From contig AP024680.1 of assembly GCA_025999275.1 (NCBI GenBank), positions 419,578 to 483,577 of the forward strand: a stretch of DNA of 64,000 nucleotides. The letters are read 5' to 3'. The first letter of the stretch is position 1; every line of letters begins with the position of its first letter. The translations under genes and the position numbers were made by a program. A model generated the notes under the pieces. The model had not been told where the DNA came from. It was given only the letters and a program-made list of their open reading frames with translations, and did no database searches. Shown here piece after piece: positions 1 through 64,000 of this stretch. The DNA comes from Patescibacteria group bacterium (GTDB lineage: Bacteria > Patescibacteriota > Microgenomatia > UBA8517).

Positions 1-1001
1 ACAGTACAGTTCCGGTTTTTGTTTTTGCCTCTCGAACAGCTATGCCTGAAACTTTAATATCTTTTTGTTTTACTCTCCTTGTTTATTTGGTTTTACTTTT
101 TAGGGAGAATGGTTCTTTGTGGTTTCTCTTGCCGATTCCACTTTTGGTGGGTATTGCTGGTCTTTCAAAGCCTACAGGTTTTTTAATTGTTCTTTTTGCT
201 GTATTCTTTATTTTTTGGAGCTTTTATCAAAGAAAAGATATAAAGAAAGCTGTTTCTTATAGTTTATTAATATTTTTTTTAACACTGCCTTTTGTGTCTT
301 TTTATTTTTGGTGGGGATACCATTTTGATTGGGATATCTTTTTGCAAATAAATTCTATTCAATCATCTCGTCCTGTTGGTTTTGGAAGTCTTGCTTGGTT
401 TTTTATAACCCCTTCTTATGATACTGTTATTCTTCGTGATAGTTGGTTTGTTTTTGCCTTGTTGTCAGTAGCGTTTTTTATTTTTAAGGGGGTTAAAGGG
501 GATAGATTCGTGGTTTTAATGGCTTTTGTTTTTTGGGTTTTGGTTGTTATGATTTCTGGTGGAGAAAATGATTTGTTGGCTTGGTACCGTTTTCCATCTT
601 ATCCATTTTTATCAATTATTCTATCTTGGGGTTTGGTTTATTTAGTTAAGAAAGCTAATTTCTTTACCATGTTTTTGGCAGCTGGATTGCTATTGGGTAA
701 TCGTATGCTTTTAGTTAATCCTTTCCATCCAAATATAAATCCATCAAGCTATAGAATATTAATCTTTATTTTTATGGTTTTTCCATTGCTTTATATTGTT
801 TTTAAAAAATCTTATTTTAAGAAAATTACCAGGTTTTTGATTTTAGCGATCATCTTAGTTGGCTTTTTCTTTAATGTTAAATATATTTACAACTCTTTTG
901 AACTTGCTTGCCAAAGCAGGTCTTGTGTAATAGTTGGTTCAAACTGGCTTTCTGAATTAAGAATTCCATTTTTTTGGAGGTTTTTGATAATGAATAGGTA
1001 G
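1..1001 (+). CDS. polytopic membrane protein, 5'-partial (reading frame open to window edge)
   Basis: Frame of ORF 42..1001 has no stop back to nt 3; multiple hydrophobic helices; likely C-terminal part of an upstream GT-C-like membrane protein. Confidence 0.45.
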   Translation, partial: STVPVFVFASRTAMPETLISFCFTLLVYLVLLFRENGSLWFLLPIPLLVGIAGLSKPTGFLIVLFAVFFIFWSFYQRKDIKKAVSYSLLIFFLTLPFVSFYFWWGYHFDWDIFLQINSIQSSRPVGFGSLAWFFITPSYDTVILRDSWFVFALLSVAFFIFKGVKGDRFVVLMAFVFWVLVVMISGGENDLLAWYRFPSYPFLSIILSWGLVYLVKKANFFTMFLAAGLLLGNRMLLVNPFHPNINPSSYRILIFIFMVFPLLYIVFKKSYFKKITRFLILAIILVGFFFNVKYIYNSFELACQSRSCVIVGSNWLSELRIPFFWRFLIMNR

Positions 1002-1007
1002 TAATCT

Positions 1008-2660
1008 ATGAAGATTAAATTAAATTATGAGAGCTTTTTAATAATTTTGTTTTTATTTTTCTCTTCTTTAATTACTCTAAAAAATATATTTCACCCAGGT
1101 ATTTATACGGCTCATGATATTTGGCATAACCTAGCTCGTCTAAATTATTATTTTCAATTTTTGAAAGATGGGCAGGTACCTCCTTATTTTGGTTCTAATC
1201 TCGCTTATGGTTTTGGTTATCCTTTATTTTTGTTTTCCTATCATTTGCCTTGGATTTTTGGGTCTTTTTTGATGTGGCTTGGTTTTGGTGATGTTAACAC
1301 GATTAAGTTTTTGTTTTTGTTTAGTTTTTTTCTTTCTTGCGTTTCGATGTATTATTTGGCTTTTGAGATATCGAAGAATAAATTTATTTCTTTAGTTTCT
1401 TCAATCTTGTATCTATGGGCTCCTTATAGGTTTTTTATTATCTATGTTTCAGCTGCTGTTGGCATATCTTTTACTTTTATTTTTGTGCCTCTTTTGTTTT
1501 TAGGATTAATTAAGATTTATAAGTCAGAATTTACAAAAGGATTAATTTGGATGACTGTAGGTTTAACTGGTTTAATATTGTCTCATTTTCCAACGTTGGT
1601 GGTTTTTTTGCCTTTGTTTTTACTTTTGTCTGTTTATTTCTTTTTTATGTCTTCCAAAAAAGGGCTTTTTATCAAGTTTTTATTTCTTTCTTTTGTTCTT
1701 TCTTTAGGCATATCTTCTTTTTATTTTATTCCGGCGTTTTATTATAAGGGTCTTGTTTTGGGTTTACCATCCGTTTTTCATATGGGTTTTGTAACCTTGA
1801 GACAATTAATTTATTCCAAGTGGGGCTTTGGAATTATTGTTAATTCGGCTTCAGAAAACCCGTTTTCTTTTCAGATTGGAATATCTCAGTGGTTAATATT
1901 TTTGGTTAGTTTTTTGTTTGTTTTTTTAAACAGGGGCAAATCTAAGAATTTTCCTTTAATTTTAATTTTGATTTTCATTTTTTGTTTTAATGTTTTTCTT
2001 TCAACGTCTTTATCAAAAGCTCTGTGGAGTTCTTTTATCTCAAAAACTGGTCTTGATTTTCCTTTTCGGTTTATTTATCCCAACGTCTTTATCTCAAGTC
2101 TTTTGTTTGTTTATTTAATTAGAGAGATAAAAAATGATTTTATTTACTATTTTTTCTCATTTTTGCTTTTATTTATCGCGTTTTATACCAACCGTAACCA
2201 TATTCGTCCGAATATGTTTTTATCTGAAAATGAGTTTCGTCAGTTTGTTAATTCTGAGGTAACGACCAGTACTTATGGCGAATATTTTCCCTCTTTTGTT
2301 GATTTGTCTTTGGCAAATTACAATTTTAGGGAGATGATTATGAAACAAAACAATCTTTCTTTGGTTTATGAAAACAGCACAAAAAGTGTTTATAAAGTGT
2401 CTTTAGATAATGATGGGGAGGTCGTGTTGCCAAAATATGCTTACTCCTTTATTTCTTTGTATATAAATGGCGTCCCTCATGGCTTTATGATGGGGGAGGG
2501 TGGTTTGATAACATTATCTGTTAATAGAGGTTTGCAGGAGATAGAGGTTGTTTTTAACAAGAGTTTTATAATGAAGTTATCTTTTTATATAACAGTTCTT
2601 AGCTTGTTTGTTTTTTTATTAATTCTTTGGAAGAATATAAAAAGAAATTATGAAATATAG
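1008..2660 (+). CDS. polytopic membrane protein with extracytoplasmic C-terminal domain and terminal TM helix (YfhO-like architecture)
   Basis: approximately 12 TM helices then soluble stretch '...VVLPKYAYSFISLYINGVPHG...' then final TM helix; same topology as the YfhO at 12686-14974. Confidence 0.4.
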   Translation: MKIKLNYESFLIILFLFFSSLITLKNIFHPGIYTAHDIWHNLARLNYYFQFLKDGQVPPYFGSNLAYGFGYPLFLFSYHLPWIFGSFLMWLGFGDVNTIKFLFLFSFFLSCVSMYYLAFEISKNKFISLVSSILYLWAPYRFFIIYVSAAVGISFTFIFVPLLFLGLIKIYKSEFTKGLIWMTVGLTGLILSHFPTLVVFLPLFLLLSVYFFFMSSKKGLFIKFLFLSFVLSLGISSFYFIPAFYYKGLVLGLPSVFHMGFVTLRQLIYSKWGFGIIVNSASENPFSFQIGISQWLIFLVSFLFVFLNRGKSKNFPLILILIFIFCFNVFLSTSLSKALWSSFISKTGLDFPFRFIYPNVFISSLLFVYLIREIKNDFIYYFFSFLLLFIAFYTNRNHIRPNMFLSENEFRQFVNSEVTTSTYGEYFPSFVDLSLANYNFREMIMKQNNLSLVYENSTKSVYKVSLDNDGEVVLPKYAYSFISLYINGVPHGFMMGEGGLITLSVNRGLQEIEVVFNKSFIMKLSFYITVLSLFVFLLILWKNIKRNYEI

Positions 2661-4290
2661 AATAACTCTTATTTTAATTATTATAATTTCCTTTTTTCTA
2701 AGATTTTATAAAGTCACAGAGGTTCCTCCTTCTTTAAATTGGGATGAGGTTTCAATAGGTTATAATGCCTATTCTATTCTAAAGACTGGCAAAGATGAGT
2801 GGAATGAGTTCCTACCCTTACATTTCAAGTCCTATGGAGAGTATAAACTTCCTGCTCAAATTTATTTTTCTATTCCAGCAATTGCCATTTTTGGTCTGAA
2901 TGATTTTTCTGTGAGAATTACACCTGTAGTTTATGGGACATTAACCATTATTTTTCTCTATTTTCTTGCTCTGGAGGTATCAAAATCAAAGGCCATAGCC
3001 CTAATTAGTTCGTTCTTTTTGGCTGTTTCTCCTTGGCATATTCAACTGACTCGTGCTTCTTTTGAATCGTCTTTTGCATTGATGTGGGTTATTTTGGGTA
3101 TGATTTATTTAGTTAAAGGATTTAAAAAAAGAAAATTTTTTATTTTTTCAGCTTTGTTTTTTGCCCTTTCAATGTATACCTACAACTCTGCTCGTGGTTT
3201 TGTTCCTATCTTTATCTTAACTCTAATTCCCTTTTATCTTAGAGATTTTTTGAGGGAAAAGAGAGCAAGTCTTTTTTCAGGTTTTTTGTTTTTGATATTA
3301 ATTTTACCGATTTTTAATTTCTTGTTATTTGGGGAAGGAGAGGCTCGTTATAAATTGGTCAGTGTTACTGATGAAGCAGGGCTTATTCCAAGAATTGAGG
3401 AGAAAAGAAATTTTTCTAATCTACCCCCATTTTTAAAAAGACTTTTTTATAACAGGTACACTTTTATAAGTTATTATATTGCCAGGAATTATTTAGCCCA
3501 TTTTACACCGGATTTTCTTTTTATTAATGGAGCTGGACACAAACAACACCATCCTCAGGGTATAGGGCAGTTGTATTGGATTCAGGCACCATTCTTGCTT
3601 TTGGGATTTTACCTTTTGTTTAAGAATAAAAACAAATATAGATGGATTTTAATTTTATGGCTTTTAACCGCTTTTATACCAGTTTCACTAACCCGCGATA
3701 GCATACCTCATGCTTTGAGAACTTTAAACGCCGCTCCGGTTTATCAAATAGTAACTGCTATAGGTATTTACTATTCTTTTTTTTATTTGTTTAAAAAAGA
3801 TCTTACTACTTACTACTTTCTACTTGCTACTATTGTTTTTGTTTTTCTTTACCAATTTATCAAATATCAGATTTATTTTTATAAACAGTATCCAGTTTTA
3901 TATTCTCGGGATTGGCAGTATGGTAATAAGGAGGCAGTTTATTTTATTAAAGAGCACTATCATGATTATGATTTAATTGTTTTTACTCGTGAGTATGGGG
4001 AGCCTCATATGTTTACATTGTTTTATCTAAATTATCCGCCTGAAAAGTTTCAAAATGATAAAAACTTGGTTCGTTTTGAGACTTTTGATTGGGTTAGGGT
4101 TTTGAGATTTGATAAGTTTTATTTTCCTGATCTTGGAGATGAAGGAACAAAGGTTGAGTATATAAGAAAAGAATTTCCAAATAAGAAGATCTTATTTATA
4201 GCAACTCCTAGTGAGACCCCTTCTGGCCAGGAGATTTTATATAGTATTGATTTCCTTAATGGCAGTCGTGCTTTTAATATTTTCGAATGA
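2650..4290 (+). CDS. GT-C fold membrane glycosyltransferase, PMT/ArnT (GT39/GT83, PMT_2)-like, paralog 1 of tandem array
   Basis: N-terminal 'RFYKVTEVPPSLNWDEVSIGYNAYSILKTGKDEWNEFLPLHF' acidic DE loop motif typical of PMT/ArnT GT-C enzymes; approx 10 TM helices; C-terminal soluble domain with 'WQYG' motif; 11-nt overlap with upstream gene. Confidence 0.75.
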   Translation: MKYRITLILIIIISFFLRFYKVTEVPPSLNWDEVSIGYNAYSILKTGKDEWNEFLPLHFKSYGEYKLPAQIYFSIPAIAIFGLNDFSVRITPVVYGTLTIIFLYFLALEVSKSKAIALISSFFLAVSPWHIQLTRASFESSFALMWVILGMIYLVKGFKKRKFFIFSALFFALSMYTYNSARGFVPIFILTLIPFYLRDFLREKRASLFSGFLFLILILPIFNFLLFGEGEARYKLVSVTDEAGLIPRIEEKRNFSNLPPFLKRLFYNRYTFISYYIARNYLAHFTPDFLFINGAGHKQHHPQGIGQLYWIQAPFLLLGFYLLFKNKNKYRWILILWLLTAFIPVSLTRDSIPHALRTLNAAPVYQIVTAIGIYYSFFYLFKKDLTTYYFLLATIVFVFLYQFIKYQIYFYKQYPVLYSRDWQYGNKEAVYFIKEHYHDYDLIVFTREYGEPHMFTLFYLNYPPEKFQNDKNLVRFETFDWVRVLRFDKFYFPDLGDEGTKVEYIRKEFPNKKILFIATPSETPSGQEILYSIDFLNGSRAFNIFE

Positions 4291-5849
4291 AAAACAAGTT
4301 TCTTTTTTTATTTCTGATTTCAATTTTTGTTTTTAGCAGGCTTTATAAAATTAGTCAGATCCCATCATCTGTCTATTGGGACGAAGCCTCGATTGGTTAT
4401 AATGCATACTCGATTTTAAAAACAGGTAGGGATGAATGGGGTGAATTTATGCCACTTCATTTTAGAGCATTTGGTGAGTTTAAACTTCCTGTTTATATTT
4501 ATTCAACTGTTCCTTTTGTCCATTTTTTCGGCTTAAATGAGGTTTCAGTTCGAATGCCTTCCTTTTTTTATTCCCTTTTTAGTTTATTAATTATTTTTGC
4601 TTTGGTTAAAACAGTTTTTGAAAGTGAATCTTTGGCTTTTTTGTCTGCTTTTCTTTTTACTGTTTTACCTTGGGATTTTATTTTTTCAAGAACTGGTTAT
4701 GAAGCATCTTGTGGTCTTTTCTTTTTTCTTCTCTCGCTTTTGATTTGGTTTTTATTCAAACCTTTTGATCTTAAAATCAAAAGATCTTTTGGAAAAAAGA
4801 TTTTATTTCTGCTTGTTTATTTATTTTCTTTAATTTTTTCTATATATTCATATAACTCTTTTCGTTTTTGGTCGCCTTTGTCTTTTGTTTTCCTTCTAAC
4901 TGCCAGTTTAATTAAACAAATTGGAAATATTAAGTATAAATTGATTTTCTCTTTAATATCTTTTCTTATAATATCTTTTTCTTTTTATCCTATTTATCGC
5001 CTTTACAAATTTGATTATGGTTCAAGCAGGTTCCAGGCCGTTTCTCTTCAAGGGAATTTTAAAGAAAAAACTTATTCTTTTGTCAAAAACTATCTTTCTC
5101 ATTTTTCTTTTGATTTTTTGTTCTTAAATGGTGATTCTAATTTACGAAGCCAAATGCCTGGCTTTGGAGAGATTTATGTTTTGAGTTTGCCATTTATTGT
5201 TTTGGGCTTTTTGTATTTATTAAGAAGAAAAGACGAATTTTCTTCGATTATTATTTTTTTGCTTTTGATTTCACCCATTCCAGCAAGCCTGACTAAAGAA
5301 TCACCGCATTCACTAAGATCAATTCTTTTAGCTTTTGTCTTTCCGGTTTTGATTTCTCTTGGAATTTATAGTTTTATTTCTGTCTTTGGTAGACAGAAAA
5401 AATTTGTTTTATCAATTATAGTCTTTTCTTATCTTTTGTTCTTTGGCTTTTATTACAGCAGTTTTATCAGAAATTATAACAATATTTCTTCTTCAGAGTG
5501 GCAATATTTGTATAAGGAGGTTTTTGTAAATAGGCGAGAAGTTGTTGAAAGAGCCAATAAAGTGATAGTTTCTGATTCTTATGGGCAGCCTTATATTTTT
5601 GCTCTTTTCTATAATGAATTTAGTCCTGAGGAATTTAGAAAGACTGTAAGATATAACTCTCCTGACAAATGGGGTTTTTCAACAGTTTATTCTTTTGATA
5701 AATTTGTATTTAAGAAAGTGGATTATCAAGATTTAGAAAAGGGTTCTATTATTTTTTCTGATGAAGAGATATTGGGAAAAGATAACAGCTTAATTGATAA
5801 GATTGTTAGTAGAGATGGAAAAGATTTGCTTTTTGTATATAAAATTTGA
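4287..5849 (+). CDS. GT-C fold membrane glycosyltransferase, PMT/ArnT-like, paralog 2
   Basis: 'RLYKISQIPSSVYWDEASIGYNAYSILKTGRDEWGEFMPLHF'; ATGA start/stop overlap with paralog 1; C-terminal 'SSEWQYLYKE'. Confidence 0.75.
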   Translation: MKNKFLFLFLISIFVFSRLYKISQIPSSVYWDEASIGYNAYSILKTGRDEWGEFMPLHFRAFGEFKLPVYIYSTVPFVHFFGLNEVSVRMPSFFYSLFSLLIIFALVKTVFESESLAFLSAFLFTVLPWDFIFSRTGYEASCGLFFFLLSLLIWFLFKPFDLKIKRSFGKKILFLLVYLFSLIFSIYSYNSFRFWSPLSFVFLLTASLIKQIGNIKYKLIFSLISFLIISFSFYPIYRLYKFDYGSSRFQAVSLQGNFKEKTYSFVKNYLSHFSFDFLFLNGDSNLRSQMPGFGEIYVLSLPFIVLGFLYLLRRKDEFSSIIIFLLLISPIPASLTKESPHSLRSILLAFVFPVLISLGIYSFISVFGRQKKFVLSIIVFSYLLFFGFYYSSFIRNYNNISSSEWQYLYKEVFVNRREVVERANKVIVSDSYGQPYIFALFYNEFSPEEFRKTVRYNSPDKWGFSTVYSFDKFVFKKVDYQDLEKGSIIFSDEEILGKDNSLIDKIVSRDGKDLLFVYKI

Positions 5850-7450
5850 TTATGAATAGATTAGCTTCTTTTTTGTTTTTGATAATTTTGTTGCTGGGGG
5901 CTTTTTTAAGATTTTATAAACTCGATTCTATTCCACCTTCTCTTAATTGGGATGAAACTGCAGCTGCTTACAATGCTTATACGATCAAAAACTGGGCAAA
6001 GGACGAGTGGGGTAAAACTTTACCTTTAGTGTTTACTTCTTTTCGCGATGATAAAAGACCTATTCATATTTATATAACTTCTATGTTTTTTAATTTATTT
6101 GGAGCTACTGATTTTTCTGCTCGCTTTCCATCTGCTCTTATTGGTTTCTTGATGATTCCTTTGTTTTTTTTATTCGGCAAGCTTTATTTTGGTAGTGATT
6201 TGGCAGGGCTTTTTTCTGCATTTGCTATTGCTTTTTCAAGTTATGATATTCATTATTCCAGGGGGTTGTGGGAAGCTCATTTTGCACTTTTCTTTTTTGT
6301 TTTGGGTTTAGTGTTGTTTAGGGCGGGTTTGACTAGGAAAGGAAGGGAAGCGCTTGTTCCGTTGGCTTATTTCTCTTTTGGATTGTCTCTTTTTTCTTAT
6401 CATTCAGCTTTGGTTGTTGTTCCACCAATGGTTTTTATTCTAACTTTATTTTTTCTTAAGGATCTTTTGAAGATACTCAATTCTTTTTCGTTTGGCATGT
6501 TTATTTTTATCTTTTTTATAAGTCTGCTTTTTTTTGAACCAAGGCTTTTGGGAATAGCAAGGATTAATCAAAATAAGTTGCCTAAAGAAACTGTAGAAAA
6601 GACTTATATTTTCCAAAAAACAGGTAACCATCTTTTGGGACAACTTGAGATTATGATCCCTAAGTACAAGGATTATTTTTCTTATCAATATCTTTTTGAG
6701 GAAGGGAATAAATCACCCCGAGCAAGTATGAATTATGGGGGGAAGTTTTCAAAAACAGTATTTTTTTTGGCAATAATTGGATTAATTTTCCTGATTGCAA
6801 AGGGTAACTTTAAAATTTTTCTTTTAATTCTTTTTTGGTTTTTATTAGCGCCGTTGCCAGCAGTATTTTCAAGTGGAGAGCCACATGCTACAAGAGCAAT
6901 TTTTATGCTTGGTCCTCCTCAAATTTTGGCTGGGTTTGGTTTTTTTAAGATCTGGCAATTTTTGAGAGCTAGTTCCCTGAGGTTTGTTCTTGTTTTGTTG
7001 ATATTGGTGTTTTTTGCCAAAGATAGAGCTCTTCAAATTTTAAATTACTTTGATCGTTATGATAAAGACTACCCTATAGAGTGGCAATATGGTATGAAGC
7101 ATGTGGTTGATATTGTAAGAGACTCTAAATACAAGAAAGTTTATGTAGATATAGTTCGCCAGCAACCTTATATTTTCTTTCTTTGGTATAACAAAGTGCC
7201 TTTGCCTGAGTTTTTGTCGACTGTAAAGTATGATTATTCTTCTTCCTCCAGTTTTAACACGGTTTTTTCTTTTGATAAATATCAATTTGGCGGTTGGGAT
7301 TGGGTAGAGAGTGCTCCTCTTGATAATGTAGCCTATGTTGTTGAACCCTATAAATATACCGGTTTAAGAAGAAGGACTGACTTTCTAAATGTTAACTTGG
7401 TAAAATATCCAAGTGGGGCAGAGGCTTTTTATGTTGTTTCAGTTTATTAA
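5846..7450 (+). CDS. GT-C fold membrane glycosyltransferase, PMT/ArnT-like, paralog 3
   Basis: 'RFYKLDSIPPSLNWDETAAAYNAYTI'; ATGA overlap with paralog 2; C-terminal 'PIEWQYGMKHV'. Confidence 0.75.
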   Translation: MIMNRLASFLFLIILLLGAFLRFYKLDSIPPSLNWDETAAAYNAYTIKNWAKDEWGKTLPLVFTSFRDDKRPIHIYITSMFFNLFGATDFSARFPSALIGFLMIPLFFLFGKLYFGSDLAGLFSAFAIAFSSYDIHYSRGLWEAHFALFFFVLGLVLFRAGLTRKGREALVPLAYFSFGLSLFSYHSALVVVPPMVFILTLFFLKDLLKILNSFSFGMFIFIFFISLLFFEPRLLGIARINQNKLPKETVEKTYIFQKTGNHLLGQLEIMIPKYKDYFSYQYLFEEGNKSPRASMNYGGKFSKTVFFLAIIGLIFLIAKGNFKIFLLILFWFLLAPLPAVFSSGEPHATRAIFMLGPPQILAGFGFFKIWQFLRASSLRFVLVLLILVFFAKDRALQILNYFDRYDKDYPIEWQYGMKHVVDIVRDSKYKKVYVDIVRQQPYIFFLWYNKVPLPEFLSTVKYDYSSSSSFNTVFSFDKYQFGGWDWVESAPLDNVAYVVEPYKYTGLRRRTDFLNVNLVKYPSGAEAFYVVSVY

Positions 7451-7456
7451 ATTTTT

Positions 7457-8317
7457 ATGAGCAAGCTTTCTGTAGTTTTGGCAACATATAACGAAGAGAA
7501 TAATTTAGGTAGATGCCTTGGTGCAGTTAAAGAAATTGCGGATGAGATAGTTGTTGTTGATGGTTCTTCGACTGATAAGACTGTTGAAATAGCTAAAAAA
7601 TATAAAGCTCGTGTTTTAGTTGTTGATAATCCGCCAATCTTTCATATTAATAAACAGAAAGCCCTTGATATGGCCAGATATCCCTGGATTCTGCAGCTTG
7701 ATGCTGATGAAGTTGTATCAAAAGAACTTGCAGAAGAGGTGAGAAAAATAATTAAGATGAGTGATGAGGAAATTGATAATTATCAAAAGAATCTTCCTGA
7801 AAGGGATCTTTTTTTGAGACACCAGTCTTTGCTTGAAAAAAGGGATGGTAAGTTTGGTAATAAAGGTGAGTATGCAGGCTTTTTTATTCCAAGAAGAAAT
7901 TATTTTTTGGGTAAATTCTTAAGGTTTGGTGGTGTTTATCCTGATGGGGTAATTAGATTGGTTAAGAAAGGCAAGGCGTATTTTCCTTGTAAAAGTGTTC
8001 ATGAACAGATTGTAATTGATGGTAGGGTTGGTTGGCTTGCTAATCCACTTTTGCATTATGACTCCCCAACTTTTAAAAGATATCTTGAAAGAAATTCTCG
8101 TTATATCGATTTAATAGTGAAGGATCTAAAGGATAAAAAAGTGGGTAAAAATTTATTTGAGTTTTTAAATTATTTTTTCTTTAAGCCTGTCTGGTGGTTT
8201 TTCTTAACACAAATAAGACACAAAGGAATTCTTGACGGTTGGCAGGGTGTTGTTTTTAGTTTCTTTTCAGCGCTTAGATTTCCAAGAGCTTATTTTAGGT
8301 ATCTTGCAAATAAATAG
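7457..8317 (+). CDS. glycosyltransferase family 2 (GT-A fold)
   Basis: 'LSVVLATYNEENNL...VVVDGSSTDKT...LQLDADEV' canonical GT2 N-terminal and DXD motifs. Confidence 0.85.
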   Translation: MSKLSVVLATYNEENNLGRCLGAVKEIADEIVVVDGSSTDKTVEIAKKYKARVLVVDNPPIFHINKQKALDMARYPWILQLDADEVVSKELAEEVRKIIKMSDEEIDNYQKNLPERDLFLRHQSLLEKRDGKFGNKGEYAGFFIPRRNYFLGKFLRFGGVYPDGVIRLVKKGKAYFPCKSVHEQIVIDGRVGWLANPLLHYDSPTFKRYLERNSRYIDLIVKDLKDKKVGKNLFEFLNYFFFKPVWWFFLTQIRHKGILDGWQGVVFSFFSALRFPRAYFRYLANK

Positions 8318-8326
8318 TTTATAGAT

Positions 8327-9517
8327 ATGATAAATCTTATTAAAAGAATTTCTATATCTGAATTGCTGGTGGTGGTTTTTTTATTTACACTGCATCTTTT
8401 TTTTGTTTTTTTTACTAAATCTAATCTTGGTTTTATAACACTTTTTCCTAAAAACCTTTTCCTCTTTCAGTTATTGGAGATAAGCTTTTCTAATCCCTCC
8501 TTTTTTATCTATATTGTTAGCTTTTTGAATTTTTTATTGATTTTTTGGTTGGCTAATATCTTTTTTGGTAAATCGGGCTTTTTATATCCCTTGATTGTTT
8601 ATTCATTTTCTCCTTGGATTTTTTATTCTGTTGCTTTTAATTCTCATTATGTTTTTTTGCTATTTATAGTTTTGCTTATTATAAGTGGAATTGTGTTTGT
8701 TGAAAAAGGAAAAAGAGGGGCTTTGTTCTTGCTTTTCTTTGCCATTTTTTTAGGTATGGTGAGCGATTTCTTTCTGTTTTTCCTAATTCCTGTTTTCTTT
8801 ATTTTGTATTTAATAATTTTTGGCAGTGAGTCTGTAAGAAAATTTATTTATCCCACAGTTTTCTCACTTTTTGTTTTATTTGTTTTCCTTTTTTTCTTCT
8901 TGTTTAAATTGAGACCCGGTTTTTTTGCAATTGCAGCCAATGAATTTGGAATTTTTGACGATCCTGGTTTTATGAATATGGTAAATACCTATAGGGGAGA
9001 ATCTTCACAAGAAGGTTTTGTTTTCCTGTCTCGTCTTGTTGAAAATAAGTATTTTCTCGGCCTTGAATTTTTAATTCTTAGGTTTCTAAGTTTTATAACA
9101 CCAGCTACTTATTTTACATCGCAAGAGAGGTTTTTTGGTTTTTCTTTCAGTCCACCTATCTTTATTGGTTTTCTGATTCCCTTTTTGTATGGTCTTTACA
9201 GACTTATTTCTGATAAAAAAGCTAGAAAATTTTTGTTTTTGAGTCTTATTTTAATTCTTCCTTCTTTTTTTTCTTCTTTATCAATCAACCTTTCTCGTTT
9301 GATTATTTTTTCTCCTATTATAATTTTTGCAATTTCTTATGGTTTTATTGGCTTATTAAATTTTAAGAAAAGTAAAGCACCAGTTGTCCTGGTTTGGATT
9401 AGTATTTTTCTTCTTATTTTTCAATTGTTTTTGACTGTTTATGATATTAAGTTAAAAGAAAAGGAGAGGTTTTTAAGGTACTATAACTTTGATAGCAGTT
9501 ATAAAATCAAAATATGA
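8327..9517 (+). CDS. polytopic integral membrane protein, function unknown
   Basis: 396 aa, almost entirely hydrophobic helices; embedded in glycosylation operon. Confidence 0.5.
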   Translation: MINLIKRISISELLVVVFLFTLHLFFVFFTKSNLGFITLFPKNLFLFQLLEISFSNPSFFIYIVSFLNFLLIFWLANIFFGKSGFLYPLIVYSFSPWIFYSVAFNSHYVFLLFIVLLIISGIVFVEKGKRGALFLLFFAIFLGMVSDFFLFFLIPVFFILYLIIFGSESVRKFIYPTVFSLFVLFVFLFFFLFKLRPGFFAIAANEFGIFDDPGFMNMVNTYRGESSQEGFVFLSRLVENKYFLGLEFLILRFLSFITPATYFTSQERFFGFSFSPPIFIGFLIPFLYGLYRLISDKKARKFLFLSLILILPSFFSSLSINLSRLIIFSPIIIFAISYGFIGLLNFKKSKAPVVLVWISIFLLIFQLFLTVYDIKLKEKERFLRYYNFDSSYKIKI

Positions 9518-11158
9518 AGATTAAAAAAAGAACGACCTTAATATTACTGGCTATAACTTTGATCGCTGCTTTTTTAAGATTTTACAAAATAGATAGAAAT
9601 CCTCCTAGTTTGACTGGTGATGAAATTTCTTTTGGCTATGCAGCTTACTCTATTTTGAAAACTGGTAGAGATGAATCTGGAAGATTCTTGCCACTTGTAA
9701 TTCAATCAATTGGTGATTACAAAAATCCTTTGCCAGCATATTTGATGGTTGTATCATTTAAATTTTTTGGAGTGAATGATTTTGCAGTTAGATTCCAGAA
9801 TGCACTTTTTGGGACATTAACAGTTTTTGTTTTTTTCTTTTTTCTTTTTTATCTCTTAAAGAATGATAAGCAAGCTTTATTGGGTAGTTTCTTTTTGGCT
9901 TTATCTCCATGGCATATTTTTTATTCTCGTTTTGCTTACGAACCATTGATTGCTAGTTTTTTTTGCTCTTTTAGGTATATGGTCTTTTATGAAGATGCTT
10001 GATAGCAAAAGCGTTAAATTTGCCTTCCTATCATCATTTTTTTTGATTCTAACCATGTATACAGGTTTTGCTCAAAGGTTATTTGTACCTGTTTTCTTCT
10101 TCTTTCTTGTTTTGTTTAATTTAAGAAAGTTGTTTAAGGTTAAAAAGATATTTTTAATTTTTTCTTTTTTATCATTCTTGTTTGTTTTGCCGCTAATCTA
10201 TGTCTCCTTATTTCAAGGAGCATCTACTAGATTTAAAATGGTTTTTATAGCTAATGATATAAATTATGTTCGTTATGTTATTTTTGGTTATGCAAGCCGT
10301 TTTATTGACTATTGTTATCTTTTCTTCTTCTGGATTAAAAGATATTTAAATTATTTACAACCTAGGTTTCTATTTTCAGATGCTTTGCAGATGGTTTTAC
10401 CAGGAAATATTGGATTAGGAATTTTATATCCTTTTGAGGGTTTGTTTTTGGTTTTTGGCATATTTGAGCTTATAAAAAGAAGAATTTTACATAAGGATAT
10501 GCTTTTAATTTGGCTTTTTACCGGTATAGTTCCTGATTCTATAACAAACAATGAGCAACATGCGGGTAGACTTCTTCATATAGCTCCACTTATATTTACT
10601 ATTACCACCTTAGGAGCAGTAAGTTTATGGCGTCTTTTAAATAAAAAAGTTAAGGGTATTAAAAGTTTTTTTATTTTATCTGTTCTTGTTGCCTTTTCTG
10701 TTTTAAATATTCTGTTTGCTTGGCTCTTGTTTAGAGTTCATTTTCCTTATCAAAAGAGTGAAGCTTTTGATGAGGGTTGGAGAGAAGTTGTTTATTCGGT
10801 AATGAAATATCAGGATAATTATGAAAAGATTATCTTTGATATCAGAAGGGGTGTTGATGGCCCATATATGGTGAGCAATCCTCATATGTATTTGTTGTTT
10901 TACTCCAAATATGATCCATCCAAATATCAAACAATAAAGAAAGTATTTAATGTGTATGGTGATAGTGAACCTTACTTTGCTTTTGATAAATATTCTTTTG
11001 GGTATATTAATTGGTACAGAGATTCTAAATATAAAAATACTCTTTTGGTAGGCAGTCCTTGGAGTTTCCCTAAGGAGGAAGATTTGGGAAATAAATTGAT
11101 TGAAAAGATTTATCTTTCGAACGGCAAACCCGCTTTTTATCTAGTTTCCACTGAATAG
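9514..11158 (+). pseudogene. GT-C PMT/ArnT-like paralog 4, interrupted by +1 frameshift inside a T8 homopolymer (9957-9964)
   Basis: ORF 9514-10002 carries the N-terminal 'RFYKIDRNPPSLTGDEISFGYAAYSILKTGRDE' motif and ends 'ASFFCSF...'; ORF 9950-11158 (TTG start in track) continues the paralog alignment ('ALLGIWSFMKMLDSK' matches 'FALMWVILGMIYLVKGF' of paralog 1); removing one T from the T8 run fuses the two into a single ORF of about 565 aa. Confidence 0.7.
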
Positions 11159-11164
11159 TTGCTA

Positions 11165-11188
11165 CTTTAAGGGAGCCTCCTTTAAAGG
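11165..11188. repeat. palindromic REP-like motif copy A (inverted orientation), between convergent gene ends
   Basis: CTTTAAGGGAGCCTCCTTTAAAGG; reverse complement shares the 17-nt core with copies at 11679 and 11897; may also act as bidirectional terminator. Confidence 0.7.
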
Positions 11189-11881
11189 TTAAGTGAGATC
11201 ATTATCTTCGATTATTAATTTTTTAATTTTTTGGGTGTTTAATGAATATCTTTCTACAAAGTCTTTATAGTTGTTTATCTTCTTGAATTCGGGTGCTGTG
11301 GGTTTATTAAAAACTTGTAGTATGATATTCGGATTTATCCAAGCTGTTTTGCGTATTCCTAGATACTCTGCGTAGGAGGAGTAAGAATCTACTAGATTGT
11401 TAGCATACTCTTTGGGGTTTAGGTGGATATATCGTGACAAGTGAATTAATTGCTCATCGTTTTTAACAATAACTGCTTTATAATGCCCCTGGAATAGTTT
11501 TCCAACACGCTTATACTTTTTATTGAAATACATAGAATATCTGGTGGAAATTGACCTCATAAAACTTTCCATACCATTTTTGTTTTCTTGCTTTATTAGT
11601 AAATGGAAATGATTTGGCATTAGACAGTAGGCAATTAATTCTATTTCTTTGTTGTAATTTTTAGGTTGTCTGGGTACACCTTTAAAGGAGGCTCCTTTTA
11701 AGGTAAAAGTTTTTCTAATATCATCTGGTTTGGGAGGGGGCAGTAAGGCTTGCTTTAGATAGTTTAAGAATACTTTATAATCTTGGGAATCAAGGAAAAT
11801 TTTTCTTTTTTCAACACCCCTATTGTAAATGTGGTAGTAACCTTGCTCAAAGTATATTTTAATGGAGTTCTTTTGAGGCAT
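11189..11881 (-). CDS. IS200-like / REP-associated tyrosine transposase (HuH Y1 transposase, PF01797-like)
   Basis: 'YYHIYNRGVEKRKIF' N-terminus, HuH motif 'LMPNHFHLLI', catalytic-Tyr motif 'RYIHLNPKEY' - all hallmarks of TnpA(IS200)/RayT. Confidence 0.8.
   Translation of the reverse strand: MPQKNSIKIYFEQGYYHIYNRGVEKRKIFLDSQDYKVFLNYLKQALLPPPKPDDIRKTFTLKGASFKGVPRQPKNYNKEIELIAYCLMPNHFHLLIKQENKNGMESFMRSISTRYSMYFNKKYKRVGKLFQGHYKAVIVKNDEQLIHLSRYIHLNPKEYANNLVDSYSSYAEYLGIRKTAWINPNIILQVFNKPTAPEFKKINNYKDFVERYSLNTQKIKKLIIEDNDLT
11679..11703. repeat. palindromic REP-like motif copy B, located inside the transposase CDS
   Basis: CCTTTAAAGGAGGCTCCTTTTAAGG; encodes the in-frame segment '...LKGASFKGVPRQ...' of the transposase. 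Confidence 0.7.
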
Positions 11882-11896
11882 ATTTGCATTATTATA

Positions 11897-11920
11897 CCTT
11901 TAAAGGAGGCTCCTTGGAAG
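11897..11920. repeat. palindromic REP-like motif copy C, upstream of transposase start
   Basis: CCTTTAAAGGAGGCTCCTTGGAAG. Confidence 0.7.
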
Positions 11921-11958
11921 TGTGAGAAGATTTTTAGATTTTTTGATAAACTTATACT

Positions 11959-12705
11959 ATGGAACTTTTGGGTAAAAATGTTGTTATACTCGGGGCGACA
12001 GGGGGAATAGGAAGATCCCTCGCCTTTGCTTTTGCAGCTAAAGGCGCCAATCTTATCTTGACTGGTAGGAGAAAGAGAATTCTTGATGCGCTTTCAAAAG
12101 AAATTCGTAAATTTTCTGTTTCAGTTGATACTTTTACTCTTGATGTCACAAAAGAAAAAGAATGGAGGCCTTTTATAAGAAAGGTGGAAAGTAAATTTGG
12201 CCATATTGATATTTTAATTAATTCTTTTGGCGTTGGTATTTATAAAAAACTCAAAGATTTAGAGATAGAGGATTTTAAAAAGTCCATTGATGTTAATTTA
12301 AACTCTGTCTTTTTGTCGATTAAGAATTTTTTGCCGCTTCTTGAAAAATCTCATAAAGCCTATGTTTTGAGTCTTGGTTCTGGTATGGGTAAAATTGGCG
12401 TCTCAGGCAGGTCTTCTTATTGCGCTAGCAAGTTTGGATTAAGGGGGTTAATGCTTTCTCTTGCTAAGGAGTATAAAAGTACTAATATTAATTTCTGTCT
12501 TTTGACCTTAGGTAGCGTTCTGACAGCGTTTGGACCTTTAAGTCTTGAGGAAAAAATAGAAAAGCAAAAGAAGGGGAAGGGATATCTTGATCCAGTAAGC
12601 CTTGCCAAGGCTATAGCTTCAAAGATAGAAAATGAAACATTAGAAGAAGAAGTCTCTATTTATCCGTCTAGGTATTTTAAGGAATCTAAAAGTGGTGTTG
12701 TTTGA
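11959..12705 (+). CDS. short-chain dehydrogenase/reductase (classical SDR)
   Basis: 'VVILGATGGIGRSLA' TGxxxGxG NAD(P)-binding motif and 'YCASKFGLRG' YxxxK catalytic motif. Confidence 0.85.
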   Translation: MELLGKNVVILGATGGIGRSLAFAFAAKGANLILTGRRKRILDALSKEIRKFSVSVDTFTLDVTKEKEWRPFIRKVESKFGHIDILINSFGVGIYKKLKDLEIEDFKKSIDVNLNSVFLSIKNFLPLLEKSHKAYVLSLGSGMGKIGVSGRSSYCASKFGLRGLMLSLAKEYKSTNINFCLLTLGSVLTAFGPLSLEEKIEKQKKGKGYLDPVSLAKAIASKIENETLEEEVSIYPSRYFKESKSGVV

Positions 12706-14974
12706 TTTTTGTCTTTCTTGCTTCTATGGCTAGTATTAAAAACCAAATTACAAATGATATTCCTGATATTTTTTTCCCTAGTTGAAACATCTTTGGATAA
12801 TAATAAAATCTGATTATTCCTTTTCCTTCTGGAACTTCTACAGATCTAAATACTTCTAAGTATTTTTTGATAGGTACATCCTTGTTGTTTAACTGAGCTT
12901 TCCAGTCATTTGTATAAGTATCAGTTAGTATAAGATTTCCTTTTTCTGGAGTTGAAAATTCGATAAAAACTTCGTTTGGGGAGTATTTTACAATTTTTGC
13001 TTCTCCAACTATTTCTCCTTTATCACTTTCTATTCTTACTCTTTCTTTATATTTAGTGTTTTCTAAGATGTATACTGATCCGTATTCGTATACTTTTTGC
13101 CAGTCTCTTAAATTTATTGCCCAATAGGTATGCTTTCCTTCTTTGTCTATATTTGTATCGTTAGAGTATTTAAGAGCCAGTAGATATTTGACTGACAATT
13201 TTCCAAGCATATCTGCATCGTAGTTTGATGACAAATTTGAGTATCTGGAAAGAAATTTCAAATTTTGTTTTGATATCTGCTTTTGATAGAAAGCGACATA
13301 TTCCTTTAGAGCTAGAGGGTCATACCCCGATAAACTGTATAGTCTGTAGAAAGCCCATGTGTTTGGTGGTAGCAATGGCCCTCTTTCACTTTCTACTCTA
13401 GCTAGATTAGCATTTTCTTTGAGATAGTTGATTATTTCTGTATTTGGGTATGCAAATTTATTAGGTGTAAATGGTAGATATTTCCAATTGTAATAAAAAA
13501 GTTCAAATATTGTTACAATAACTATTGATATAGTAAGCAATTTATTTTTTTTGTTGAATATTAAAGAAAACACAATTATGGTAAATAGAATTCCTGTTGG
13601 TATTAGTGAGTTCTTTATTGCGATTTTTAGGTGCGATGCAGACTGTTCATTTGATTGATTCAAGAAAAAAATATATGTTACAAACAGCTCTAATATTATT
13701 AGAACTATTGCTAATAAATTTTTTTGAATAAATTTTGATACTTTTGTTTTGCTGTTGTTATCTAGCCATTTTCCTATTAGAACACTTCCACAAAATATAT
13801 AAACAAAACCCATTCTTCCAGCTGCGCTTGTGGTAATTAGGGGGAGTTTTGTTTGGTAAATCATTTTAGATAGAGGATTGTCAAATATGAGTAACAAAGA
13901 TAATAAGCACCATATGGTGAAAAATTTTTCTTCTTTGGAAAGAAGTTTGAAATTTATTATTGACCATATTATTGCGAAGATTCCTACTATTCCAAGATAT
14001 ATTGTCGTTTCATGATAGTTAAAAAAGCCCCAATAATTGCCTGTAACTGGGTTGCCAAAGAAATTTGGGGCTATCAAAGTGGCTAGGTGCCTTAATGGTA
14101 GTAATCCATAGTTGTACATTTGTATATAGTTTTCATTGAAGCGTATAGATTCTGTTAGTTGTTGATATGTTGGTAATACTTGTATTAATAAAGTGCCAAT
14201 TCCTAGAATTTCTACCAACAGGAAGTATGATAGTTTAGAAAGTTTGTTTTTTAAATCTGGGTTAAGAATTTTAAGAAGAAAATAGCTGTTGAATATTATT
14301 AGAGAAAATATAAATGCTTGAAAATGACCCGAAGAACCAAGCAGAAATATTAAAGGAACAGCTAGTAACAAGTATATTTTTTTATTTTTTTCTTCGTATT
14401 GGTTTATAAGTAAGAGAAGCAGAGGCAAATAAATCATAGCAAATCCCAAATTTGCAAATTGCAACCATGTTATGGCGAAAGTTGAAAAGGTGTAACAGAT
14501 AGATCCAAGAATGGCAGGTAATTGGGATATTCTAAGTGATCTAAGGAAAAAGTACATAGATATTATAGAACCAATACTTTGAGAAATTATCATTAGGTTC
14601 CATCCTTTTAGATCTCCAAGAAATATTTGAAATAGGTTGAATGGATTTAGGGCTCCTGATTGAAAATTAGCCAATAGGGGGATTCCTGCATATTCATATG
14701 GGTTCCAAAGAGGCCACTGAAAGTTTCTATAAGATTCAGCAATCAATGACTTCCATATAAATATTTGAGAAAATATGTCAGATATTAAAGGATTTTTTAT
14801 TGGTACTCCTACTATATAGCCCCACTTATAATCTAGCCAAGGATAATATGCTCCAACCAAGAGATCTCCTGGAAATAATATTAGTCCTTTAAATATCGCT
14901 TTCCAGTAAAAAGCTATTACTATCAATATTAGAAGTGAAATAAAAAAAATTTCTTTGGTTTTTATTTTTTTCAC
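12686..14974 (-). CDS. YfhO-family polytopic membrane protein (GT-C-like glycan transferase)
   Basis: 762 aa; N-terminal '...LFPGDLLVGAYYPW', many TM helices, extracytoplasmic domain '...NDWKAQLNNKDVPIKKY...' followed by terminal TM - YfhO architecture; converges on and overlaps SDR gene by 20 nt. Confidence 0.6.
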   Translation of the reverse strand: MKKIKTKEIFFISLLILIVIAFYWKAIFKGLILFPGDLLVGAYYPWLDYKWGYIVGVPIKNPLISDIFSQIFIWKSLIAESYRNFQWPLWNPYEYAGIPLLANFQSGALNPFNLFQIFLGDLKGWNLMIISQSIGSIISMYFFLRSLRISQLPAILGSICYTFSTFAITWLQFANLGFAMIYLPLLLLLINQYEEKNKKIYLLLAVPLIFLLGSSGHFQAFIFSLIIFNSYFLLKILNPDLKNKLSKLSYFLLVEILGIGTLLIQVLPTYQQLTESIRFNENYIQMYNYGLLPLRHLATLIAPNFFGNPVTGNYWGFFNYHETTIYLGIVGIFAIIWSIINFKLLSKEEKFFTIWCLLSLLLIFDNPLSKMIYQTKLPLITTSAAGRMGFVYIFCGSVLIGKWLDNNSKTKVSKFIQKNLLAIVLIILELFVTYIFFLNQSNEQSASHLKIAIKNSLIPTGILFTIIVFSLIFNKKNKLLTISIVIVTIFELFYYNWKYLPFTPNKFAYPNTEIINYLKENANLARVESERGPLLPPNTWAFYRLYSLSGYDPLALKEYVAFYQKQISKQNLKFLSRYSNLSSNYDADMLGKLSVKYLLALKYSNDTNIDKEGKHTYWAINLRDWQKVYEYGSVYILENTKYKERVRIESDKGEIVGEAKIVKYSPNEVFIEFSTPEKGNLILTDTYTNDWKAQLNNKDVPIKKYLEVFRSVEVPEGKGIIRFYYYPKMFQLGKKISGISFVIWFLILAIEARKTKIKQHHF

Positions 14975-15034
14975 CCTATTAATTTTATATTTTATGAGTT
15001 TTTTTTCAAAAGTAGTAAAATGTTAAGGTATTTT

Positions 15035-16147
15035 ATGTATAATGTAGCCATAGATACAGGGCCACTTTTAACAGGGCATTCTTTTCGAGGAATAGGAGTT
15101 AACACAAGGGAGTTGTTATTTGCTTTAGAAAAGATTGAAAGGAAAGACATAAAGATTGAAGCTGTTGATTTTTCAAAGACTGATCTTTCCAAATATGATA
15201 TTGTTCACTACCAAAGTTTCAATCCTTTTTTTAAAACTTTGCCTGGCAAAAAGCTTGGTAAAAAAGTGGTAGTTACCATACATGACTTAATTCCACTTAT
15301 TTATAAAGAGCATTACCCGCCAGGTATAAGAGGGAAAATTAATTTTTGGTTACAGAAAAGTAGGCTTTTAAAATATGTTGATTTGGTTATAACAATTTCT
15401 GAAACTTCCAAAAAAGATATTGTTCGGTTTCTTAATTATAGTTCAGAAAAAATTAAGGTTGTTCATCTTGCACCTCGTGATATTTTTAGGCCTGTAAATG
15501 ATTTGAAAAAACTTCAAAAGATTAAGAAGAAGTTTAATCTTCCTGATAAATTTATTCTTTATGTTGGGGATGTTAATTACAATAAGAATATTTCAACTTT
15601 GGTCAAAGCCTGTAAGGATTTAGACATTACTCTTATAATCGTTGGTAAACATGCTTTGCAGATTGACGAAGGCCATTCAAAAAAGCCTTATCTTGGCGGG
15701 CCAAATGACTGGATAAGATTTTTGTTCAATAAACCCCATCCAGAAACTGCTCATTTTAAAACACTTTCACACCTTTTCTCCCAGAACAAAAAAATTGTTC
15801 GTCTAGGTTATGTTGAGGATGAAGATCTTGTTTCTGTTTATAATCTAGCATCTGTTTATGTTCAACCTTCTTTTTACGAAGGTTTTGGTCTTCCTGTTCT
15901 TGAGGCGATGGCTTGTGGAACACCAGTTATTGCAAGCAAAATTAATGCTCACAGGGAGATTGCAGATAATAAAGCTTTATTTTTTAACCCAAAAGATGTT
16001 TCAGATCTGAAAGATAAAGTAAGGTTGGTGATTGAAGATAAAAGGCTGGCAACTAAACTTTCTCAAAAATCTCTTGATAATGTCAAAAAATATTCTTGGG
16101 AAAAAACTGCTAAAGGTGTTCTTGAGGCCTATGAAGAAATTCTTTAA
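15035..16147 (+). CDS. glycosyltransferase family 4 (GT-B fold)
   Basis: 'EGFGLPVLEAMACGTPVIAS' GT4/GT1 signature; start could alternatively be ATG 15020. Confidence 0.85.
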   Translation: MYNVAIDTGPLLTGHSFRGIGVNTRELLFALEKIERKDIKIEAVDFSKTDLSKYDIVHYQSFNPFFKTLPGKKLGKKVVVTIHDLIPLIYKEHYPPGIRGKINFWLQKSRLLKYVDLVITISETSKKDIVRFLNYSSEKIKVVHLAPRDIFRPVNDLKKLQKIKKKFNLPDKFILYVGDVNYNKNISTLVKACKDLDITLIIVGKHALQIDEGHSKKPYLGGPNDWIRFLFNKPHPETAHFKTLSHLFSQNKKIVRLGYVEDEDLVSVYNLASVYVQPSFYEGFGLPVLEAMACGTPVIASKINAHREIADNKALFFNPKDVSDLKDKVRLVIEDKRLATKLSQKSLDNVKKYSWEKTAKGVLEAYEEIL

Positions 16148-17318
16148 GAGGGATATTTCTTTTGTATTTTTTATTTTTATTGTTTGGAGACTGGTTTTAT
16201 TTTTAGTTTCCTATTTGTCTTTATTTTTTATTCCAAAATACGGAGGCTGGTTTCCTTACGTTGAAAGAGTTCTTGAGATTACAAAATTACCTTCTTGGAT
16301 TTGGGGTTGGGGAGGGTTTGATGGAGTGCATTACCTGCGTATAGCTCAGAATGGTTATGATTTTATTCCTTCTCAAGCCTTTTTCCCTTTGTATCCGTTT
16401 CTAATAAGGTTTCTTAATTTCTTCCCTCGTCAAAAATTTCTTGACACCAGTGTCTATGTTGACCCTTCCTTTTTTATAGCAGGTATTTTAATTTCAAACA
16501 TTTTTGCCTTCTTGGCATTTTATGCTTTTTACAAACTTGTCAAAAACGATTTTGGTTCAAAGATTGCCGTTCTTTCTTTGTTTCTTCTTATTTCTTGGCC
16601 AACCTCTTTTTATTATGGCGCTATTTATACAGAATCTTTGTTTCTTTTTCTTGCTTCTTCTTCAATTTATTTTGTTAGGAAAAGGAATTTTATTTTTTCC
16701 GGCATATTTGCTTGTTTGGCTTCAGCTACAAAGGTGGTAGGTGTAGCCTTATTCTTTCTAATCTTGATTGAATTTTATTTAAATTACAAAGATAAATTTA
16801 AAATCTCTAAATCTTTCTTAAGGGATTTGTTTGGAGTTTTAATCTCACCACTTGGTCTTTTCTCTTATATGGCTTATCTTTGGCGTTATTTTGGCAAGCC
16901 TTTTTATTTTGTTTCTGCTCAGCCTCTTTTTGCTGCCGAAAGGAGTGATAAGCCAATTATTCTTTTACCACAGGTTTTTTATAGGTATTTCAAGATTCTT
17001 ACCAAAACACCTTTACTTTCTCACCAGTTTAATATTGCTTTTCTGGAGCTTTTTTTAACAGTTTTATTTTTATTTTTCCTAGTTCTATTTATTAAAAAGA
17101 TGAGGTTTTCTTATTGGATTTTTAGTTTCTTGGTTTTGATTATTCCCACGCTCACCGGGACACTAACTTCAATGCCTAGATACACCTTGACTGCCTTTTT
17201 GATGTTTCCTTTTTTGGCCAAGTATTATCCGAAATTAGTTAAAATATCCTTGCCATTTTTAGTTATTGTTCATATTTTTTTGCTTTTCAATTTTATTCGT
17301 GGATATTGGGTAGCATAG
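16131..17318 (+). CDS. GT-C-like membrane glycosyltransferase (PIG-V / DUF2029 mannosyltransferase-like)
   Basis: 'WGGFDGVHYLRIAQNGYDF...FFPLYPFL' motif typical of PIG-V/DUF2029-type GT-C proteins; start taken at ATG 16131 (17-nt overlap with upstream GT4) rather than track start 16032. Confidence 0.5.
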   Translation: MKKFFKRDISFVFFIFIVWRLVLFLVSYLSLFFIPKYGGWFPYVERVLEITKLPSWIWGWGGFDGVHYLRIAQNGYDFIPSQAFFPLYPFLIRFLNFFPRQKFLDTSVYVDPSFFIAGILISNIFAFLAFYAFYKLVKNDFGSKIAVLSLFLLISWPTSFYYGAIYTESLFLFLASSSIYFVRKRNFIFSGIFACLASATKVVGVALFFLILIEFYLNYKDKFKISKSFLRDLFGVLISPLGLFSYMAYLWRYFGKPFYFVSAQPLFAAERSDKPIILLPQVFYRYFKILTKTPLLSHQFNIAFLELFLTVLFLFFLVLFIKKMRFSYWIFSFLVLIIPTLTGTLTSMPRYTLTAFLMFPFLAKYYPKLVKISLPFLVIVHIFLLFNFIRGYWVA

Positions 17319-17710
17319 TTTTTGTTTTTATGAATTACAGAAGCGCCAAAAGAGAGGTGAAGCTTACTTTTTCAGATGATGATTGGAGGAACTTTTGGAT
17401 ATTGCAAAAGTAAAGGATCTTAATAAAGAATCTGTAAGGAAGTTGTTTTGCTTAGCTTTTAAACTTTTTATCAGCGATTAATACTCCATTGACGATTTAT
17501 CAGCAATTTGTGACAGATTATTTTCAGTCTTGGTTAGGTCTGGCACCAAAAAGTATCCCGAGCTTCTTGATGGAGTGGAAGCAGGTTCTGAGATTTCTTT
17601 TTACATCAGAGACATTAATCTTCTTCCTATTTTTAATAGATTTTTAAAAGATATTTTTGACGTTTATTATCTTGTTTCTAAAAAAAATAGGGTATTTTCT
17701 TTTTTTATTA

Positions 17711-17722
17711 TTGTTGTATAAT
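17711..17722 (+). promoter_or_regulatory. putative -10 element (TGTATAAT) 6 nt upstream of gmd ATG; leaderless-type arrangement
   Basis: TTGTTGTATAAT at 17711-17722, ATG at 17729; same TGTATAAT-N6-7-ATG arrangement upstream of 22190. Confidence 0.3.
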
Positions 17723-17728
17723 CTTCTT

Positions 17729-18742
17729 ATGGCTAAGGCCAAAAAGAAAGCTTTAATTACAGGGATTACTGGACAGGATGGATCTTATTTGGCAGAGCTT
17801 CTTCTTAAAAAAGGCTACGAGGTTTCTGGTATAGTGAGAAAAACTAGTCATTTTTATTATGCCAACATTGCCCATATTCAGCATAATTTGAATCTGATTC
17901 AAGCTGATCTTTTAGACCCTGTATCTATTCGTGAAGCAATTCAAAAAGTTAAGCCTGATGAAATTTATAATTTAGCCTCCCAATCTCATCCTGCAGAATC
18001 TTTCAGGCAGCCAATTCATACAGCTGAAATTACTGGAATTGGTGCTCATCGTGTAATGGACGCTGCGCTTGATGTTGTTCCTAATGCTAAGTTTTATCAG
18101 GCATCTTCAAGTGAGATGTTTGGATGGGTAAAGGAAATTCCTCAAAACGAAAACACTTCTTTTAATCCTGCCAACCCTTATGCTGCAGCCAAACTTTATG
18201 CTCATAATATCGCAAGAATTTATAGAAAGAGTTATAAGATGTTTATTTCTTGCGGTATTCTTTTTAATCACGAATCTCCTCGTCGAGGTTTGGGCTTTGT
18301 TACTCAAAAAGTTACCTATGCTGCGGCTTGTGCTAAGCTTGGTATAAGAACTAGTCAGCATTTGAATGAAGAAGGGGAGCCAATTGTTAAAGATGGTAAG
18401 GTGGCGCTTGGAAATTTGGAAGCAAAAAGAGACTGGGGCTTTGCTGGAGACTATGTTGAAAGTATGTGGTTGATGCTTCAACAGAAAGAACCTGATGATT
18501 ATGTGATTGGAACAGGAGAAACTCACACAATAGCTGAGCTTTGTGAAGAAGCTTTTTCTTACCTTGGTCTTGATTGGAAAAAGTATGTTGTTGTAGATCA
18601 GCGTTTTATAAGGCCAACTGAAACAGGTCCATTGGTGGCTGATTATTCAAAAGCAAAGAAGGTCTTAGGGTGGAAGCCAAAAACTTCTTTTAAGGAGCTT
18701 GTTCGTATGTTGGTTGATGCTCACTTGGCTCGTCTGAGATAG
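17729..18742 (+). CDS. gmd: GDP-mannose 4,6-dehydratase
   Basis: 'KKALITGITGQDGSYLAELLLKKGYEVSGIVR' and 'NHESPRRGLGFVTQKV' are near-canonical GMD motifs; start taken at internal ATG 17729 of track ORF 17657. Confidence 0.9.
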   Translation: MAKAKKKALITGITGQDGSYLAELLLKKGYEVSGIVRKTSHFYYANIAHIQHNLNLIQADLLDPVSIREAIQKVKPDEIYNLASQSHPAESFRQPIHTAEITGIGAHRVMDAALDVVPNAKFYQASSSEMFGWVKEIPQNENTSFNPANPYAAAKLYAHNIARIYRKSYKMFISCGILFNHESPRRGLGFVTQKVTYAAACAKLGIRTSQHLNEEGEPIVKDGKVALGNLEAKRDWGFAGDYVESMWLMLQQKEPDDYVIGTGETHTIAELCEEAFSYLGLDWKKYVVVDQRFIRPTETGPLVADYSKAKKVLGWKPKTSFKELVRMLVDAHLARLR

Positions 18743-18747
18743 CCTTA

Positions 18748-19833
18748 ATGTTCAAAAAGGTAGACTTTTTTGTTTTATCTTTTCTTCTTTTTTCATTTTT
18801 TGTCATTCTCTTTTTTAGAAAACCTGATATCTTTCATTATCGTTTTAATGAGAGGTTAATCTCTGATTATTTGCGAAGCCAAGATATAGAGGATAAAGAA
18901 AGAAAAATAAAGGACAGAATATTTTTGTCAGATGCTGATATTTATCTTGCTTCTGGCGTTCTTTATGCCATGGGAGAGGATCCAACAAAATTTAATTTCC
19001 AACATCCTCCTTTGGTTAAATATCTTTTTGGTTTTTCTAATCTATATTTTGGCAATCCTTACTATGTGCAAGTATTTTTTTCATCCTTAATTATTATTTT
19101 GACTTATATCTTGGGTCTAAAAATTTTTAAAAGCAGAAAAGTTGCTTTTTTATCATCTTTAATGTTAACTTTTGATCCGATTTTACTTTCAACCACTTCA
19201 CAAACTCTTCTTGATAACACAAATACAGCTTTTTCTTTGTTATTTGTTTTATTGTTTCTTTTATTTCCTAACAACTTTATTCTTAACGGCATTGTCTTGG
19301 GTCTTCTTTTTGCCTCCAAGTTTTGGAGTACTAGTTTGATTTTGGTCATTTTTGTTTTTGCTTATCATTATTTTGTTTTAAAGAAGAAGATTAAACCAAG
19401 GTCTATTTTTTTAACTTTTTTGATTGCTGTTTTCGTTTTTTGTCTTTTTTATCTGAAGACTTTTGTCAATCATGGTGGAAAATTTAATATTTTATTTTTT
19501 GAAATTAAGAATTTAAAATTTATGCTTTCTCACAATAGCTCGCCTGTTCTTGGCAATTCCTTGATTCTTTTTTTGACTGGTCATTTTGTTGATTGGTGGG
19601 GAAGCGGGAAGTGGCTTTCTGCTGATGTTTGGAGTTTTCTTTGGCCAGTTTCTTTTTTGTTTGTTTTGCTGAATCTTAAAAAAGGTTTAAAGGAAAAAGA
19701 GAAGGGCTTGTTTTTTCTTTATCCCTTTGTCTTCTTTTTAACCAGTCTTTTTAACACCGCCTTTACCCGTTATTTTCTTCTAATTTTGCCTTTTTTCTAC
19801 CTCTCTTTTTCTTATTTATTAATAAAAAAATAA
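18748..19833 (+). CDS. GT-C fold membrane glycosyltransferase, PMT-like (short form)
   Basis: 'EDPTKFNFQHPPLVKYLFGFS' resembles the conserved HPPLgK loop of PMT/PMT_2 proteins; polytopic. Confidence 0.55.
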   Translation: MFKKVDFFVLSFLLFSFFVILFFRKPDIFHYRFNERLISDYLRSQDIEDKERKIKDRIFLSDADIYLASGVLYAMGEDPTKFNFQHPPLVKYLFGFSNLYFGNPYYVQVFFSSLIIILTYILGLKIFKSRKVAFLSSLMLTFDPILLSTTSQTLLDNTNTAFSLLFVLLFLLFPNNFILNGIVLGLLFASKFWSTSLILVIFVFAYHYFVLKKKIKPRSIFLTFLIAVFVFCLFYLKTFVNHGGKFNILFFEIKNLKFMLSHNSSPVLGNSLILFLTGHFVDWWGSGKWLSADVWSFLWPVSFLFVLLNLKKGLKEKEKGLFFLYPFVFFLTSLFNTAFTRYFLLILPFFYLSFSYLLIKK

Positions 19834-19852
19834 TGGTCAATGGTCAATGGTT
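19831..19852. repeat. heptamer tandem array TAATGGT-CAATGGT-CAATGGT
   Basis: same YAATGGT heptamer arrays recur at 44451-44486 (direct) and 44877-44910 (inverted). Confidence 0.7.
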
Positions 19853-19920
19853 GAGGGTTAATATTCGTCAGCTCCTTTTCCACTTCTATATTTTACTTGC
19901 TACTGTCTCTTGTCTCTGCT

Positions 19921-19998
19921 TTTCTACCCTCTTCTACCCTTCCACTCTTCTATTCTTCCGCTCTCTTCTACTCTTCCACTCTTCTACTCTTCCACTCT
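19921..19998. repeat. G-poor C/T-rich tandem repeat, about 4.5 copies of a 16-18 nt unit (CTCTTCTACTCTTCCACT)
   Basis: 19929-19946, 19947-19962, 19963-19980, 19981-19996 degenerate copies; top strand has a single G in about 90 nt. Confidence 0.75.
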
Positions 19999-20042
19999 TA
20001 TTTATCATTGACTGCTTTTGGCGGTTTTGTTTTAATTAGATT

Positions 20043-20366
20043 ATGCAGAAGGAAAATCATCAAGAATTTATAACTAAAGACTTTCTCCAAGAGTCTCTTC
20101 AAGATTTTGCTGATACAATTCTTGCGGGTATGTATGATATGTATAACAAGTTAGACAGAAGACTAATGAACGTCGAGGAAAGGTTAATGAATGTTGAAGG
20201 AAGATTAACAAACGTTGAGGAAAGGTTAACTTCGGTTGAGTGGCAGGTTGATTCTTTGAACAGAAAGTTTGAAGCCCAGCAAGTTAGGTTGGATAGGCAT
20301 GATAGTCGGATTTCCAAGCTTGAGAAAATTCACCCCAATGGCAAACATTCTTTGCCTGCCTATTAG
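20043..20366 (+). CDS. small coiled-coil protein with four in-frame 21-nt (heptad) tandem repeats
   Basis: 'RLMNVEE RLMNVEG RLTNVEE RLTSVEW' encoded by 20159-20242 (4 x 21 nt). Confidence 0.5.
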   Translation: MQKENHQEFITKDFLQESLQDFADTILAGMYDMYNKLDRRLMNVEERLMNVEGRLTNVEERLTSVEWQVDSLNRKFEAQQVRLDRHDSRISKLEKIHPNGKHSLPAY

Positions 20367-20469
20367 CATTTGTTTTAATTAAGGGTGGCTTTTATAGCGC
20401 CCTACTTTCTACCCATCTAGCCTCTTCTTTCTGACATGGTTATTATCTAGAATTTATTCTCTTACCCCT

Positions 20470-20510
20470 TACCCATACCCCATAATTCTTAAATCTTAAA
20501 TCCACAACCT
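20470..20510. repeat. direct repeat copy A (TACCCCATAATTCTTAAATCTTAAATC)
   Basis: shares 'CCCCATAATT...ATCTTAAATC' with copies at 21626-21668 and 22049-22102. Confidence 0.6.
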
Positions 20511-21531
20511 AAAATTTATTATCTACAGCATTTCTTTGGATTATTATTTCTTTAAATGCTTGGATAAATGATATTGCTGTTATGAAGAATCTTCCGTTTT
20601 CAAGCAAAATTGGCTTTAATGTTAGGTAGTAGTAATTTTCTTTCTGATATTTTTGCCCATAGAATTGGTTATGGAGATTCGCGTAAAGCTTGCTTGGTTT
20701 TTTGGCATTGTTTTTATAAATAAAATATTCAAATAATCCATTTACAATAAGATCTTTTGTTTTAAACCACAGATAAGCCCAGAATTCTTCTTCTGGTGCA
20801 ATTTTCCTTGCAAGCTCTAAAGCAAATCTGTGAGCGTATTTTTCTTTTTGATAGTTGGTTAGCAAGAGATGATTTTTGTTTTCTTTTATCATTTCCATTT
20901 CTTGTCGTGCATGTCCTAACTCGTGTATGAAAGTGAATATAGAGGGTATTGTTTTATATTTTAGACTGCATCTTATTTCAAATATTTTTTTGTTCTTGTT
21001 GTAAAGGCAGGAGGCTTCTTCATCTTTTATTATTTTTATTTTTTTGATTATTTCTTTTGCTAAAGGGTCTGATTCTTGCCAAATTTTATATACTTCTTCC
21101 AATTGGTATTCCTTTTGAGATTTGTGTTTAGGGAAAGTTAAGTAGTGTTCCGACCAGTATTCTTTTGGCAATCCCTTTTTGAATCTTACTTTTTGATTTA
21201 TGAATGATGTAATTTTTTGGGAGTCTTTGACCAAATTTTCAAGATTTTTCTGAGGGATTTTGTTGTTTTTTGCTAATTCATCGATGAAGTTTTTATATCC
21301 TTTATGTACTGAGGATTTTTTTAGGAAGTCTGTAAATTTACAGAAATATTTTTCTGCCTCTTTTAAGTCTTTTTTGTAAGCCTCAAACCTTTTTAATTTC
21401 TGTTTGTAGCTGATTTTTGCGACTAATATCTTTCTTATCTTATTTGCTTTTTCTTCTGGTATTAAGTTTCTTATTTTTTGAAGTTCAATTGCAGCATCAA
21501 AGAGAGCGGCTTTATAGTATATGTTTATCAT
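20509..21531 (-). CDS. hypothetical protein with HExxH zincin-type motif (putative metallopeptidase)
   Basis: 'FTFIHELGHARQEME'; Lys-rich N-terminal half; no other recognisable family. Confidence 0.4.
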   Translation of the reverse strand: MINIYYKAALFDAAIELQKIRNLIPEEKANKIRKILVAKISYKQKLKRFEAYKKDLKEAEKYFCKFTDFLKKSSVHKGYKNFIDELAKNNKIPQKNLENLVKDSQKITSFINQKVRFKKGLPKEYWSEHYLTFPKHKSQKEYQLEEVYKIWQESDPLAKEIIKKIKIIKDEEASCLYNKNKKIFEIRCSLKYKTIPSIFTFIHELGHARQEMEMIKENKNHLLLTNYQKEKYAHRFALELARKIAPEEEFWAYLWFKTKDLIVNGLFEYFIYKNNAKKPSKLYANLHNQFYGQKYQKENYYYLTLKPILLENGRFFITAISFIQAFKEIIIQRNAVDNKF

Positions 21532-21625
21532 TTTTAAATTTGATTGATTTTATCAAATATTTTATTTTTTTCTTTCATTTAATTGCAGATTGATTGACGG
21601 TTTTATTTTGAGTGTGTTTTCTTTT

Positions 21626-21668
21626 TCCCAATAATTCATAATTCATAAATCTTAAATCATAAATCATA
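21626..21668. repeat. direct repeat copy B (CCCAATAATTCATAATTCATAAATCTTAAATCATAAATCAT)
   Basis: see copy A. Confidence 0.6.
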
Positions 21669-22048
21669 TTTATCTATTTAGGATTTATTTTGCTCTTATA
21701 TTATTCCAGCACTTCACTTTTAAGAAGCATTGCTTGTTTTATCCAGAAGTCTTGCCAAATTTCTTCAAGAAGACTCTTTTGTGTTGGTGTGAGTATGGTT
21801 TTTACCATAACCAAGAGGAAAGAACTTTCTTTCTTTTTGGGTCAATATCAAGCTTATCCCAATATTTTCTCAATAGTTTTTCTTTTATTTTTTTACCTCT
21901 GAGGCCAAAGTTTATTTGCTGCTCTAGTTTCCAGATTATATATTTTTCTTTGTCTTTTTTTAATTTTTTGGTATCTACACTCCAGTTATACATAGTTAAT
22001 TATGTCATTTTAGCTTTCCTTTTTCTTTATAGAATTATAGTCAAAATT

Positions 22049-22102
22049 ATTCTCTTAATCCTTACCCCGTACCCCATAATTAATAATTCATAGATCTTAA
22101 AT
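22049..22102. repeat. direct repeat copy C (CCTTACCCCGTACCCCATAATTAATAATTCATAGATCTTAAATCAT)
   Basis: see copy A; followed by (ATTTTGCAT/ATTTTGAAT) x4 and a TGTATAAT -10-like box before GT2 start 22190. Confidence 0.6.
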
Positions 22103-22189
22103 CATTTTTCCAATTTTTGACTTTTGAATTGTAATTTTGCATTTTGCATTTTGAATTTTGAATTATTATTTTGCTGTATAATATTCCCA

Positions 22190-22960
22190 ATGGCGCGCTA
22201 CCCTAAAATTTCAATTGTTGTTCCTTCTTTTAACAAAGTAGATTTTATTAAAGACACTTTGCGATCAATTGTTTCTCAAAAATATCCCAATTTAGAGGTG
22301 ATAATTCAAGATGGGGGATCAACAGATGGAACTTTAGAGGTAGTTAAAAAATATCAGAAGAAATACCCCAAGGTTTTTAAAGTTGAAAGTAAAAAAGATA
22401 AAGGCCAGCTTGATGCAATAAACAAAGGGCTAAAGAAGGCAACAGGGGAAATATTAAGTTTTATCAACGCGGATGATTTTTATGAAGATAAGGCTTTTTA
22501 TAAGGTGGCAGATTTTTATCTTAAAAATAAAGATGCTTTATGGTTTGCCGGAAAGGGGAGAGTGGTTAATAGAGAAGGGAAAGAAATTGCCAAAATCGCC
22601 ACACTTTATAAAAATTTTCTTTTGAACCTTTCTAATATTCAATTTCTACTTGTTACCAATTATCTTTTTCAGCCTTCAGTTTTTATAACTCGCAAAGCCT
22701 ACAATAAATACGGCCCTTTTACAGGCACTAAAACTGCGGTTATGGAATACGATTTATGGCTTAAACTTTTTTCAGTTTCAAAGCCAGTGGTTATTCCTTA
22801 CTATCTTTCCTCGTTTCGCCTTTACAAAGGTTCAATTTCAACTTCAAAATTCAAAGATATGATGAAAGAAGATGAAAAAATAGCCAAAAAATATACATCT
22901 GATCCTTTGGTTTTACTTCTTCATAAAATGCACAACTTAGCAAAATTTTTCTGGGCATAA
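22190..22960 (+). CDS. glycosyltransferase family 2
   Basis: 'KISIVVPSFNKVDFIKDTLRSI...EVIIQDGGSTDGT...FINADDF'; start at internal ATG 22190 of track ORF 22124. Confidence 0.85.
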   Translation: MARYPKISIVVPSFNKVDFIKDTLRSIVSQKYPNLEVIIQDGGSTDGTLEVVKKYQKKYPKVFKVESKKDKGQLDAINKGLKKATGEILSFINADDFYEDKAFYKVADFYLKNKDALWFAGKGRVVNREGKEIAKIATLYKNFLLNLSNIQFLLVTNYLFQPSVFITRKAYNKYGPFTGTKTAVMEYDLWLKLFSVSKPVVIPYYLSSFRLYKGSISTSKFKDMMKEDEKIAKKYTSDPLVLLLHKMHNLAKFFWA

Positions 22961-23019
22961 TTTGTTTTTAATTGAGATTTAGATAATTAAATTATAATAT
23001 TGTTTTAAGATTCTAATAT

Positions 23020-23727
23020 ATGTTTTTATCAATAATCTTGCCAGCTAGGAATGAAGAATTTTTAATTAGGGATACTCTTAAGGATATCACCTCTTTTCTC
23101 TCTAAAAGAAAGATTAATGATTATGAAATTTTGGTTGTATTAAATGGTTGTACTGATGGAACCGAAGGTATTGTTAGAGAATTAAATAAGAAAAACTCGA
23201 GGATAAAAATTTTAAAATCAGATCCTGGTTATGGGTTAGCTTTAAGAAAAGGGCTGGAAGGATCTAGAGGTAGATATGTTGTGGTTTTTAATGTAGATTT
23301 CTATGATTTAAAGATGATAGATCTGGCAAGTATAGATTTATACGGTAAGGATTTAATCATTGGTTCCAAAATGACCCACTGGTCTGCGGATAAAAGACCT
23401 CTTTTAAGAAGAACAATTTCCTATCTCTTTAATTTGTATTTGAGGCTTTTTTATGGCTTTAAAGGAAGCGATACTCATGGTATTAAGATAATGAAGAGAG
23501 AAGTTGTAAAGAAGGTTCTTCCTAAATGTGTGACAGATAGTGGTATTTTTGATACAGAATTTGTTTTAATAGCACAATATCTTGGATTTAAGTTTGCAGA
23601 TTTTCCTGTGGAGATTGTAGAGAAAAGGCCCCCCAGATTTTCAAAGAGAATGTTAAAAACACCATCTGATTTATTTAACTTACATCGTGTATTAATAGGA
23701 AATGATTTTAAAAATGAAATCAAATAA
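23020..23727 (+). CDS. GT2-family glycosyltransferase, DPM1/GtrB-like (polyprenyl-phosphate sugar synthase-like)
   Basis: 'LSIILPARNEEFLIRDTLKDI...ILVVLNGCTDGT'. Confidence 0.7.
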   Translation: MFLSIILPARNEEFLIRDTLKDITSFLSKRKINDYEILVVLNGCTDGTEGIVRELNKKNSRIKILKSDPGYGLALRKGLEGSRGRYVVVFNVDFYDLKMIDLASIDLYGKDLIIGSKMTHWSADKRPLLRRTISYLFNLYLRLFYGFKGSDTHGIKIMKREVVKKVLPKCVTDSGIFDTEFVLIAQYLGFKFADFPVEIVEKRPPRFSKRMLKTPSDLFNLHRVLIGNDFKNEIK

Positions 23728-25762
23728 CAAAAAAAATAATTTAAATTGGAAGAAGCCGATATTTGTTTTTTTTGTTTTTTTGGTGTTTTTACTTGTTATC
23801 TCAGAGGTTTTTATATATCCTGGCGTTGTTTTTAATAAATTGGGTATTAGAATTGAACTTTTTTTAGTTTTTTATTTTCTCCTGGTTGCTTTTTATAAAT
23901 TTAGTATTCCCAAGTCTTTTAATAAAATACTTTTATTTTCAACATGTTTAATTTTCTTGGGGTATTTATTCTTAGGTATCCAAGAAAAAATTAATTTTAA
24001 AAATTTTGTTTTTTCTAGATATCACATTTCTTTAACCCCATTGAGTTATTTGATTATGTTTCTTTCTTCATTTTTGTTTTTTGGTAATATTCAGAAAATA
24101 TCACCCAAAATCTTGGTTGATAGTTTTGAAAGATTTTTAGGTAAGTTTGAGGGATTTAGAAGATACTTTATTTTTTTGGGTAATATAGTCTCATTTTTGA
24201 ATTGGAAAAGAGTGTGGTTTTTGTTTATTTTTTCTTTCGTTTTTAGTTTTTTCATTTTTAGAGAGAATTTTGGATCAAGTTGGTCAATTATAGATGATCA
24301 TGAAATTGCTTATTTTTTAGGTAGTGATAAGAAAATTTTGGTTAATGAAATTCCAGGTTTAATCTTAAAAACTGAGGTTGGAAAATTTGGTGAAGCTTTG
24401 AGATTTAGGCCTTCTTATTATTTCTTAAGAATAGTTGAAAGTGCTTTGTGGAGGGACAATCCTTTACTTTGGTATGTCACTTTATTTTTAATACTTGTGA
24501 TTTTTGTATTTACCGTTTCTTATTTAATTTCTTCTTTTTTTGGATTCTTTGTAGGTATTGCTTTTACTATGTTTATTATGACAGATGTTTATTGGGCTGA
24601 TATTTTAGCTAGACTTGGGCCTGGGGAGATTTATGTTCTTCTTGGATTGTCTCTATATTCATTGGCGTTTTATAAAATATTTGTGCAAAAATCTGAAAAA
24701 TCTATCTACTGTCTGCTTTTTTTCTTGGGAGGCGTTATTGCTATAGGTTCTAAAGAGAATATGGTGATTTTGATGTTGCCTACTTTTTATCTAATCTTTA
24801 GTAGACTTAGATATCTTAAAAGTAGGCCATTTTTACTTTTAATGTGTGTATTACAGATTATTTTTTCCCTTTGGGTTTTTCTTGCTGTTTACCTTTCGAT
24901 TAGTAAATCTGGTCAAAATGTTTATGGGCAGAGTGTTGGTATTGGCAGTCTTTATCAAACCAGCATTTTGTCTTTTGAAAAGACGGTGAAGGAGTTAAAT
25001 CTTCCCTTTATTTTATTTGTTGTATTAATTATTTTTAGATTTTTGGGCATAAGCAAATCGATAAAACTTTTGATTAATAGCAATGGTGTTGTTTTCTTAT
25101 TTTTCTTCTTAATTTTTGGTTATATGTCTCAAATTGTTTTTTACTCTGGCGGTTTTCCGACCGGAATTAGGTATGATTTTCCTGGTGTTTTATTTAAGTA
25201 TCTTTTTTGGTTAACCAGTTTTTATATATTTATTTTGTCTTTTGAATCTTTTTTATACGAGTATAAATTTAGTTTTAAGAATTTTATTGTTCTTGTTTCA
25301 AGATTTTTGTTAGTAGTTATTCTTTTATATGAAGTAGCCACAAAAGGTTATTCAAACCTGATACTAGTGGAAAGAAAGGCTAGGGAAATTACTAATGCTT
25401 TTAACAATAAAGTAATTGATTTATCAAGTATTGCCAATAACAATCCCGATTATTTGATTATCTTTAGATCAGAAAACCCTTGGGATTATGAGCCTATTTT
25501 TTCTATGCAGAGATTTCTAGAATTTCAGGGTGTTAAGAATTTGATTGTTTTAAAATATACAGATAGTGATTTTGAGAACAGATCTGGTTTAACTAAGTTT
25601 CTTTCAGAAGAATTGTTTGAAGTTTCTAAAAATGGTGATAAAGAAAAAGGTTTTGCTGTTTTTAACCAACTTTATTTTGATAAATTTAGAAAAAGATGTA
25701 TATTGGTTTTATTTAGTAATGCTAAGGAGGATTTAAATTGTGAATACAAAATTTCTATTTAA
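23702..25762 (+). CDS. large polytopic membrane protein (686 aa), unknown function, possibly GT-C-like
   Basis: many TM helices; A8 run at 23735-23742 near 5' end. Confidence 0.45.
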   Translation: MILKMKSNNKKNNLNWKKPIFVFFVFLVFLLVISEVFIYPGVVFNKLGIRIELFLVFYFLLVAFYKFSIPKSFNKILLFSTCLIFLGYLFLGIQEKINFKNFVFSRYHISLTPLSYLIMFLSSFLFFGNIQKISPKILVDSFERFLGKFEGFRRYFIFLGNIVSFLNWKRVWFLFIFSFVFSFFIFRENFGSSWSIIDDHEIAYFLGSDKKILVNEIPGLILKTEVGKFGEALRFRPSYYFLRIVESALWRDNPLLWYVTLFLILVIFVFTVSYLISSFFGFFVGIAFTMFIMTDVYWADILARLGPGEIYVLLGLSLYSLAFYKIFVQKSEKSIYCLLFFLGGVIAIGSKENMVILMLPTFYLIFSRLRYLKSRPFLLLMCVLQIIFSLWVFLAVYLSISKSGQNVYGQSVGIGSLYQTSILSFEKTVKELNLPFILFVVLIIFRFLGISKSIKLLINSNGVVFLFFFLIFGYMSQIVFYSGGFPTGIRYDFPGVLFKYLFWLTSFYIFILSFESFLYEYKFSFKNFIVLVSRFLLVVILLYEVATKGYSNLILVERKAREITNAFNNKVIDLSSIANNNPDYLIIFRSENPWDYEPIFSMQRFLEFQGVKNLIVLKYTDSDFENRSGLTKFLSEELFEVSKNGDKEKGFAVFNQLYFDKFRKRCILVLFSNAKEDLNCEYKISI

Positions 25763-26738
25763 CAAAATAGTTATTTTTCTTGAAAAATATTTGAATATTT
25801 TTTTAAGTCGTCTTCTTGTTATTAACAAGATTCTGTTCCCGTATCTTATCAGTTTGACTTGTTTTTTCCTTTTTCTTGAATCTTATACCTATATTGGTTT
25901 TTTGAGGAAGTTTTTTCTTGTTGATTCGAGATTTTTCTTGATTTTGTCAATTTTTTCTGTTTCTCTTCTTTTTTATCTTAAACATGCACGAAAAGATTAC
26001 AAAGCTGATGCTCTTGAAAGTCTTGTCGTCAACTTAAACGCAGTCTTATTTTTACCCTTTGTTGTTTTATATTTTATTATGATTGCCACCAATGCTGCCA
26101 ATTACCCCAATTATGTCTTTGCAAATTATCACATCCAGCCTCAAAATTTTGTTAACTTGGTTTATTTATCATTTGTTATTTTTTTATTTAAAGTAGACCT
26201 ATTTTCCACAAAAGATGAGATAAATAAGTACCTAGCTTCTTTGAAGTTGTATTTAAAAAAATATTATTTATCTGTTGGAAACCTAAAAATCAACAGATCA
26301 AGATTCGCTTTTATTGAGATTGTTAAAAAGATGGGACTTAATGTAATTTTTTTATTTTTGATTCTTTTTTATTTTGTAAGTAACTTTTTAAATACTTTTG
26401 ATGACATAACTTCAGATTTAGTTTTTATTTTAACTCACAGAAACTATACCTATGAACAGAAAATGGAAAGGAGATGGGGCCTTTTGTATAAGTTTATTAG
26501 TTTGATAGAAAGGAATACTAGACCTGGTGATTCAATTTTACTTCCTGAAAACAAGCCTCCTCATAGTGTAGATGGTAGGATTGAGTACTATCGTTATTTT
26601 TTGGGTGGTAGAAAGTTAGTCAGCTATCATGACGATTTGAATTTAAAAGATTATGATTATATTGTAATTACAAAAGGATATCTGCATTCAATATATGATG
26701 GACCTCCAAAAAAAAGATTATATTTGGCCGGATTTTGA
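25740..26738 (+). CDS. membrane protein with C-terminal soluble domain, unknown function
   Basis: GTG start at 25740 preceded by AAGGAGG (25724-25730) at 9-nt spacing. Confidence 0.5.
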   Translation: MNTKFLFNKIVIFLEKYLNIFLSRLLVINKILFPYLISLTCFFLFLESYTYIGFLRKFFLVDSRFFLILSIFSVSLLFYLKHARKDYKADALESLVVNLNAVLFLPFVVLYFIMIATNAANYPNYVFANYHIQPQNFVNLVYLSFVIFLFKVDLFSTKDEINKYLASLKLYLKKYYLSVGNLKINRSRFAFIEIVKKMGLNVIFLFLILFYFVSNFLNTFDDITSDLVFILTHRNYTYEQKMERRWGLLYKFISLIERNTRPGDSILLPENKPPHSVDGRIEYYRYFLGGRKLVSYHDDLNLKDYDYIVITKGYLHSIYDGPPKKRLYLAGF

Positions 26739-26870
26739 TGTTGATTCTGATAAGATAGTTTACCTATTTAGGCGAGAGGATGGAAATTATATAGAGAGGA
26801 TCTCAGATTTATCTTATAAACCCGATGACTATAGGTATGATGATGTTTGGGGCTTAATTAGAATCAAAAA

Positions 26871-28268
26871 ATGATATACCACATCTTAATGCAATTATTC
26901 TTTTTATTGATGATCTTGTTTCTTGGAATTAATGTAATAAGGCTTTTCCGTTTAAGAATGGGTTTGGCTGAAAACATTTCTTCTGGATTTATGCTTGGCG
27001 TCGGTCTGACGACTTTTGGGCTTTTTTTATTGGGTTTTGTTGGCTACAGATTTAATTTTGTTGGTATTTTTTTATTCTTGCTTTTTGGGAATCTAATATT
27101 TGTATTGATAAATTTGTCTTTGAGGAATAAATATTCTTTAGATCTCCATTTGGGTTTCCTAAAGAATCTTGATAAATTGGATAAGTTCTTTTTTGGGGGA
27201 ATTACATTTCTGTTTTTAACTTTGCTTATCAGGGATTTGTATTGGCCAATCTGGATGTGGGACTCAATCCAAATGTATGATTACAGAGCAAAACTTATTG
27301 TTCAAAGCCAGAGTATTTTTTTCTCAGCGCAATCTTTTTATGATGCTTTCTATCCTCTTTTAACTTCTCTCGTTCACTCAATTTTGTATGTAGCGGGAAG
27401 TAATAATCCACAGTATGTTTATTCGTTCTTTTTTCTAGCATTGGTCTTGGGTGTTTACTCTTATATTAGTAGATTAACTAGTAGAAAAGCAGCGTTGTTA
27501 ATATCATTTATAATATCTTTTCTGCCTATTTTTTATCGTAAATTCTTAAATCCAGAAACTTCTACCGTTTTTTCTATTTTTATTTTGTTTGGCACATTTT
27601 ACTTGATAAGGTGGATGCATAAAAACGATATTTCTTATTTGATTTTGGGGTCTGTCTTTTTTGCCTTTTCCAGATTTACCAGGAATGAACCACTGTGGCT
27701 GCCCATATCTTTATTGCTATTTGTTGTCGTATTAATAGGCAAACACAAATCTAATATCATCAATTTGGGAAAGTTTAGGCAAATATTATATATTTTAATT
27801 TTCTTTTTGATACCCAATTATTTAGTGGGGGTAATTTTTAAAAAGTACTTGTCGATTTACAATTTTCCGGAATCTTTGCGTTTTGACTCTCAATTTTCTT
27901 TTATAGGTTTGTTTTTGCAGTATATTTATGGTTTCAAGCTTAAATTTGTCTTAGATTCATTCTGCTTAGTTTTTAAATATACGATCTTTGATATAGTTTT
28001 ACCGATGATTGTGATTTTTTTCCTTGGTTTCAGAAAACATTTGGTTGGAGAAACTTATTATCTGTTTCTTGTTGTGTTTTTTTATCTTCTTACGCTTTTT
28101 GTTGGGACATTTTTTTATAGAATTATTTATTTCTACTCTGATTCTAATTTCTGGGCATTAGGAACTTCTCTTGCTAGGTTTGGTATGTTCTGGCAAGTGT
28201 TGGTTTTTGTTCTTGGGGGTTTGGTGTTAGGTGAGTGTTTCAGCCGTATTAATAAAGAAATCCGTTGA
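26871..28268 (+). CDS. polytopic membrane protein, unknown function
   Basis: 465 aa, about 12 hydrophobic helices. Confidence 0.45.
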   Translation: MIYHILMQLFFLLMILFLGINVIRLFRLRMGLAENISSGFMLGVGLTTFGLFLLGFVGYRFNFVGIFLFLLFGNLIFVLINLSLRNKYSLDLHLGFLKNLDKLDKFFFGGITFLFLTLLIRDLYWPIWMWDSIQMYDYRAKLIVQSQSIFFSAQSFYDAFYPLLTSLVHSILYVAGSNNPQYVYSFFFLALVLGVYSYISRLTSRKAALLISFIISFLPIFYRKFLNPETSTVFSIFILFGTFYLIRWMHKNDISYLILGSVFFAFSRFTRNEPLWLPISLLLFVVVLIGKHKSNIINLGKFRQILYILIFFLIPNYLVGVIFKKYLSIYNFPESLRFDSQFSFIGLFLQYIYGFKLKFVLDSFCLVFKYTIFDIVLPMIVIFFLGFRKHLVGETYYLFLVVFFYLLTLFVGTFFYRIIYFYSDSNFWALGTSLARFGMFWQVLVFVLGGLVLGECFSRINKEIR

Positions 28269-28274
28269 TAATTT

Positions 28275-29237
28275 ATGAGGAAAAAACAGTTTGACATACC
28301 AATACTTTTTATAATTTTTCGTCGCAAAGATACGGCTTTGCAGGTTATTGACGCTATTGCAAAAGTTAAACCTAAGAAGCTTTATATATCTCAAGATGGG
28401 CCTCGTAATGAAAATGAGAAAAAAGAAGTTTTAGAAACAAGAAAGGCTGTTCTTTCAAGAATTAATTGGAAATGCGACTTGACTCTTTGGACACATAAAA
28501 ATAATTTGGGGCTTAAGAAACACATACCTCAAGCCTTTGACCGAGTTTTCAAAAGAGAAAAGTGGTGCATTTATCTGGAAGATGATACCCTTCCTTCTGA
28601 AGACTTCTTTTATTTTGAGAGAGAGTTGCTGAAGAGATATGAAAAAGACAAAAGAATATTTTCAATTAATGGGACCAACTTCTATCCAGATAAGGTGAGA
28701 TCAAAACATTCTTATTACTTGTCTAAGATGGGGGATATATGGGGTTTTGGTTTATGGAGACGAAGTTGGAAATTGTATAGTTCTAATATGGATGATTTTG
28801 GGATTATTTCAAAAACTGAGAGTTATAAGAATTATTTTTTTAGTAAAAGATATAGGTTTTATTTAGAGACTTTTTGGAACGCTATTATTAAAGGGAGATT
28901 AGACAGTTGGGCGATGCAGTTAGTTTATGCAGCTGTTAAGAATAATATGTTTTTTATTACCCCAAGTGTGAATCTTGTTAATAATCTTGGATATTCTAAA
29001 AGATCAACTAATATATCTATTCAGAAATATTATTGTGATTTTGGTAATCTATTTTCGATAGATTCTTCTATAAAGACTGGTTACTATAAACAATATGATA
29101 ATATGTATTTTGAGAACATGATTAAAGGTGGATGGTTGAGGCTTTTTTCTATTAGATTGTATCTTTGGTTGCCCGATTTTTTCAAAAGTTTGATAAAACA
29201 ATTATGGGCTAAGTTATTCTTTGAGATTATAATCTAA
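28275..29237 (+). CDS. GT-A fold glycosyltransferase, GnT-I (GT13)-like
   Basis: 'IPILFIIFRRKDTALQVIDAI...LYISQDGP' and 'YLEDDTLPSEDFFYFE' parallel GnT-I 'ILVIACDR...IIVSQDCG' and 'VEDDLEVAPDFFEYF'. Confidence 0.5.
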   Translation: MRKKQFDIPILFIIFRRKDTALQVIDAIAKVKPKKLYISQDGPRNENEKKEVLETRKAVLSRINWKCDLTLWTHKNNLGLKKHIPQAFDRVFKREKWCIYLEDDTLPSEDFFYFERELLKRYEKDKRIFSINGTNFYPDKVRSKHSYYLSKMGDIWGFGLWRRSWKLYSSNMDDFGIISKTESYKNYFFSKRYRFYLETFWNAIIKGRLDSWAMQLVYAAVKNNMFFITPSVNLVNNLGYSKRSTNISIQKYYCDFGNLFSIDSSIKTGYYKQYDNMYFENMIKGGWLRLFSIRLYLWLPDFFKSLIKQLWAKLFFEIII

Positions 29238-29247
29238 ATTTGTTGAT

Positions 29248-30057
29248 ATGATTGGTTTATTGAAGAAAATTTTAACAGCTTTGAGATATATTCTTTCTAA
29301 AAATAATATAAGTAATCTTGTTTTTGTTTATTATAAGAAGATCAGTGTTCCTAAAAAAATTGTTTCTGGCTATGAAGTTGATATGGATATTGTTGCAAAA
29401 AGGTATTTGTCTGGCGTTAAAAATTATAATTCCACAGTATTGCTAAATGATTTTATAGCTAGGGAGAATATTTCTTTTTTGGAAAAATCAATTCGTAAAA
29501 TTGGCTTTAGGGTAGAGGAAGGTATGAAATTTTTGGATGTTGGTTGTGGAAACGGGTTTTATGGAAAAATTATAAAGAAGAAAGGATCTATTTTTGAAGA
29601 TGTTGATTATGCTGGTTGTGAATTTCATCCTAAATTGGTTGAGGTTTGCAAAAAGCTAAACCCAAATTTTGTTTTTTTTCTGTCTCGGGCAGAAAAAATT
29701 GATTCACCTGATAATTTTTATGATTTTGTTTTTTCTAGTGGTGTTTTGCATTATACTCTTAGAAATTGGAAAAAATCTGTATTGGAATTTAAGAGAGTTT
29801 CGAAAAGTTTTATTTTTATCACTAGAATTCCTCTTTCTAAATACGAGAAGACTTTTTATGTTCAGCAAAAAGTTTGGAGTATTAGTGGTATTGAGACTCA
29901 TTATTTTGTTGTACCCAATAGAGATGTCTTTGAAAATTTTTTAGTTAGAAATGGGTTGGAAATTCTAGAAAGGGATTATTCTCTAGAGGAATATATTATT
30001 AATGGTGTTAAAGAAAAGATTATTCTTTCTAATTATTTTTTGAGAAAAGTCAACTAG
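29248..30057 (+). CDS. class I SAM-dependent methyltransferase
   Basis: motif I 'FLDVGCGNGFYG'. Confidence 0.7.
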   Translation: MIGLLKKILTALRYILSKNNISNLVFVYYKKISVPKKIVSGYEVDMDIVAKRYLSGVKNYNSTVLLNDFIARENISFLEKSIRKIGFRVEEGMKFLDVGCGNGFYGKIIKKKGSIFEDVDYAGCEFHPKLVEVCKKLNPNFVFFLSRAEKIDSPDNFYDFVFSSGVLHYTLRNWKKSVLEFKRVSKSFIFITRIPLSKYEKTFYVQQKVWSISGIETHYFVVPNRDVFENFLVRNGLEILERDYSLEEYIINGVKEKIILSNYFLRKVN

Positions 30058-30063
30058 CTGTTT

Positions 30064-31038
30064 ATGAAGAATAATAATCTGGTTTATTGTACTTATTTTG
30101 ATAAAGGCTTTCTGATTAAAGGATTAGCTCTTCACGCCTCGTTAATTAAAAACAATCCTAAAGCTAAGCTTTGGATTTTGGCCTTTGATAGCTATACGAA
30201 GGATATATTAAACAAAATGAAATTAAAAGGAGTTACGGTAGTATCTCTTTCTAGTTTTGAAGATAAGGAGCTATTATCAATTAAGAACACTAGACAAACT
30301 GTTGAGTATTATTGGACTTGCACTCCAAGTTGGATACTTTATGTATTGGAAAAAACTAAGGCTGATTATGTGATTTATTTAGATGCTGATTTGTATTTTT
30401 TCTCTAATCCTGACCCTGCTGTCTTGGAGATTGGGAATAAATCTTTATTAGTTGTTGAGCATAGATTTCCATCAGGACGTAAGGGAATGGAAATAAAGGC
30501 TGGTAGATTTAATGTTGCTTTTAATGTTTTTAAGAATGATAGGATTGGTAAGAAATGTCTTGAGAGATGGAGAAAGCAATGTATCGATTGGTGTTACTGG
30601 AAACCTGAGGGTAATAAGTTGGGGGATCAGAAATATTTAGATGAATGGCCAATGTTGTATGAAGATAAACTTGTAATTTCTGAAAACTTGGGTGTAGATG
30701 CCGCACCCTGGAACATATCGCAATATAGAATTTCAAGTAAAGATGGAGACATTTATATTAATGACGACAAACTTGTTTGTTATCACTTTCATCAACTTCG
30801 TATATTAGGTCCAAATCATTATAGCCGTGTTTTAGGTTATACTTTGCCAAAGGCTGTTGTTGATTTAATATACATTCCTTATGAGAAAGAGTTGGATAAA
30901 CAATACTCAAGAATTAAAAGTTATGATTCAGAGTTTGAATTGGTAGCGACAAAACAAAGTGCCAGTATGTTATTATGGCATAAACTTGCTAGGTATCTTG
31001 GCCCTATTTATTGGAAACTTAAGAGTATTTCTAGATGA
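30064..31038 (+). CDS. GT-A fold DXD glycosyltransferase (family uncertain; GT8/GT32-like)
   Basis: 'YVIYLDADLYFFSNPDP' DXD motif in nucleotide-diphospho-sugar transferase-like context. Confidence 0.45.
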   Translation: MKNNNLVYCTYFDKGFLIKGLALHASLIKNNPKAKLWILAFDSYTKDILNKMKLKGVTVVSLSSFEDKELLSIKNTRQTVEYYWTCTPSWILYVLEKTKADYVIYLDADLYFFSNPDPAVLEIGNKSLLVVEHRFPSGRKGMEIKAGRFNVAFNVFKNDRIGKKCLERWRKQCIDWCYWKPEGNKLGDQKYLDEWPMLYEDKLVISENLGVDAAPWNISQYRISSKDGDIYINDDKLVCYHFHQLRILGPNHYSRVLGYTLPKAVVDLIYIPYEKELDKQYSRIKSYDSEFELVATKQSASMLLWHKLARYLGPIYWKLKSISR

Positions 31039-31439
31039 AAAGAAAGTTAATAAAGATTATAAAAGCCCCTTCATTTATTACAGATGGGATGCTCACCCAA
31101 CTTCAGTATCCCGACGTTCCTTTTGAAATAAAGAGGGTATATTTTATACAGGGAGTTTCGGAAGGTGCCGTGAGGGGAGCGCATGCCCATGTGGAGACTA
31201 TTCAGGCTTTATTTTGTATCCAAGGATCAATAAAAATGGTCTTTGATGATGGTAAAGTTAGGGAAGAGATAATTTTAGATAAGCCTAATGTGGGGGTTTT
31301 ACTTGAACCTGGTGTTTGGCATGAGATGCAGGATTTTAAGAAGGATACTATAATTTTAGTGTTGGCGTCCAAAGAGTATGAACCTAAGGATTATATCAGG
31401 AGTTATGAAGATTTCTTAAACTTTTATGCAGGTAACTAG
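31035..31439 (+). CDS. sugar 3,4-ketoisomerase, FdtA/QdtA-like cupin (WxcM C-terminal domain family)
   Basis: 'FEIKRVYFIQGVSEGAVRGAHAH...LVLASKEYEPKDYIRSYEDF' matches FdtA family conserved blocks. Confidence 0.75.
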   Translation: MKRKLIKIIKAPSFITDGMLTQLQYPDVPFEIKRVYFIQGVSEGAVRGAHAHVETIQALFCIQGSIKMVFDDGKVREEIILDKPNVGVLLEPGVWHEMQDFKKDTIILVLASKEYEPKDYIRSYEDFLNFYAGN

Positions 31440-32535
31440 AAGTATTAAATATTTGGATTTTCAGAAAGAGGCGGCTCTCCGTGGCAAGAAATATCTTGCT
31501 GCTATGAGAAGGGTCCTTAATTCAGGGGTTTATATCTTATCTGATGAAGTCAAGAGATTTGAGCAGGAATTTGCTGATTATTGTGATATTAAGTATTGTG
31601 TTGGAGTTGGTAATGGACTTGAGGCAATTCAGATATCGTTGATGGCTTTAGGAATTGGCAAGGGCGATGAAGTAATAACCACGCCCCTTTCAGCAGTAGC
31701 TACAACACTAGCAATTTTAGCGGTTGGGGCAGAGCCTGTTTTTGTGGATATAAAGGAAAATGGACAAATAAACGAAGATCTTATTGAAAAAGCAATAACA
31801 AAAAGAACTAAAGCCGTTCTACCTGTTCATCTTTATGGACAGCCAGCAAATGTAAAGAAGATTAGTGATATTTGTAAAAAGCACGATTTGTTTTTGGTTG
31901 AGGATTGTGCCCAAGCTCATGGAACTACTTTAGATGGTAGGAAAGTTGGGACTTTTGGTGATATAGCATGTTGGAGTTTTTATCCCACCAAGAATTTGGG
32001 TGCTATAGGAGATGGTGGGGCTATCACTACCAATAGTCCAGAATTAGCTAAGATTTGTTCGGAGATACGCGATTATGGCCAAGAAAGTAAATATGTTCAT
32101 GTAAGGTTTGGCCTAAATAGTCGTTTGGACGAACTTCAGGCTGCAATACTTAGAGAAAAGTTGAAATTTTTGGATAGGGATAACCTTAAAAGAAGGAAAA
32201 TTGCAAAATTTTATGTGGATAAATTAAAAAATGTTAAAGGTATTGAAGTTGTTTTGCCTGAGAGATTTGAGGATTCGGTTTTTCATCTTTTTGTTATCAA
32301 AACGGACAAGAGAGATGAACTTAAGAAATATTTAGCCAATAATGGTATTCCTACTTTGATCCATTATCCAATTGTTATTCCAGACCAGCCTATGTTTGGG
32401 GAGAGGTTTAAAAAACTGGATATTCCAGTTTCGAAGCGGTTTGTAATCGAGACATTGTCTTTGCCCATGTATCCATTTACTAAGAATATAGAAGCTAATT
32501 ATGTAGTATCTAAATTGTCGGATTTTTTTTGTTAA
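31426..32535 (+). CDS. DegT/DnrJ/EryC1/StrS-family PLP-dependent sugar aminotransferase
   Basis: 'CVGVGNGLEAIQISLMALGIGKGDEVITTPLSAVATTLAIL' and 'NSRLDELQAAILREKLKFLD'. Confidence 0.85.
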   Translation: MQVTRSIKYLDFQKEAALRGKKYLAAMRRVLNSGVYILSDEVKRFEQEFADYCDIKYCVGVGNGLEAIQISLMALGIGKGDEVITTPLSAVATTLAILAVGAEPVFVDIKENGQINEDLIEKAITKRTKAVLPVHLYGQPANVKKISDICKKHDLFLVEDCAQAHGTTLDGRKVGTFGDIACWSFYPTKNLGAIGDGGAITTNSPELAKICSEIRDYGQESKYVHVRFGLNSRLDELQAAILREKLKFLDRDNLKRRKIAKFYVDKLKNVKGIEVVLPERFEDSVFHLFVIKTDKRDELKKYLANNGIPTLIHYPIVIPDQPMFGERFKKLDIPVSKRFVIETLSLPMYPFTKNIEANYVVSKLSDFFC

Positions 32536-33524
32536 ATAATTTTGTTTACATGAAATGTGTAAATTTTTTTAATTTTATTAATTTTGGATCTAAGAAAGCT
32601 CTAGAGGATTTAATGGATAAAGTTGAAGTCAGATTTAGGAAGCCATTAACCAAACTACAAAAGATTTCTTATTTTAATAATAAACTTTATTTTAAGTTAG
32701 AAAACGAAAATTCAACTGGTTCTTTTAAGGATAGAGTTGCTGGTTTAATTTTATTGAAAATGAATAAATTGGGTTATAAAAAATTTTTTGTTAATACTAG
32801 TGGAAATATGGGCTTGGCTTTAACTGCTCTTTCTAATAAAAAAAAAGTTTTTTCGTATGTTCTTTTGGATGATCCTTACTATTCAAATATAGGTTTGTTA
32901 AGCAATAAGTCTTCTTTTTTGGAGATTAGGCCAAATAGAATTTCTTTTATTAGCCGTATTTTAAGTTTTTTTTGTGCTGAAATTGGCGTTTGGGATTTTT
33001 GGTGGTTTATTTATAAGAAAAGATTTTTCCAATCTTTCAATGATCGAGGTTTCTTTATTGCTCAGCCGAGTATATATATAAATCCAGATTGCATTTTGGG
33101 ATACGCGGATATATCTTTTGAGATTTTTAAACAATTGGGCGATATGGTTCCTGATTATTTAATTACACCTGTTATAAATAGCGATAATGCTATAGGTCAG
33201 TGGTTGGGTTATTATGCTCTTTTTAAGTATAAATTTGTAAATAAGATTCCACATTTTATTTTGGTTGAAAGGGAGAAAGTATATAGGCATTTCAATTACC
33301 CGGATGCTTGGCAAAAAATTAAAAGATTTTCAAAGATATCTTTGATTGGAGTTAGAGAAGATGAAGAATTTTGTGCTAGAAAGTATGTTTCTGATAATTT
33401 TGGTAAAAATATTAATGGAGTGTCGGCAGGTTGTTGGGCCGCTTATAGTAAATTATGTGATAGAGGTTTTTTTAGAACAGACGATGTTGTAGTATTAGTT
33501 TTATCTGGTTCTGATAAATTATGA
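32529..33524 (+). CDS. divergent fold-type-II PLP enzyme-like protein (Trp-synthase-beta/Thr-synthase superfamily), possibly degenerate
   Basis: 'NSTGSFKDRVAGLIL' PLP-lysine motif and 'VNTSGNMGLALTAL'; no clear Gly-rich phosphate loop downstream; A9 run at 32840-32848. Confidence 0.45.
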   Translation: MLNNFVYMKCVNFFNFINFGSKKALEDLMDKVEVRFRKPLTKLQKISYFNNKLYFKLENENSTGSFKDRVAGLILLKMNKLGYKKFFVNTSGNMGLALTALSNKKKVFSYVLLDDPYYSNIGLLSNKSSFLEIRPNRISFISRILSFFCAEIGVWDFWWFIYKKRFFQSFNDRGFFIAQPSIYINPDCILGYADISFEIFKQLGDMVPDYLITPVINSDNAIGQWLGYYALFKYKFVNKIPHFILVEREKVYRHFNYPDAWQKIKRFSKISLIGVREDEEFCARKYVSDNFGKNINGVSAGCWAAYSKLCDRGFFRTDDVVVLVLSGSDKL

Positions 33525-33784
33525 TTTCCAGGTTCTTGCTGTTTTTTTTATCTGGTAAAAGAAAGGATATGCCAATAGACGAAATTGCACATATATTGGC
33601 AGTTAAAAAACTTAAAAAGATATCGAGGTTATATAGAATTAATCAGAATTTTTTTCAGATTTCTGATCTGGGTTACTTTTTACCAGAATTTAATTCATAT
33701 AATCTTTTAAGTCTAAGCGATCTTGATAAAAAGAGATTTGCTTTTAAAAATAATTATGTTTTTTATTCACTCACCGTCGAATAA
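33521..33784 (+). CDS. small hypothetical protein (could be spurious or part of next gene's 5' region)
   Basis: ORF only; overlaps track start of next ORF. Confidence 0.2.
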   Translation: MISRFLLFFLSGKRKDMPIDEIAHILAVKKLKKISRLYRINQNFFQISDLGYFLPEFNSYNLLSLSDLDKKRFAFKNNYVFYSLTVE

Positions 33785-34898
33785 TTTTTTGAGAGATCTA
33801 TATTATGTTAAAAACAAACCAAGGATAATTATTTTGTTGGCACATAACTACTTCTCTTTAGATAACTTAATAACACGAATTGGCTTACGTCTCGGTTTAT
33901 CAGAATCTGACCCTAATAGATTTGTTTCTAAAAAGGATATTACAAATATCTTAAAAGATTGTGGTTACGAACTTGTTTTTGACGAGGGTTCTTTTTATTT
34001 TTCTAAGCTATTTTTAGTTCTTTTCCCTAACATATTCCAGAAGATTTTGGGTAAATTTATATGGAAATTTGAAGGTTCTGATAAATTAAGATTTTTAAGA
34101 TTAGTCTTTAAGCCTTTTTCTAGAAACAGATTTATGGTTTTTAGGATAAACAATTACTTTATTCTTGGTAAAAAACACCTTGGTCTAGACTATTTATTAG
34201 GTACTGTTAATTTTGACAAGCTCTACAATAAATCTACTTCTCAAGGCAAATTTTATTTCGCTAATGTTAAGAGACTTATGTTTGTTTCTAAACCTGGTTT
34301 GGGAGATTGTGTGTTGGACGTTGGTACTGGTACTGGAAGTTTTGCAATAGAAGCTGCAAAACTTGGAGCTAGGGTTTTTGCCATAGATATATTACCCCAG
34401 ATGCTTTTGAAGGCAAAGAGAAAAGCGGCTAGAGTTGGTCTAGAAAAGAGAATTAAATTTGTAGAAGCTGATGCAGAGAAAATTCCTTTTCCTGACAATA
34501 AATTTGATATTGTTTATTCTGCAAGTGTTCCTCACGATGTTCCTGATTTTAGCAATTTTATGAAGGAATTGTCGAGGGTGACAAAAAAAGGAGGTCATAT
34601 TTATTTGAATATTTTTAATTTTTATAGTTTAGCTGGTTTGTATCATTTATTTAGAATGTTTATATTAAAGTCAACTAAATTAAATTTGATTACAAGAAAA
34701 AGATTGTTATATGAAGCAGAAAAAAATAATTTGTATTTAGTAGGCAGATTTGGTATAGAGCTTTTTCAAGGTTGGCCAATTCCTTGGAAGTTACGCTGGT
34801 TTTTGTTCAAGAAGTTTTGTAATTTTGAAAAAAGGCTTTCTTTTTCTAATTTTAACTTCTTGTATTCTCAATTTTTTTACCGTCTAGTTAAACTTTAA
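33723..34898 (+). CDS. two-domain protein with class I SAM-dependent methyltransferase domain
   Basis: 'VLDVGTGTGSFAIEAAKLGARVFAIDILPQML' motif I / post-I; true start may be an internal ATG (e.g. 33756). Confidence 0.65.
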   Translation: MIKRDLLLKIIMFFIHSPSNNFLRDLYYVKNKPRIIILLAHNYFSLDNLITRIGLRLGLSESDPNRFVSKKDITNILKDCGYELVFDEGSFYFSKLFLVLFPNIFQKILGKFIWKFEGSDKLRFLRLVFKPFSRNRFMVFRINNYFILGKKHLGLDYLLGTVNFDKLYNKSTSQGKFYFANVKRLMFVSKPGLGDCVLDVGTGTGSFAIEAAKLGARVFAIDILPQMLLKAKRKAARVGLEKRIKFVEADAEKIPFPDNKFDIVYSASVPHDVPDFSNFMKELSRVTKKGGHIYLNIFNFYSLAGLYHLFRMFILKSTKLNLITRKRLLYEAEKNNLYLVGRFGIELFQGWPIPWKLRWFLFKKFCNFEKRLSFSNFNFLYSQFFYRLVKL

Positions 34899-34905
34899 TA
34901 TACAA

Positions 34906-35757
34906 ATGGTGAAAATTTTAATAGATATTTTAAGTTTGACAAGATCATCTTTTAAATCTTTTGGGATTTTATTTGTTTTTAGAGTTATTTTTTGGAAAAT
35001 TAACAAAATACTTATTAAATTACCAATGATCATGGCTTTAACAGAGGATATAAAATGTATTTGTTACCCTTCTAGTTCTTTTGGTAGTTTGGTTGTTTAT
35101 ACAAGGTTGCCGGAGTATTGGGAGATGAATTTCTTGTTAGATAATCTTAATGAATTATCTACTTTTATTGATGTGGGGGCGAATATTGGAGTTTATACTC
35201 TTCTTGCCGCATCAAAAATTAAAAAGGGTAAAATATTTTCTTTTGAAATAGACCCTAGGGCCTTGAAAAATCTTTACGAGAATATCAGGTTAAATGATTT
35301 GGGAAACAGAGTAGAGGTTATAGAAAAAGTTGTTTCTGATAAAAATGGCTATGAAAGTTTTGTTTTTTCTAAAGAATCAGAAGTAAGTCACATTCTAACG
35401 GATGAGAAGGAAAACAAAAATATTAGTAAGATTGCGTCTATTAAACTAGATGATTTTATAGATAGTAGAAAAATTAGGTTTGTAGATTTTTTGAAGATAG
35501 ATGTAGAAGGTGCGGAATATAAAGTATTGAAGGGTTTAAGCAAAACATTGAAGGGAAAAAGGGTTGGTATGATTTTGTTTGAGCTGAATAGTAATTTAAC
35601 TAGATATGGTGCTGGAAGCAATGATGTTTTTAATTTATTATCAGGTTTTGGTTATAAAGTTTACTCCTTTTTAAATAATGGCAAAATAAGGAGAATTAAA
35701 AATGTGGAAGATTTTCCTTCAAATAAAACACAAAATTTTTTGGCAAAAGTCAGTTAA
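34906..35757 (+). CDS. FkbM-family methyltransferase
   Basis: 'IDVGANIGVYTLLAA...FSFEIDPRALKNLYENIRLN'. Confidence 0.75.
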   Translation: MVKILIDILSLTRSSFKSFGILFVFRVIFWKINKILIKLPMIMALTEDIKCICYPSSSFGSLVVYTRLPEYWEMNFLLDNLNELSTFIDVGANIGVYTLLAASKIKKGKIFSFEIDPRALKNLYENIRLNDLGNRVEVIEKVVSDKNGYESFVFSKESEVSHILTDEKENKNISKIASIKLDDFIDSRKIRFVDFLKIDVEGAEYKVLKGLSKTLKGKRVGMILFELNSNLTRYGAGSNDVFNLLSGFGYKVYSFLNNGKIRRIKNVEDFPSNKTQNFLAKVS

Positions 35758-35828
35758 ATCTATTTAACAAGATTCTTGCTTTTAGGGAATTGTTTTTTCC
35801 TCTCTTATGTTAGAATAAATTATATTTT

Positions 35829-37394
35829 ATGTTTAATTTATCCTATCTTACTTTTTCTGATGCGGCGAAGTTTGCTGATTTGGCAAGGAATTTTGTTTTA
35901 GGAAGAGGGTGGGGTTCTTCTTTTTCTTTCTTTTCTCCCTCTATTTTCCAACAGTTGGAAAAAACTCTTTTTGATATGGGTATTTTTCCTTTGACTCCTT
36001 TTTTTATTTCTTTATCTTTTAGAATTTTTGGAATCTCTGATTTTGCAGTAATTGCCACTTCATTTTTCTTTTATGTTTTATCTTTGGTTTTTACATTTTT
36101 ACTTTCAAGAAAGATTTTTAAAAGCAGTTTAATTGGTTTTCTTTCTTTGCTGGTTGTTGGTTTTAATCTTAATCTTATTGATTATGCAACAAGCGGGGCG
36201 TCGGAGGCTTTGTTTATCGCTGAGATATTGCTTCTTTTTTATCTTCTTTCTTTCAAGAAGAAAGTTTTTGATTTATTTTCTTTACTGGTTATTGTACTGA
36301 TGTATTTTACTCGAGCTCATGCATTTATTTTTATAGCAGGCGCTTTACTTTTTTGGCTTCTTTTACGATTTGATGTTAAAAAATCTCTTTTTTATTTTTC
36401 TTTCATTTTGATTTTGGGTCTTTTATTTGATCGTTTTGTTCTTTCCTCTTTATCTGGCAAGTTTTTCATTTATTCAATTTTGGGAGGGGGGAAGTATGCA
36501 GTTTTACAACACAATTCTTCATGGGCGGTTTCTGACACCTTGCGAGGTCTTCCTCGCCAGTCTTTTGATTTGATTTCTGTTTTAAAGAAAGTTTTTTACA
36601 ATCTTTACAACTTCTATAAATTGATGCCACAGATTATGAATCCTTATTTATTTGCTCTTTTTCTCATTGGTCTTTTTGCTTGGGGTAAAGATAGGCTGCA
36701 AAATTCATTTAAGATTGCCTCATTGTTTATGGTGTTTTTAACTTTTTTGGTTGCTGCCGCTTCTATTCCGTTTTTCCGCTATATTCATCCAGTTGTTCCA
36801 CTAGTTTATATCTTGGCAGTAGGAACACTTGTAGAGATAATTTCTAAATTAGAAATTCTAAATTCTAAACTAAAGATATCAAAACAAAAATTAGTTATTT
36901 TTTCTTCCTTATTTCTTATTCTGTTTTTTGGGGTTGGGCAGAGCGTTGGCGTTCTTCTTCTTGATAGACGTTTTGAAAGGAGAGTTTATAATTTTGATAA
37001 GCCCCCAGTTTATGTTTTGCTTTCAAAAATTATTAAGGAAAATACAGATCCTAACGAGGTTATTTTGACTAATCTTGATACTTGGGGCAGTTGGTATGGG
37101 GAAAGGAGAACTGTTTGGTTTCCATTAACACCGAAGCAGATAATTAATCCTGAAAATGGAAAAATTCCTTTTGACGCTATTTATCTTACAAGCTACAAAA
37201 TGGACGACCCAAATTATTATATGGGAAATGAGTGGAGACTTATTTTTGAAAACCCCCAAAGTCCTGAAAAATGGAATTGTGAAGGGTGTGATCAGATTGC
37301 AAAGGAATTTACCCTAAAGGGTGTTTATAAAGTTATTCCTGACGATGATTATGAAAGACAAGGTGAAATTAGTATTATTTTAGTTAAGAATTAA
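35829..37394 (+). CDS. GT-C fold membrane glycosyltransferase, ArnT/PMT_2-like
   Basis: 'FSDAAKFADLARNFVLGRGWG' resembles ArnT-type acidic/Arg motif; polytopic with C-terminal soluble domain. Confidence 0.55.
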   Translation: MFNLSYLTFSDAAKFADLARNFVLGRGWGSSFSFFSPSIFQQLEKTLFDMGIFPLTPFFISLSFRIFGISDFAVIATSFFFYVLSLVFTFLLSRKIFKSSLIGFLSLLVVGFNLNLIDYATSGASEALFIAEILLLFYLLSFKKKVFDLFSLLVIVLMYFTRAHAFIFIAGALLFWLLLRFDVKKSLFYFSFILILGLLFDRFVLSSLSGKFFIYSILGGGKYAVLQHNSSWAVSDTLRGLPRQSFDLISVLKKVFYNLYNFYKLMPQIMNPYLFALFLIGLFAWGKDRLQNSFKIASLFMVFLTFLVAAASIPFFRYIHPVVPLVYILAVGTLVEIISKLEILNSKLKISKQKLVIFSSLFLILFFGVGQSVGVLLLDRRFERRVYNFDKPPVYVLLSKIIKENTDPNEVILTNLDTWGSWYGERRTVWFPLTPKQIINPENGKIPFDAIYLTSYKMDDPNYYMGNEWRLIFENPQSPEKWNCEGCDQIAKEFTLKGVYKVIPDDDYERQGEISIILVKN

Positions 37395-37400
37395 ACCAGT

Positions 37401-39044
37401 GTGAATTTCATGTCAGTTGTTTTTATAAAATTTATAAAATTTTACAATTCTTTTAGAAATGTATTCTTGGTGTTTTTTGTAGTAGTTATTTTTATTTTTT
37501 TTAGCCTTTATATTTTTTCCCAAGATAGAACTACTGGTGATGCTGCATCACATCTTCTTTTGGCTGTTGCGCCGATAATTAAAATAGGTGCTCCTTATAA
37601 AGATTACTGGGATATAAAACCTCCTATGATGCCTTTAATCCTTTTTGTTTGGAGCAAAATATTTGGATTTGGAATAGTTTCAATTAGGCTTATTAATATA
37701 CTTTTGTCAGCACTTAGCGTTTTCCTGACCTATTTTTTGTACAAAAGGTTTTTTAAAAAGCCTGTATTTGAAATAGTTTTCTTAAGTACTTTATTAATTC
37801 TTCTTTCACCGTTTCTTCACTCAATTATGCTTCCAACTGAAATTTTAGGTCTTTGTATGTCTTTATTGGCTTTATTATTCCTAATTCAATCAAAAAATCA
37901 GTTTTATAAATTTTTTATTTCAGGCCTACTTTTCTTTTTTTCTAGTCAGTCAAAAGAACCTTTTTCTTTTACTGTAATAGCTGTGTTGCCATTTTTTGTT
38001 TATTCCTTTTTAATCAGCGGTATTAATGGATTTATAAAGAATTTTCTATTATTTCTGGCCGGTCTTTTTTTTGGGTTTGTAATTATTTTTATGTATCTAT
38101 ATTTTATGGGATCAGTTAGTTCCTACAGAGAAGTGTTTATTGCAAAAAGCATTGCTTACCCGCTTAATTATAGCAATGTTTCTAAAAATTTTATTTTAGG
38201 TTTAGAAGCTGCTGAAAGAACTTTTACTGAATTCTCATCAGGTATTTCTATTCTCATTGTTTTCTTTTTGGTATCTCTTTTTATGGTAAACAAATACAAA
38301 AAACTGTTATTTTTTGATCGTGTAAGGTTAAAATTAAAATTTAATTCTTTTTATGTCTTAGATAAAAACATGTTGGTAAGTTATTCAGCGTTGTTTTATG
38401 CAATTGGTTCGTTTCTAGGTTTTGGTCTTGGAAAAGTATTTGGATCTCATTATTTAATTCAAGTTGTTGTTCCATTTTATATAATTTCAGGATTTATTAT
38501 CTCGTCTATACTTGGTAGAACAAGTTTTCTTATACATAAATCAAAAATACTTTCTTTTATATCTTTGATATTGTTTTTGTTTTCAATAGTTATAATCCTT
38601 CCCAAGAGGCAGTATTTGAAGAGTTTTTTGTCTGTTAATTTTAATTTTGTAATGAAAGACAGAGTCTACGATTTTGAGGAAAGAATTACTGATATCACAA
38701 CAAATGATCAGTGTATTTTAAGTGTATATGGTTGGGGAGCTGGGGAAAATTATTTATATTCTGGGAGAAGGTCTTGCACAAGATTTTTTTTACCAAATAT
38801 TGTTAGGGAAGAGTGGCAGCGGGAAGAATATAGAAGTAGTATTTTGAAAAATCCTCCAGCAGCCATTATATATCAAACGAATGCTTCAGATATGGATGTA
38901 AAAAGATTTGAGTATCAGGTAATAAATATTGGTAATATAGTAAACAATTGTTACAAGAGAGATATTGAAAATAATGAAATCTTTGTTCCTGCGGTATTGA
39001 ATATCAATGATTTAAGAGAATGTATAAAAGACAATTCCACATAG
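37401..39044 (+). CDS. GT-C fold membrane glycosyltransferase, PMT_2-like
   Basis: 'TGDAASHLLLAVAPIIKIGAPYKDYWDIKPPMMPLI' (D..H...KPP loop typical of PMT_2); polytopic. Confidence 0.55.
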   Translation: MNFMSVVFIKFIKFYNSFRNVFLVFFVVVIFIFFSLYIFSQDRTTGDAASHLLLAVAPIIKIGAPYKDYWDIKPPMMPLILFVWSKIFGFGIVSIRLINILLSALSVFLTYFLYKRFFKKPVFEIVFLSTLLILLSPFLHSIMLPTEILGLCMSLLALLFLIQSKNQFYKFFISGLLFFFSSQSKEPFSFTVIAVLPFFVYSFLISGINGFIKNFLLFLAGLFFGFVIIFMYLYFMGSVSSYREVFIAKSIAYPLNYSNVSKNFILGLEAAERTFTEFSSGISILIVFFLVSLFMVNKYKKLLFFDRVRLKLKFNSFYVLDKNMLVSYSALFYAIGSFLGFGLGKVFGSHYLIQVVVPFYIISGFIISSILGRTSFLIHKSKILSFISLILFLFSIVIILPKRQYLKSFLSVNFNFVMKDRVYDFEERITDITTNDQCILSVYGWGAGENYLYSGRRSCTRFFLPNIVREEWQREEYRSSILKNPPAAIIYQTNASDMDVKRFEYQVINIGNIVNNCYKRDIENNEIFVPAVLNINDLRECIKDNST

Positions 39045-39233
39045 TTTTTGGTTTGTATTTATATGTTTTAATCAGTTTTAGGATTCATTTTCAAAATATT
39101 TAGTTTTTTATTTACGAAGAGGTGATCTTTAATTTATAAATGGTATTTATTAAGTTACTGTTTTAACAACATAATTTTTATCAGTGGATTAGAAAAGCAA
39201 AAAGCTTTTACTAATAATCTATAATTTAATTAG

Positions 39234-40541
39234 ATGGTAAAAAGAATTATTGTTTATCTATCTTCTGTTATTTTTATTTTGGTCTCTTTTTATTTTATTT
39301 TTACAACCTCGCCTTTTGTTAGATATTGGGTTGATGATTTTTGTTCTGCGGCTTTTCTTAAAAACAATGGCTTTTGGGGTGCTCAGATTGGCTGGTGGAA
39401 AAGTTGGACTGGAAGATATTCAGCAGTTTTCTTTACTGATATTTTTGAGTCAATTGGTCCTTGGGTTGTAAAGTTTTTACCCATTTTAATATTATTTTTA
39501 TTGTCAAGTTCTTTTTATAAAGTTTTTAAAAATATTGTTTTTACCTTTCTTTTTGTTGTTATTTTATTGGTAAATGCCCCAAATATCGTTCAATCTTTTT
39601 ATTGGCAAACTGGGTCGCTAAACTATACAGCACCGTTTATTTTTTTAGGTATCTTTCTTTCTCAACTATTTTCAGATAGAAATAAAAGTATATTTTTGCC
39701 TTTTATTTTAATGTTTGTTGCTGGTGGTTTTTCTGAAGCTTTTGCTCTTGGTGCGTTGGTTTTTTTATTTTTTGCTTTACTGGTTAGTTTTGGTTGGTGG
39801 CCAGGGAAGGTTGTTTTGGAAAAAAGAAAAATAATTATTGCTGGCCTAGTCGGGGTTTTGCTTTCTTTAGTTTTAATGTCTTTTTCGCCCGGTAATGTGG
39901 CGCGAGGAGGAGAGATAATTAAGCAGGATAAAATATTTTTTGTTATAAAATCTTCTATTTTGGGAACAAAATGGTTCCTTTTTAGAATGCTTTCTATTAA
40001 AACTTTTATTTTTTCTCTTTTTTCCTTATTTATCTTTGTTTATTTTATTTTTAAGAAACCTAAATTTGGGCCAAGAAGATCGTTTATTCTTATCTTTTTG
40101 TCTTTGCTTGCGATAGTGTTTACGACAATGGCAGTTTTGGCTTCCGGCTTTTATGCAATGGGCATTCTGCCGCCCGAGCGAGCTTTGTTTGTGGCCACTT
40201 CTATGATTTTAGGAATTTGGGTTTTTATTTCTTGGGTTTTATCTGGGATTTTGAGCAATTATTTAGTTAGTGGAATTAGAAAGTTGTTTAGTTTTGTATT
40301 GATTTTGTTTTTGCCATTATTGTTTGCCTCATTGACTATTTTAACTTTTTCTCATTGGAAGAGCATAAAAGAGGAAGTGAGATCTTACGCTTTAAGTTGG
40401 GATAAAGAGGTAAATAATTTGCCTAAAATCAGGAATATAAGGTCTGTTGGGGGATTAGATAGTTTTACTGATAATAAAGGTTGGGTTTCATCTTGCGTTG
40501 CTAATTATTTTGGTTATAAGGAAATTGAAATAATTGAGTAG
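39234..40541 (+). CDS. polytopic membrane protein, unknown function
   Basis: 435 aa, many TM helices. Confidence 0.45.
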   Translation: MVKRIIVYLSSVIFILVSFYFIFTTSPFVRYWVDDFCSAAFLKNNGFWGAQIGWWKSWTGRYSAVFFTDIFESIGPWVVKFLPILILFLLSSSFYKVFKNIVFTFLFVVILLVNAPNIVQSFYWQTGSLNYTAPFIFLGIFLSQLFSDRNKSIFLPFILMFVAGGFSEAFALGALVFLFFALLVSFGWWPGKVVLEKRKIIIAGLVGVLLSLVLMSFSPGNVARGGEIIKQDKIFFVIKSSILGTKWFLFRMLSIKTFIFSLFSLFIFVYFIFKKPKFGPRRSFILIFLSLLAIVFTTMAVLASGFYAMGILPPERALFVATSMILGIWVFISWVLSGILSNYLVSGIRKLFSFVLILFLPLLFASLTILTFSHWKSIKEEVRSYALSWDKEVNNLPKIRNIRSVGGLDSFTDNKGWVSSCVANYFGYKEIEIIE

Positions 40542-40547
40542 AGTTAT

Positions 40548-42072
40548 TTATATTTTGTAGATTTTCGCGATAATTGCATTGTGGAATTCTATATCTTTAA
40601 TTAGATTTTTGTCCTCAATAAATTTTAGAACTTGACTTTCTGGATGTTGCTTGGCAAAGTAAGTTTCAAGAATAATATATTCTGCTTCTAAGAAATTATA
40701 GGTAAGATTAAAATCAGAGTAATATCTTACTGCTTCTGGACAACCTGCTACAAAAATACTTCCTTTTATATTTTCCTTTTTAAGATATTCAACGGCTAGT
40801 CTTGAACTTGCACAGAAACCAACCATGTCATATTTTTGGGCCCCTTTTGGCCCACCTGCGAGGTAGTTGTAGTAAAAGTAATAATCGGGATTAAAAGAAA
40901 GTGGGAGAATTAAATTAAATGTGGTTAAAATAAGGAAAATGAATTTCAGACTTTTGTTTTTTTAGTATTTCTAATATTTTTAGCCATCCGGATGCAGAGG
41001 CTATAACAAACCATGGCAAGAGTGGAAGAGCATATCTTATCCCCAGTTTTTTATTTGAGATACTTATTATGATTAGAAAAATGAGGACATAGGTGATTAT
41101 GGTGATATTTTGTTTTTTAGTCTTTATGTTTTTGTTTTTAATCAAGTAGAGAATTGAGATTAAGTTGACAAAAAATCCTAGTATTAATATTTCAGGCATT
41201 CTTATTAAGTACTGGAATAAATAGAAATCAAACGGGGGATTGGTGGTGATTTTTCCTCTGTAAAATACTGTCATACCGTCTTGAACAAGGTGAAATTGCC
41301 TTATAAGATATTCGAATATAGAATATATTGGTTTTTCCCAAGAATATGGCCACATGATGTTGGTGAAAACTAAGAAAGATATTGTGTTAATTGCTAATTG
41401 TTTGCTAGGGAAATTATTTCTTTTTTGATATAGATCATAAACTAACCAACCTATTATTGGTAATATACCATTTGGTTTTGTGAGAAAGGCTAGTGATAAG
41501 AATATTCCAGGTATAAAACTAATCTTATTTTCTTTTGAGTAGTATAAGTATGAAGTTAGGGCCGTAAAACTGAATAGGGTTAAGAAACTATCGTTGATAG
41601 ACATCCTGTCAAATGCGATGGCGATAGGATTTATGAGGTAAAATATGGCTGATATCAATGCCAATTTTTCTCCTATGAGTTTGGAGCCGAAGTAAAAAAT
41701 AAAAACTGGAGTTAGAGAGGATATTATTGCAATGGGCAATCTTGAAGCGAAGATATCATTAAATATCTTAAGGCTGTACTTTCCGTTTCCTGCTAGAAAG
41801 AATTGTGAAATACCACTAAGTAAAGTTAAAGGAAGCGCTATAGCTTCTGTATCGTTTGTTTTTTTCCACCAGGCATTTTCAAAGAAATTTTTGTTGGCGT
41901 GAATTAAAGCGTAGATTATTTCTTTTCCTCTTACTGTCCATGTTATTTCATCCGAGTATATTGAGGTGTTTTCTAGATCAATTAACCTTAGGCTTAAACT
42001 TAATATGTATATGAGAGCTATTAATATTATTTTTCTTTTTTTAAGAAGTATGCTGAATCTACCTTTTTTCAT
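40548..42072 (-). pseudogene. GT-C PMT/ArnT-like paralog interrupted by frameshift inside an A7 (minus-strand) homopolymer at 40957-40963
   Basis: ORF 40915-42072 encodes N-terminal GT-C part ('SIYSDEITWTVRGKEI'); frame of ORF 40548-40826 is open up to 40961, immediately after the A7 run; deleting one A gives '...ILKN KSLKFIFLILTTFNL...' and a single ORF of about 513 aa, the length of intact paralogs. Confidence 0.6.
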
Positions 42073-42149
42073 TTTGTTTTTATGTTTTTATTTTATACCC
42101 TTTAGGTTATGAAGAAGCAATATTGATGGTAAATAATTTATCTTTTGAC

Positions 42150-42170
42150 TGACAAGGTCCGTCTTTGTCA
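42150..42170. repeat. 21-nt hairpin repeat, copy 1 (TGACAAGGTCCGTCTTTGTCA)
   Basis: identical copy at 42448-42468; the two flank small ORF 42211-42438. Confidence 0.75.
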
Positions 42171-42210
42171 ACTTGTTTTGTTAGAAAGATAAAACTATAT
42201 TTAAAATATT

Positions 42211-42438
42211 ATGGAGCTAAAGAAAAGTCTTAAAGCTGATGCTGTTGCCAATCTTTATAGAGCTTCTATTTATTTTGCTAAAGGTAATGAAAAGATGGGT
42301 AATTTTTTTGTCAGTAGAGCAAGTAAGTTCATTGATCTTGGGAGTTTAAGAAGACAAATCTCTTACTTAAGAGATAATAAAATTATTGCAGAGAAGGTGT
42401 TAGATTTTTATTTACGTCTCAAAAGGAAGATTTGGTAA
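42211..42438 (+). CDS. small hypothetical protein (75 aa) flanked by identical hairpins
   Basis: ORF only. Confidence 0.3.
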   Translation: MELKKSLKADAVANLYRASIYFAKGNEKMGNFFVSRASKFIDLGSLRRQISYLRDNKIIAEKVLDFYLRLKRKIW

Positions 42439-42447
42439 AGTTGTGGG

Positions 42448-42476
42448 TGACAAGGTCCGTCTTTGTCATTTTTTAA
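42448..42476 (+). terminator. hairpin repeat copy 2 followed by T-run; putative intrinsic terminator
   Basis: TGACAAGGTCCGTCTTTGTCA then TTTTTTAATTT. Confidence 0.45.
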
Positions 42477-42526
42477 TTTACATCTTCAGTTTTTTGCTTA
42501 AAGGTAGATAATGTTAAAATATAAGA

Positions 42527-43120
42527 GTGAAAAGATTTCTTTTTGTTGATGGAACCAATCTTTACGCGGGGCAGTTTTCCCTATTTGGCCCAGATAAGTA
42601 TCTTGTATTTTCTGATTTTTTAAGATTTATCGAGGATGCTATAGGTAAAAAATTTGATAAGATATTTTTTTATGCTTCTTATTCTCCTAGAAGTAAAAAG
42701 CTTACCGAGAAAGAAAAGATTTATCTTAAAAATGAATACTTTTTTTATAAAAGTGCCAAATTAACCCCAAAATTATCTTTTTTCCGTGGATATCGTTCTA
42801 GAAAAAGTGGAAAAGAAAAAGGGGTTGATGTTAAACTTGCGTGTGATTTAGTCTCTTTATCTATTACTGGAAAGTATCAAGAAGGTTTTATTTTAAGCGG
42901 AGATGCTGATTTTTTGGAGGCTCTCTTTATATCAAAGAAGTATTCTAAAGGAATTAGGCAAAATATAATTTGCTTGGAAAATAAAATAATGTATCGAGGT
43001 TCTTATTTTTTTCCAACTTATGTAATCAGATTTACCGGAAAGAATTTAAAAATTAAAGAGAAGTATTACAAATTTATTTATTTGGATCAGAAATTTTTGG
43101 TTAGGGATCTTAATAATTAG
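42527..43120 (+). CDS. NYN-domain (LabA-like) protein
   Basis: GTG start; 'KRFLFVDGTNLYAGQF...' matches N-terminus of NYN/LabA domain proteins. Confidence 0.55.
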   Translation: MKRFLFVDGTNLYAGQFSLFGPDKYLVFSDFLRFIEDAIGKKFDKIFFYASYSPRSKKLTEKEKIYLKNEYFFYKSAKLTPKLSFFRGYRSRKSGKEKGVDVKLACDLVSLSITGKYQEGFILSGDADFLEALFISKKYSKGIRQNIICLENKIMYRGSYFFPTYVIRFTGKNLKIKEKYYKFIYLDQKFLVRDLNN

Positions 43121-43124
43121 AAAT

Positions 43125-43161
43125 CCCGACATACAAGTATGTCGGGAAGGTTGTTTTTATT
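43125..43161 (+). terminator. intrinsic terminator
   Basis: perfect 9-bp stem CCCGACATA/TATGTCGGG with CAAG loop, followed by GTTGTTTTTATT. Confidence 0.7.
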
Positions 43162-43169
43162 AAAACATA

Positions 43170-44438
43170 ATGGAAGAAAAAAAGCAAGTCTTAAAATCAA
43201 TGATTTTTTCTTCGACTGCCAAGGATACTTATATTCTTTTTTTTAGCAATGTTGCTACCGCTTTTCTGGGTTTTGTTTTTACTTGGTTTGTTGCGAGAGC
43301 TCTAAGTGTTTCTGATTTTGGTGTTTTCTCTTCGGTCAACAATCTTGCTTTAATGCTTTCTCCATTAGTTGATCTTGGCGTGAGCTCAGCTTTAATCAAT
43401 TTCATTGCCTATTTTCAGGCAAGAAATGAATACAAAAAGACTTTTGAGTATGTTAAGGCAGGACTTGTTATTCGATTTGTTATTTTGCTTTTAGTTTCAA
43501 TCTTTCTTTTTGCTTTTAGGGGCTTTGTTTCAGATAAGCTTTTGGCTGGTGGAGGTGTTTATTTAGTTTATTGGACAATAATTATTCTTCTTGGTCTTGT
43601 TTTCTCAAGTTTTGTTACTTCTGTTCTTCAGGCTTATAAGAAATTTTTTAGGTCGATGATTTCTGAAGTTTCTTATTCTTTTGGCAGAGTGATTTTTGTT
43701 CTTATTTTTGCTTTTAATGGTTTGACTTTAACAGGCTCTTTAAGCGCTTTTGCTTTGGCAGGTTTAGTTTCTTTGGTGATTACTGTTTTTGTTTTGGGTT
43801 ATGGCTTTTTGAAATCGCATCCACCAAAAAGTATTTATCTTGATTTGCTTAGATTTTCCGGGTGGCTTGGGGTAAATAGGATTTTGTCTTCTATTTCAGG
43901 TAGGGCTGATGTTCAAATGCTTGCAGCTCTTTCTGGGGCTGTTGCTGTTGGTTATTATTCCATCGCTGGAAGACTCGCTTTTTTTATTGCTGTTTTGTCT
44001 TCAAGTTTATCGGCAGTTATTGCTCCCCGTCTTGCCTCTTTTGGCAATAAAGAGAGAGAAAGGGCGTATATTTTAAAATCTCTTTTGGCAATAGTTGGGG
44101 TTAGTTTTGGAATAATTTTATGGGTAATTTTTGCCAAACCTTTTATACTTCTACTTTTTGGAGAAAAGTATCTTAATTCTGTTGGTATCTTTCAGGCCTT
44201 GGCCTTGGCTATGATCCCATTTTTGTTTACCTCTCCTTCTGTTTCAGCGATTATTTATGCAATGAAAAAGCCAAAAATTATTGGCGTTTTTTCTATTTTT
44301 CAGACAGCTGCAATTTTAATTTTGAATTATCTTTTGATTCCCAAATTTGGCGCTTATGGACCAACTATAACACTGGCGGTTACAAATACTGTTCTAATGG
44401 CGTATAGCTGGGTGGTGGTGGTTAGATACTATAGATAA
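43170..44438 (+). CDS. Wzx-like oligosaccharide flippase (MOP superfamily, Polysacc_synt)
   Basis: 422 aa, about 12-14 TM helices, N-terminal region typical of polysaccharide biosynthesis/flippase proteins. Confidence 0.65.
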   Translation: MEEKKQVLKSMIFSSTAKDTYILFFSNVATAFLGFVFTWFVARALSVSDFGVFSSVNNLALMLSPLVDLGVSSALINFIAYFQARNEYKKTFEYVKAGLVIRFVILLLVSIFLFAFRGFVSDKLLAGGGVYLVYWTIIILLGLVFSSFVTSVLQAYKKFFRSMISEVSYSFGRVIFVLIFAFNGLTLTGSLSAFALAGLVSLVITVFVLGYGFLKSHPPKSIYLDLLRFSGWLGVNRILSSISGRADVQMLAALSGAVAVGYYSIAGRLAFFIAVLSSSLSAVIAPRLASFGNKERERAYILKSLLAIVGVSFGIILWVIFAKPFILLLFGEKYLNSVGIFQALALAMIPFLFTSPSVSAIIYAMKKPKIIGVFSIFQTAAILILNYLLIPKFGAYGPTITLAVTNTVLMAYSWVVVVRYYR

Positions 44439-44450
44439 GATAAAAGCTGA

Positions 44451-44486
44451 TAATGGTTAATGATTGATGACTAATGGTTAATGATT
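44451..44486. repeat. heptamer array: two direct copies of TAATGGTTAATGAT; second copy contains the start codon of the 4HB gene
   Basis: perfectly complementary to 44877-44890. Confidence 0.75.
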
Positions 44487-44870
44487 AAGAAAAAGAATAA
44501 TCTTTATAGGACTGTTGAAGACGTGCCTGTGTGGCAATTGTCGCATCAGCTAACTCTTAGAGTTTATAAATTAACAGAGGCCTTTCCTAGGGCTGAGGTA
44601 TATGGTCTAACCTCTCAGATTAGGAGGTCTGCCAGTTCTGTGTCAGCGAATATATCTGAGGGTTTCTATAGGAATAGCACAAAAGAGTTGATAAATTTTC
44701 TATATAACGCGAGAGGGTCGTTGGGAGAAACGCTTTATCACATAAGGCTTGCAAGAGATTTGGGTTTATTAAATTCTTCTGATTTTGAAAGTCTTAAAAA
44801 TGGCTATAATTTACTTGGTAGACAATTGAATGGATGGATTAGGAGTCTTAAATTGAAAATTAATGGTTGA
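44481..44870 (+). CDS. four helix bundle protein (TIGR02436 / 23S rRNA intervening-sequence protein family)
   Basis: 'VYKLTEAFPRAEVYGLTSQIRRSASSVSANISEG'. Confidence 0.85.
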   Translation: MIKKKNNLYRTVEDVPVWQLSHQLTLRVYKLTEAFPRAEVYGLTSQIRRSASSVSANISEGFYRNSTKELINFLYNARGSLGETLYHIRLARDLGLLNSSDFESLKNGYNLLGRQLNGWIRSLKLKING

Positions 44871-44876
44871 TAAGTA

Positions 44877-44910
44877 AAGATCATTAACCATTAACCATTG
44901 ACCATTGACT
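44877..44910. repeat. inverted heptamer array (ATCATTAACCATTAACCATTGACCATTGACTATT)
   Basis: reverse complement of the upstream array and of 19831-19852. Confidence 0.75.
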
Positions 44911-44917
44911 ATTATTT

Positions 44918-45763
44918 ATGTCTAATTCTATCTTTGCTCATACCCTAGTAAGAAATGAGGAGCGGTATTTGTGGTTTGCTATTTCTTCAGTCGTTGATTA
45001 TGTTGATAGGGTTTTTCTTTGGGATACTGGAAGCACGGATAAAAGCCTTGAGATAGAAAAGGAAATAAAAAAGAAGTGGCCTGGGAAAATTGACTTAAGA
45101 CAAATTGGGGAAGTTGATGCAAATGAGTTTACCAGTGTCAGGCAAAAAATGCTTGATCAATCAGATTGTGATTGGGTAATGATTTTGGATGGTGATGAAG
45201 TTTGGTGGAAAGATTCAATAAAAAGAGCGATTGATCTTATAAATGAGAAGGGAAACGAGTTGGATTCTTTGGTTCACAGATACTACAACTTAGTGGGGGA
45301 TATATTTCATTATCAGGAAGAGAAAGCGGGACGTTATGTTATTGACGGCAAGCAGGGAAATTTAACTGTTAGGTTTTTTAGGCGAAATATTCCTGGTATT
45401 CATTTTGACAATCCTCATGGGACTCAGGGTTTGTTTGATAAAGATGGAGTTTTAATTCAGGAAAGAGATCCAAAAAGGAGGTTCCATTTGGATGATTATT
45501 ATCTCCACTTTACCCATCTTGTTCGCTCAACTAGCCTTATCGAAGACAAAAAAGTGATTAAGAGAAATTTAAAGTACAAATATGAGCTAGGTATTCCTTT
45601 TCCTTTAGATTTTTATTATCCAGAAGCGTTTTTTAAAGATAGGCCAGATATTGTTGAAAGTCCTTGGAGAGTAATGGATGCTTCGTTTAGGATTAGATCA
45701 TTTTTTGAAACTCCATTAAGGAAGATAAAAAGGAGGATTTGGTGGGGGAAGACTGGTTATTAG
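44918..45763 (+). CDS. putative GT-A-like glycosyltransferase (GT2/GT92-like), low confidence
   Basis: 'HTLVRNEERYLWFAISSV...FLWDTGSTDKS...VMILDGDEVWW'. Confidence 0.4.
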   Translation: MSNSIFAHTLVRNEERYLWFAISSVVDYVDRVFLWDTGSTDKSLEIEKEIKKKWPGKIDLRQIGEVDANEFTSVRQKMLDQSDCDWVMILDGDEVWWKDSIKRAIDLINEKGNELDSLVHRYYNLVGDIFHYQEEKAGRYVIDGKQGNLTVRFFRRNIPGIHFDNPHGTQGLFDKDGVLIQERDPKRRFHLDDYYLHFTHLVRSTSLIEDKKVIKRNLKYKYELGIPFPLDFYYPEAFFKDRPDIVESPWRVMDASFRIRSFFETPLRKIKRRIWWGKTGY

Positions 45764-45792
45764 ATTGTAGGCAAGAGTTTCAAGTTATAAAA

Positions 45793-47163
45793 ATGTTAGA
45801 AAAATCAGAATATACAAAAATAAATAAACGAGATGGCATTTTACTTATTGGCATTTTAGCCTTTCAGTTGTTTTTTCTTTTTAATCTTAAATTTACAGCT
45901 TGGCCGGAAATGTTAGCATGGCCTTATTTGATGATTAAGGGCTGGATGCCATATAGGGATATTGCCATAGCTCATAACCCATTATTGCTTGTTGACTTGG
46001 CAATCTTTTATAAATTTTTTGGGGTAGGCGTTTGGCAGTTAAAATTTTTTACTTGGCTCTTGATTATCTTGTCTGAGATGGTCTTGTTTTTAATTGCAAA
46101 GGAAATTTGGGGCAGGAAAGTTGCGTTGTGGTCGGTCTTGTTTTACAGCTTTTGGGTTATCTTTTATGAAGGTAATGGAATTTGGTTTGATTTTTATATG
46201 GGCATTTTGGCCTTTATTTCTTTTTACCTTGTTTATAAGAAGGATTGGTTTCTGGCGGGTGTTTTTTGGTCTTTGGCTTTTTTGTCAAAGCAAACGGCTA
46301 TTTGGTTCTTGTTCCCAATCCTGTTTGAGATTATTGTGCGACCACCTTTAAAGATTGAATCTTTAAAGATGGTTTTTGGGGCAGGTGCTGTCTTGAGTAT
46401 ATTTTTGTTTTTGCTTTGGAAATTGGGTATTTTGTTTTATTGGTGGAATTGGGCGGTTAATTTTGGGGTTTTTGTTCTTCCAAAATCAACAGGCCAAATA
46501 AAATTGCCAGGTTTTTCAGAGCTTTTTGTTTCTCTTTTTCCATTTTTTGTGTTTTTACTTTTATTCCTAAATCATAAATCTAAATTGTTAAATCTATTTC
46601 TTTGGTCTTTGGCTGGTATTCTTGGTGCCTATCCGCGTTTTGAATATTTTCATTTTCAGCCTGCAATTTTTTATCTTTCGATTGCCGCAGCTCTTGTTTT
46701 TTCGGATTTTAAAAAGATAAGTAAGATTGGGCAGATGTTTTTGATATTTTTTGTTTTGGGCAATACATTTTTGTTTGCAAGATTTTTGGAAAGGAATTTT
46801 AACAAAGAAACTAGATTTTATGAATCTGATTTTAGAAAGGTAATTGATTATGTTAGGGAAGAAACTAAACCTGGTGATTATATTTTTGTTTTGAATTGGT
46901 GGGATAGTCTTTATGCTTTAACTGAGACTATACCAGCAACAAAGCCATTAGTTCCTCAACTTGCCTGGTATCAAGAGTTTGATAAGATTCAGAAAAAAGA
47001 AGTAGAAGACATTGCTTCTATAAGGCCAAAACTTGTAGTTCTTAATTCTTATACGGATAGCGGCCTTTCTTCTTATATTCCCAAAGAGCTTTATAATTAT
47101 ATTGATAAAAACTACATTATGGTAGACGAAATTGGGGATGTAAAAATATTAAATCTAAGATAA
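45793..47163 (+). CDS. polytopic membrane protein, GT-C-like (DUF2029/GT87-like)
   Basis: 'WPEMLAWPYLMIKGWMPYRDIAIAHNPLLL'; start at internal ATG 45793. Confidence 0.45.
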   Translation: MLEKSEYTKINKRDGILLIGILAFQLFFLFNLKFTAWPEMLAWPYLMIKGWMPYRDIAIAHNPLLLVDLAIFYKFFGVGVWQLKFFTWLLIILSEMVLFLIAKEIWGRKVALWSVLFYSFWVIFYEGNGIWFDFYMGILAFISFYLVYKKDWFLAGVFWSLAFLSKQTAIWFLFPILFEIIVRPPLKIESLKMVFGAGAVLSIFLFLLWKLGILFYWWNWAVNFGVFVLPKSTGQIKLPGFSELFVSLFPFFVFLLLFLNHKSKLLNLFLWSLAGILGAYPRFEYFHFQPAIFYLSIAAALVFSDFKKISKIGQMFLIFFVLGNTFLFARFLERNFNKETRFYESDFRKVIDYVREETKPGDYIFVLNWWDSLYALTETIPATKPLVPQLAWYQEFDKIQKKEVEDIASIRPKLVVLNSYTDSGLSSYIPKELYNYIDKNYIMVDEIGDVKILNLR

Positions 47164-48240
47164 ATGAAAATTGCTTTTTTAAATATTTATAACGGTATAG
47201 TCAATAGAGGGGCAGAAACTTTTGTTAAAGAATTAGCTAGTCGTTTGACTTTAAAACACAAAGTGACTGTTTTTCAATCAGGGGGTAAAGAGGGTTTTGA
47301 AAGATATGAAGTTGAAAAGATAAATATAAATTTTGAAAGCAATAGAGGACTAAAATCTTTTTTTATTTTGCGTCGTCTTTTTCTTGACTATCAAAACAGA
47401 TCTATTTTGGTTTTTACATTAAAATCTTTACCTAAAATTTTAAAAGAAAAATATGACGTTGTTATTCCTGTTAATGGTGGTTGGATGCCGGCAATATTAA
47501 GAATTGCAACCTGGCTTTATGGAGGGAAAATGGTTATTTCGGGGCAATCGGGAATTGGTTGGGATGACAGGAACAACCTTTGGTGTTTTCCTGATGTTTT
47601 TGTAGCTCTTTCAACTTATGCCAAAAATTGGGCTAAAAAAGCTAATCCTTTTGTAAAAGTTACATATATACCAAATGGAGTTGATACTAATAAATTCAAA
47701 GATGAAAGAAAGGCAAAGAAAAAGGATAAAAGAAAAACTATTTTGGCAGTAGGGGCTTTTGTTTCTGATAAAAGGCTAAATCTTGCAATAGATGCAGTTG
47801 CAAAAATTAAGGATGCAAAGTTGATTATTGCAGGTGGAGGTGGAGATTTAAAAGAAGAAATATTTAAGTATGGAATGAAAAAACTTGGAAAGGATAGGTT
47901 TGAAGTATTAAGCGTTTCTTATGAACAAATGCCTGAGGTCTATCAGATGGCTGATGTTTTTACTCTTCCTTCAAGGTCTTCTGAGGCTTTTGGGAATGTT
48001 TTAGTTGAGGCTATGGCGACTGGTCTTCCTGTGGTGGCGACAAATGATCCGATAAGACAGGAGATTGTAGGCAGGGCTGGAATTTTGATCGACCCGACTG
48101 ATGTTGATCAATATGCAAAGGCCTTAAAACAGGCTCTTGAAAAAAAATGGGGAAATCTACCCAGAAAACAAGCGGAGAAGTTTGGTTGGGATAAAGTTTC
48201 GATTTTATATGAAGAAATATTTAAAGAGGTTTCTAAATAA
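47164..48240 (+). CDS. glycosyltransferase family 4 (GT-B)
   Basis: 'SEAFGNVLVEAMATGLPVVATN'. Confidence 0.85.
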   Translation: MKIAFLNIYNGIVNRGAETFVKELASRLTLKHKVTVFQSGGKEGFERYEVEKININFESNRGLKSFFILRRLFLDYQNRSILVFTLKSLPKILKEKYDVVIPVNGGWMPAILRIATWLYGGKMVISGQSGIGWDDRNNLWCFPDVFVALSTYAKNWAKKANPFVKVTYIPNGVDTNKFKDERKAKKKDKRKTILAVGAFVSDKRLNLAIDAVAKIKDAKLIIAGGGGDLKEEIFKYGMKKLGKDRFEVLSVSYEQMPEVYQMADVFTLPSRSSEAFGNVLVEAMATGLPVVATNDPIRQEIVGRAGILIDPTDVDQYAKALKQALEKKWGNLPRKQAEKFGWDKVSILYEEIFKEVSK

Positions 48241-49477
48241 TAAAAATAATTTATTACTGTTTTTGATTTTGCTTTTTGCCTTTTTGGTTAGGTTTTATAA
48301 TTTTTCTAACAGAGTTACTTTTGGGCCCGAGCAGGCTATTAGTTTGATAACATCTGGTAGAATGATAAATAAAGGTTTGAGTTTGTTGGGTCAAGAAAAT
48401 GTTCAAAGGATAACTTCAGATGGACATAAATTGTTTTCTGGGGTTCTTTTTACTTATTCTCTTATACCCCTTCAAATATTGTTTAGATTTCAAGTATTAC
48501 CTATTACTGCTTATTTTTCTGTATTAAATCTATTTACTGGGATTGTTTTGTACATAATGGTCAGGAGATTATTATCTGAAAAAGTGGCTTTGATTTCTCT
48601 TGTTTTGTTTTTATTTAATAGTTTAATGATTTATCACTCTTTGTTTATATGGATTTTAAATTATATGCCTCTTATTGGAATTTTGAGTTTTTATTTTTTA
48701 ATTAGGTTCAGGAAAGAAAAATCTTTTGTTTATTTGATAATGTTAGGAATTTTAACAGGTGTGGGAATTTCTTTGGAGTATGTTTATTTATTTTTCGCTT
48801 TTATTATTTTGTTTTTTGTGCTTAAATATTCAAAGAAAAAATTTTTGTCTTTGTTTATTTTCGTTTTGTCTACAATTGTTCCCAATTTTCCTACTTTGAT
48901 TTTTGACTTGAGAAATAATTTTTATCATTTTTTTGCTCTTGTTAGATACACTGCTGATGTTTTAGATGGTAGAGCAAAGAGTGGCATTACGTACTACCAT
49001 TTTTTACCGATACTGCCTTTGTTTATAGTGTTCTTCTCATATTTATTGGTAAGAGTATTTGATAGATCTAAATCTTTTTTGTTATTTTTTTTCTTTTTTT
49101 ATATTTTATTTAATTTGAAAAGTGAATTGGTGAATTTTGATTCTCCTACCGGTATGCCTTCTGATCTAACATTACCAAACATAATGAAATCCTCAAGAAT
49201 TATTGCTAAAGATTGCCCTAATAATTTTAACGTTGTTGTTATTAACGACTTTGACACACGTGGTCATATACTGCGTTATCCGCTTGAGTTTATTTGGAAA
49301 TGTTTTCCAAATGGTGTTGAGGATTATCCAAATTCTGATATTATTTACGTTTTATCTCCTGTCGGATATGATTTTACAGAAAACTCTGCCTGGGAGATTA
49401 GAAGTTTTAATTATAAACACAGACAGGAAGTGGCAACGGTGGGTAAAAGTTATAGTTTAGTTAAGTTCTCAAAATGA
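48209..49477 (+). CDS. polytopic membrane protein with C-terminal soluble domain, GT-C-like
   Basis: N-terminal 'FLVRFYNFSNRVTFGPEQA'; start at ATG 48209 (32-nt overlap with upstream GT4). Confidence 0.45.
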   Translation: MKKYLKRFLNNKNNLLLFLILLFAFLVRFYNFSNRVTFGPEQAISLITSGRMINKGLSLLGQENVQRITSDGHKLFSGVLFTYSLIPLQILFRFQVLPITAYFSVLNLFTGIVLYIMVRRLLSEKVALISLVLFLFNSLMIYHSLFIWILNYMPLIGILSFYFLIRFRKEKSFVYLIMLGILTGVGISLEYVYLFFAFIILFFVLKYSKKKFLSLFIFVLSTIVPNFPTLIFDLRNNFYHFFALVRYTADVLDGRAKSGITYYHFLPILPLFIVFFSYLLVRVFDRSKSFLLFFFFFYILFNLKSELVNFDSPTGMPSDLTLPNIMKSSRIIAKDCPNNFNVVVINDFDTRGHILRYPLEFIWKCFPNGVEDYPNSDIIYVLSPVGYDFTENSAWEIRSFNYKHRQEVATVGKSYSLVKFSK

Positions 49478-50313
49478 AAATATCAGTTATTATTCCAACC
49501 TATAATGAAGAAAAAGTTATTCTTGATTGTCTTTCCTCTTTAGATAGTCAGACAATCAAAGGTTTTGAAGTTGTTGTGGTTGATGACGGAAGCGCTGATA
49601 AAACACTTGAGGTTTTAAAAAAAATAAAAAGTAAGAATTATAAATTAAAGATATTAAAGCAAGATCATAAAGGGCCTGGAGCGGCAAGAAATCTTGGAGC
49701 AAAGAACGCAAAAGGTGAAATCCTTGTTTTTGTTGACGCTGATATGACTTTTGATAAGGATTTTTTAAGGAAACTAACCAAGCCTATTGTTTTAGGTAAG
49801 CATAAAGGCACTTTTAGTAAGGAGGAATATGTGGCTAATTGGGAAAATGTTTGGGCAAGATGTTGGAATTTAAATGAAGGTTGGGAAGAAAAAAGAAGAC
49901 ACCCCAAAAATTATCCTGATAAACAGCCAGTGTTTAGGGCAATTTTAAAGTCTGAGTTTGAAAGAGTTGGTGGTTTTACTCCTGGTGGTTATGATGACGA
50001 CTGGAGTCTTTATAAAAAATTGGGATATGAGGCCATAAGTGCACCTGGGGCGATTTTTTATCATAAAAACCCAGAAAGTTTAAAGGAAATCTTTGATCAC
50101 TCAAGGTGGGTGGGGAAGAGAAGATATAAAGCCGGTTTTTTTGGTTATATTGTTGCCTTGGTTAGATCTTCATTGCCTTTTTCTATTTTAGTGGGTCTTG
50201 CCAAGTCAATTAGAAGCTCTAATTTTAGGTTTTTAATTTTCAAAATTGTGTATGATTTTGGTGTTTTCTTGGGAATTTTGGAAATGCTATTTACAGGTAA
50301 AAGAGGAAAGTAG
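49474..50313 (+). CDS. glycosyltransferase family 2
   Basis: 'KISVIIPTYNEEKVILDCLSSL...VVVVDDGSADKT...FVDADM'. Confidence 0.85.
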   Translation: MKISVIIPTYNEEKVILDCLSSLDSQTIKGFEVVVVDDGSADKTLEVLKKIKSKNYKLKILKQDHKGPGAARNLGAKNAKGEILVFVDADMTFDKDFLRKLTKPIVLGKHKGTFSKEEYVANWENVWARCWNLNEGWEEKRRHPKNYPDKQPVFRAILKSEFERVGGFTPGGYDDDWSLYKKLGYEAISAPGAIFYHKNPESLKEIFDHSRWVGKRRYKAGFFGYIVALVRSSLPFSILVGLAKSIRSSNFRFLIFKIVYDFGVFLGILEMLFTGKRGK

Positions 50314-50667
50314 TTATTTTTTCTTTGCTGCTTCTTTTAAGGATATTTCTCTTACAATCTCAGTTATTCTTTGTTCAATATTCTCAATTATAGAAAGTAT
50401 TTTGAAGATAAGCATAAAAGTGACGACGAAACCGAGGAAAATTAATGTGTTTAGATTTTCTCCCATTCCCAATTTTCCTGAGATAAAGTAAGCGAAATCG
50501 GGGAATATTGAAATTATTAGTATTATTCCCCAAATAACAAAAGTTGCCAAGAATTTTAGGATTGATTGACCGGTTTGTTTTTTTAAGAAACGGTTTATTC
50601 TTTCAATAAGCATCAGTGAAGAAAAGATAATTAAAACCCAGCGCATTATGGATATTCCTGCTATCAT
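50314..50667 (-). CDS. small two-TM membrane protein, DUF2304-like (GT2 partner)
   Basis: 117 aa, two hydrophobic helices; immediately downstream of a GtrB/ArnC-type GT2 on the same strand, the usual DUF2304 context. Confidence 0.5.
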   Translation of the reverse strand: MIAGISIMRWVLIIFSSLMLIERINRFLKKQTGQSILKFLATFVIWGIILIISIFPDFAYFISGKLGMGENLNTLIFLGFVVTFMLIFKILSIIENIEQRITEIVREISLKEAAKKK

Positions 50668-50707
50668 ACCTTTATTTTATTAAATTTCAGACTTTAATTC
50701 AAAAAAG

Positions 50708-51385
50708 TTAATAACCAATAATTTTAATTAGCGTCTTGATGCCGTTAATTAAGTTTTGTTTTTGTTTTTTGGAGATAGAGTAGGGAGTATAGAAAACATC
50801 GATTGGTATTTCGCAGAATTTTAGCTTGTTTTTGGCAATTTCTCTTATCACTTCGCTATCGAATTCATACCTGTCAAGTTTTGTATTTATTACCTCTAGT
50901 GCCTTTTTGGAATATGCTCTAAACCCAGATTGAGAATCAGAAACCCAAAGGTTGTAAATAAAAAATACCAGTATATTGGCAATATGATTGGCAATTCTAT
51001 TAAAAAGCGGCATTTTGTTTTTCTTTTTTATGAATCGTGAACCTAATACAATTTCATACCCTCTTTCTATTTTTTCAATCATTTTTCTGATATCTTTGGG
51101 GTTATGCTGACCATCACCGTCGATTGTGACGGCTATTTCTGCCTTTTTTAACTTGGCATATTCAAGTCCAGTTTTAACTGCTGCTCCTTTACCTCGATTT
51201 ATAATGTGTCTTAGAACAACAGCCTTTTCTTTTGAGGCGGTACTTTTAGTTTTGTCTTTGGATCCGTCGTCAACAACGACTATATTTTTAAATCCTTCTT
51301 TTTTAATACCCTTTATTACACCATCAATTACTTTTTCTTCGTTGTATGCGGGAATGATTATAAATACTTTATCTTTTTTTCTCAT
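50708..51385 (-). CDS. GT2 polyprenyl-phosphate sugar transferase (GtrB/ArnC/DPM1-like)
   Basis: 'VFIIIPAYNEEKVI...VVVDDGSKDKT...VTIDGDGQHNP'. Confidence 0.85.
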   Translation of the reverse strand: MRKKDKVFIIIPAYNEEKVIDGVIKGIKKEGFKNIVVVDDGSKDKTKSTASKEKAVVLRHIINRGKGAAVKTGLEYAKLKKAEIAVTIDGDGQHNPKDIRKMIEKIERGYEIVLGSRFIKKKNKMPLFNRIANHIANILVFFIYNLWVSDSQSGFRAYSKKALEVINTKLDRYEFDSEVIREIAKNKLKFCEIPIDVFYTPYSISKKQKQNLINGIKTLIKIIGY

Positions 51386-51467
51386 TTAGTCGATTTTAAC
51401 AAATTTTAATTTTGTACGCATTTTTAGGAAGAAAAATAGCTTCTTAAGTGGTATAATTTAGGTATAA

Positions 51468-51761
51468 ATGGATAATTTTTCAGCCTCTTTTAAGAAACTT
51501 TTTTGGGATGTTGATTTATCATCTCTCGATGAAAACAAAAACAAGGATTTTATTATAGAAAGGGTGCTTGAGTTTGGAAACTTGGAGGATTTTGCTGAGC
51601 TTAAGAAGCATTATGCTCTTGAGGATATAGTTTCGGTTTTGAAGAATTCTTCTAATTTGTCTTACAAAACTGGCAATTTTTATGCTTTAATTTTAGGTGT
51701 GCCAAGAAAGGAGGTTCTATGTTTGAGGAAGCCATTGACACAAAGACAAGACAGGTTTTAG
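51468..51761 (+). CDS. small hypothetical protein, putative partner of downstream AbiEii-like nucleotidyltransferase
   Basis: 97 aa; overlaps downstream gene by 43 nt in a different frame; TGGTATAAT box at 51449-51457. Confidence 0.4.
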   Translation: MDNFSASFKKLFWDVDLSSLDENKNKDFIIERVLEFGNLEDFAELKKHYALEDIVSVLKNSSNLSYKTGNFYALILGVPRKEVLCLRKPLTQRQDRF

Positions 51762-52339
51762 ATAAGATAAAAGAAACAGGAGCTTTGGATAATTTTTATT
51801 TAGCAGGTGGAACTGCCTTGTCTTTAATTTTGGGACACAGAAAATCCATAGATCTTGATTTTTTTTCTGATAAGTTTCCAAAAACAGAAATTTTGCTTGC
51901 CAAGCTTAAAAAACTTTCTCCTGTTGTTATAAATCAGGATAAAGGCACTCTTGATTTATATATTGATGATGTAAAGGTAAGTTTCTTGGAGTATAGGTAT
52001 CCTGTTGTTGGTGATTTTCTTGAGTTTGATGGAGTAAAAATTGCCTCACTTTATGATATTGCTTGTATGAAGTTAACGGCTATTTCCTCTCGTGGTAGTA
52101 AGAAGGATTTTATAGATATTTATTTTATTCTTAAAAAAATCAGTTTTGAAAAACTTCTTGATATTTTCAAGAAAAAATATAAGGGTGTTGATTATCAAAT
52201 GAGCCACATTCTAAAGTCCTTGGTTTATTTTGAAGAAGCCGACACTCAACCAGATCCTCAATTTTTGGTAAATGTTGATTGGGAGGAAGTTAAGAGATTT
52301 TTAGAAAAAGTTGTTACCTTATCTTTCCAATTTTTGTAG
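51719..52339 (+). CDS. nucleotidyltransferase, AbiEii/AbiGii-toxin family-like (DUF1814)
   Basis: 'NFYLAGGTALSLILGHRKSIDLDFFS' matches AbiEii 'GGTAL...R.S.DiDf' N-terminal motif. Confidence 0.55.
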   Translation: MFEEAIDTKTRQVLDKIKETGALDNFYLAGGTALSLILGHRKSIDLDFFSDKFPKTEILLAKLKKLSPVVINQDKGTLDLYIDDVKVSFLEYRYPVVGDFLEFDGVKIASLYDIACMKLTAISSRGSKKDFIDIYFILKKISFEKLLDIFKKKYKGVDYQMSHILKSLVYFEEADTQPDPQFLVNVDWEEVKRFLEKVVTLSFQFL

Positions 52340-52340
52340 T

Positions 52341-54059
52341 TTATAAAGGAATATTTATCCAATTTGAGCAAAAATCTTCATAGCTTAGATTTTCTAAATC
52401 ATAGTATTTAAGATAATGGAATCTTCTGTAAACATCTTTGCTGATTCCTTGGCAAATGTCACTGTTGTAAATATTAATTATTACGCCAGCATCTTTTTGG
52501 TCGATTATGGTAAAAGTTGGTTTAAATGGAATATCGCATGCTAATCTTGAACTTTTTATATAAATTGTGTTCTTGCTTATAGTTTCTGGGCAAAGTTTGG
52601 TAAATGTTATACTTCCCAATTGGTATTCTTTGTTTTCCTCAATGTATGGCAAAGGATTTTTGATTGCATCTTTTATATCTTTGTTTTTTGATAAAATTAG
52701 AAATCGGAGTAAGGCTGATCTTGGATTAGGGGTGATTATTTTTACTTCTTTATTTATATCTTTATACTCCAGGTATTTGCAGATCACATTTTCACTTAAC
52801 CAGTATTTTTCCTGTCCAGTTATTGGCATTCTGAATAAGTAGAAGTGATAAAAGTAAGTAATTGATGTTATATATAGGCAGATTAGTATGGGGATGACTA
52901 ATTTTTTAATTTTTTTTGGGACAATGTTAACAAGAAATGTAAAGCCATATGCAGAGAATATTATAATTACAGGGAGTAATAGAAACGATCTGTTAATTAC
53001 GGATATTTCTATTTTACTTATGGCAGTTGGAATTGGGGCGATTACTGCGAGACTGATCAAGAATAGGAATGAATATATCTTCTTTTTATACATTTCAAGT
53101 AAACCTATGGAAATTAAGATTATGTCAATTAGATAAAAAAGTCCGTGGTATTCAAATCTATATAATGCTCTAGTATCCCCACTTATAAAAATTACTTCAG
53201 GGGAAAAGGCACTCAGGTATTGTTTAGTTTTTTGTCTAAATGACTCGGTATATTTATTTATAAAAATATTTGTCAAAGGGTTTTGGATTATTTGTGTTCG
53301 GTTTTTGTTTACAGAAGATATTATTTCAGGAGTGAATAACGATATTTCTTTCGATCTAGCATTTATGTCTGAATTGGGTAGATTTAGACTAATAATTAGA
53401 TATGTTAGAAGAAAGATTGTGGTTAGGATTGTAATTATTATAAATTCTTTAGGCTTTATTTTCTTATCGACCTTTTTCTTAAACAGTAGGGTTATAAGTA
53501 GGATTGGTAAGAGTATTATCTTACCTCCGTGGTAGGAGAAAAAAGCCATTATAAGAATTAAGAATGGAATAATTAATTTCCAGCCGTTAAAAATTAGCAG
53601 TGTTGCTATGAAAGATAAGTAAAAAAGAAGCGCGAATGGAGAATCTCCTATATATGTTGAGAGATATATGCTCCAGGGATTTACTAAAAAAAGGATACTT
53701 CCCAATAAGGCTGTTTTTTTACTATTTGTTAACCTTAATGTAAGTATGTAAACGAAAAAGGCAGTTATTAGATTGACAAACATATATAAGATTCTGAGGT
53801 TGGTAACATTGAATTTGATAATTTTTAGTGGTACTGATGTTAAAATTGGGGGGATAGCGCTAATTTTCCCATAGGTTTGACTTTCAAAAAGAGATATGGG
53901 GAATCTTGAACCTGAAATATCCCGATTATATAAGGAATAGCTTTCTGCACTTATTGCGTATTCTACTTCATCATCTGAGATTCCCGGTGGAATAAGGTTG
54001 ATGGAAAAGAAGCGAATGATGACAATAGCTATTATGGTTATTATGGCGATTTTTTTCAT
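52341..54059 (-). CDS. GT-C fold membrane glycosyltransferase, PMT/ArnT-like paralog
   Basis: 'LIPPGISDDEVEYAISAESYSLYNRDISGSRFPISLF' parallels the tandem paralogs; start at internal ATG (54059) of track ORF. Confidence 0.65.
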   Translation of the reverse strand: MKKIAIITIIAIVIIRFFSINLIPPGISDDEVEYAISAESYSLYNRDISGSRFPISLFESQTYGKISAIPPILTSVPLKIIKFNVTNLRILYMFVNLITAFFVYILTLRLTNSKKTALLGSILFLVNPWSIYLSTYIGDSPFALLFYLSFIATLLIFNGWKLIIPFLILIMAFFSYHGGKIILLPILLITLLFKKKVDKKIKPKEFIIITILTTIFLLTYLIISLNLPNSDINARSKEISLFTPEIISSVNKNRTQIIQNPLTNIFINKYTESFRQKTKQYLSAFSPEVIFISGDTRALYRFEYHGLFYLIDIILISIGLLEMYKKKIYSFLFLISLAVIAPIPTAISKIEISVINRSFLLLPVIIIFSAYGFTFLVNIVPKKIKKLVIPILICLYITSITYFYHFYLFRMPITGQEKYWLSENVICKYLEYKDINKEVKIITPNPRSALLRFLILSKNKDIKDAIKNPLPYIEENKEYQLGSITFTKLCPETISKNTIYIKSSRLACDIPFKPTFTIIDQKDAGVIINIYNSDICQGISKDVYRRFHYLKYYDLENLSYEDFCSNWINIPL

Positions 54060-54121
54060 TATCGTTTTTATTATACATTTTTCTCTTAATATTAATCTTT
54101 TTGTATGAGATAATAGGAAAA

Positions 54122-55210
54122 ATGAGAATAGGGATTGATATATCACAGATCGTTTATAAAACTGGTGTTTCAACATACACGGAAAACCTAGTCAAGTCTT
54201 TGCTTGAAGTGGACAAGGAAAATGAATACCTCCTTTTTGGTGGTTCTTTAAGAAGAAGAGAGGGTTTGATTACATTTGCCAGGGAGCTTGATTATAAATA
54301 TGGTTCTCGTGTTAAAAGTCGTATCTTTCATTTTCCTCCCACTTTTCTTGATTTGATTTGGAATAAATGGCATATATTGCCAGTTGAAACTTTTACTGGC
54401 AGACTCAATGTTTTTCATTCTTCAGATTGGGTTCAACCGCCTAGCTATTCTTTTAGAGTAACAACAATTCACGATCTTTCTCCTTTGAGGTTTCCAAAGC
54501 TTACAGACCCCAAAATAGTTGAAGTAACCAAAAATAGGCTAAAGTGGATTAAAAAAGAAGTTGATAGGATTATTGTCCCAAGCCAAGCTACTCGTGAAGA
54601 CCTCTTGCTTTTGAAGTTTGATAAAAAAAAGATAAGAGTAATTCCAGAGGCTGTTGATCCATTTTTTAAAGAGATTGGGCAGAAAGAAAAAGATGCTGTT
54701 AAAAGAAAGTATAGGGCTGAGAAGTTTATTTTGGCTGTTGGGACCAATAAGAGGAAAAATTTGGAAAGAGTTATTTCTGCTTTTGATTTGGTTAGAGCTG
54801 GCAAGGGATTAAAGCTTATTGTGGTAGGAGAAAAACCAGAACCTCATCCAACTATTAGAGGGGTTGTTTTTGCTGGCCATATTAGCAAGGAAGAGCTAAG
54901 GCGGCTTTATAATTCTGCTGAAGCTTTGGTTTACCCCTCACTTTATGAGGGTTTTGGTTTGCCAATTTTGGAAGCTTTTGCCTGTGGATGCCCTGTGGTA
55001 ACCTCCAATCTTTCAAGCATGCCTGAGGTTTCAGGTAAGGCGGCAATTCTGGTTGATCCCTATAGTGAATCTTCTATAGCAGATGGCATTAAAAAGGCAT
55101 TATTAAGAAGAAAGAGTTTAGCAAGAATGGGGAAGAGCAGGTTGTCTTTATTTTCTTGGCAGGAAACAGCTAAGAAAACTCTTGAGGTTTACAAGGAGGC
55201 TTTCTTATGA
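54122..55210 (+). CDS. glycosyltransferase family 4 (GT-B)
   Basis: 'YEGFGLPILEAFACGCPVVTSN'; divergent from the GT-C gene. Confidence 0.85.
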   Translation: MRIGIDISQIVYKTGVSTYTENLVKSLLEVDKENEYLLFGGSLRRREGLITFARELDYKYGSRVKSRIFHFPPTFLDLIWNKWHILPVETFTGRLNVFHSSDWVQPPSYSFRVTTIHDLSPLRFPKLTDPKIVEVTKNRLKWIKKEVDRIIVPSQATREDLLLLKFDKKKIRVIPEAVDPFFKEIGQKEKDAVKRKYRAEKFILAVGTNKRKNLERVISAFDLVRAGKGLKLIVVGEKPEPHPTIRGVVFAGHISKEELRRLYNSAEALVYPSLYEGFGLPILEAFACGCPVVTSNLSSMPEVSGKAAILVDPYSESSIADGIKKALLRRKSLARMGKSRLSLFSWQETAKKTLEVYKEAFL

Positions 55211-56346
55211 TTGTTATTGGCATAGATGGAAATGAGGCTAATATTGCCCAAAGGGTGGGGGTTAATATTTATGCCTTTAATTTGCTTCAAGCTCTGCATA
55301 AACTACAGGATGAAATATCTAAAGACTATAGGTTTGTGATATATTTGGCGGAAAAACCACTCCCTGACATGCCAAAAGAGGTAAAAGGTTTTTGGGAATA
55401 CAAAATCATTCCCGGTAAGGGATTATGGATAATTAAAAAACTAATGCCTTATCTTTGGTTAAACAAAGATCATATCGATCTTTTATTTACCCCAAGTCAT
55501 TATACTGTTCCTCTTTTGCCAATTTCAAGAGTAGTCTCGATAACAGATTTAGGATACCTTGAATTTTCGGAACAATTTGAAAAAAAAGTGTTTTGGCAGT
55601 TAAAGTATTGGAGTGCTATCTCAATTTTTGTATCAAAAGGTATCATTGCTATTTCTAAGAATACTGCTGATGACATTTTACGACATTATCCTTTTGCCTC
55701 AAAGAAGATCAAAGTTACTCATTTAGCGTATGACAATAGCAGGTTTTACTTTCCAATACCCAAAAAAAATGTGCGACAAGTCAAAAGAAAGTATAAAATT
55801 GATAAAAACTATATCCTTTACCTTGGAACCCTTAAACCAAGTAAGAATGTCGAAGGATTAATTGATGCTTTTGATATTGTTTCCAAAGATTTTCCTGATC
55901 TTCAGTTGGTAATAGCCGGCAAAAAAGGTTGGCTTTTTGAATCTATATTTAAAAAAGTTGAAAGCCTGGGACTTGAAAGAAAAGTTATATTTACCGATTT
56001 TATTAGCGAAGATGATAAGGCTCCTCTTATGGCAGGAGCGTCTGTTTTTGTTTGCCCTTCTTTTTGGGAGGGTTTTGGTTTAATTGCCCTTGAAGCGATG
56101 GCTTGTGGGACGCCGGTTGTGGTTTCAAATATAGCCAGTTTTCCTGAAGTTGTGGGTGATGCTGGAATTTTAGTTGATCCTTACAAAAAAGAGTCTATTG
56201 CTAAAGGAATTTCTAAAGTTCTTAAAATGAATTCTTTAGAGTATAATAAGCTAGTTGAGGCCGGTTTGAAACAAGCTGCTCTTTTCTCTTGGGAAAAGAC
56301 TGCTAAAGAGACTTTATCTTTTTTGAAAGATATTGTTAAAAAATGA
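55207..56346 (+). CDS. glycosyltransferase family 4 (GT-B)
   Basis: 'WEGFGLIALEAMACGTPVVVSN'. Confidence 0.85.
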   Translation: MIVIGIDGNEANIAQRVGVNIYAFNLLQALHKLQDEISKDYRFVIYLAEKPLPDMPKEVKGFWEYKIIPGKGLWIIKKLMPYLWLNKDHIDLLFTPSHYTVPLLPISRVVSITDLGYLEFSEQFEKKVFWQLKYWSAISIFVSKGIIAISKNTADDILRHYPFASKKIKVTHLAYDNSRFYFPIPKKNVRQVKRKYKIDKNYILYLGTLKPSKNVEGLIDAFDIVSKDFPDLQLVIAGKKGWLFESIFKKVESLGLERKVIFTDFISEDDKAPLMAGASVFVCPSFWEGFGLIALEAMACGTPVVVSNIASFPEVVGDAGILVDPYKKESIAKGISKVLKMNSLEYNKLVEAGLKQAALFSWEKTAKETLSFLKDIVKK

Positions 56347-56948
56347 AAAGCTTTTTTAAAGATAAAAATGGGAAGCCTCTCTCTTGGGGTGAGGCTATCA
56401 AAAAAATTTATAATCGTTTTCTGAATATTTTTCTTGATTTTGAGCTTATGCTTCTTCGTTGGGTGGGCCATATTCCTCTCCATTCAGTTAGAAGGTTTTT
56501 TTATTCTTTAGCTGGCATTAAGATGGGTAGGGGTTCTACTATTCATATGTGGGCAAACTTTTTCAATCCAAAGAATATCTCTATTGGCGAGGATACTATC
56601 ATTGGGGATCATGTTTTTATAGATGGGAGAGATAAAGTTAAAATTGGCAGTCACACCGATATTGCCTCCTCTGTCATGATTTATAACTCTGAACACGATT
56701 TGGGGGATGAAGAGTTTAAAGCACGAGAGGAACCAGTTGAAATAGGAGATTATTGTTTTATTGGTCCAAGATCAATTATTTTGCCGGGAGTAAAGATTGG
56801 CAAAGGGGCGGTTGTTGCAGCCGGTGCTGTTGTTACAAAAGATGTTGGTAATTTGGAAATTGTTGGTGGTGTACCTGCCAAGGTTATTGGTGTAAGGAAG
56901 GTTAAAAAACTCAATTATCGTTTGGGTAGGGCTCGCCTTTTCCAATAA
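56343..56948 (+). CDS. left-handed beta-helix (hexapeptide-repeat) sugar O-/N-acetyltransferase
   Basis: 'IGDHVFIDGRDKVKIGSHTDIASSVMIYNSEHD...IGDYCFIGPRSIILPGVKIGKGAVVAAGAVV'. Confidence 0.85.
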   Translation: MKSFFKDKNGKPLSWGEAIKKIYNRFLNIFLDFELMLLRWVGHIPLHSVRRFFYSLAGIKMGRGSTIHMWANFFNPKNISIGEDTIIGDHVFIDGRDKVKIGSHTDIASSVMIYNSEHDLGDEEFKAREEPVEIGDYCFIGPRSIILPGVKIGKGAVVAAGAVVTKDVGNLEIVGGVPAKVIGVRKVKKLNYRLGRARLFQ

Positions 56949-56949
56949 T

Positions 56950-57513
56950 ATGCTGCGTTTTTTAAAAGTCTTGCTTTCCTTTTTTTCTATAATTTTCCTT
57001 TTGTATTTAATTTGGCCTTTTGAGCCCAAAAGAATAGATGATTTTTCTGCACTTCCTCAATCAACAAAGTCTGACCTAACTGGGGATACCATTGAAGTTC
57101 CCAATGTTGCTGCTTATTTTTCTAACAACTACCGAAATTTTGTCACTAAGTACTATCGCAATGAATTTCAGTACAAAACAAAGTTTCCTTTTCCTCCCCT
57201 GACCTTAAATCATCCTCCAGAATATGCTTTTAATTATATTAAAGATCAAACTCAAAGTACTTATCTTGAGGAATATGTTTATCCGCTAAGAGGTTCGTTG
57301 TTTGTTAATGGTCTTGAGCCATTTGATGAAAAAACAAAGAAGCCTAGATACTCTGCTGCTAGTCATTTTTCAGCTGGTGGGATGCTTTATGAAACGAAAG
57401 TTACACTAAGGTATTACCCAACAAAGATAATAAACAGGATTGGGGTTTGGTCAGGAATTAATTTGATAGTGGTTTTTTTGTGGAAATTATCACGTAAATT
57501 GGTAAATGGTTGA
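56950..57513 (+). CDS. hypothetical membrane-anchored/secreted protein
   Basis: N-terminal hydrophobic helix then soluble domain. Confidence 0.35.
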   Translation: MLRFLKVLLSFFSIIFLLYLIWPFEPKRIDDFSALPQSTKSDLTGDTIEVPNVAAYFSNNYRNFVTKYYRNEFQYKTKFPFPPLTLNHPPEYAFNYIKDQTQSTYLEEYVYPLRGSLFVNGLEPFDEKTKKPRYSAASHFSAGGMLYETKVTLRYYPTKIINRIGVWSGINLIVVFLWKLSRKLVNG

Positions 57514-58399
57514 AATACTCGTAGTTGTATTAAATTACAATACTAAAGTTTTGACAGAAAAGTGCTTAAAAAGCATAGTGGATAAAAAGTGGAAAAGAAA
57601 AATTAAGGTGGTAGTGGTTGATAATGCTTCAACGGATGGTTCTTTGGAATACCTTAAAAAGAAATTTAAGACTGTTTCTTTTATTGTCTCTAAATCCAAT
57701 TTGGGTTTTGCTGGTGGAAATAACTTGGCACTTAAGAGGCACTTTAAAGATGCTGAATTTTGTTTAATTCTTAATTCTGATACAGAAGTCTTAGAAGGTT
57801 CTCTTGATAGTCTTTATGATTTTGCTAAATCTGGTTTTGATATTGCTTCTCCAAAGCTTATTAATAAAGATGGTTCTTTTCAGCCAAATGGGGGAGAATT
57901 GCCATATCTTTGGCCTTTATTTTTATGGCTTTCTGGACTTGATGATATATTTCGTCGATTTATAAATATTCCTTCTTATCAAGAGAGAAGTTTGTCTTAC
58001 TATAAAAAGGGTAGGGTTGGTTGGGTTTCGGGAACTGCAATGCTTGTTAAAAATGAGGTTTTTGATAGGATAGGCTTTTTTGATGATAATATTTTTATGT
58101 ATGGGGAAGATGTTGACTTTTGCTTTAGGGCAAGAAAAGCTGGATTTAAGATAGGATGGACAGATAGTGCAGAAGTTATTCATCTTGGGGGTGGTAGTCT
58201 TGATAGACCGCAATTTAGACAGTGGTTGGGTGAATTTAAGGGCCTTTTGTATTTTTACAAAAAACATTTTGGGAAAATGGCTAAAGTTGGTCTTTTAATC
58301 TTAATTTATATTTTTGTTTTCTTTCGTATAATTGCTTTTTGGTTTATTGGTAAGAAGGAATATGCTAAAACATATGTCAAAATACTTAGAGAGATTTGA
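57506..58399 (+). CDS. glycosyltransferase family 2 (rhamnosyltransferase-like)
   Basis: 'VVVLNYNTKVLTEKCLKSI...VVVVDNASTDGS...LILNSDTEV'. Confidence 0.85.
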   Translation: MVEILVVVLNYNTKVLTEKCLKSIVDKKWKRKIKVVVVDNASTDGSLEYLKKKFKTVSFIVSKSNLGFAGGNNLALKRHFKDAEFCLILNSDTEVLEGSLDSLYDFAKSGFDIASPKLINKDGSFQPNGGELPYLWPLFLWLSGLDDIFRRFINIPSYQERSLSYYKKGRVGWVSGTAMLVKNEVFDRIGFFDDNIFMYGEDVDFCFRARKAGFKIGWTDSAEVIHLGGGSLDRPQFRQWLGEFKGLLYFYKKHFGKMAKVGLLILIYIFVFFRIIAFWFIGKKEYAKTYVKILREI

Positions 58400-59828
58400 G
58401 GAGTTTTTATTTTGGTTTTTAATTACAATTTTATCGTTTGTAATTTTGTACCAAAAGTTTCCTTTTATTGAGATACCTAAAAGCGTTGTTTCAATAAGAC
58501 TTGAGGATTTTTTGATTTTGACTGCAGTTATTTTTTGGTCATTTTATGTTTTGGTTTCGGGAAAATTTAAAGATTTGGTTAAAGACAATTTATTTCAAGC
58601 CGTTGTTATTTTTTGGTTTGTTGGATTGGTTTCATCTTATTCTGCTATTTCGCTTATCCAGACTGTTTCTTTTTCTTCTGTTGTTTTTCATTTCTTAAGG
58701 AGAGTTGAACTTTTGATTCTTATATTTTTAGGAATGAGTATAAAGATAGACAAAAGGAGGTTTAATTTATTTCTTGCAACTTTGTTTTCGTCTTTATTGT
58801 TGGTCAATATTTATGGTGTAGGCCAACTTTATTTTCATTTTCCTAGTATATCAACCACAAATACTGAGCTTGCCAAAGGTAAGATAGTTTACTTGACTCA
58901 GGGTCAGAGAATAAATTCAACCTTTGCTGGTCATTATGATCTGGCTGTTTTTTTGGTGATGTGTATGATTTTGGTTTCTGCTTTTGTTATTTACCACTGG
59001 CCGTTTAAAGGTTTTTCTTTGCAAAAAAAGAGAAATAATATTTTTCTTTTCTCTATTTTTATATTTCTTTTAGCGTTTTCTTTTTATGTTTTTATGTTGA
59101 CTGCTGCTCGGCTTTCTTTTATTGCACTTGTTTTTGGTATATTGGCGCTTCTTGTCCTCTTGGGTAAAAAGAAGCTTATTTTTGTTGCATCTTTGATATT
59201 CTTGCTTGTTCTTGCCTATCCATCTCAGCTTAGAGATCGTTTTATTTTGACCATCAAGGTAAATATAAATAAGGAGTGGAATTCTTTTAATGCTTTAAAT
59301 AAAGAGCAAGAGCAAAGAAGTCAACTTAATATTCCAACTCTTCCATCTGGAAGTAAAAGACTTGATGTAGGTGAGGGTTTGCCTGCTGATGTTGTACCCG
59401 GAGAGCCTGTTAATATTGCTGAAGTGGCAGTTTATCGCTCTTTTGAGATAAGGACAAAAATCGAATGGCCAAGAGCTTGGCGCGCTTTTTTGAGAAACCC
59501 AATTTTGGGAAGTGGTTATTCTTCTGTTGATTTGGCAACTGATAATGATCTTTTAAGACTTTTAGCTGAGGTTGGAATTTTGGGGTTGTTAAGTTTTTAT
59601 TTGCTTATTTTTGCAATAATCAAAAGGCTCTTTTATTTTTGGCAGAATTCAAAAGGCTTTTTAAAGTACTATATTTCTGGATTAATAGCAATGCTTTTGG
59701 CATTTATAGTTAATAGTTTCTTAATCGATGTTTTTGAGGCAAGTAAGGTTGCTTCTTTACTTTGGCTTTTAATTGGAGTAACTTTTGGTTATTTGAATTA
59801 TAATTCTGGAAAGAAAACATATGTCTAA
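58374..59828 (+). CDS. O-antigen ligase / Wzy-type polymerase family membrane protein (Wzy_C domain)
   Basis: polytopic; 'RAWRAFLRNPILGSGYSSVDLATDNDLLRLLAEVGILGLLSFYLLI' matches O-antigen ligase domain; start ambiguous (58362 or 58374). Confidence 0.65.
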   Translation: MSKYLERFEEFLFWFLITILSFVILYQKFPFIEIPKSVVSIRLEDFLILTAVIFWSFYVLVSGKFKDLVKDNLFQAVVIFWFVGLVSSYSAISLIQTVSFSSVVFHFLRRVELLILIFLGMSIKIDKRRFNLFLATLFSSLLLVNIYGVGQLYFHFPSISTTNTELAKGKIVYLTQGQRINSTFAGHYDLAVFLVMCMILVSAFVIYHWPFKGFSLQKKRNNIFLFSIFIFLLAFSFYVFMLTAARLSFIALVFGILALLVLLGKKKLIFVASLIFLLVLAYPSQLRDRFILTIKVNINKEWNSFNALNKEQEQRSQLNIPTLPSGSKRLDVGEGLPADVVPGEPVNIAEVAVYRSFEIRTKIEWPRAWRAFLRNPILGSGYSSVDLATDNDLLRLLAEVGILGLLSFYLLIFAIIKRLFYFWQNSKGFLKYYISGLIAMLLAFIVNSFLIDVFEASKVASLLWLLIGVTFGYLNYNSGKKTYV

Positions 59829-61272
59829 AGTCAAAAAATTTATTTTTAGTGAACTGTTTTGGTTGTTTTTAATTTTGATTTTTGGTTTTTTGGTTAGAAT
59901 TTATAAGATTAATAACCCCTTGGCTGATTGGCATTCGTGGCGTCAAGCTGATACCTCCTCGGTCTCAAGAATTTATTTTGAAGAAGGAATAAACATACTT
60001 TATCCTCGATATTATGATATTTCAAGTATTCAATCTGGTTGGTTTAATCCAAATGGATATAGATTTGTTGAGTTCCCTCTTTTTAATGTTATTCATACAG
60101 TTTTGGCAAAACTGGGAGGGCCTTTGAATTTTGAGGGGTGGGGTAGGATGACAAGTATTATCTTTTCTCTTTTTTCTGTTGTCTTTGTTTACCTACTTGG
60201 AAAAAGGTTTATTTCTCCTCTTGGGGGATTGTTATCGGCATTTTTCTTTGCCTTTTTGCCCTACAACATTTATTACTCTCGTGTTATTTTGCCAGAGCCA
60301 ATGGCAACCAGTCTTGCTTTGTTTTCAGTTGTTTTATTTGTTTGGTTTTTAGACAGAAATAAACTCTTATTCTTTTACCTTTCTTCTGTTTTTTTATCTT
60401 TGGCTGTTTTAGTTAAGCCTCATGCAATTTTTTATCTTGTGCCCATAATTCTTTTGTTTATTGAAAAATACTCTCTTGATGGAATTTTCAAGAATTCTAG
60501 GAACTTTATTAGGCTGCTTTTGTTTTTTGTTATTTTAATTTTGCCTTTTTTAGCTTGGAGGGTGTGGGTTAATCAATTTCCAGCAGGTATTCCTTTTATG
60601 AAATGGTCTTTTAATGGTGATATGATTCGTTTTCACCCAGCGTTTTGGCGTTGGATTTTTGGTGAGCGTTTGGGATATTTAATTTTGGGCGTTTACGGTG
60701 TTTTTATTTTTGGTCTGGGTATAATCTCAAGGACAAGAAAGGAAAATTTTATTCGTTTCTTTTTAGTGGGAATGTTTTTATATGTTTCTATTTTTGCCGC
60801 AGCTAATGTTAGACATGATTATTATCAGATATTTATAATTCCTTCGGTAAGTTTAGCTTTGGCACAAGGTGGGGTTTTTCTAGTTTCTGATAGAAGAGTT
60901 GGTAAGATTGGTGTTTTTGCTTTTTCTGTTTTTATGATGTTTTTTATGTCTTTTTACAAAATTAAAGATTACTATCAAATTAATCATCCGGAAATTATAG
61001 AAGCGGGTAAGGCAGTAGATGAATTAACTCCAAAAAATGCTAGAATTATAGCACCATATAATGGGGATACTGCCTTTTTATACCAGACTAAACGTTTTGG
61101 CTGGCCAGCGGTTGACAGCTCGTTTGATAAACTAATTAATGAAAGAGGAGCTAAGTTTTATGTAAGCGTGGAGAAGGAAAGCCAAGATTCTAAATTTATT
61201 AGATCTCATTTTAAGTTGATAAAGGAAACAGACAGTTATTTTATTGCAGATTTAACTCAAAAAATAAAATGA
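59821..61272 (+). CDS. GT-C fold membrane glycosyltransferase, ArnT/PMT_2-like
   Basis: 'YKINNPLADWHSWRQADTSSVSRIYFEEG'; polytopic with C-terminal soluble domain. Confidence 0.6.
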   Translation: MSKVKKFIFSELFWLFLILIFGFLVRIYKINNPLADWHSWRQADTSSVSRIYFEEGINILYPRYYDISSIQSGWFNPNGYRFVEFPLFNVIHTVLAKLGGPLNFEGWGRMTSIIFSLFSVVFVYLLGKRFISPLGGLLSAFFFAFLPYNIYYSRVILPEPMATSLALFSVVLFVWFLDRNKLLFFYLSSVFLSLAVLVKPHAIFYLVPIILLFIEKYSLDGIFKNSRNFIRLLLFFVILILPFLAWRVWVNQFPAGIPFMKWSFNGDMIRFHPAFWRWIFGERLGYLILGVYGVFIFGLGIISRTRKENFIRFFLVGMFLYVSIFAAANVRHDYYQIFIIPSVSLALAQGGVFLVSDRRVGKIGVFAFSVFMMFFMSFYKIKDYYQINHPEIIEAGKAVDELTPKNARIIAPYNGDTAFLYQTKRFGWPAVDSSFDKLINERGAKFYVSVEKESQDSKFIRSHFKLIKETDSYFIADLTQKIK

Positions 61273-62486
61273 AAATCTTAATGCTTACTCCATATCTTCC
61301 TTTTCCTCCCTCATCAGGAGGGCAAATAAGGTCTTACAACTTGATTAAACACCTATCAAAAAAACACCAAATTACTCTTTTTTCTTTAATCAAGAGTGAC
61401 GATGAAAAAAAGTATATTTTTGAACTTGAAAAATATTGTGATAAAGTTAAGGTTTTCAAGAGGTCAAAAAGCCCTTGGACAGTCAAGAATATTCTGAAGA
61501 CAGGTTTTGGTACATATCCATTTTTGGTGGTAAGAAATCATGTTGATGAAGAGAAAGATACTATGGAGAAAGAATTAAAAAAGACTCAGTATGATGTTAT
61601 TCATGCCGAGACTTTTTATGTAATGCCACATATTCCAGAGACAAAAGTTCCTGTTTTATTAGTTGACCAGACTATTGAATATTTGGTTTACAAACATTAT
61701 GTAGATGAACAGGCTCCTTTTTTCTTAAGACCTCTTTTTTCTATTGATGTTGCCAAACTTAAATATTGGGAAAAGAAATATTGGGAGAAAGCAAATAGGG
61801 TGGTGGCAGTTTCTGAGGCAGATAAGAAAGAGATGCTTAAGGTTTCGCCACAACTTAAAGTTGATGTTTTGCCAAACGGTGTCGACCTGGGTTTTTTTAA
61901 GGCAAAGAACAACTGGTCTGATAAAGAACCAAAGATTCTTTTTGTTGCCAATTTTAAGTGGTTGCAAAATACAGAAGCAGCTGAAGCCTTGCTTGATATT
62001 GTTTTCCCTTTGATATCCAAGGAATTGCCTGCGGCAAAGCTTTGGATTGTTGGGCAACATATTCCAGATAAAATTAAAAAGAGATCAGGGAAGAATATTT
62101 TGATTAGCGATCTTGATTACGATGATGAGGAAACTATAAAGAAAGCTTATTACGAATCTTCTATTTTTATATCTCCTCTAAAAGGTCCTGGTGGAACTAG
62201 ACTAAAGCATTTTGCTGCCATGGCTTCAAAATTGCCCCTTTTAACCACTTCTGTAGGGGCTGAGGGATTGGGTGCAAAAAGAAATGTAAACATTTTAGTT
62301 GAAGATGATTTTGAAAAGATGGCCAAATCAGCTGTTTTTGTTTTAAACAACCCTAAAGTAGCCAAAAGACTTGCTGAATCTGCTCGTTTATTGGTTGAGA
62401 AAAACTTTAGTTGGGAAGTTATTTCGAACAAACTCGACAAGATTTATGAGGAAACTGTAAAAAGTTCTTATGGTAAAAAATCCTAA
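61269..62486 (+). CDS. glycosyltransferase family 4 (GT-B)
   Basis: 'MKILMLTPYLPFPPSSGGQIRSYNLIKHLSKKH' Glyco_trans_4-like N-terminal domain, C-terminal GT-B domain. Confidence 0.8.
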   Translation: MKILMLTPYLPFPPSSGGQIRSYNLIKHLSKKHQITLFSLIKSDDEKKYIFELEKYCDKVKVFKRSKSPWTVKNILKTGFGTYPFLVVRNHVDEEKDTMEKELKKTQYDVIHAETFYVMPHIPETKVPVLLVDQTIEYLVYKHYVDEQAPFFLRPLFSIDVAKLKYWEKKYWEKANRVVAVSEADKKEMLKVSPQLKVDVLPNGVDLGFFKAKNNWSDKEPKILFVANFKWLQNTEAAEALLDIVFPLISKELPAAKLWIVGQHIPDKIKKRSGKNILISDLDYDDEETIKKAYYESSIFISPLKGPGGTRLKHFAAMASKLPLLTTSVGAEGLGAKRNVNILVEDDFEKMAKSAVFVLNNPKVAKRLAESARLLVEKNFSWEVISNKLDKIYEETVKSSYGKKS

Positions 62487-63393
62487 ACTTTCAATTGTAA
62501 TTTTAAATTACAATACGAAAGATTTACTTTTTGATTGTTTGTCTTCTCTTCGCCGGGTTAAGAACGAGGTTGATTTTGAGATTATTGTTATTGACAACGC
62601 CTCTTTGGATGGGAGCTCTTTAATGATTAAAACTAATTTTCCAGAGGTTTTATTGATTGAAAATAAAAGTAATCTTGGTTTTGCTGCAGGAAACAATAAA
62701 GCAAAGATGTTCGTAAAAGGTGAATATGTACTTTTTCTTAATTCTGATACTGTTGTTTATAAAGGAGCGCTTAGGCAAACAGTTAAATATTTGGATAAAA
62801 ATCCTGATGTTGGGGCTGTGAGTTGTAAGCTGGTTTTATCTGATGGAAAGCTTGATAAAGATACTAGGAGGAGTTTTATTACTCCATGGATTGGGTTAGT
62901 TCACTTGGTTTTGAGGCTTGATAGAATTTTTCCTAGATCACCCCTTTTTGGACGTTATTGGTATGGTTATATTCCAGAGGATGAAGTTCATGAGGTAGAT
63001 GCTCTCCAGGGCGCTTTTTTTATGACTAGAAAAAAAATACTGGATGATGTTGGTTGGTTTGATGAAGACTATTTTCTTGATGGAGAAGATATTGACCTTT
63101 CTTGGAAAATAAAAGAAAAAGGTTGGAGATTGGTTTATTATCCCAAAGTGAAAATACTTCATCTAAAAGGTGCTTCTAAAGGAAAATTGGTTTCTAGGAG
63201 GAGGAGAAAAATTGGTTTGAGAGAAAGAGTAAGGATAAAACTTCAAGGAGTTAGATCGATGGAGATTTTTTATCGAAAAAGACTTTGGAGAAAATATCCT
63301 ATTTGGCTTAATATCTTAGTTTTGCTTGGTATTAGATTTCTTTTATTTTTGAGGTCTATTAAGGCTTTTTTTGAATGGATTATTTTTAGGTAA
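62470..63393 (+). CDS. glycosyltransferase family 2
   Basis: 'LSIVILNYNTKDLLFDCLSSL...IIVIDNASLDGS...LFLNSDTVV'. Confidence 0.85.
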   Translation: MVKNPKLSIVILNYNTKDLLFDCLSSLRRVKNEVDFEIIVIDNASLDGSSLMIKTNFPEVLLIENKSNLGFAAGNNKAKMFVKGEYVLFLNSDTVVYKGALRQTVKYLDKNPDVGAVSCKLVLSDGKLDKDTRRSFITPWIGLVHLVLRLDRIFPRSPLFGRYWYGYIPEDEVHEVDALQGAFFMTRKKILDDVGWFDEDYFLDGEDIDLSWKIKEKGWRLVYYPKVKILHLKGASKGKLVSRRRRKIGLRERVRIKLQGVRSMEIFYRKRLWRKYPIWLNILVLLGIRFLLFLRSIKAFFEWIIFR

Positions 63394-63405
63394 AGATGAA
63401 AGTTG

Positions 63406-64000
63406 TAATAGATGCCAGACTTTATGGGCTTGAAAATGCGGGTTTGGGTAGATATCTGATAAATCTTATCAATGAGATTGCAAGAATAAAAAAACCAAAG
63501 TTTGATTATGTTGTTATTTTAAGAAAAAAGTATTTTGATAGTTTAGATTTACCTTCGAATTTTAAGAAAGTTTGTCTTGATGTCAGACACTATTCTTTTT
63601 CAGAGCAATTTTTGCTGCCATTGTTTTTGTATAAGGAAAATCCGGATTTAGTTCACTTCCCCCATTTTAATGTTCCGATTTTATATTTTGGTAAGTATGT
63701 AGTTACCATACACGATATGCTAATGCATAGGTTTAAGGGAGTATCAAGCACTACCCTGCATCCATTTCTATATTTTATTAAAAGAATTTTCTATTATTTT
63801 GTTTTTTGGAAAGCGGTTGGGTTTGCAAAGTTTATTTTTGTTCCATCAGAATTTGTTGGTGGAGAAATAGGAGAAAGATTTTCATTTTCTAACCCTAAAA
63901 TAAGGGTTATTTATGAAGGAGTGAGTAATTTATTTTTAAATGATTTTCAAAGTAAAAAACTTTTATACAAAAAATATAATCTATCTCGAGATTACATAAT
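63406..64000 (+). CDS. glycosyltransferase family 4, 3'-partial (runs off window)
   Basis: 'MKVVIDARLYGLENAGLGRYLINLINEI' GT4 N-terminus; frame open to end of window. Confidence 0.7.

Follow-up and report, generated by a model that had tools for sequence, protein, structure and literature searches.

The window considered here, which is the whole 64-kb stretch of DNA that was analyzed (31% G+C), contains a gene of the family named for its occurrence in intervening sequences (IVSs) of 23S rRNA, although the gene does not lie in rRNA. It sits between two protein-coding genes of a glycosylation operon and has complementary sequences on either side, an arrangement that an earlier note on this DNA had likened to a ribosomal IVS outside of rRNA. 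The locus therefore raises the questions of whether the complementary flanks are genuine, whether they are a general attribute of the gene family, and whether they act as RNA, as DNA, or as sites that are read by a binding factor.

A four-helix-bundle gene enclosed by inverted heptamer arrays

The gene (44481–44870, plus strand) codes for a 129-residue four-helix-bundle (4HB, or S23p) protein of the PF05635/TIGR02436 '23S rRNA-intervening sequence protein' family. It matches PF05635 with an E value of 9.6e-37 (125.9 bits, cutoff 33.8) and TIGR02436 'four helix bundle protein' with 124.2 bits (cutoff 24), and an identical protein (P0001) is on record from a Patescibacteria contig. Residues 6–124 are homologous to PDB 2GSC (E 7e-20), the XCC0516 pentamer, and the PDB homologues 2GSC and 2RLD comprise five chains each; XCC0516 is cited as a homopentamer in PMC4990558. 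A single search of PF05635/TIGR02436 yields thousands of members in many phyla, and this is thus a very large family without a known function that takes its name from a few rRNA intervening sequences. A PADLOC scan gives no defence-system match for the 4HB protein, and the IMG/VR viral contigs contain only 13 of its relatives, which gives no obvious role to phages as its vehicle.

The 4HB gene is bracketed by two arrays of heptamers in opposite orientations. The upstream arm (44450–44485, plus strand; inverted repeat I1) is a period-7 tandem repeat of five TAATGRT-type units (TAATGGT, TAATGAT, TGATGAC, TAATGGT, TAATGAT), the final unit of which includes the ATG start codon at 44481–44483, and there are stop codons in all three frames within it. 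The downstream arm (44880–44915, plus strand) consists of five reverse-complement heptamers (ATCATTA, ACCATTA, ACCATTG, ACCATTG, ACTATTA), beginning 9 nt past the 4HB stop codon and finishing 2 nt ahead of the following gene's start codon. The earlier note had described 14-nt arms, a view that has to be replaced: the arms are two arrays of five heptamers, each 36 nt long, with 81% complementarity. Its report of two direct copies of TAATGGTTAATGAT upstream, with the second spanning the ATG, is correct to the nucleotide (44451–44464 and 44472–44485), and the exact reverse complement downstream, ATCATTAACCATTA, is also present as claimed, but at 44880–44893 and not at 44877–44890, a slip of 3 nt. 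No other exact copy of this 14-mer is found on either strand of the whole 64-kb window, all three being at the 4HB locus. We refer to the architecture in which inverted period-7 arrays abut the start and stop codons of a PF05635 gene, as they do here, as a heptamer-armed 4HB cassette, a term defined in the present analysis.

Several results show that the arms are real and far above chance expectation. The observed inverted-repeat score is matched by none of 100 shuffles of the flanks (z = 6.7). Paired in the sense RNA, the arms give 29 Watson-Crick pairs, four G.U and three A.C, and the duplex energy is −47.1 kcal/mol for the sense RNA and −34.0 kcal/mol for the antisense RNA; when the downstream arm is shuffled as a control, the duplex falls to −23.6 ± 5.0 kcal/mol. 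The earlier note had supposed that a long-range stem brackets the ORF and covers its start codon, and this is what the minimum free energy (MFE) fold of RNA 44440–44920 contains, in the form of a 35 bp closing stem (44449–44486 with 44879–44916; z = −3.7). A stem of about 35 bp is thus predicted in the sense transcript that would close the cassette, bury the 4HB start codon, and reach up to where the downstream gene starts. Ribosomal IVSs are characterized by terminal inverted repeats around the element that form a long stem in the transcript, and arms of this kind (36 nt) with a predicted 35-bp stem are found here. A position inside a 23S (or 16S) rRNA gene, which is likewise characteristic of IVSs, is absent.

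The cassette lies within a glycosylation operon

The earlier note had taken the neighboring genes for a flippase and a glycosyltransferase, and Pfam matches identify them as such. Upstream is a polysaccharide flippase gene (Polysacc_synt/MurJ-like; 43170–44438, plus strand), with its stop codon 11 nt ahead of the upstream arm, and downstream is a family-2 glycosyltransferase gene (GT2; 44918–45763, plus strand), whose named relatives are from Woesebacteria. All three genes share one strand and are separated by 42 and 47 nt. A promoter and terminator scan from the flippase to GT2 returned a single weak promoter-like match (44905–44934) that overlaps the downstream arm, with counts no greater than in shuffled sequences. 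Since the gaps are occupied by the arms, without a convincing promoter or terminator, the arms are themselves the intergenic spacers. The terminator-like hairpin nearest to the cassette (43124–43147, a perfect 10 bp) is located 5′ of the flippase gene; it is preceded by an NYN-domain gene (42527–43120), and an NYN gene is also present 5′ of the flippase at one of the orthologous loci (L084). An Rfam scan of the window matched no family, rRNA included.

Inverted arms are a general feature of the gene family

Homologue loci were sampled from species-representative genomes (80 loci) and from metagenomes (80 loci), and for every gene in the sampled loci the 90 nt on its upstream side were compared with the 90 nt on its downstream side and the best inverted repeat was scored. 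There are several common features. First, the inverted-arm architecture encloses most family members across many phyla. The earlier note had let its reading depend on whether other copies of the gene carry complementary flanks, and the majority do: at a strict score of at least 12, arms are present at 41 of 74 4HB genes in the genome loci (55%) and at 40 of 63 in the metagenome loci (63%), as compared to 7 of 362 (~2%) and 7 of 194 (~4%) of the other genes, respectively. With a lenient score of at least 15 and the loci combined, the values are 67% of 136 4HB genes and 2.6% of 571 other genes. Depending on the threshold, arm frequency ranges from 55 to 78% for 4HB genes and from 2 to 6% for others, and in each of the two independent data sets arms are enriched 20- to 30-fold relative to neighboring genes. 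Second, the period is 7 in about 80% of the arrays with a detectable period, and the median arm is 30 nt long, or about 4.3 units, such that the unit number is not fixed at five. Third, the arms are placed close to the ORF, with median distances of 0 nt between the stop codon and the beginning of the downstream arm and of 11 nt between the end of the upstream arm and the start codon. Fourth, the unit sequences vary by lineage and include AGGAGTC, AGAATTC, GTGAATG, TAGTAAC, GGGAATC, TAATGRT and others. Finally, 4HB genes are typically embedded in operons: the upstream neighbor is co-oriented with the 4HB gene in 101 of 112 cases, both neighbors are co-oriented for 72% of 4HB genes as compared to 51% of controls, and the gaps are about 40 nt. 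The notion in the earlier note that this family is typically encoded within 23S rRNA is not supported, as none of the 40 loci tested is in rRNA and most of the genes lie co-directionally between protein genes.

The Xanthomonas XCC0516 orthologue, for example, sits between accB and accC (L188, 2486–2935; L189, 2430–2875). Its upstream array is GGGAATC GGGAGTG GAGAATC GGGAATC, and the downstream array is the unit-by-unit reverse complement of this and ends at the accC start codon; the two arms agree unit by unit except at the seventh position of each unit.

A few genes other than 4HB genes are also bracketed by inverted heptamer arrays, which we count against the RNA-stem reading discussed below. 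Judged by eye, these include a response-regulator receiver protein gene (L092, 2386–2829) with arms CTCAACC.../...GGTTGAG and a score of 32, genes for a TruA-like protein at two loci (L061, 1154–1897; L150, 654–1397), and a gene for a small membrane protein (L034, 1176–1586) that has one arm in common with the adjacent 4HB gene. At two additional loci a small gene adjoins the 4HB cassette, and by eye one is of the GxxExxY/PD-(D/E)XK type (L112, 255–659) and the other is of a DUF559, endonuclease-like type (L050, 582–956). These are other small multi-copy families that perhaps occupy the same niches as 4HB cassettes.

Cassettes differ between close relatives at a single slot

At four orthologous loci (L081–L084), where the 4HB proteins have ~70% identity to that in the window, the flippase-4HB-GT2 order is kept along with arms of the same heptamer family, which here extend over the flippase stop codon and into the opening codons of GT2. 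The same cassette type is found in a different glycosylation context at L085. The GT2 start codon falls within the downstream arm at L081, L084, L166 and L167. The cassette is syntenic and old within its own clade, keeping its position over about 30% protein divergence, and is thus not a recent transposition.

The same slot is nonetheless variable. The GT2 protein at L166 is 95% identical to that in the window, and BLASTN aligns window positions 44154–44386 and 44921–45810 to this locus at 91.4% and 93.4% identity, respectively. The intervening 534 nt (44387–44920, plus strand), which contain the last ~17 flippase codons and the ORF with both of its arms, have no nucleotide match, and in their place L166 has a type-B 4HB paralogue with 42% amino acid identity and with arms GATTTAT... 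upstream and ...TAAATC downstream. Type B is also present in this slot in the complete Woesebacteria genome CP058602.1 (L167), and a third type, type C, with 26% identity and arms CAAAAGT/TTTTGAG, occupies it at L169–171, in further Woesebacteria-like genomes. At L172–174, where GT2 is 62% identical, there is no 4HB gene at GT2 and a PMT_2 gene directly precedes it. The arm sequence and the protein type (A, B or C) change together at this one slot, and it is the arm, ORF and arm as a unit that vary between close relatives. All eight of the cassettes that were folded (types A, B and C, and that of Xanthomonas) have between 26 and 38 long-range closing pairs in the MFE structure. The slot is thus a hypervariable one in cell-envelope loci of the CPR, where close relatives have one or another of three unrelated cassette types.

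The left breakpoint of the replacement relative to L166 lies within the flippase gene, about 60 nt outside of the arm, and divergence decays into both flanks, a pattern better accounted for by homologous recombination in the flanks than by a precise transposition. As regards features of MITEs or other elements with terminal inverted repeats (TIRs), there is one copy in the 64 kb examined and the left breakpoint is displaced from the arm by these ~60 nt. The mobile module suggested in the earlier note therefore holds up in one respect and not in another: the cassette is exchangeable, as a relative with 91–93% identity carries a different paralogue with different arms, but its synteny within the clade speaks against recent transposition. 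A subfamily with CAGGAGT/CAGAATT arms and 70–79% amino acid identity is found in many phyla, in line with whole cassettes spreading horizontally.

Other heptamer arrays in the window

The earlier note had counted it against its reading if heptamer arrays elsewhere should prove to be mostly unpaired, and this is partly the case: the other arrays in the window are mostly unpaired or direct, and we count this against the involvement of an RNA stem. There is no second 4HB gene or pseudogene beside these orphan arrays, and only one 4HB gene in the window. One array (19831–19851) has the sequence TAATGGT CAATGGT CAATGGT, followed by TGAGGGT TAATATT, and matches the upstream arm of the cassette in both unit family and orientation; its beginning coincides with the stop codon of the ORF at 18748–19833, and no reverse-complement partner was found for it in the window. 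Three direct composite blocks (20454–20505, 21617–21668 and 22055–22105) begin with TTACCCC... and continue with TAATTCT/TAAATCT units, and the TAAATC part resembles the type-B downstream arm of L166 and L167. Neither a 4HB gene nor a pseudogene lies beside the composite blocks between 20454 and 22105.

A further array (22108–22170; TTTTGAC TTTTGAA TTGTAAT TTTGCAT...) is located just 5′ of another GT2 gene, recognized by a Pfam match over 22184–22957. The array has 80% identity to the type-C downstream arm of L169, with which it has even the irregular unit TTGTAAT in common, and over 19 nt it shows 89% complementarity to 21630–21648. Together the two enclose about 500 nt with a minus-strand ORF of 63 amino acids (21802–21993) that has no family match. 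The region from 21630 to 22170 may be a second cassette with other cargo, or the remnant of one. These arrays lie in or next to an island of unannotatable genes (19833–22120) between two glycosylation genes, which also contains a noncoding 8/16-nt tandem repeat, CTCTTCTACTCTTCCA (19929–19999), an ORF for a 107-residue coiled-coil protein (20043–20366) with three 21-nt repeats at 20164–20229, and a minus-strand ORF of 340 amino acids (20509–21531) with only a weak capP-like PADLOC match. Heptamer arrays are also present within long ORFs, at 3802–3831 (CTTACTA, four copies; ORF 2650–4290) and at 36838–36869 (TAAATTC, 4.6 copies; ORF 35829–37394), so that spacers are not the only places in this genome where period-7 repeats occur.

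Possible roles of the arms

What do the arms do? On balance, it seems somewhat probable that this is an IVS-type cassette residing in an mRNA operon, whose arms form an RNA stem that would be a substrate for RNase III, a translational gate, or both. The 4HB gene has no predicted promoter and would be expressed by read-through transcription from the host operon, and pairing of the arms within the RNA would then yield the long stem. This could be recognized by a double-strand-specific RNase (RNase III, by analogy with the Coxiella IVS) or could gate translation, since it would bury the start codon of the 4HB gene and abut that of the downstream gene, or include it, as in the orthologues. Through cleavage or gating, the cassette would be cut out or silenced, and its insertion would stay tolerable for the host operon. 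Spread and replacement of cassettes would proceed by recombination, which between close relatives is apparently homologous recombination in the flanking genes.

The evidence that bears on RNA as opposed to DNA is mixed. Among 71 strong loci the sense duplex is the more stable in 43 and the antisense duplex in 25 (Wilcoxon p = 0.012), and in the window the sense duplex is favored by 13 kcal/mol. This sense-strand bias is a modest hint of a role at the RNA level. In ungapped arm alignments, G.U and A.C oppositions are equally frequent (48 and 49, respectively), and a tolerance for wobble pairs is thus not evident in these alignments. As tandem units may pair in more than one register, alignment columns of the arms are not reliably homologous.

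The equal numbers of G.U and A.C are in keeping with a role at the DNA level, in which a non-autonomous mobile cassette would have the arms as its terminal inverted repeats or as its sites of recombination and any RNA pairing would be incidental; the mover would be an enzyme encoded elsewhere, or possibly the 4HB protein would help. We regard this as unlikely, although there are several observations in its favor, including the replacement of a complete arm-ORF-arm block between relatives whose flanks are 91–93% identical, the occupation of one slot by three unrelated cassette types, the distribution of the CAGGAGT/CAGAATT-armed subfamily in many phyla at 70–79% amino acid identity, and the orphan type-B and type-C arms elsewhere in the window. 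However, there is no transposase or recombinase nearby, neither multiple identical copies nor a target-site duplication is seen (the window having one 4HB gene), and the breakpoint ~60 nt outside of the left arm with its decaying divergence is the pattern of homologous recombination. Furthermore, synteny is kept over ~30% protein divergence, and neither the strong co-orientation with neighboring genes nor the sense-duplex bias is expected of a pure DNA signal.

A second alternative is that the 7-nt units are read by a factor, perhaps the 4HB pentamer itself, which would then autoregulate through its own mRNA or DNA, and that complementarity simply results from placing the same motif in both orientations. 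Arm mismatches at 61 cassette loci plus the window are phased with a period of 7 (chi-square 84, p 6e-16), with rates of 5–10% at positions 1, 2 and 4 of the consensus unit and 15–29% at positions 3, 5, 6 and 7, and units from different phyla share a loose consensus, AGNAKTN (3.98 bits, as compared to 2.76 ± 0.10 for shuffled units). Phased mismatches and a shared consensus speak for a constraint that bears on the sequence of the unit as such, for example by a binding factor, beyond simple pairing. Together with the co-variation of arm sequence and protein type (A, B and C) at one slot, they suggest a unit-reading factor, which might be the 4HB protein itself; the homologues 2GSC and 2RLD are ring-shaped pentamers, and arrays of the same unit types also exist without partners. 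Avd, which is related to 4HB, works with nucleic acids in diversity-generating retroelements (DGRs). Nonetheless, as the explanation for the arms we consider this quite doubtful, because the unit number is not fixed at five (the median arm having ~4.3 units), and because unit reading alone leaves the near-constant inversion and the symmetric placement at both ends of the ORF unexplained. It is compatible with the formation of an RNA stem, and both may coexist.

The remaining two explanations fare poorly. The window is AT-rich (31% G+C) with many short tandem repeats, and heptamer simple sequence repeats (SSRs) are known to be over-represented in bacteria (PMC4692102), so the arms could in principle be low-complexity spacer or slippage-prone microsatellites with no gene-linked function. 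This coincidence is highly improbable and is already contradicted by the shuffle and enrichment controls (no shuffle in 100 reaches the score, and arms are 20- to 30-fold enriched at 4HB genes in both of the independent data sets); in addition, the exact 14-mer is restricted to this locus and the arms are conserved in orthologues with 70% identity. Lastly, the gene has weakly scoring matches to the bAvd and DivGenRetAVD models, which could suggest that it encodes the Avd accessory protein of a DGR, but this can be dismissed, as the scores are below the curated cutoffs (30.7 vs 40, and 30.2 vs 80 for NF033474) and the genes within ~3 kb of it encode an NYN-domain protein, the flippase, GT2 and PMT_2, with no adjacent reverse transcriptase or pair of template and variable repeats (TR/VR).

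Implications

The locus in the window is one member of a widespread architecture. This extends the IVS concept beyond rRNA, to the essential accB-accC pair of Xanthomonas and to a glycosylation operon of the CPR, and it gives the over-represented tandem heptamers of bacteria a concrete gene partner. We raise the broader proposal, tentatively and as something that may well prove too general, that S23p/TIGR02436 genes with inverted arrays constitute one widespread and unrecognized class of promoter-less selfish cassettes in rRNA and operons, of which the rRNA IVSs would be the minority; that the heptamer excess of bacteria (STRR, GGGAATC, TAACTGA) would largely be the footprint of these cassettes and of orphan arms; and that the pentamer would recognize its own arrays. 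Such recognition would explain the joint change of arm sequence and protein type. Both puzzles, that of the protein family and that of the heptamers, become testable in a culturable organism with Xanthomonas XCC0516, for which the structure has been solved.

Comparison with known systems

Similarity of the 4HB protein to Avd of DGRs (PF22296, NF033474) is below threshold, but the two have a related four-helix-bundle fold and a pentameric ring; unlike Avd, the 4HB gene in the window has no adjacent reverse transcriptase, template or variable repeat. The cassettes also resemble MITEs, TIR elements and the gene cassettes of integrons, in that a short promoter-less block between inverted repeats is exchanged whole inside host transcription units. 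They differ from these in having no adjacent transposase or integrase and no target-site duplication that could be seen, and in that the arms are heptamer arrays of variable unit rather than a fixed terminus or a single attC.

The closest parallels are with the ribosomal IVSs. S23p-encoding 23S IVSs are described in Coxiella burnetii, Leptospira and Brucella (PMC4990558). The C. burnetii IVS is located in helix 45 and has heptamer repeats 5′ of the S23p ATG and a 28-bp terminal stem; RNase III has been shown experimentally to cut at the first heptamer repeat, and the heptamer copy number differs among strains (PMC4990558). The likeness to a ribosomal IVS drawn in the earlier note is well founded as to geometry, as inverted arms enclose an ORF of the S23p family in both. 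The cassette in the window shares with rRNA IVSs the protein family, the position of the ORF within terminal inverted repeats, and a long stem, which here is a predicted one; as in Coxiella, the 5′ arm of tandem heptamers ends at the start codon. Ribosomal IVSs lack a promoter of their own and are transcribed by the host unit, as is presumably also true of the window cassette. Unlike the rRNA IVSs, however, it is located in a glycosylation operon, and excision by RNase III without religation, shown for Coxiella and other rRNA IVSs (PMC4990558), is for this cassette only surmised. Its 4HB protein is conserved, at ~70% identity in orthologues; the ORF of the Coxiella IVS, by contrast, is in decay.

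The arms also have counterparts among heptamer repeats that have been described as stand-alone elements. Rehm et al. report about 186 GGGAATC arrays in Xanthomonas, 70–75 of them forming convergent (inverted) pairs (PMC4692102), and a second study describes TAACTGA arrays in Beggiatoaceae, cyanobacteria and Bacteroidetes (PMC4679880); the heptanucleotide elements of Geobacter and the STRR heptamers of cyanobacteria are further examples. The published repeats are like the arms in being tandem, usually with about four units, in short spacers between co-oriented genes. The passages searched of PMC4692102 and PMC4679880 make no mention of the 4HB gene family and treat the heptamer repeats as G-quadruplexes or translational signals, whereas in the present case they bound a gene cassette at either end. 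In our literature search, only the Coxiella IVS paper (PMC4990558) links this family to heptamer repeats. A general association of the family with inverted heptamers is stated in no paper of the literature searched, which is not proof that it is unpublished, and the generality of the architecture, the tie to heptamers, and the swapping of cassettes at one slot are likewise not in that literature. The two lines of description nonetheless meet in Xanthomonas, where the flanks of the XCC0516 cassette are exactly the published GGGAATC repeats (PMC4692102).

Follow-up and report, generated by a model that had tools for sequence, protein, structure and literature searches.

A DUF6922-AbiEii gene pair in a glycan locus of Candidatus Woesebacteria is a putative toxin-antitoxin-like module with an apparently undescribed partner family

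Two overlapping genes in a glycan locus of a CPR bacterium encode an AbiEii/DUF1814-family nucleotidyltransferase (NTase) and a small protein of the DUF6922 family. By analogy with characterised relatives of the NTase, we consider it fairly probable that the two genes form a bicistronic, autonomous toxin-antitoxin-like module whose partner belongs to a new family. The DUF1814 (AbiEii/MenT) toxins are actively studied tRNA-modifying growth arresters, and their unrelated antitoxins share the trick of auto-phosphorylation. The toxin family itself and the diversity of the DUF1814 antitoxins are already known (PMC10435456). Apparently undescribed are the DUF6922 partner family, which is characterised by its obligate linkage to the NTase, a fold without a solved relative and a concentration in CPR bacteria, and the conserved gene overlap of 43 or 52 nt. 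If the proposal is correct, a third partner family, much larger than the others and without structural relation to them, would allow testing the generality of control by auto-phosphorylation. Moreover, about 1800 'hypothetical' proteins would receive a name and a testable function. They are concentrated in CPR bacteria, a group in which little is known about toxin-antitoxin and defence systems.

The pair lies in the window, i.e. the whole stretch of 64,000 nucleotides that was analysed, within a locus of the order GT4, PMT_2, GT2, DUF2304 and GT2 (minus strand), the pair, a gene for a 611-aa protein (minus strand), GT4, GT4 and hexapeptide transferase. The features of the pair are compiled in Table 1. 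Upstream, the GT2 and DUF2304 genes run divergently on the minus strand, and downstream, the convergent gene for the 611-aa membrane protein, which has no Pfam match, precedes the two GT4 genes and the hexapeptide transferase gene. Thus, the pair indeed sits between divergent and convergent genes of a glycan locus, as described in the initial annotation. Candidatus Woesebacteria (CPR/Patescibacteria) supply the closest homologues, with identities of 74-98%; the complete genomes CP058602 and CP055308 are among the sources. The pair had also been credited with its own TGGTATAAT box. This box is present and conserved in 4/4 clade loci that were aligned, being located 10-13 nt 5' of the ORF1 ATG in the window, L001, L002, L005 and L008, and its spacing to ORF1 is kept even where the intergenic region has expanded to 360-550 nt. 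The box is a putative promoter, and its position would imply a leader that is very short or absent. A generic -35/-10 scan missed the box because a -35 element is absent. In the 82-nt promoter region, the search for operator-like inverted repeats returned only AT-rich chance matches. The Shine-Dalgarno region of ORF2, AAAGGAGG, is retained in L001-L007.

Table 1 Features of the DUF6922-AbiEii pair (positions refer to the window)
Feature	Coordinates	Strand	Description
Extended -10 promoter-like box TGGTATAAT	51449..51457	+	Ends 10 nt before the ORF1 ATG
ORF1	51468..51761	+	97 aa; DUF6922 family; small partner of the NTase, putative neutraliser
AGGAGG Shine-Dalgarno sequence for ORF2	51709..51714	+	Inside the ORF1 codons for R-K-E-V; precedes the ORF2 ATG
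ORF2	51719..52339	+	206 aa; AbiEii/DUF1814-family nucleotidyltransferase; putative toxin
Out-of-frame overlap of ORF1 and ORF2	51719..51761	+	43 nt; ORF2 in the -1 frame
Motif I (hGG), A29-G30-G31	G30-G31 at 51806..51811	+	G30 in 87/88 and G31 in 85/88 loci; corresponds to AbiEii G49/G50 (PMC3985639)
Motif II, R41-K-S43-I-D45-L-D47	51839..51859	+	Catalytic Asp pair; Ser two residues before the first Asp
Motif III (KLxAxxxR), K118-L-T-A-I-S-S-R125	52070..52093	+	K118 and R125 in 88/88 loci; corresponds to AbiEii K173/R180 (PMC3985639)
Motif IV region, D130-F-I-D133	52106..52117	+	Either Asp is a candidate for AbiEii D192 / MenT3 D211

The 206-aa protein had been proposed to be an AbiEii/DUF1814 nucleotidyltransferase on account of the LAGGTALSLILGHRKSIDLDFF motif that it carries, and profile, motifs and predicted fold agree with this assignment. 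ORF2 passes the gathering threshold of the Pfam family AbiEii (PF08843; E 5.8e-17, 62.9 bits versus a cut-off of 22.5) and is matched by eleven PADLOC AbiEii models (best E 9.9e-10). At E<=1, Pfam returned no sugar- or aminoglycoside-NTase family for ORF2 and no HEPN, NTP_transf_2 or Polbeta match for either ORF, and the NCBIfam profiles gave nothing significant for the two ORFs. More than 4000 homologues of ORF2 were found, nearly all of them 200-210 aa in length, and NCBI and JGI already give them the label AbiEii-family or 'nucleotidyltransferase component of viral defense system'.

Conservation was assessed in 88 loci, consisting of the window and 87 fetched loci, with NTase identities of 42-98%. 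The residues H40, R41, S43, D45, K118, R125, D130 and D133 are invariant in 88/88 NTase loci, and D47, D113 and K129 are each retained in 87/88. In AbiEii, mutation of any of the residues G49/G50 (motif I), R63/D67/D69 (motif II), K173/R180 (motif III, KLxAxxxR) and D192 (motif IV) abolishes toxicity (PMC3985639). Motif II of AbiEii has the register R63-x-T65-x-D67-x-D69 (PMC3985639; bioRxiv 10.64898/2026.01.19.700257), and the residues S78/D80 of MenT3 and S67/D69 of MenT4 stand in the same register as S43/D45 of ORF2 (PMC7450476). The phospho-acceptors are S78 in MenT3 and T65 in AbiEii, S67 being the equivalent residue in MenT4 (PMC7450476; PMC11375011; bioRxiv 10.64898/2026.01.19.700257). 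S43 and D45, both present in 88/88 loci, match the phospho-acceptor register of MenT3 S78 and AbiEii T65, an equivalence by motif register and not by structural superposition. Judged from the alignment, the ORF2 residues corresponding to those essential for the toxicity of AbiEii and MenT3 show no or almost no variation across the 88 loci.

The AlphaFold2 model of ORF2 has a pLDDT of 95.8. A Foldseek search against the PDB placed JHP933 (4o8s, E 2.8e-7; 4ok0), ANT(2'')-Ia, MenT1 (8an4) and MenT4 (6y56) at the top, with a probability of 1.0 and TM values of 0.55-0.61 for 4o8s, 4ok0, 8an4 and 6y56. At the level of sequence, neither phmmer nor a profile search matched ORF2 to a PDB chain of the solved MenT/AbiEii structures, and the fold search is the sole link to the solved MenT structures. 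Because sequence and profile searches of the PDB chains find nothing, ORF2 is assigned to a distant subfamily of DUF1814.

ORF1 belongs to the Pfam family DUF6922 (PF21956), the gathering threshold of which is passed (E 4.2e-20, 71.4 bits versus 27, residues 9-58). The predicted fold is all-helical and consists of five helices, with a C-terminal tail that is modelled with low confidence. ORF1 matches none of the PADLOC models, which presumably include AbiEi, and neither sequences nor folds in the PDB, where AbiEi is represented by entry 6Y8Q; hence, it has no solved structural relative. A profile search for an AbiEi or MNT/HEPN partner had been suggested, but ORF1 turned out to be a DUF6922 protein, and profile and fold support for an identity as AbiEi, MenA1 or HEPN are both absent. 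The literature library that was searched contained nothing on DUF6922 or PF21956. The family comprises about 1800 homologues at 90% clustering. Most of the members seen belong to CPR/Patescibacteria; Deltaproteobacteria, Atribacteria, Acidobacteria and plasmids of Bacteroidota and Aquificota account for the others.

The pairing of ORF1 and ORF2 is not due to chance because a DUF6922 ORF is located directly upstream of the NTase gene and on the same strand in 88/88 loci. In the reverse direction, all three DUF6922 proteins that were looked up have an AbiEii gene next downstream. Moreover, the search of 1.84 billion cluster representatives uncovered the divergent fusions P0242, P0311 and P0389, which contain both Pfam domains. 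The suggestion that the 97-aa ORF is the cognate partner of the NTase is therefore well founded, as the two are linked in all loci and fused in at least three divergent lineages.

The pair has a patchy occurrence, with at least 455 matches among 185,579 species genomes. In 79 other genomes that carry it (42-59% identity), no glycan neighbours were found, and 161 different Pfam families are represented among the 150 immediate neighbours. Most of these neighbours are housekeeping genes, such as those for a Mur ligase, RuvA, tRNA synthetases and S20, and a few are AbiEii, Fic, MNT or integrase genes. There is no conserved third partner or pathway beside the pair in the 79 genomes. Since its neighbours elsewhere are unrelated, the pair is regarded as an autonomous module that has no functional link to glycans. 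In CPR genomes, it is often tightly packed amid core genes (ribosomal, RuvA, Mur ligase and EF-P genes), and in some cases the genes overlap by 4 nt. A Hymenobacter plasmid carries the pair beside VbhA/Fic toxin-antitoxin genes and tra genes of a conjugative transposon, and the NTase gene of the Aquifex plasmid ece1 lies together with a divergent DUF6922-like ORF between CopG and AbrB/PIN genes. A phage origin of the pair was rejected, as the IMG/VR viral contigs and the PHROGs both contain no relatives; a direct link to defence islands was not found either. The lack of relatives in these two collections has no bearing on a role in defence. In summary of these contexts, the pair is an autonomous, horizontally distributed two-gene module.

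How could such a module work? By analogy with the characterised members of the family, ORF2 would add nucleotides to the 3'-CCA ends of tRNAs, or to another RNA 3' end, and thereby arrest translation. ORF1 would be synthesised from the same transcript, with its short leader, and would hold the NTase inactive by binding to it. Two ways of neutralisation are conceivable. ORF1 may block the active site, as does MenA1, or it may induce the auto-phosphorylation of Ser43 (type VII, as for MenT1, MenT3 and AbiEii). The overlap would put the start of the NTase gene inside translated ORF1; the translation of ORF1 should therefore limit initiation at the NTase start and the partner would be present at a level equal to or above that of the toxin. 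Thus, the long overlap probably couples or limits the translation of the NTase. Family membership, intact motifs, obligate pairing, autonomy and age of the module are directly supported, and by analogy we infer its toxicity, RNA target and neutralisation mechanism as well as a possible role in phage defence or in stabilising the locus.

Several lines of evidence favour the toxin-antitoxin-like reading. The NTase is recognised by AbiEii profiles, has the conserved motifs including Ser43 and is predicted to adopt the fold of JHP933, MenT1 and MenT4. The obligate pairing, the fusions of both domains and the order with the small partner first point in the same direction, as do the autonomy of the module, its patchy occurrence and its toxin-antitoxin context on plasmids. 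It is common for an antitoxin to evolve faster than its toxin, and within the Woesebacteria clade the dN/dS values of 0.12-0.23 for the DUF6922 partner exceed those of 0.07-0.14 for the NTase; both genes are under purifying selection in this clade. Finally, there is a precedent in the literature: the antitoxins paired with DUF1814 toxins come from families that are unrelated to one another, the 68-aa MenA1 being one example (PMC10435456). We tentatively suggest, seeing slightly less than even chances for it, that DUF6922 is a large undescribed family of partners, either antitoxins or regulators, for AbiEii/MenT-type NTase toxins and that the overlap may set the toxin-to-partner ratio.

The pair shares features with several known systems. 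Like the AbiE system from Streptococcus agalactiae and Lactococcus lactis, it possesses a toxin-family protein of PF08843/DUF1814, whose motifs I-IV, R-x-[S/T]-x-D-x-D among them, share the register of AbiEii. In both cases the operon is bicistronic, and the partner gene precedes the toxin gene and overlaps it. The pyrimidine-specific tRNA NTase AbiEii is switched off when its partner induces the auto-phosphorylation of T65. However, the 97-aa all-helical DUF6922 protein differs from AbiEi, which consists of a winged helix-turn-helix and a C-terminal domain (COG5340). Moreover, at 206 aa the NTase described here is the shorter of the two, the genes overlap by 43 nt as against 4 nt in AbiE, and operator-like inverted repeats were not found in the promoter region. 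The label 'AbiE type IV system' is not applicable to the pair as such because its partner is DUF6922 and not AbiEi.

From its organisation, MenAT1 of Mycobacterium tuberculosis (MenA1-MenT1, Rv0078B/Rv0078A) is judged to be the functionally closest analogue of the pair. It likewise consists of a DUF1814 NTase of about 190 aa and a small upstream partner without a DNA-binding domain, MenT1 is among the best structural matches of ORF2 (8an4, TM about 0.6), and its phospho-acceptor T39 is situated in the same active-site loop. The order with the small partner first is common to the pair, AbiE and MenAT. However, neither in sequence nor in fold could a similarity between DUF6922 and MenA1 be detected. 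While MenA1 (68 aa) spans the faces of two toxin protomers, DUF6922 is predicted to be a folded five-helix domain, and the homologues of MenA1 are rare (21 genes reported) in comparison to those of DUF6922. In the case of JHP933, the NTase from the plasticity zone of Helicobacter pylori (PDB 4o8s/4ok0), the similarity to ORF2 is below profile detection on PDB sequences. To our knowledge, JHP933 has no DUF6922 partner and no assigned function. The HEPN-MNT systems (HepT-MntA) also consist of two genes, for a minimal NTase with a Pol-beta fold and a small helical partner, and they are abundant in environmental prokaryotes. There, however, the roles are swapped, with the NTase acting as antitoxin to the HEPN RNase toxin. 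Membership of the pair in this group is ruled out by the lack of a HEPN match for ORF1 and by the assignment of ORF2 to AbiEii and not to NTP_transf_2/Polbeta.

A different role of the partner has to be weighed, although we regard it as rather unlikely. DUF6922 could be an accessory or specificity subunit that delivers nucleic acid to, or activates, a non-toxic RNA- or nucleotide-modifying NTase that is kept for the physiology of the host itself. The charges of the two proteins speak for this possibility, since DUF6922 is basic throughout the family (median pI 9.7) and has a strongly basic C-terminal tail (+5) and the NTase family is acidic (median pI 5.8). The MenT toxins have been described as electropositive. 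The reversed pattern seen here weakens the toxin-antitoxin-like reading and fits a nucleic-acid-binding adaptor as well as an antitoxin. The natural single-chain fusions P0242 and P0389, in which the catalytic motifs are intact, are also in line with an accessory subunit; they are ill-suited to a labile antitoxin, and regulation in cis would fit them. The same holds true for the synteny of the pair and its purifying selection beyond synonymous saturation and for its frequent embedding among ribosomal, RuvA, Mur ligase and EF-P genes in small CPR genomes, as such long retention among core genes is less typical of selfish toxin-antitoxin modules. Furthermore, the NTase gene is disrupted in only one of the 88 loci (L059), and in locus L014 a frameshifted DUF6922 gene stands beside an intact NTase gene, which also counts against an antitoxin. 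The frameshift in L014 could be an assembly error.

On the other side, the distribution of the pair is patchy and independent of context, given the 161 neighbour families and the lack of a conserved third partner or pathway, and on plasmids the pair is found within clusters of toxin-antitoxin genes. The glycan locus also exists without the pair, in its more distant versions. All characterised members of PF08843 are toxins (PMC3985639, PMC7450476, PMC10435456), and the Ser that is invariant at the auto-phosphorylation position is typical of regulated toxins. The toxin-antitoxin-like reading is thus preferred to an accessory subunit, even though it is also weakened by the lack of relatives on viral contigs and among the PHROGs, by the lack of a direct link to defence islands and by the fact that toxicity is extrapolated from homologues beyond the reach of profile searches of PDB sequences. 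Taken to its boldest form, the suggestion of a DUF6922 partner family would make the basic protein an adaptor or sensor for nucleic acids, by which the NTase is switched on or off in cis or in trans, and not a classical labile antitoxin. Fused CapRel systems are a precedent for such switching.

It is highly improbable that the pair is a component of the glycan pathway, for instance by nucleotidylating a sugar, a lipid carrier or a glycan. Nine contigs of the Woesebacteria clade (L001-L008 and L113) hold the pair at the same site, between GT2/DUF2304 and the 611-aa gene or GT4, and in comparison to the window, the identities of the pair (NTase 77-98%, DUF6922 67-96%) parallel those of the flanking glycosyltransferases. 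In addition, the second-best group of structural matches is the small-molecule NTase ANT(2'')-Ia. However, the profile of ORF2 is that of AbiEii and not of a sugar or aminoglycoside NTase, the 79 other genomes have the pair without glycan neighbours, and six more distant loci with the backbone GT4-GT4-hexapeptide-g187-GT2-g498 (GT4 identity of 46-58%) lack the pair together with the whole block on the opposite strand. The neighbourhood analysis thus largely refutes a role in glycan synthesis. The neighbourhood, the conservation of which was to be checked, is kept in the nine Woesebacteria contigs but not in the 79 other genomes.

These data also date the insertion. The initial annotation had regarded the pair as inserted defence or addiction cargo. 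A role in defence or addiction would follow from the family. As to the insertion, this view is correct on a long time scale, as the distant versions of the locus are devoid of the pair, but a recent horizontal insertion is ruled out. The GC content of 0.29-0.32 shows no anomaly of the pair in comparison to its flanks, there is no integrase, the window has no tRNA gene, and the pair is syntenic with saturated dS (dS >1 versus all clade members compared except L001). Thus, the pair is an old, fixed insertion in the glycan locus and not recent cargo. An ancestor of the clade would have acquired the module in the variable part of the locus, and since then it would have been inherited vertically under purifying selection. 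For the annotation of the locus, this means that the pair is an old passenger and not a glycan enzyme.

Least probable of all is that ORF1 and ORF2 represent a single gene, be it one that a frameshift has broken (in a pseudogene or through a sequencing error) or one that is read as a single protein by means of programmed -1 ribosomal frameshifting, even though ORF2 is in the -1 frame relative to ORF1 and the single-chain DUF6922-AbiEii proteins P0088, P0242, P0311 and P0389 exist. The 43-nt overlap in different frames, which had been noticed before, is real, and the alignment of homologues revealed that 69 of the 88 loci keep two ORFs in the same -1 relation, with an overlap of 43 nt in 24 loci and of 52 nt in 45 loci. 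The overlap is 25 nt in 5/88 loci, and in about ten more the genes abut without overlapping. The 43/52-nt overlap persists down to 42% identity, and the ATG of the NTase gene coincides with profile position 1 in nearly all 88 loci. Moreover, in the window ORF2 has its own ATG, preceded by a strong AGGAGG Shine-Dalgarno sequence, and the ORF1 tail is the part of the model with low confidence. Many relatives have the A-rich stretch CCAAAAACAAAAC within the overlap, but in the window this run is interrupted (ACACAAAGACAAGAC), and reading the overlap of the window by eye revealed no slippery heptamer of the type X XXY YYZ. One frameshifted gene and programmed frameshifting are therefore both ruled out, and the sequences indicate two genes that are obligately linked and share an unusually long conserved overlap. 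This overlap is an unusual feature and open to expression study. The conservation of the ORF1 tail (Cys85, K-Q, F) can be explained as a by-product of the NTase ATG and of the K-T-K-Q-V-L codons in the other frame. The P0088 fusion differs from its two-ORF relatives by one extra A in a run of five (A5), which accounts for the single chain and may be an error or a recent mutation.

The gene of a 611-aa multi-pass membrane protein, which lies beside the gene of the AbiEii-family nucleotidyltransferase (NTase) and to which a Pfam search assigned no family, is hypervariable. The protein shows 31% identity in L001, a locus of the window's clade, versus 96-98% for the genes on either side. In L002 and L008, identity is 44-55%, and the gene is missing from L005-L007 of this clade. 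This pattern suggests an exchangeable cassette, glycan-polymerase- or GT-C-like, that evolves under diversifying selection. In the window, a single nucleotide separates the stop codons of the NTase gene and the convergent 611-aa gene, and in L002 the NTase and its convergent gene overlap by 12 nt. Since there is no space for terminators between the NTase and 611-aa genes, the convergent transcripts must overlap.

The divergent GT2 gene and the DUF6922 gene are separated by 82 nt in the window and by about 360-550 nt in relatives, where the spacer is full of short tandem repeats of TAAATCC units and GGATGTCGGACATCAGAC-like units. Despite this enlargement, the TGGTATAAT box, a putative extended -10 promoter element, remains adjacent to ORF1, the DUF6922 gene. 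With 28-50 bits, all three GT4 glycosyltransferases of the window exceed the 26-bit gathering threshold of PF20706 ('GT4 in conflict systems'), and general GT1/GT4 models outscore PF20706 by far for each of them.

In other CPR lineages, the DUF6922-NTase pair is wedged into core-gene neighbourhoods. One example is the order S20, pair, RuvA, Mur ligase, in which the pair overlaps ruvA by 4 nt; the S20/RuvA/Mur order is repeated in several genomes. In another, the pair lies between smpB and EF-P. In L094, one extra A in the A5 run of the overlap region generates the 294-aa fusion protein P0088. The additional base is an artefact of assembly or a natural change that turns two genes into one in a single step. 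Among the 88 loci, only L059 and L014 contain damaged copies. Moreover, L044 and L071 possess a second, divergent AbiEii-family paralogue a few kb or less from the pair.

Coordinates of the features in the window and in loci with an NTase homologue (L-numbers)
Feature	Locus	Position	Strand	Remark
GT4 glycosyltransferase genes	window	47164-48240; 54101-55210; 55207-56346
NTase stop codon	window	52337-52339	+	TAG
611-aa membrane protein gene	window	52341-54176	-	Pfam: no match
Stop codon of 611-aa gene	window	52341-52343	-
Enlarged GT2-DUF6922 intergenic region	L002	5380-5762
Enlarged GT2-DUF6922 intergenic region	L005	5188-5762
Pair in core-gene neighbourhood	L092	3694-6795
Pair in core-gene neighbourhood	L090	3475-5340
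P0088 fusion site	L094	5270-5285
Split NTase	L059 (Smithellaceae)	7998-8624		in-frame stop; adjoining DUF6922 intact
Frameshifted DUF6922	L014	1213-1517		adjoining NTase intact
Second AbiEii-family paralogue	L044	4701-5399
Second AbiEii-family paralogue	L071	1130-1801
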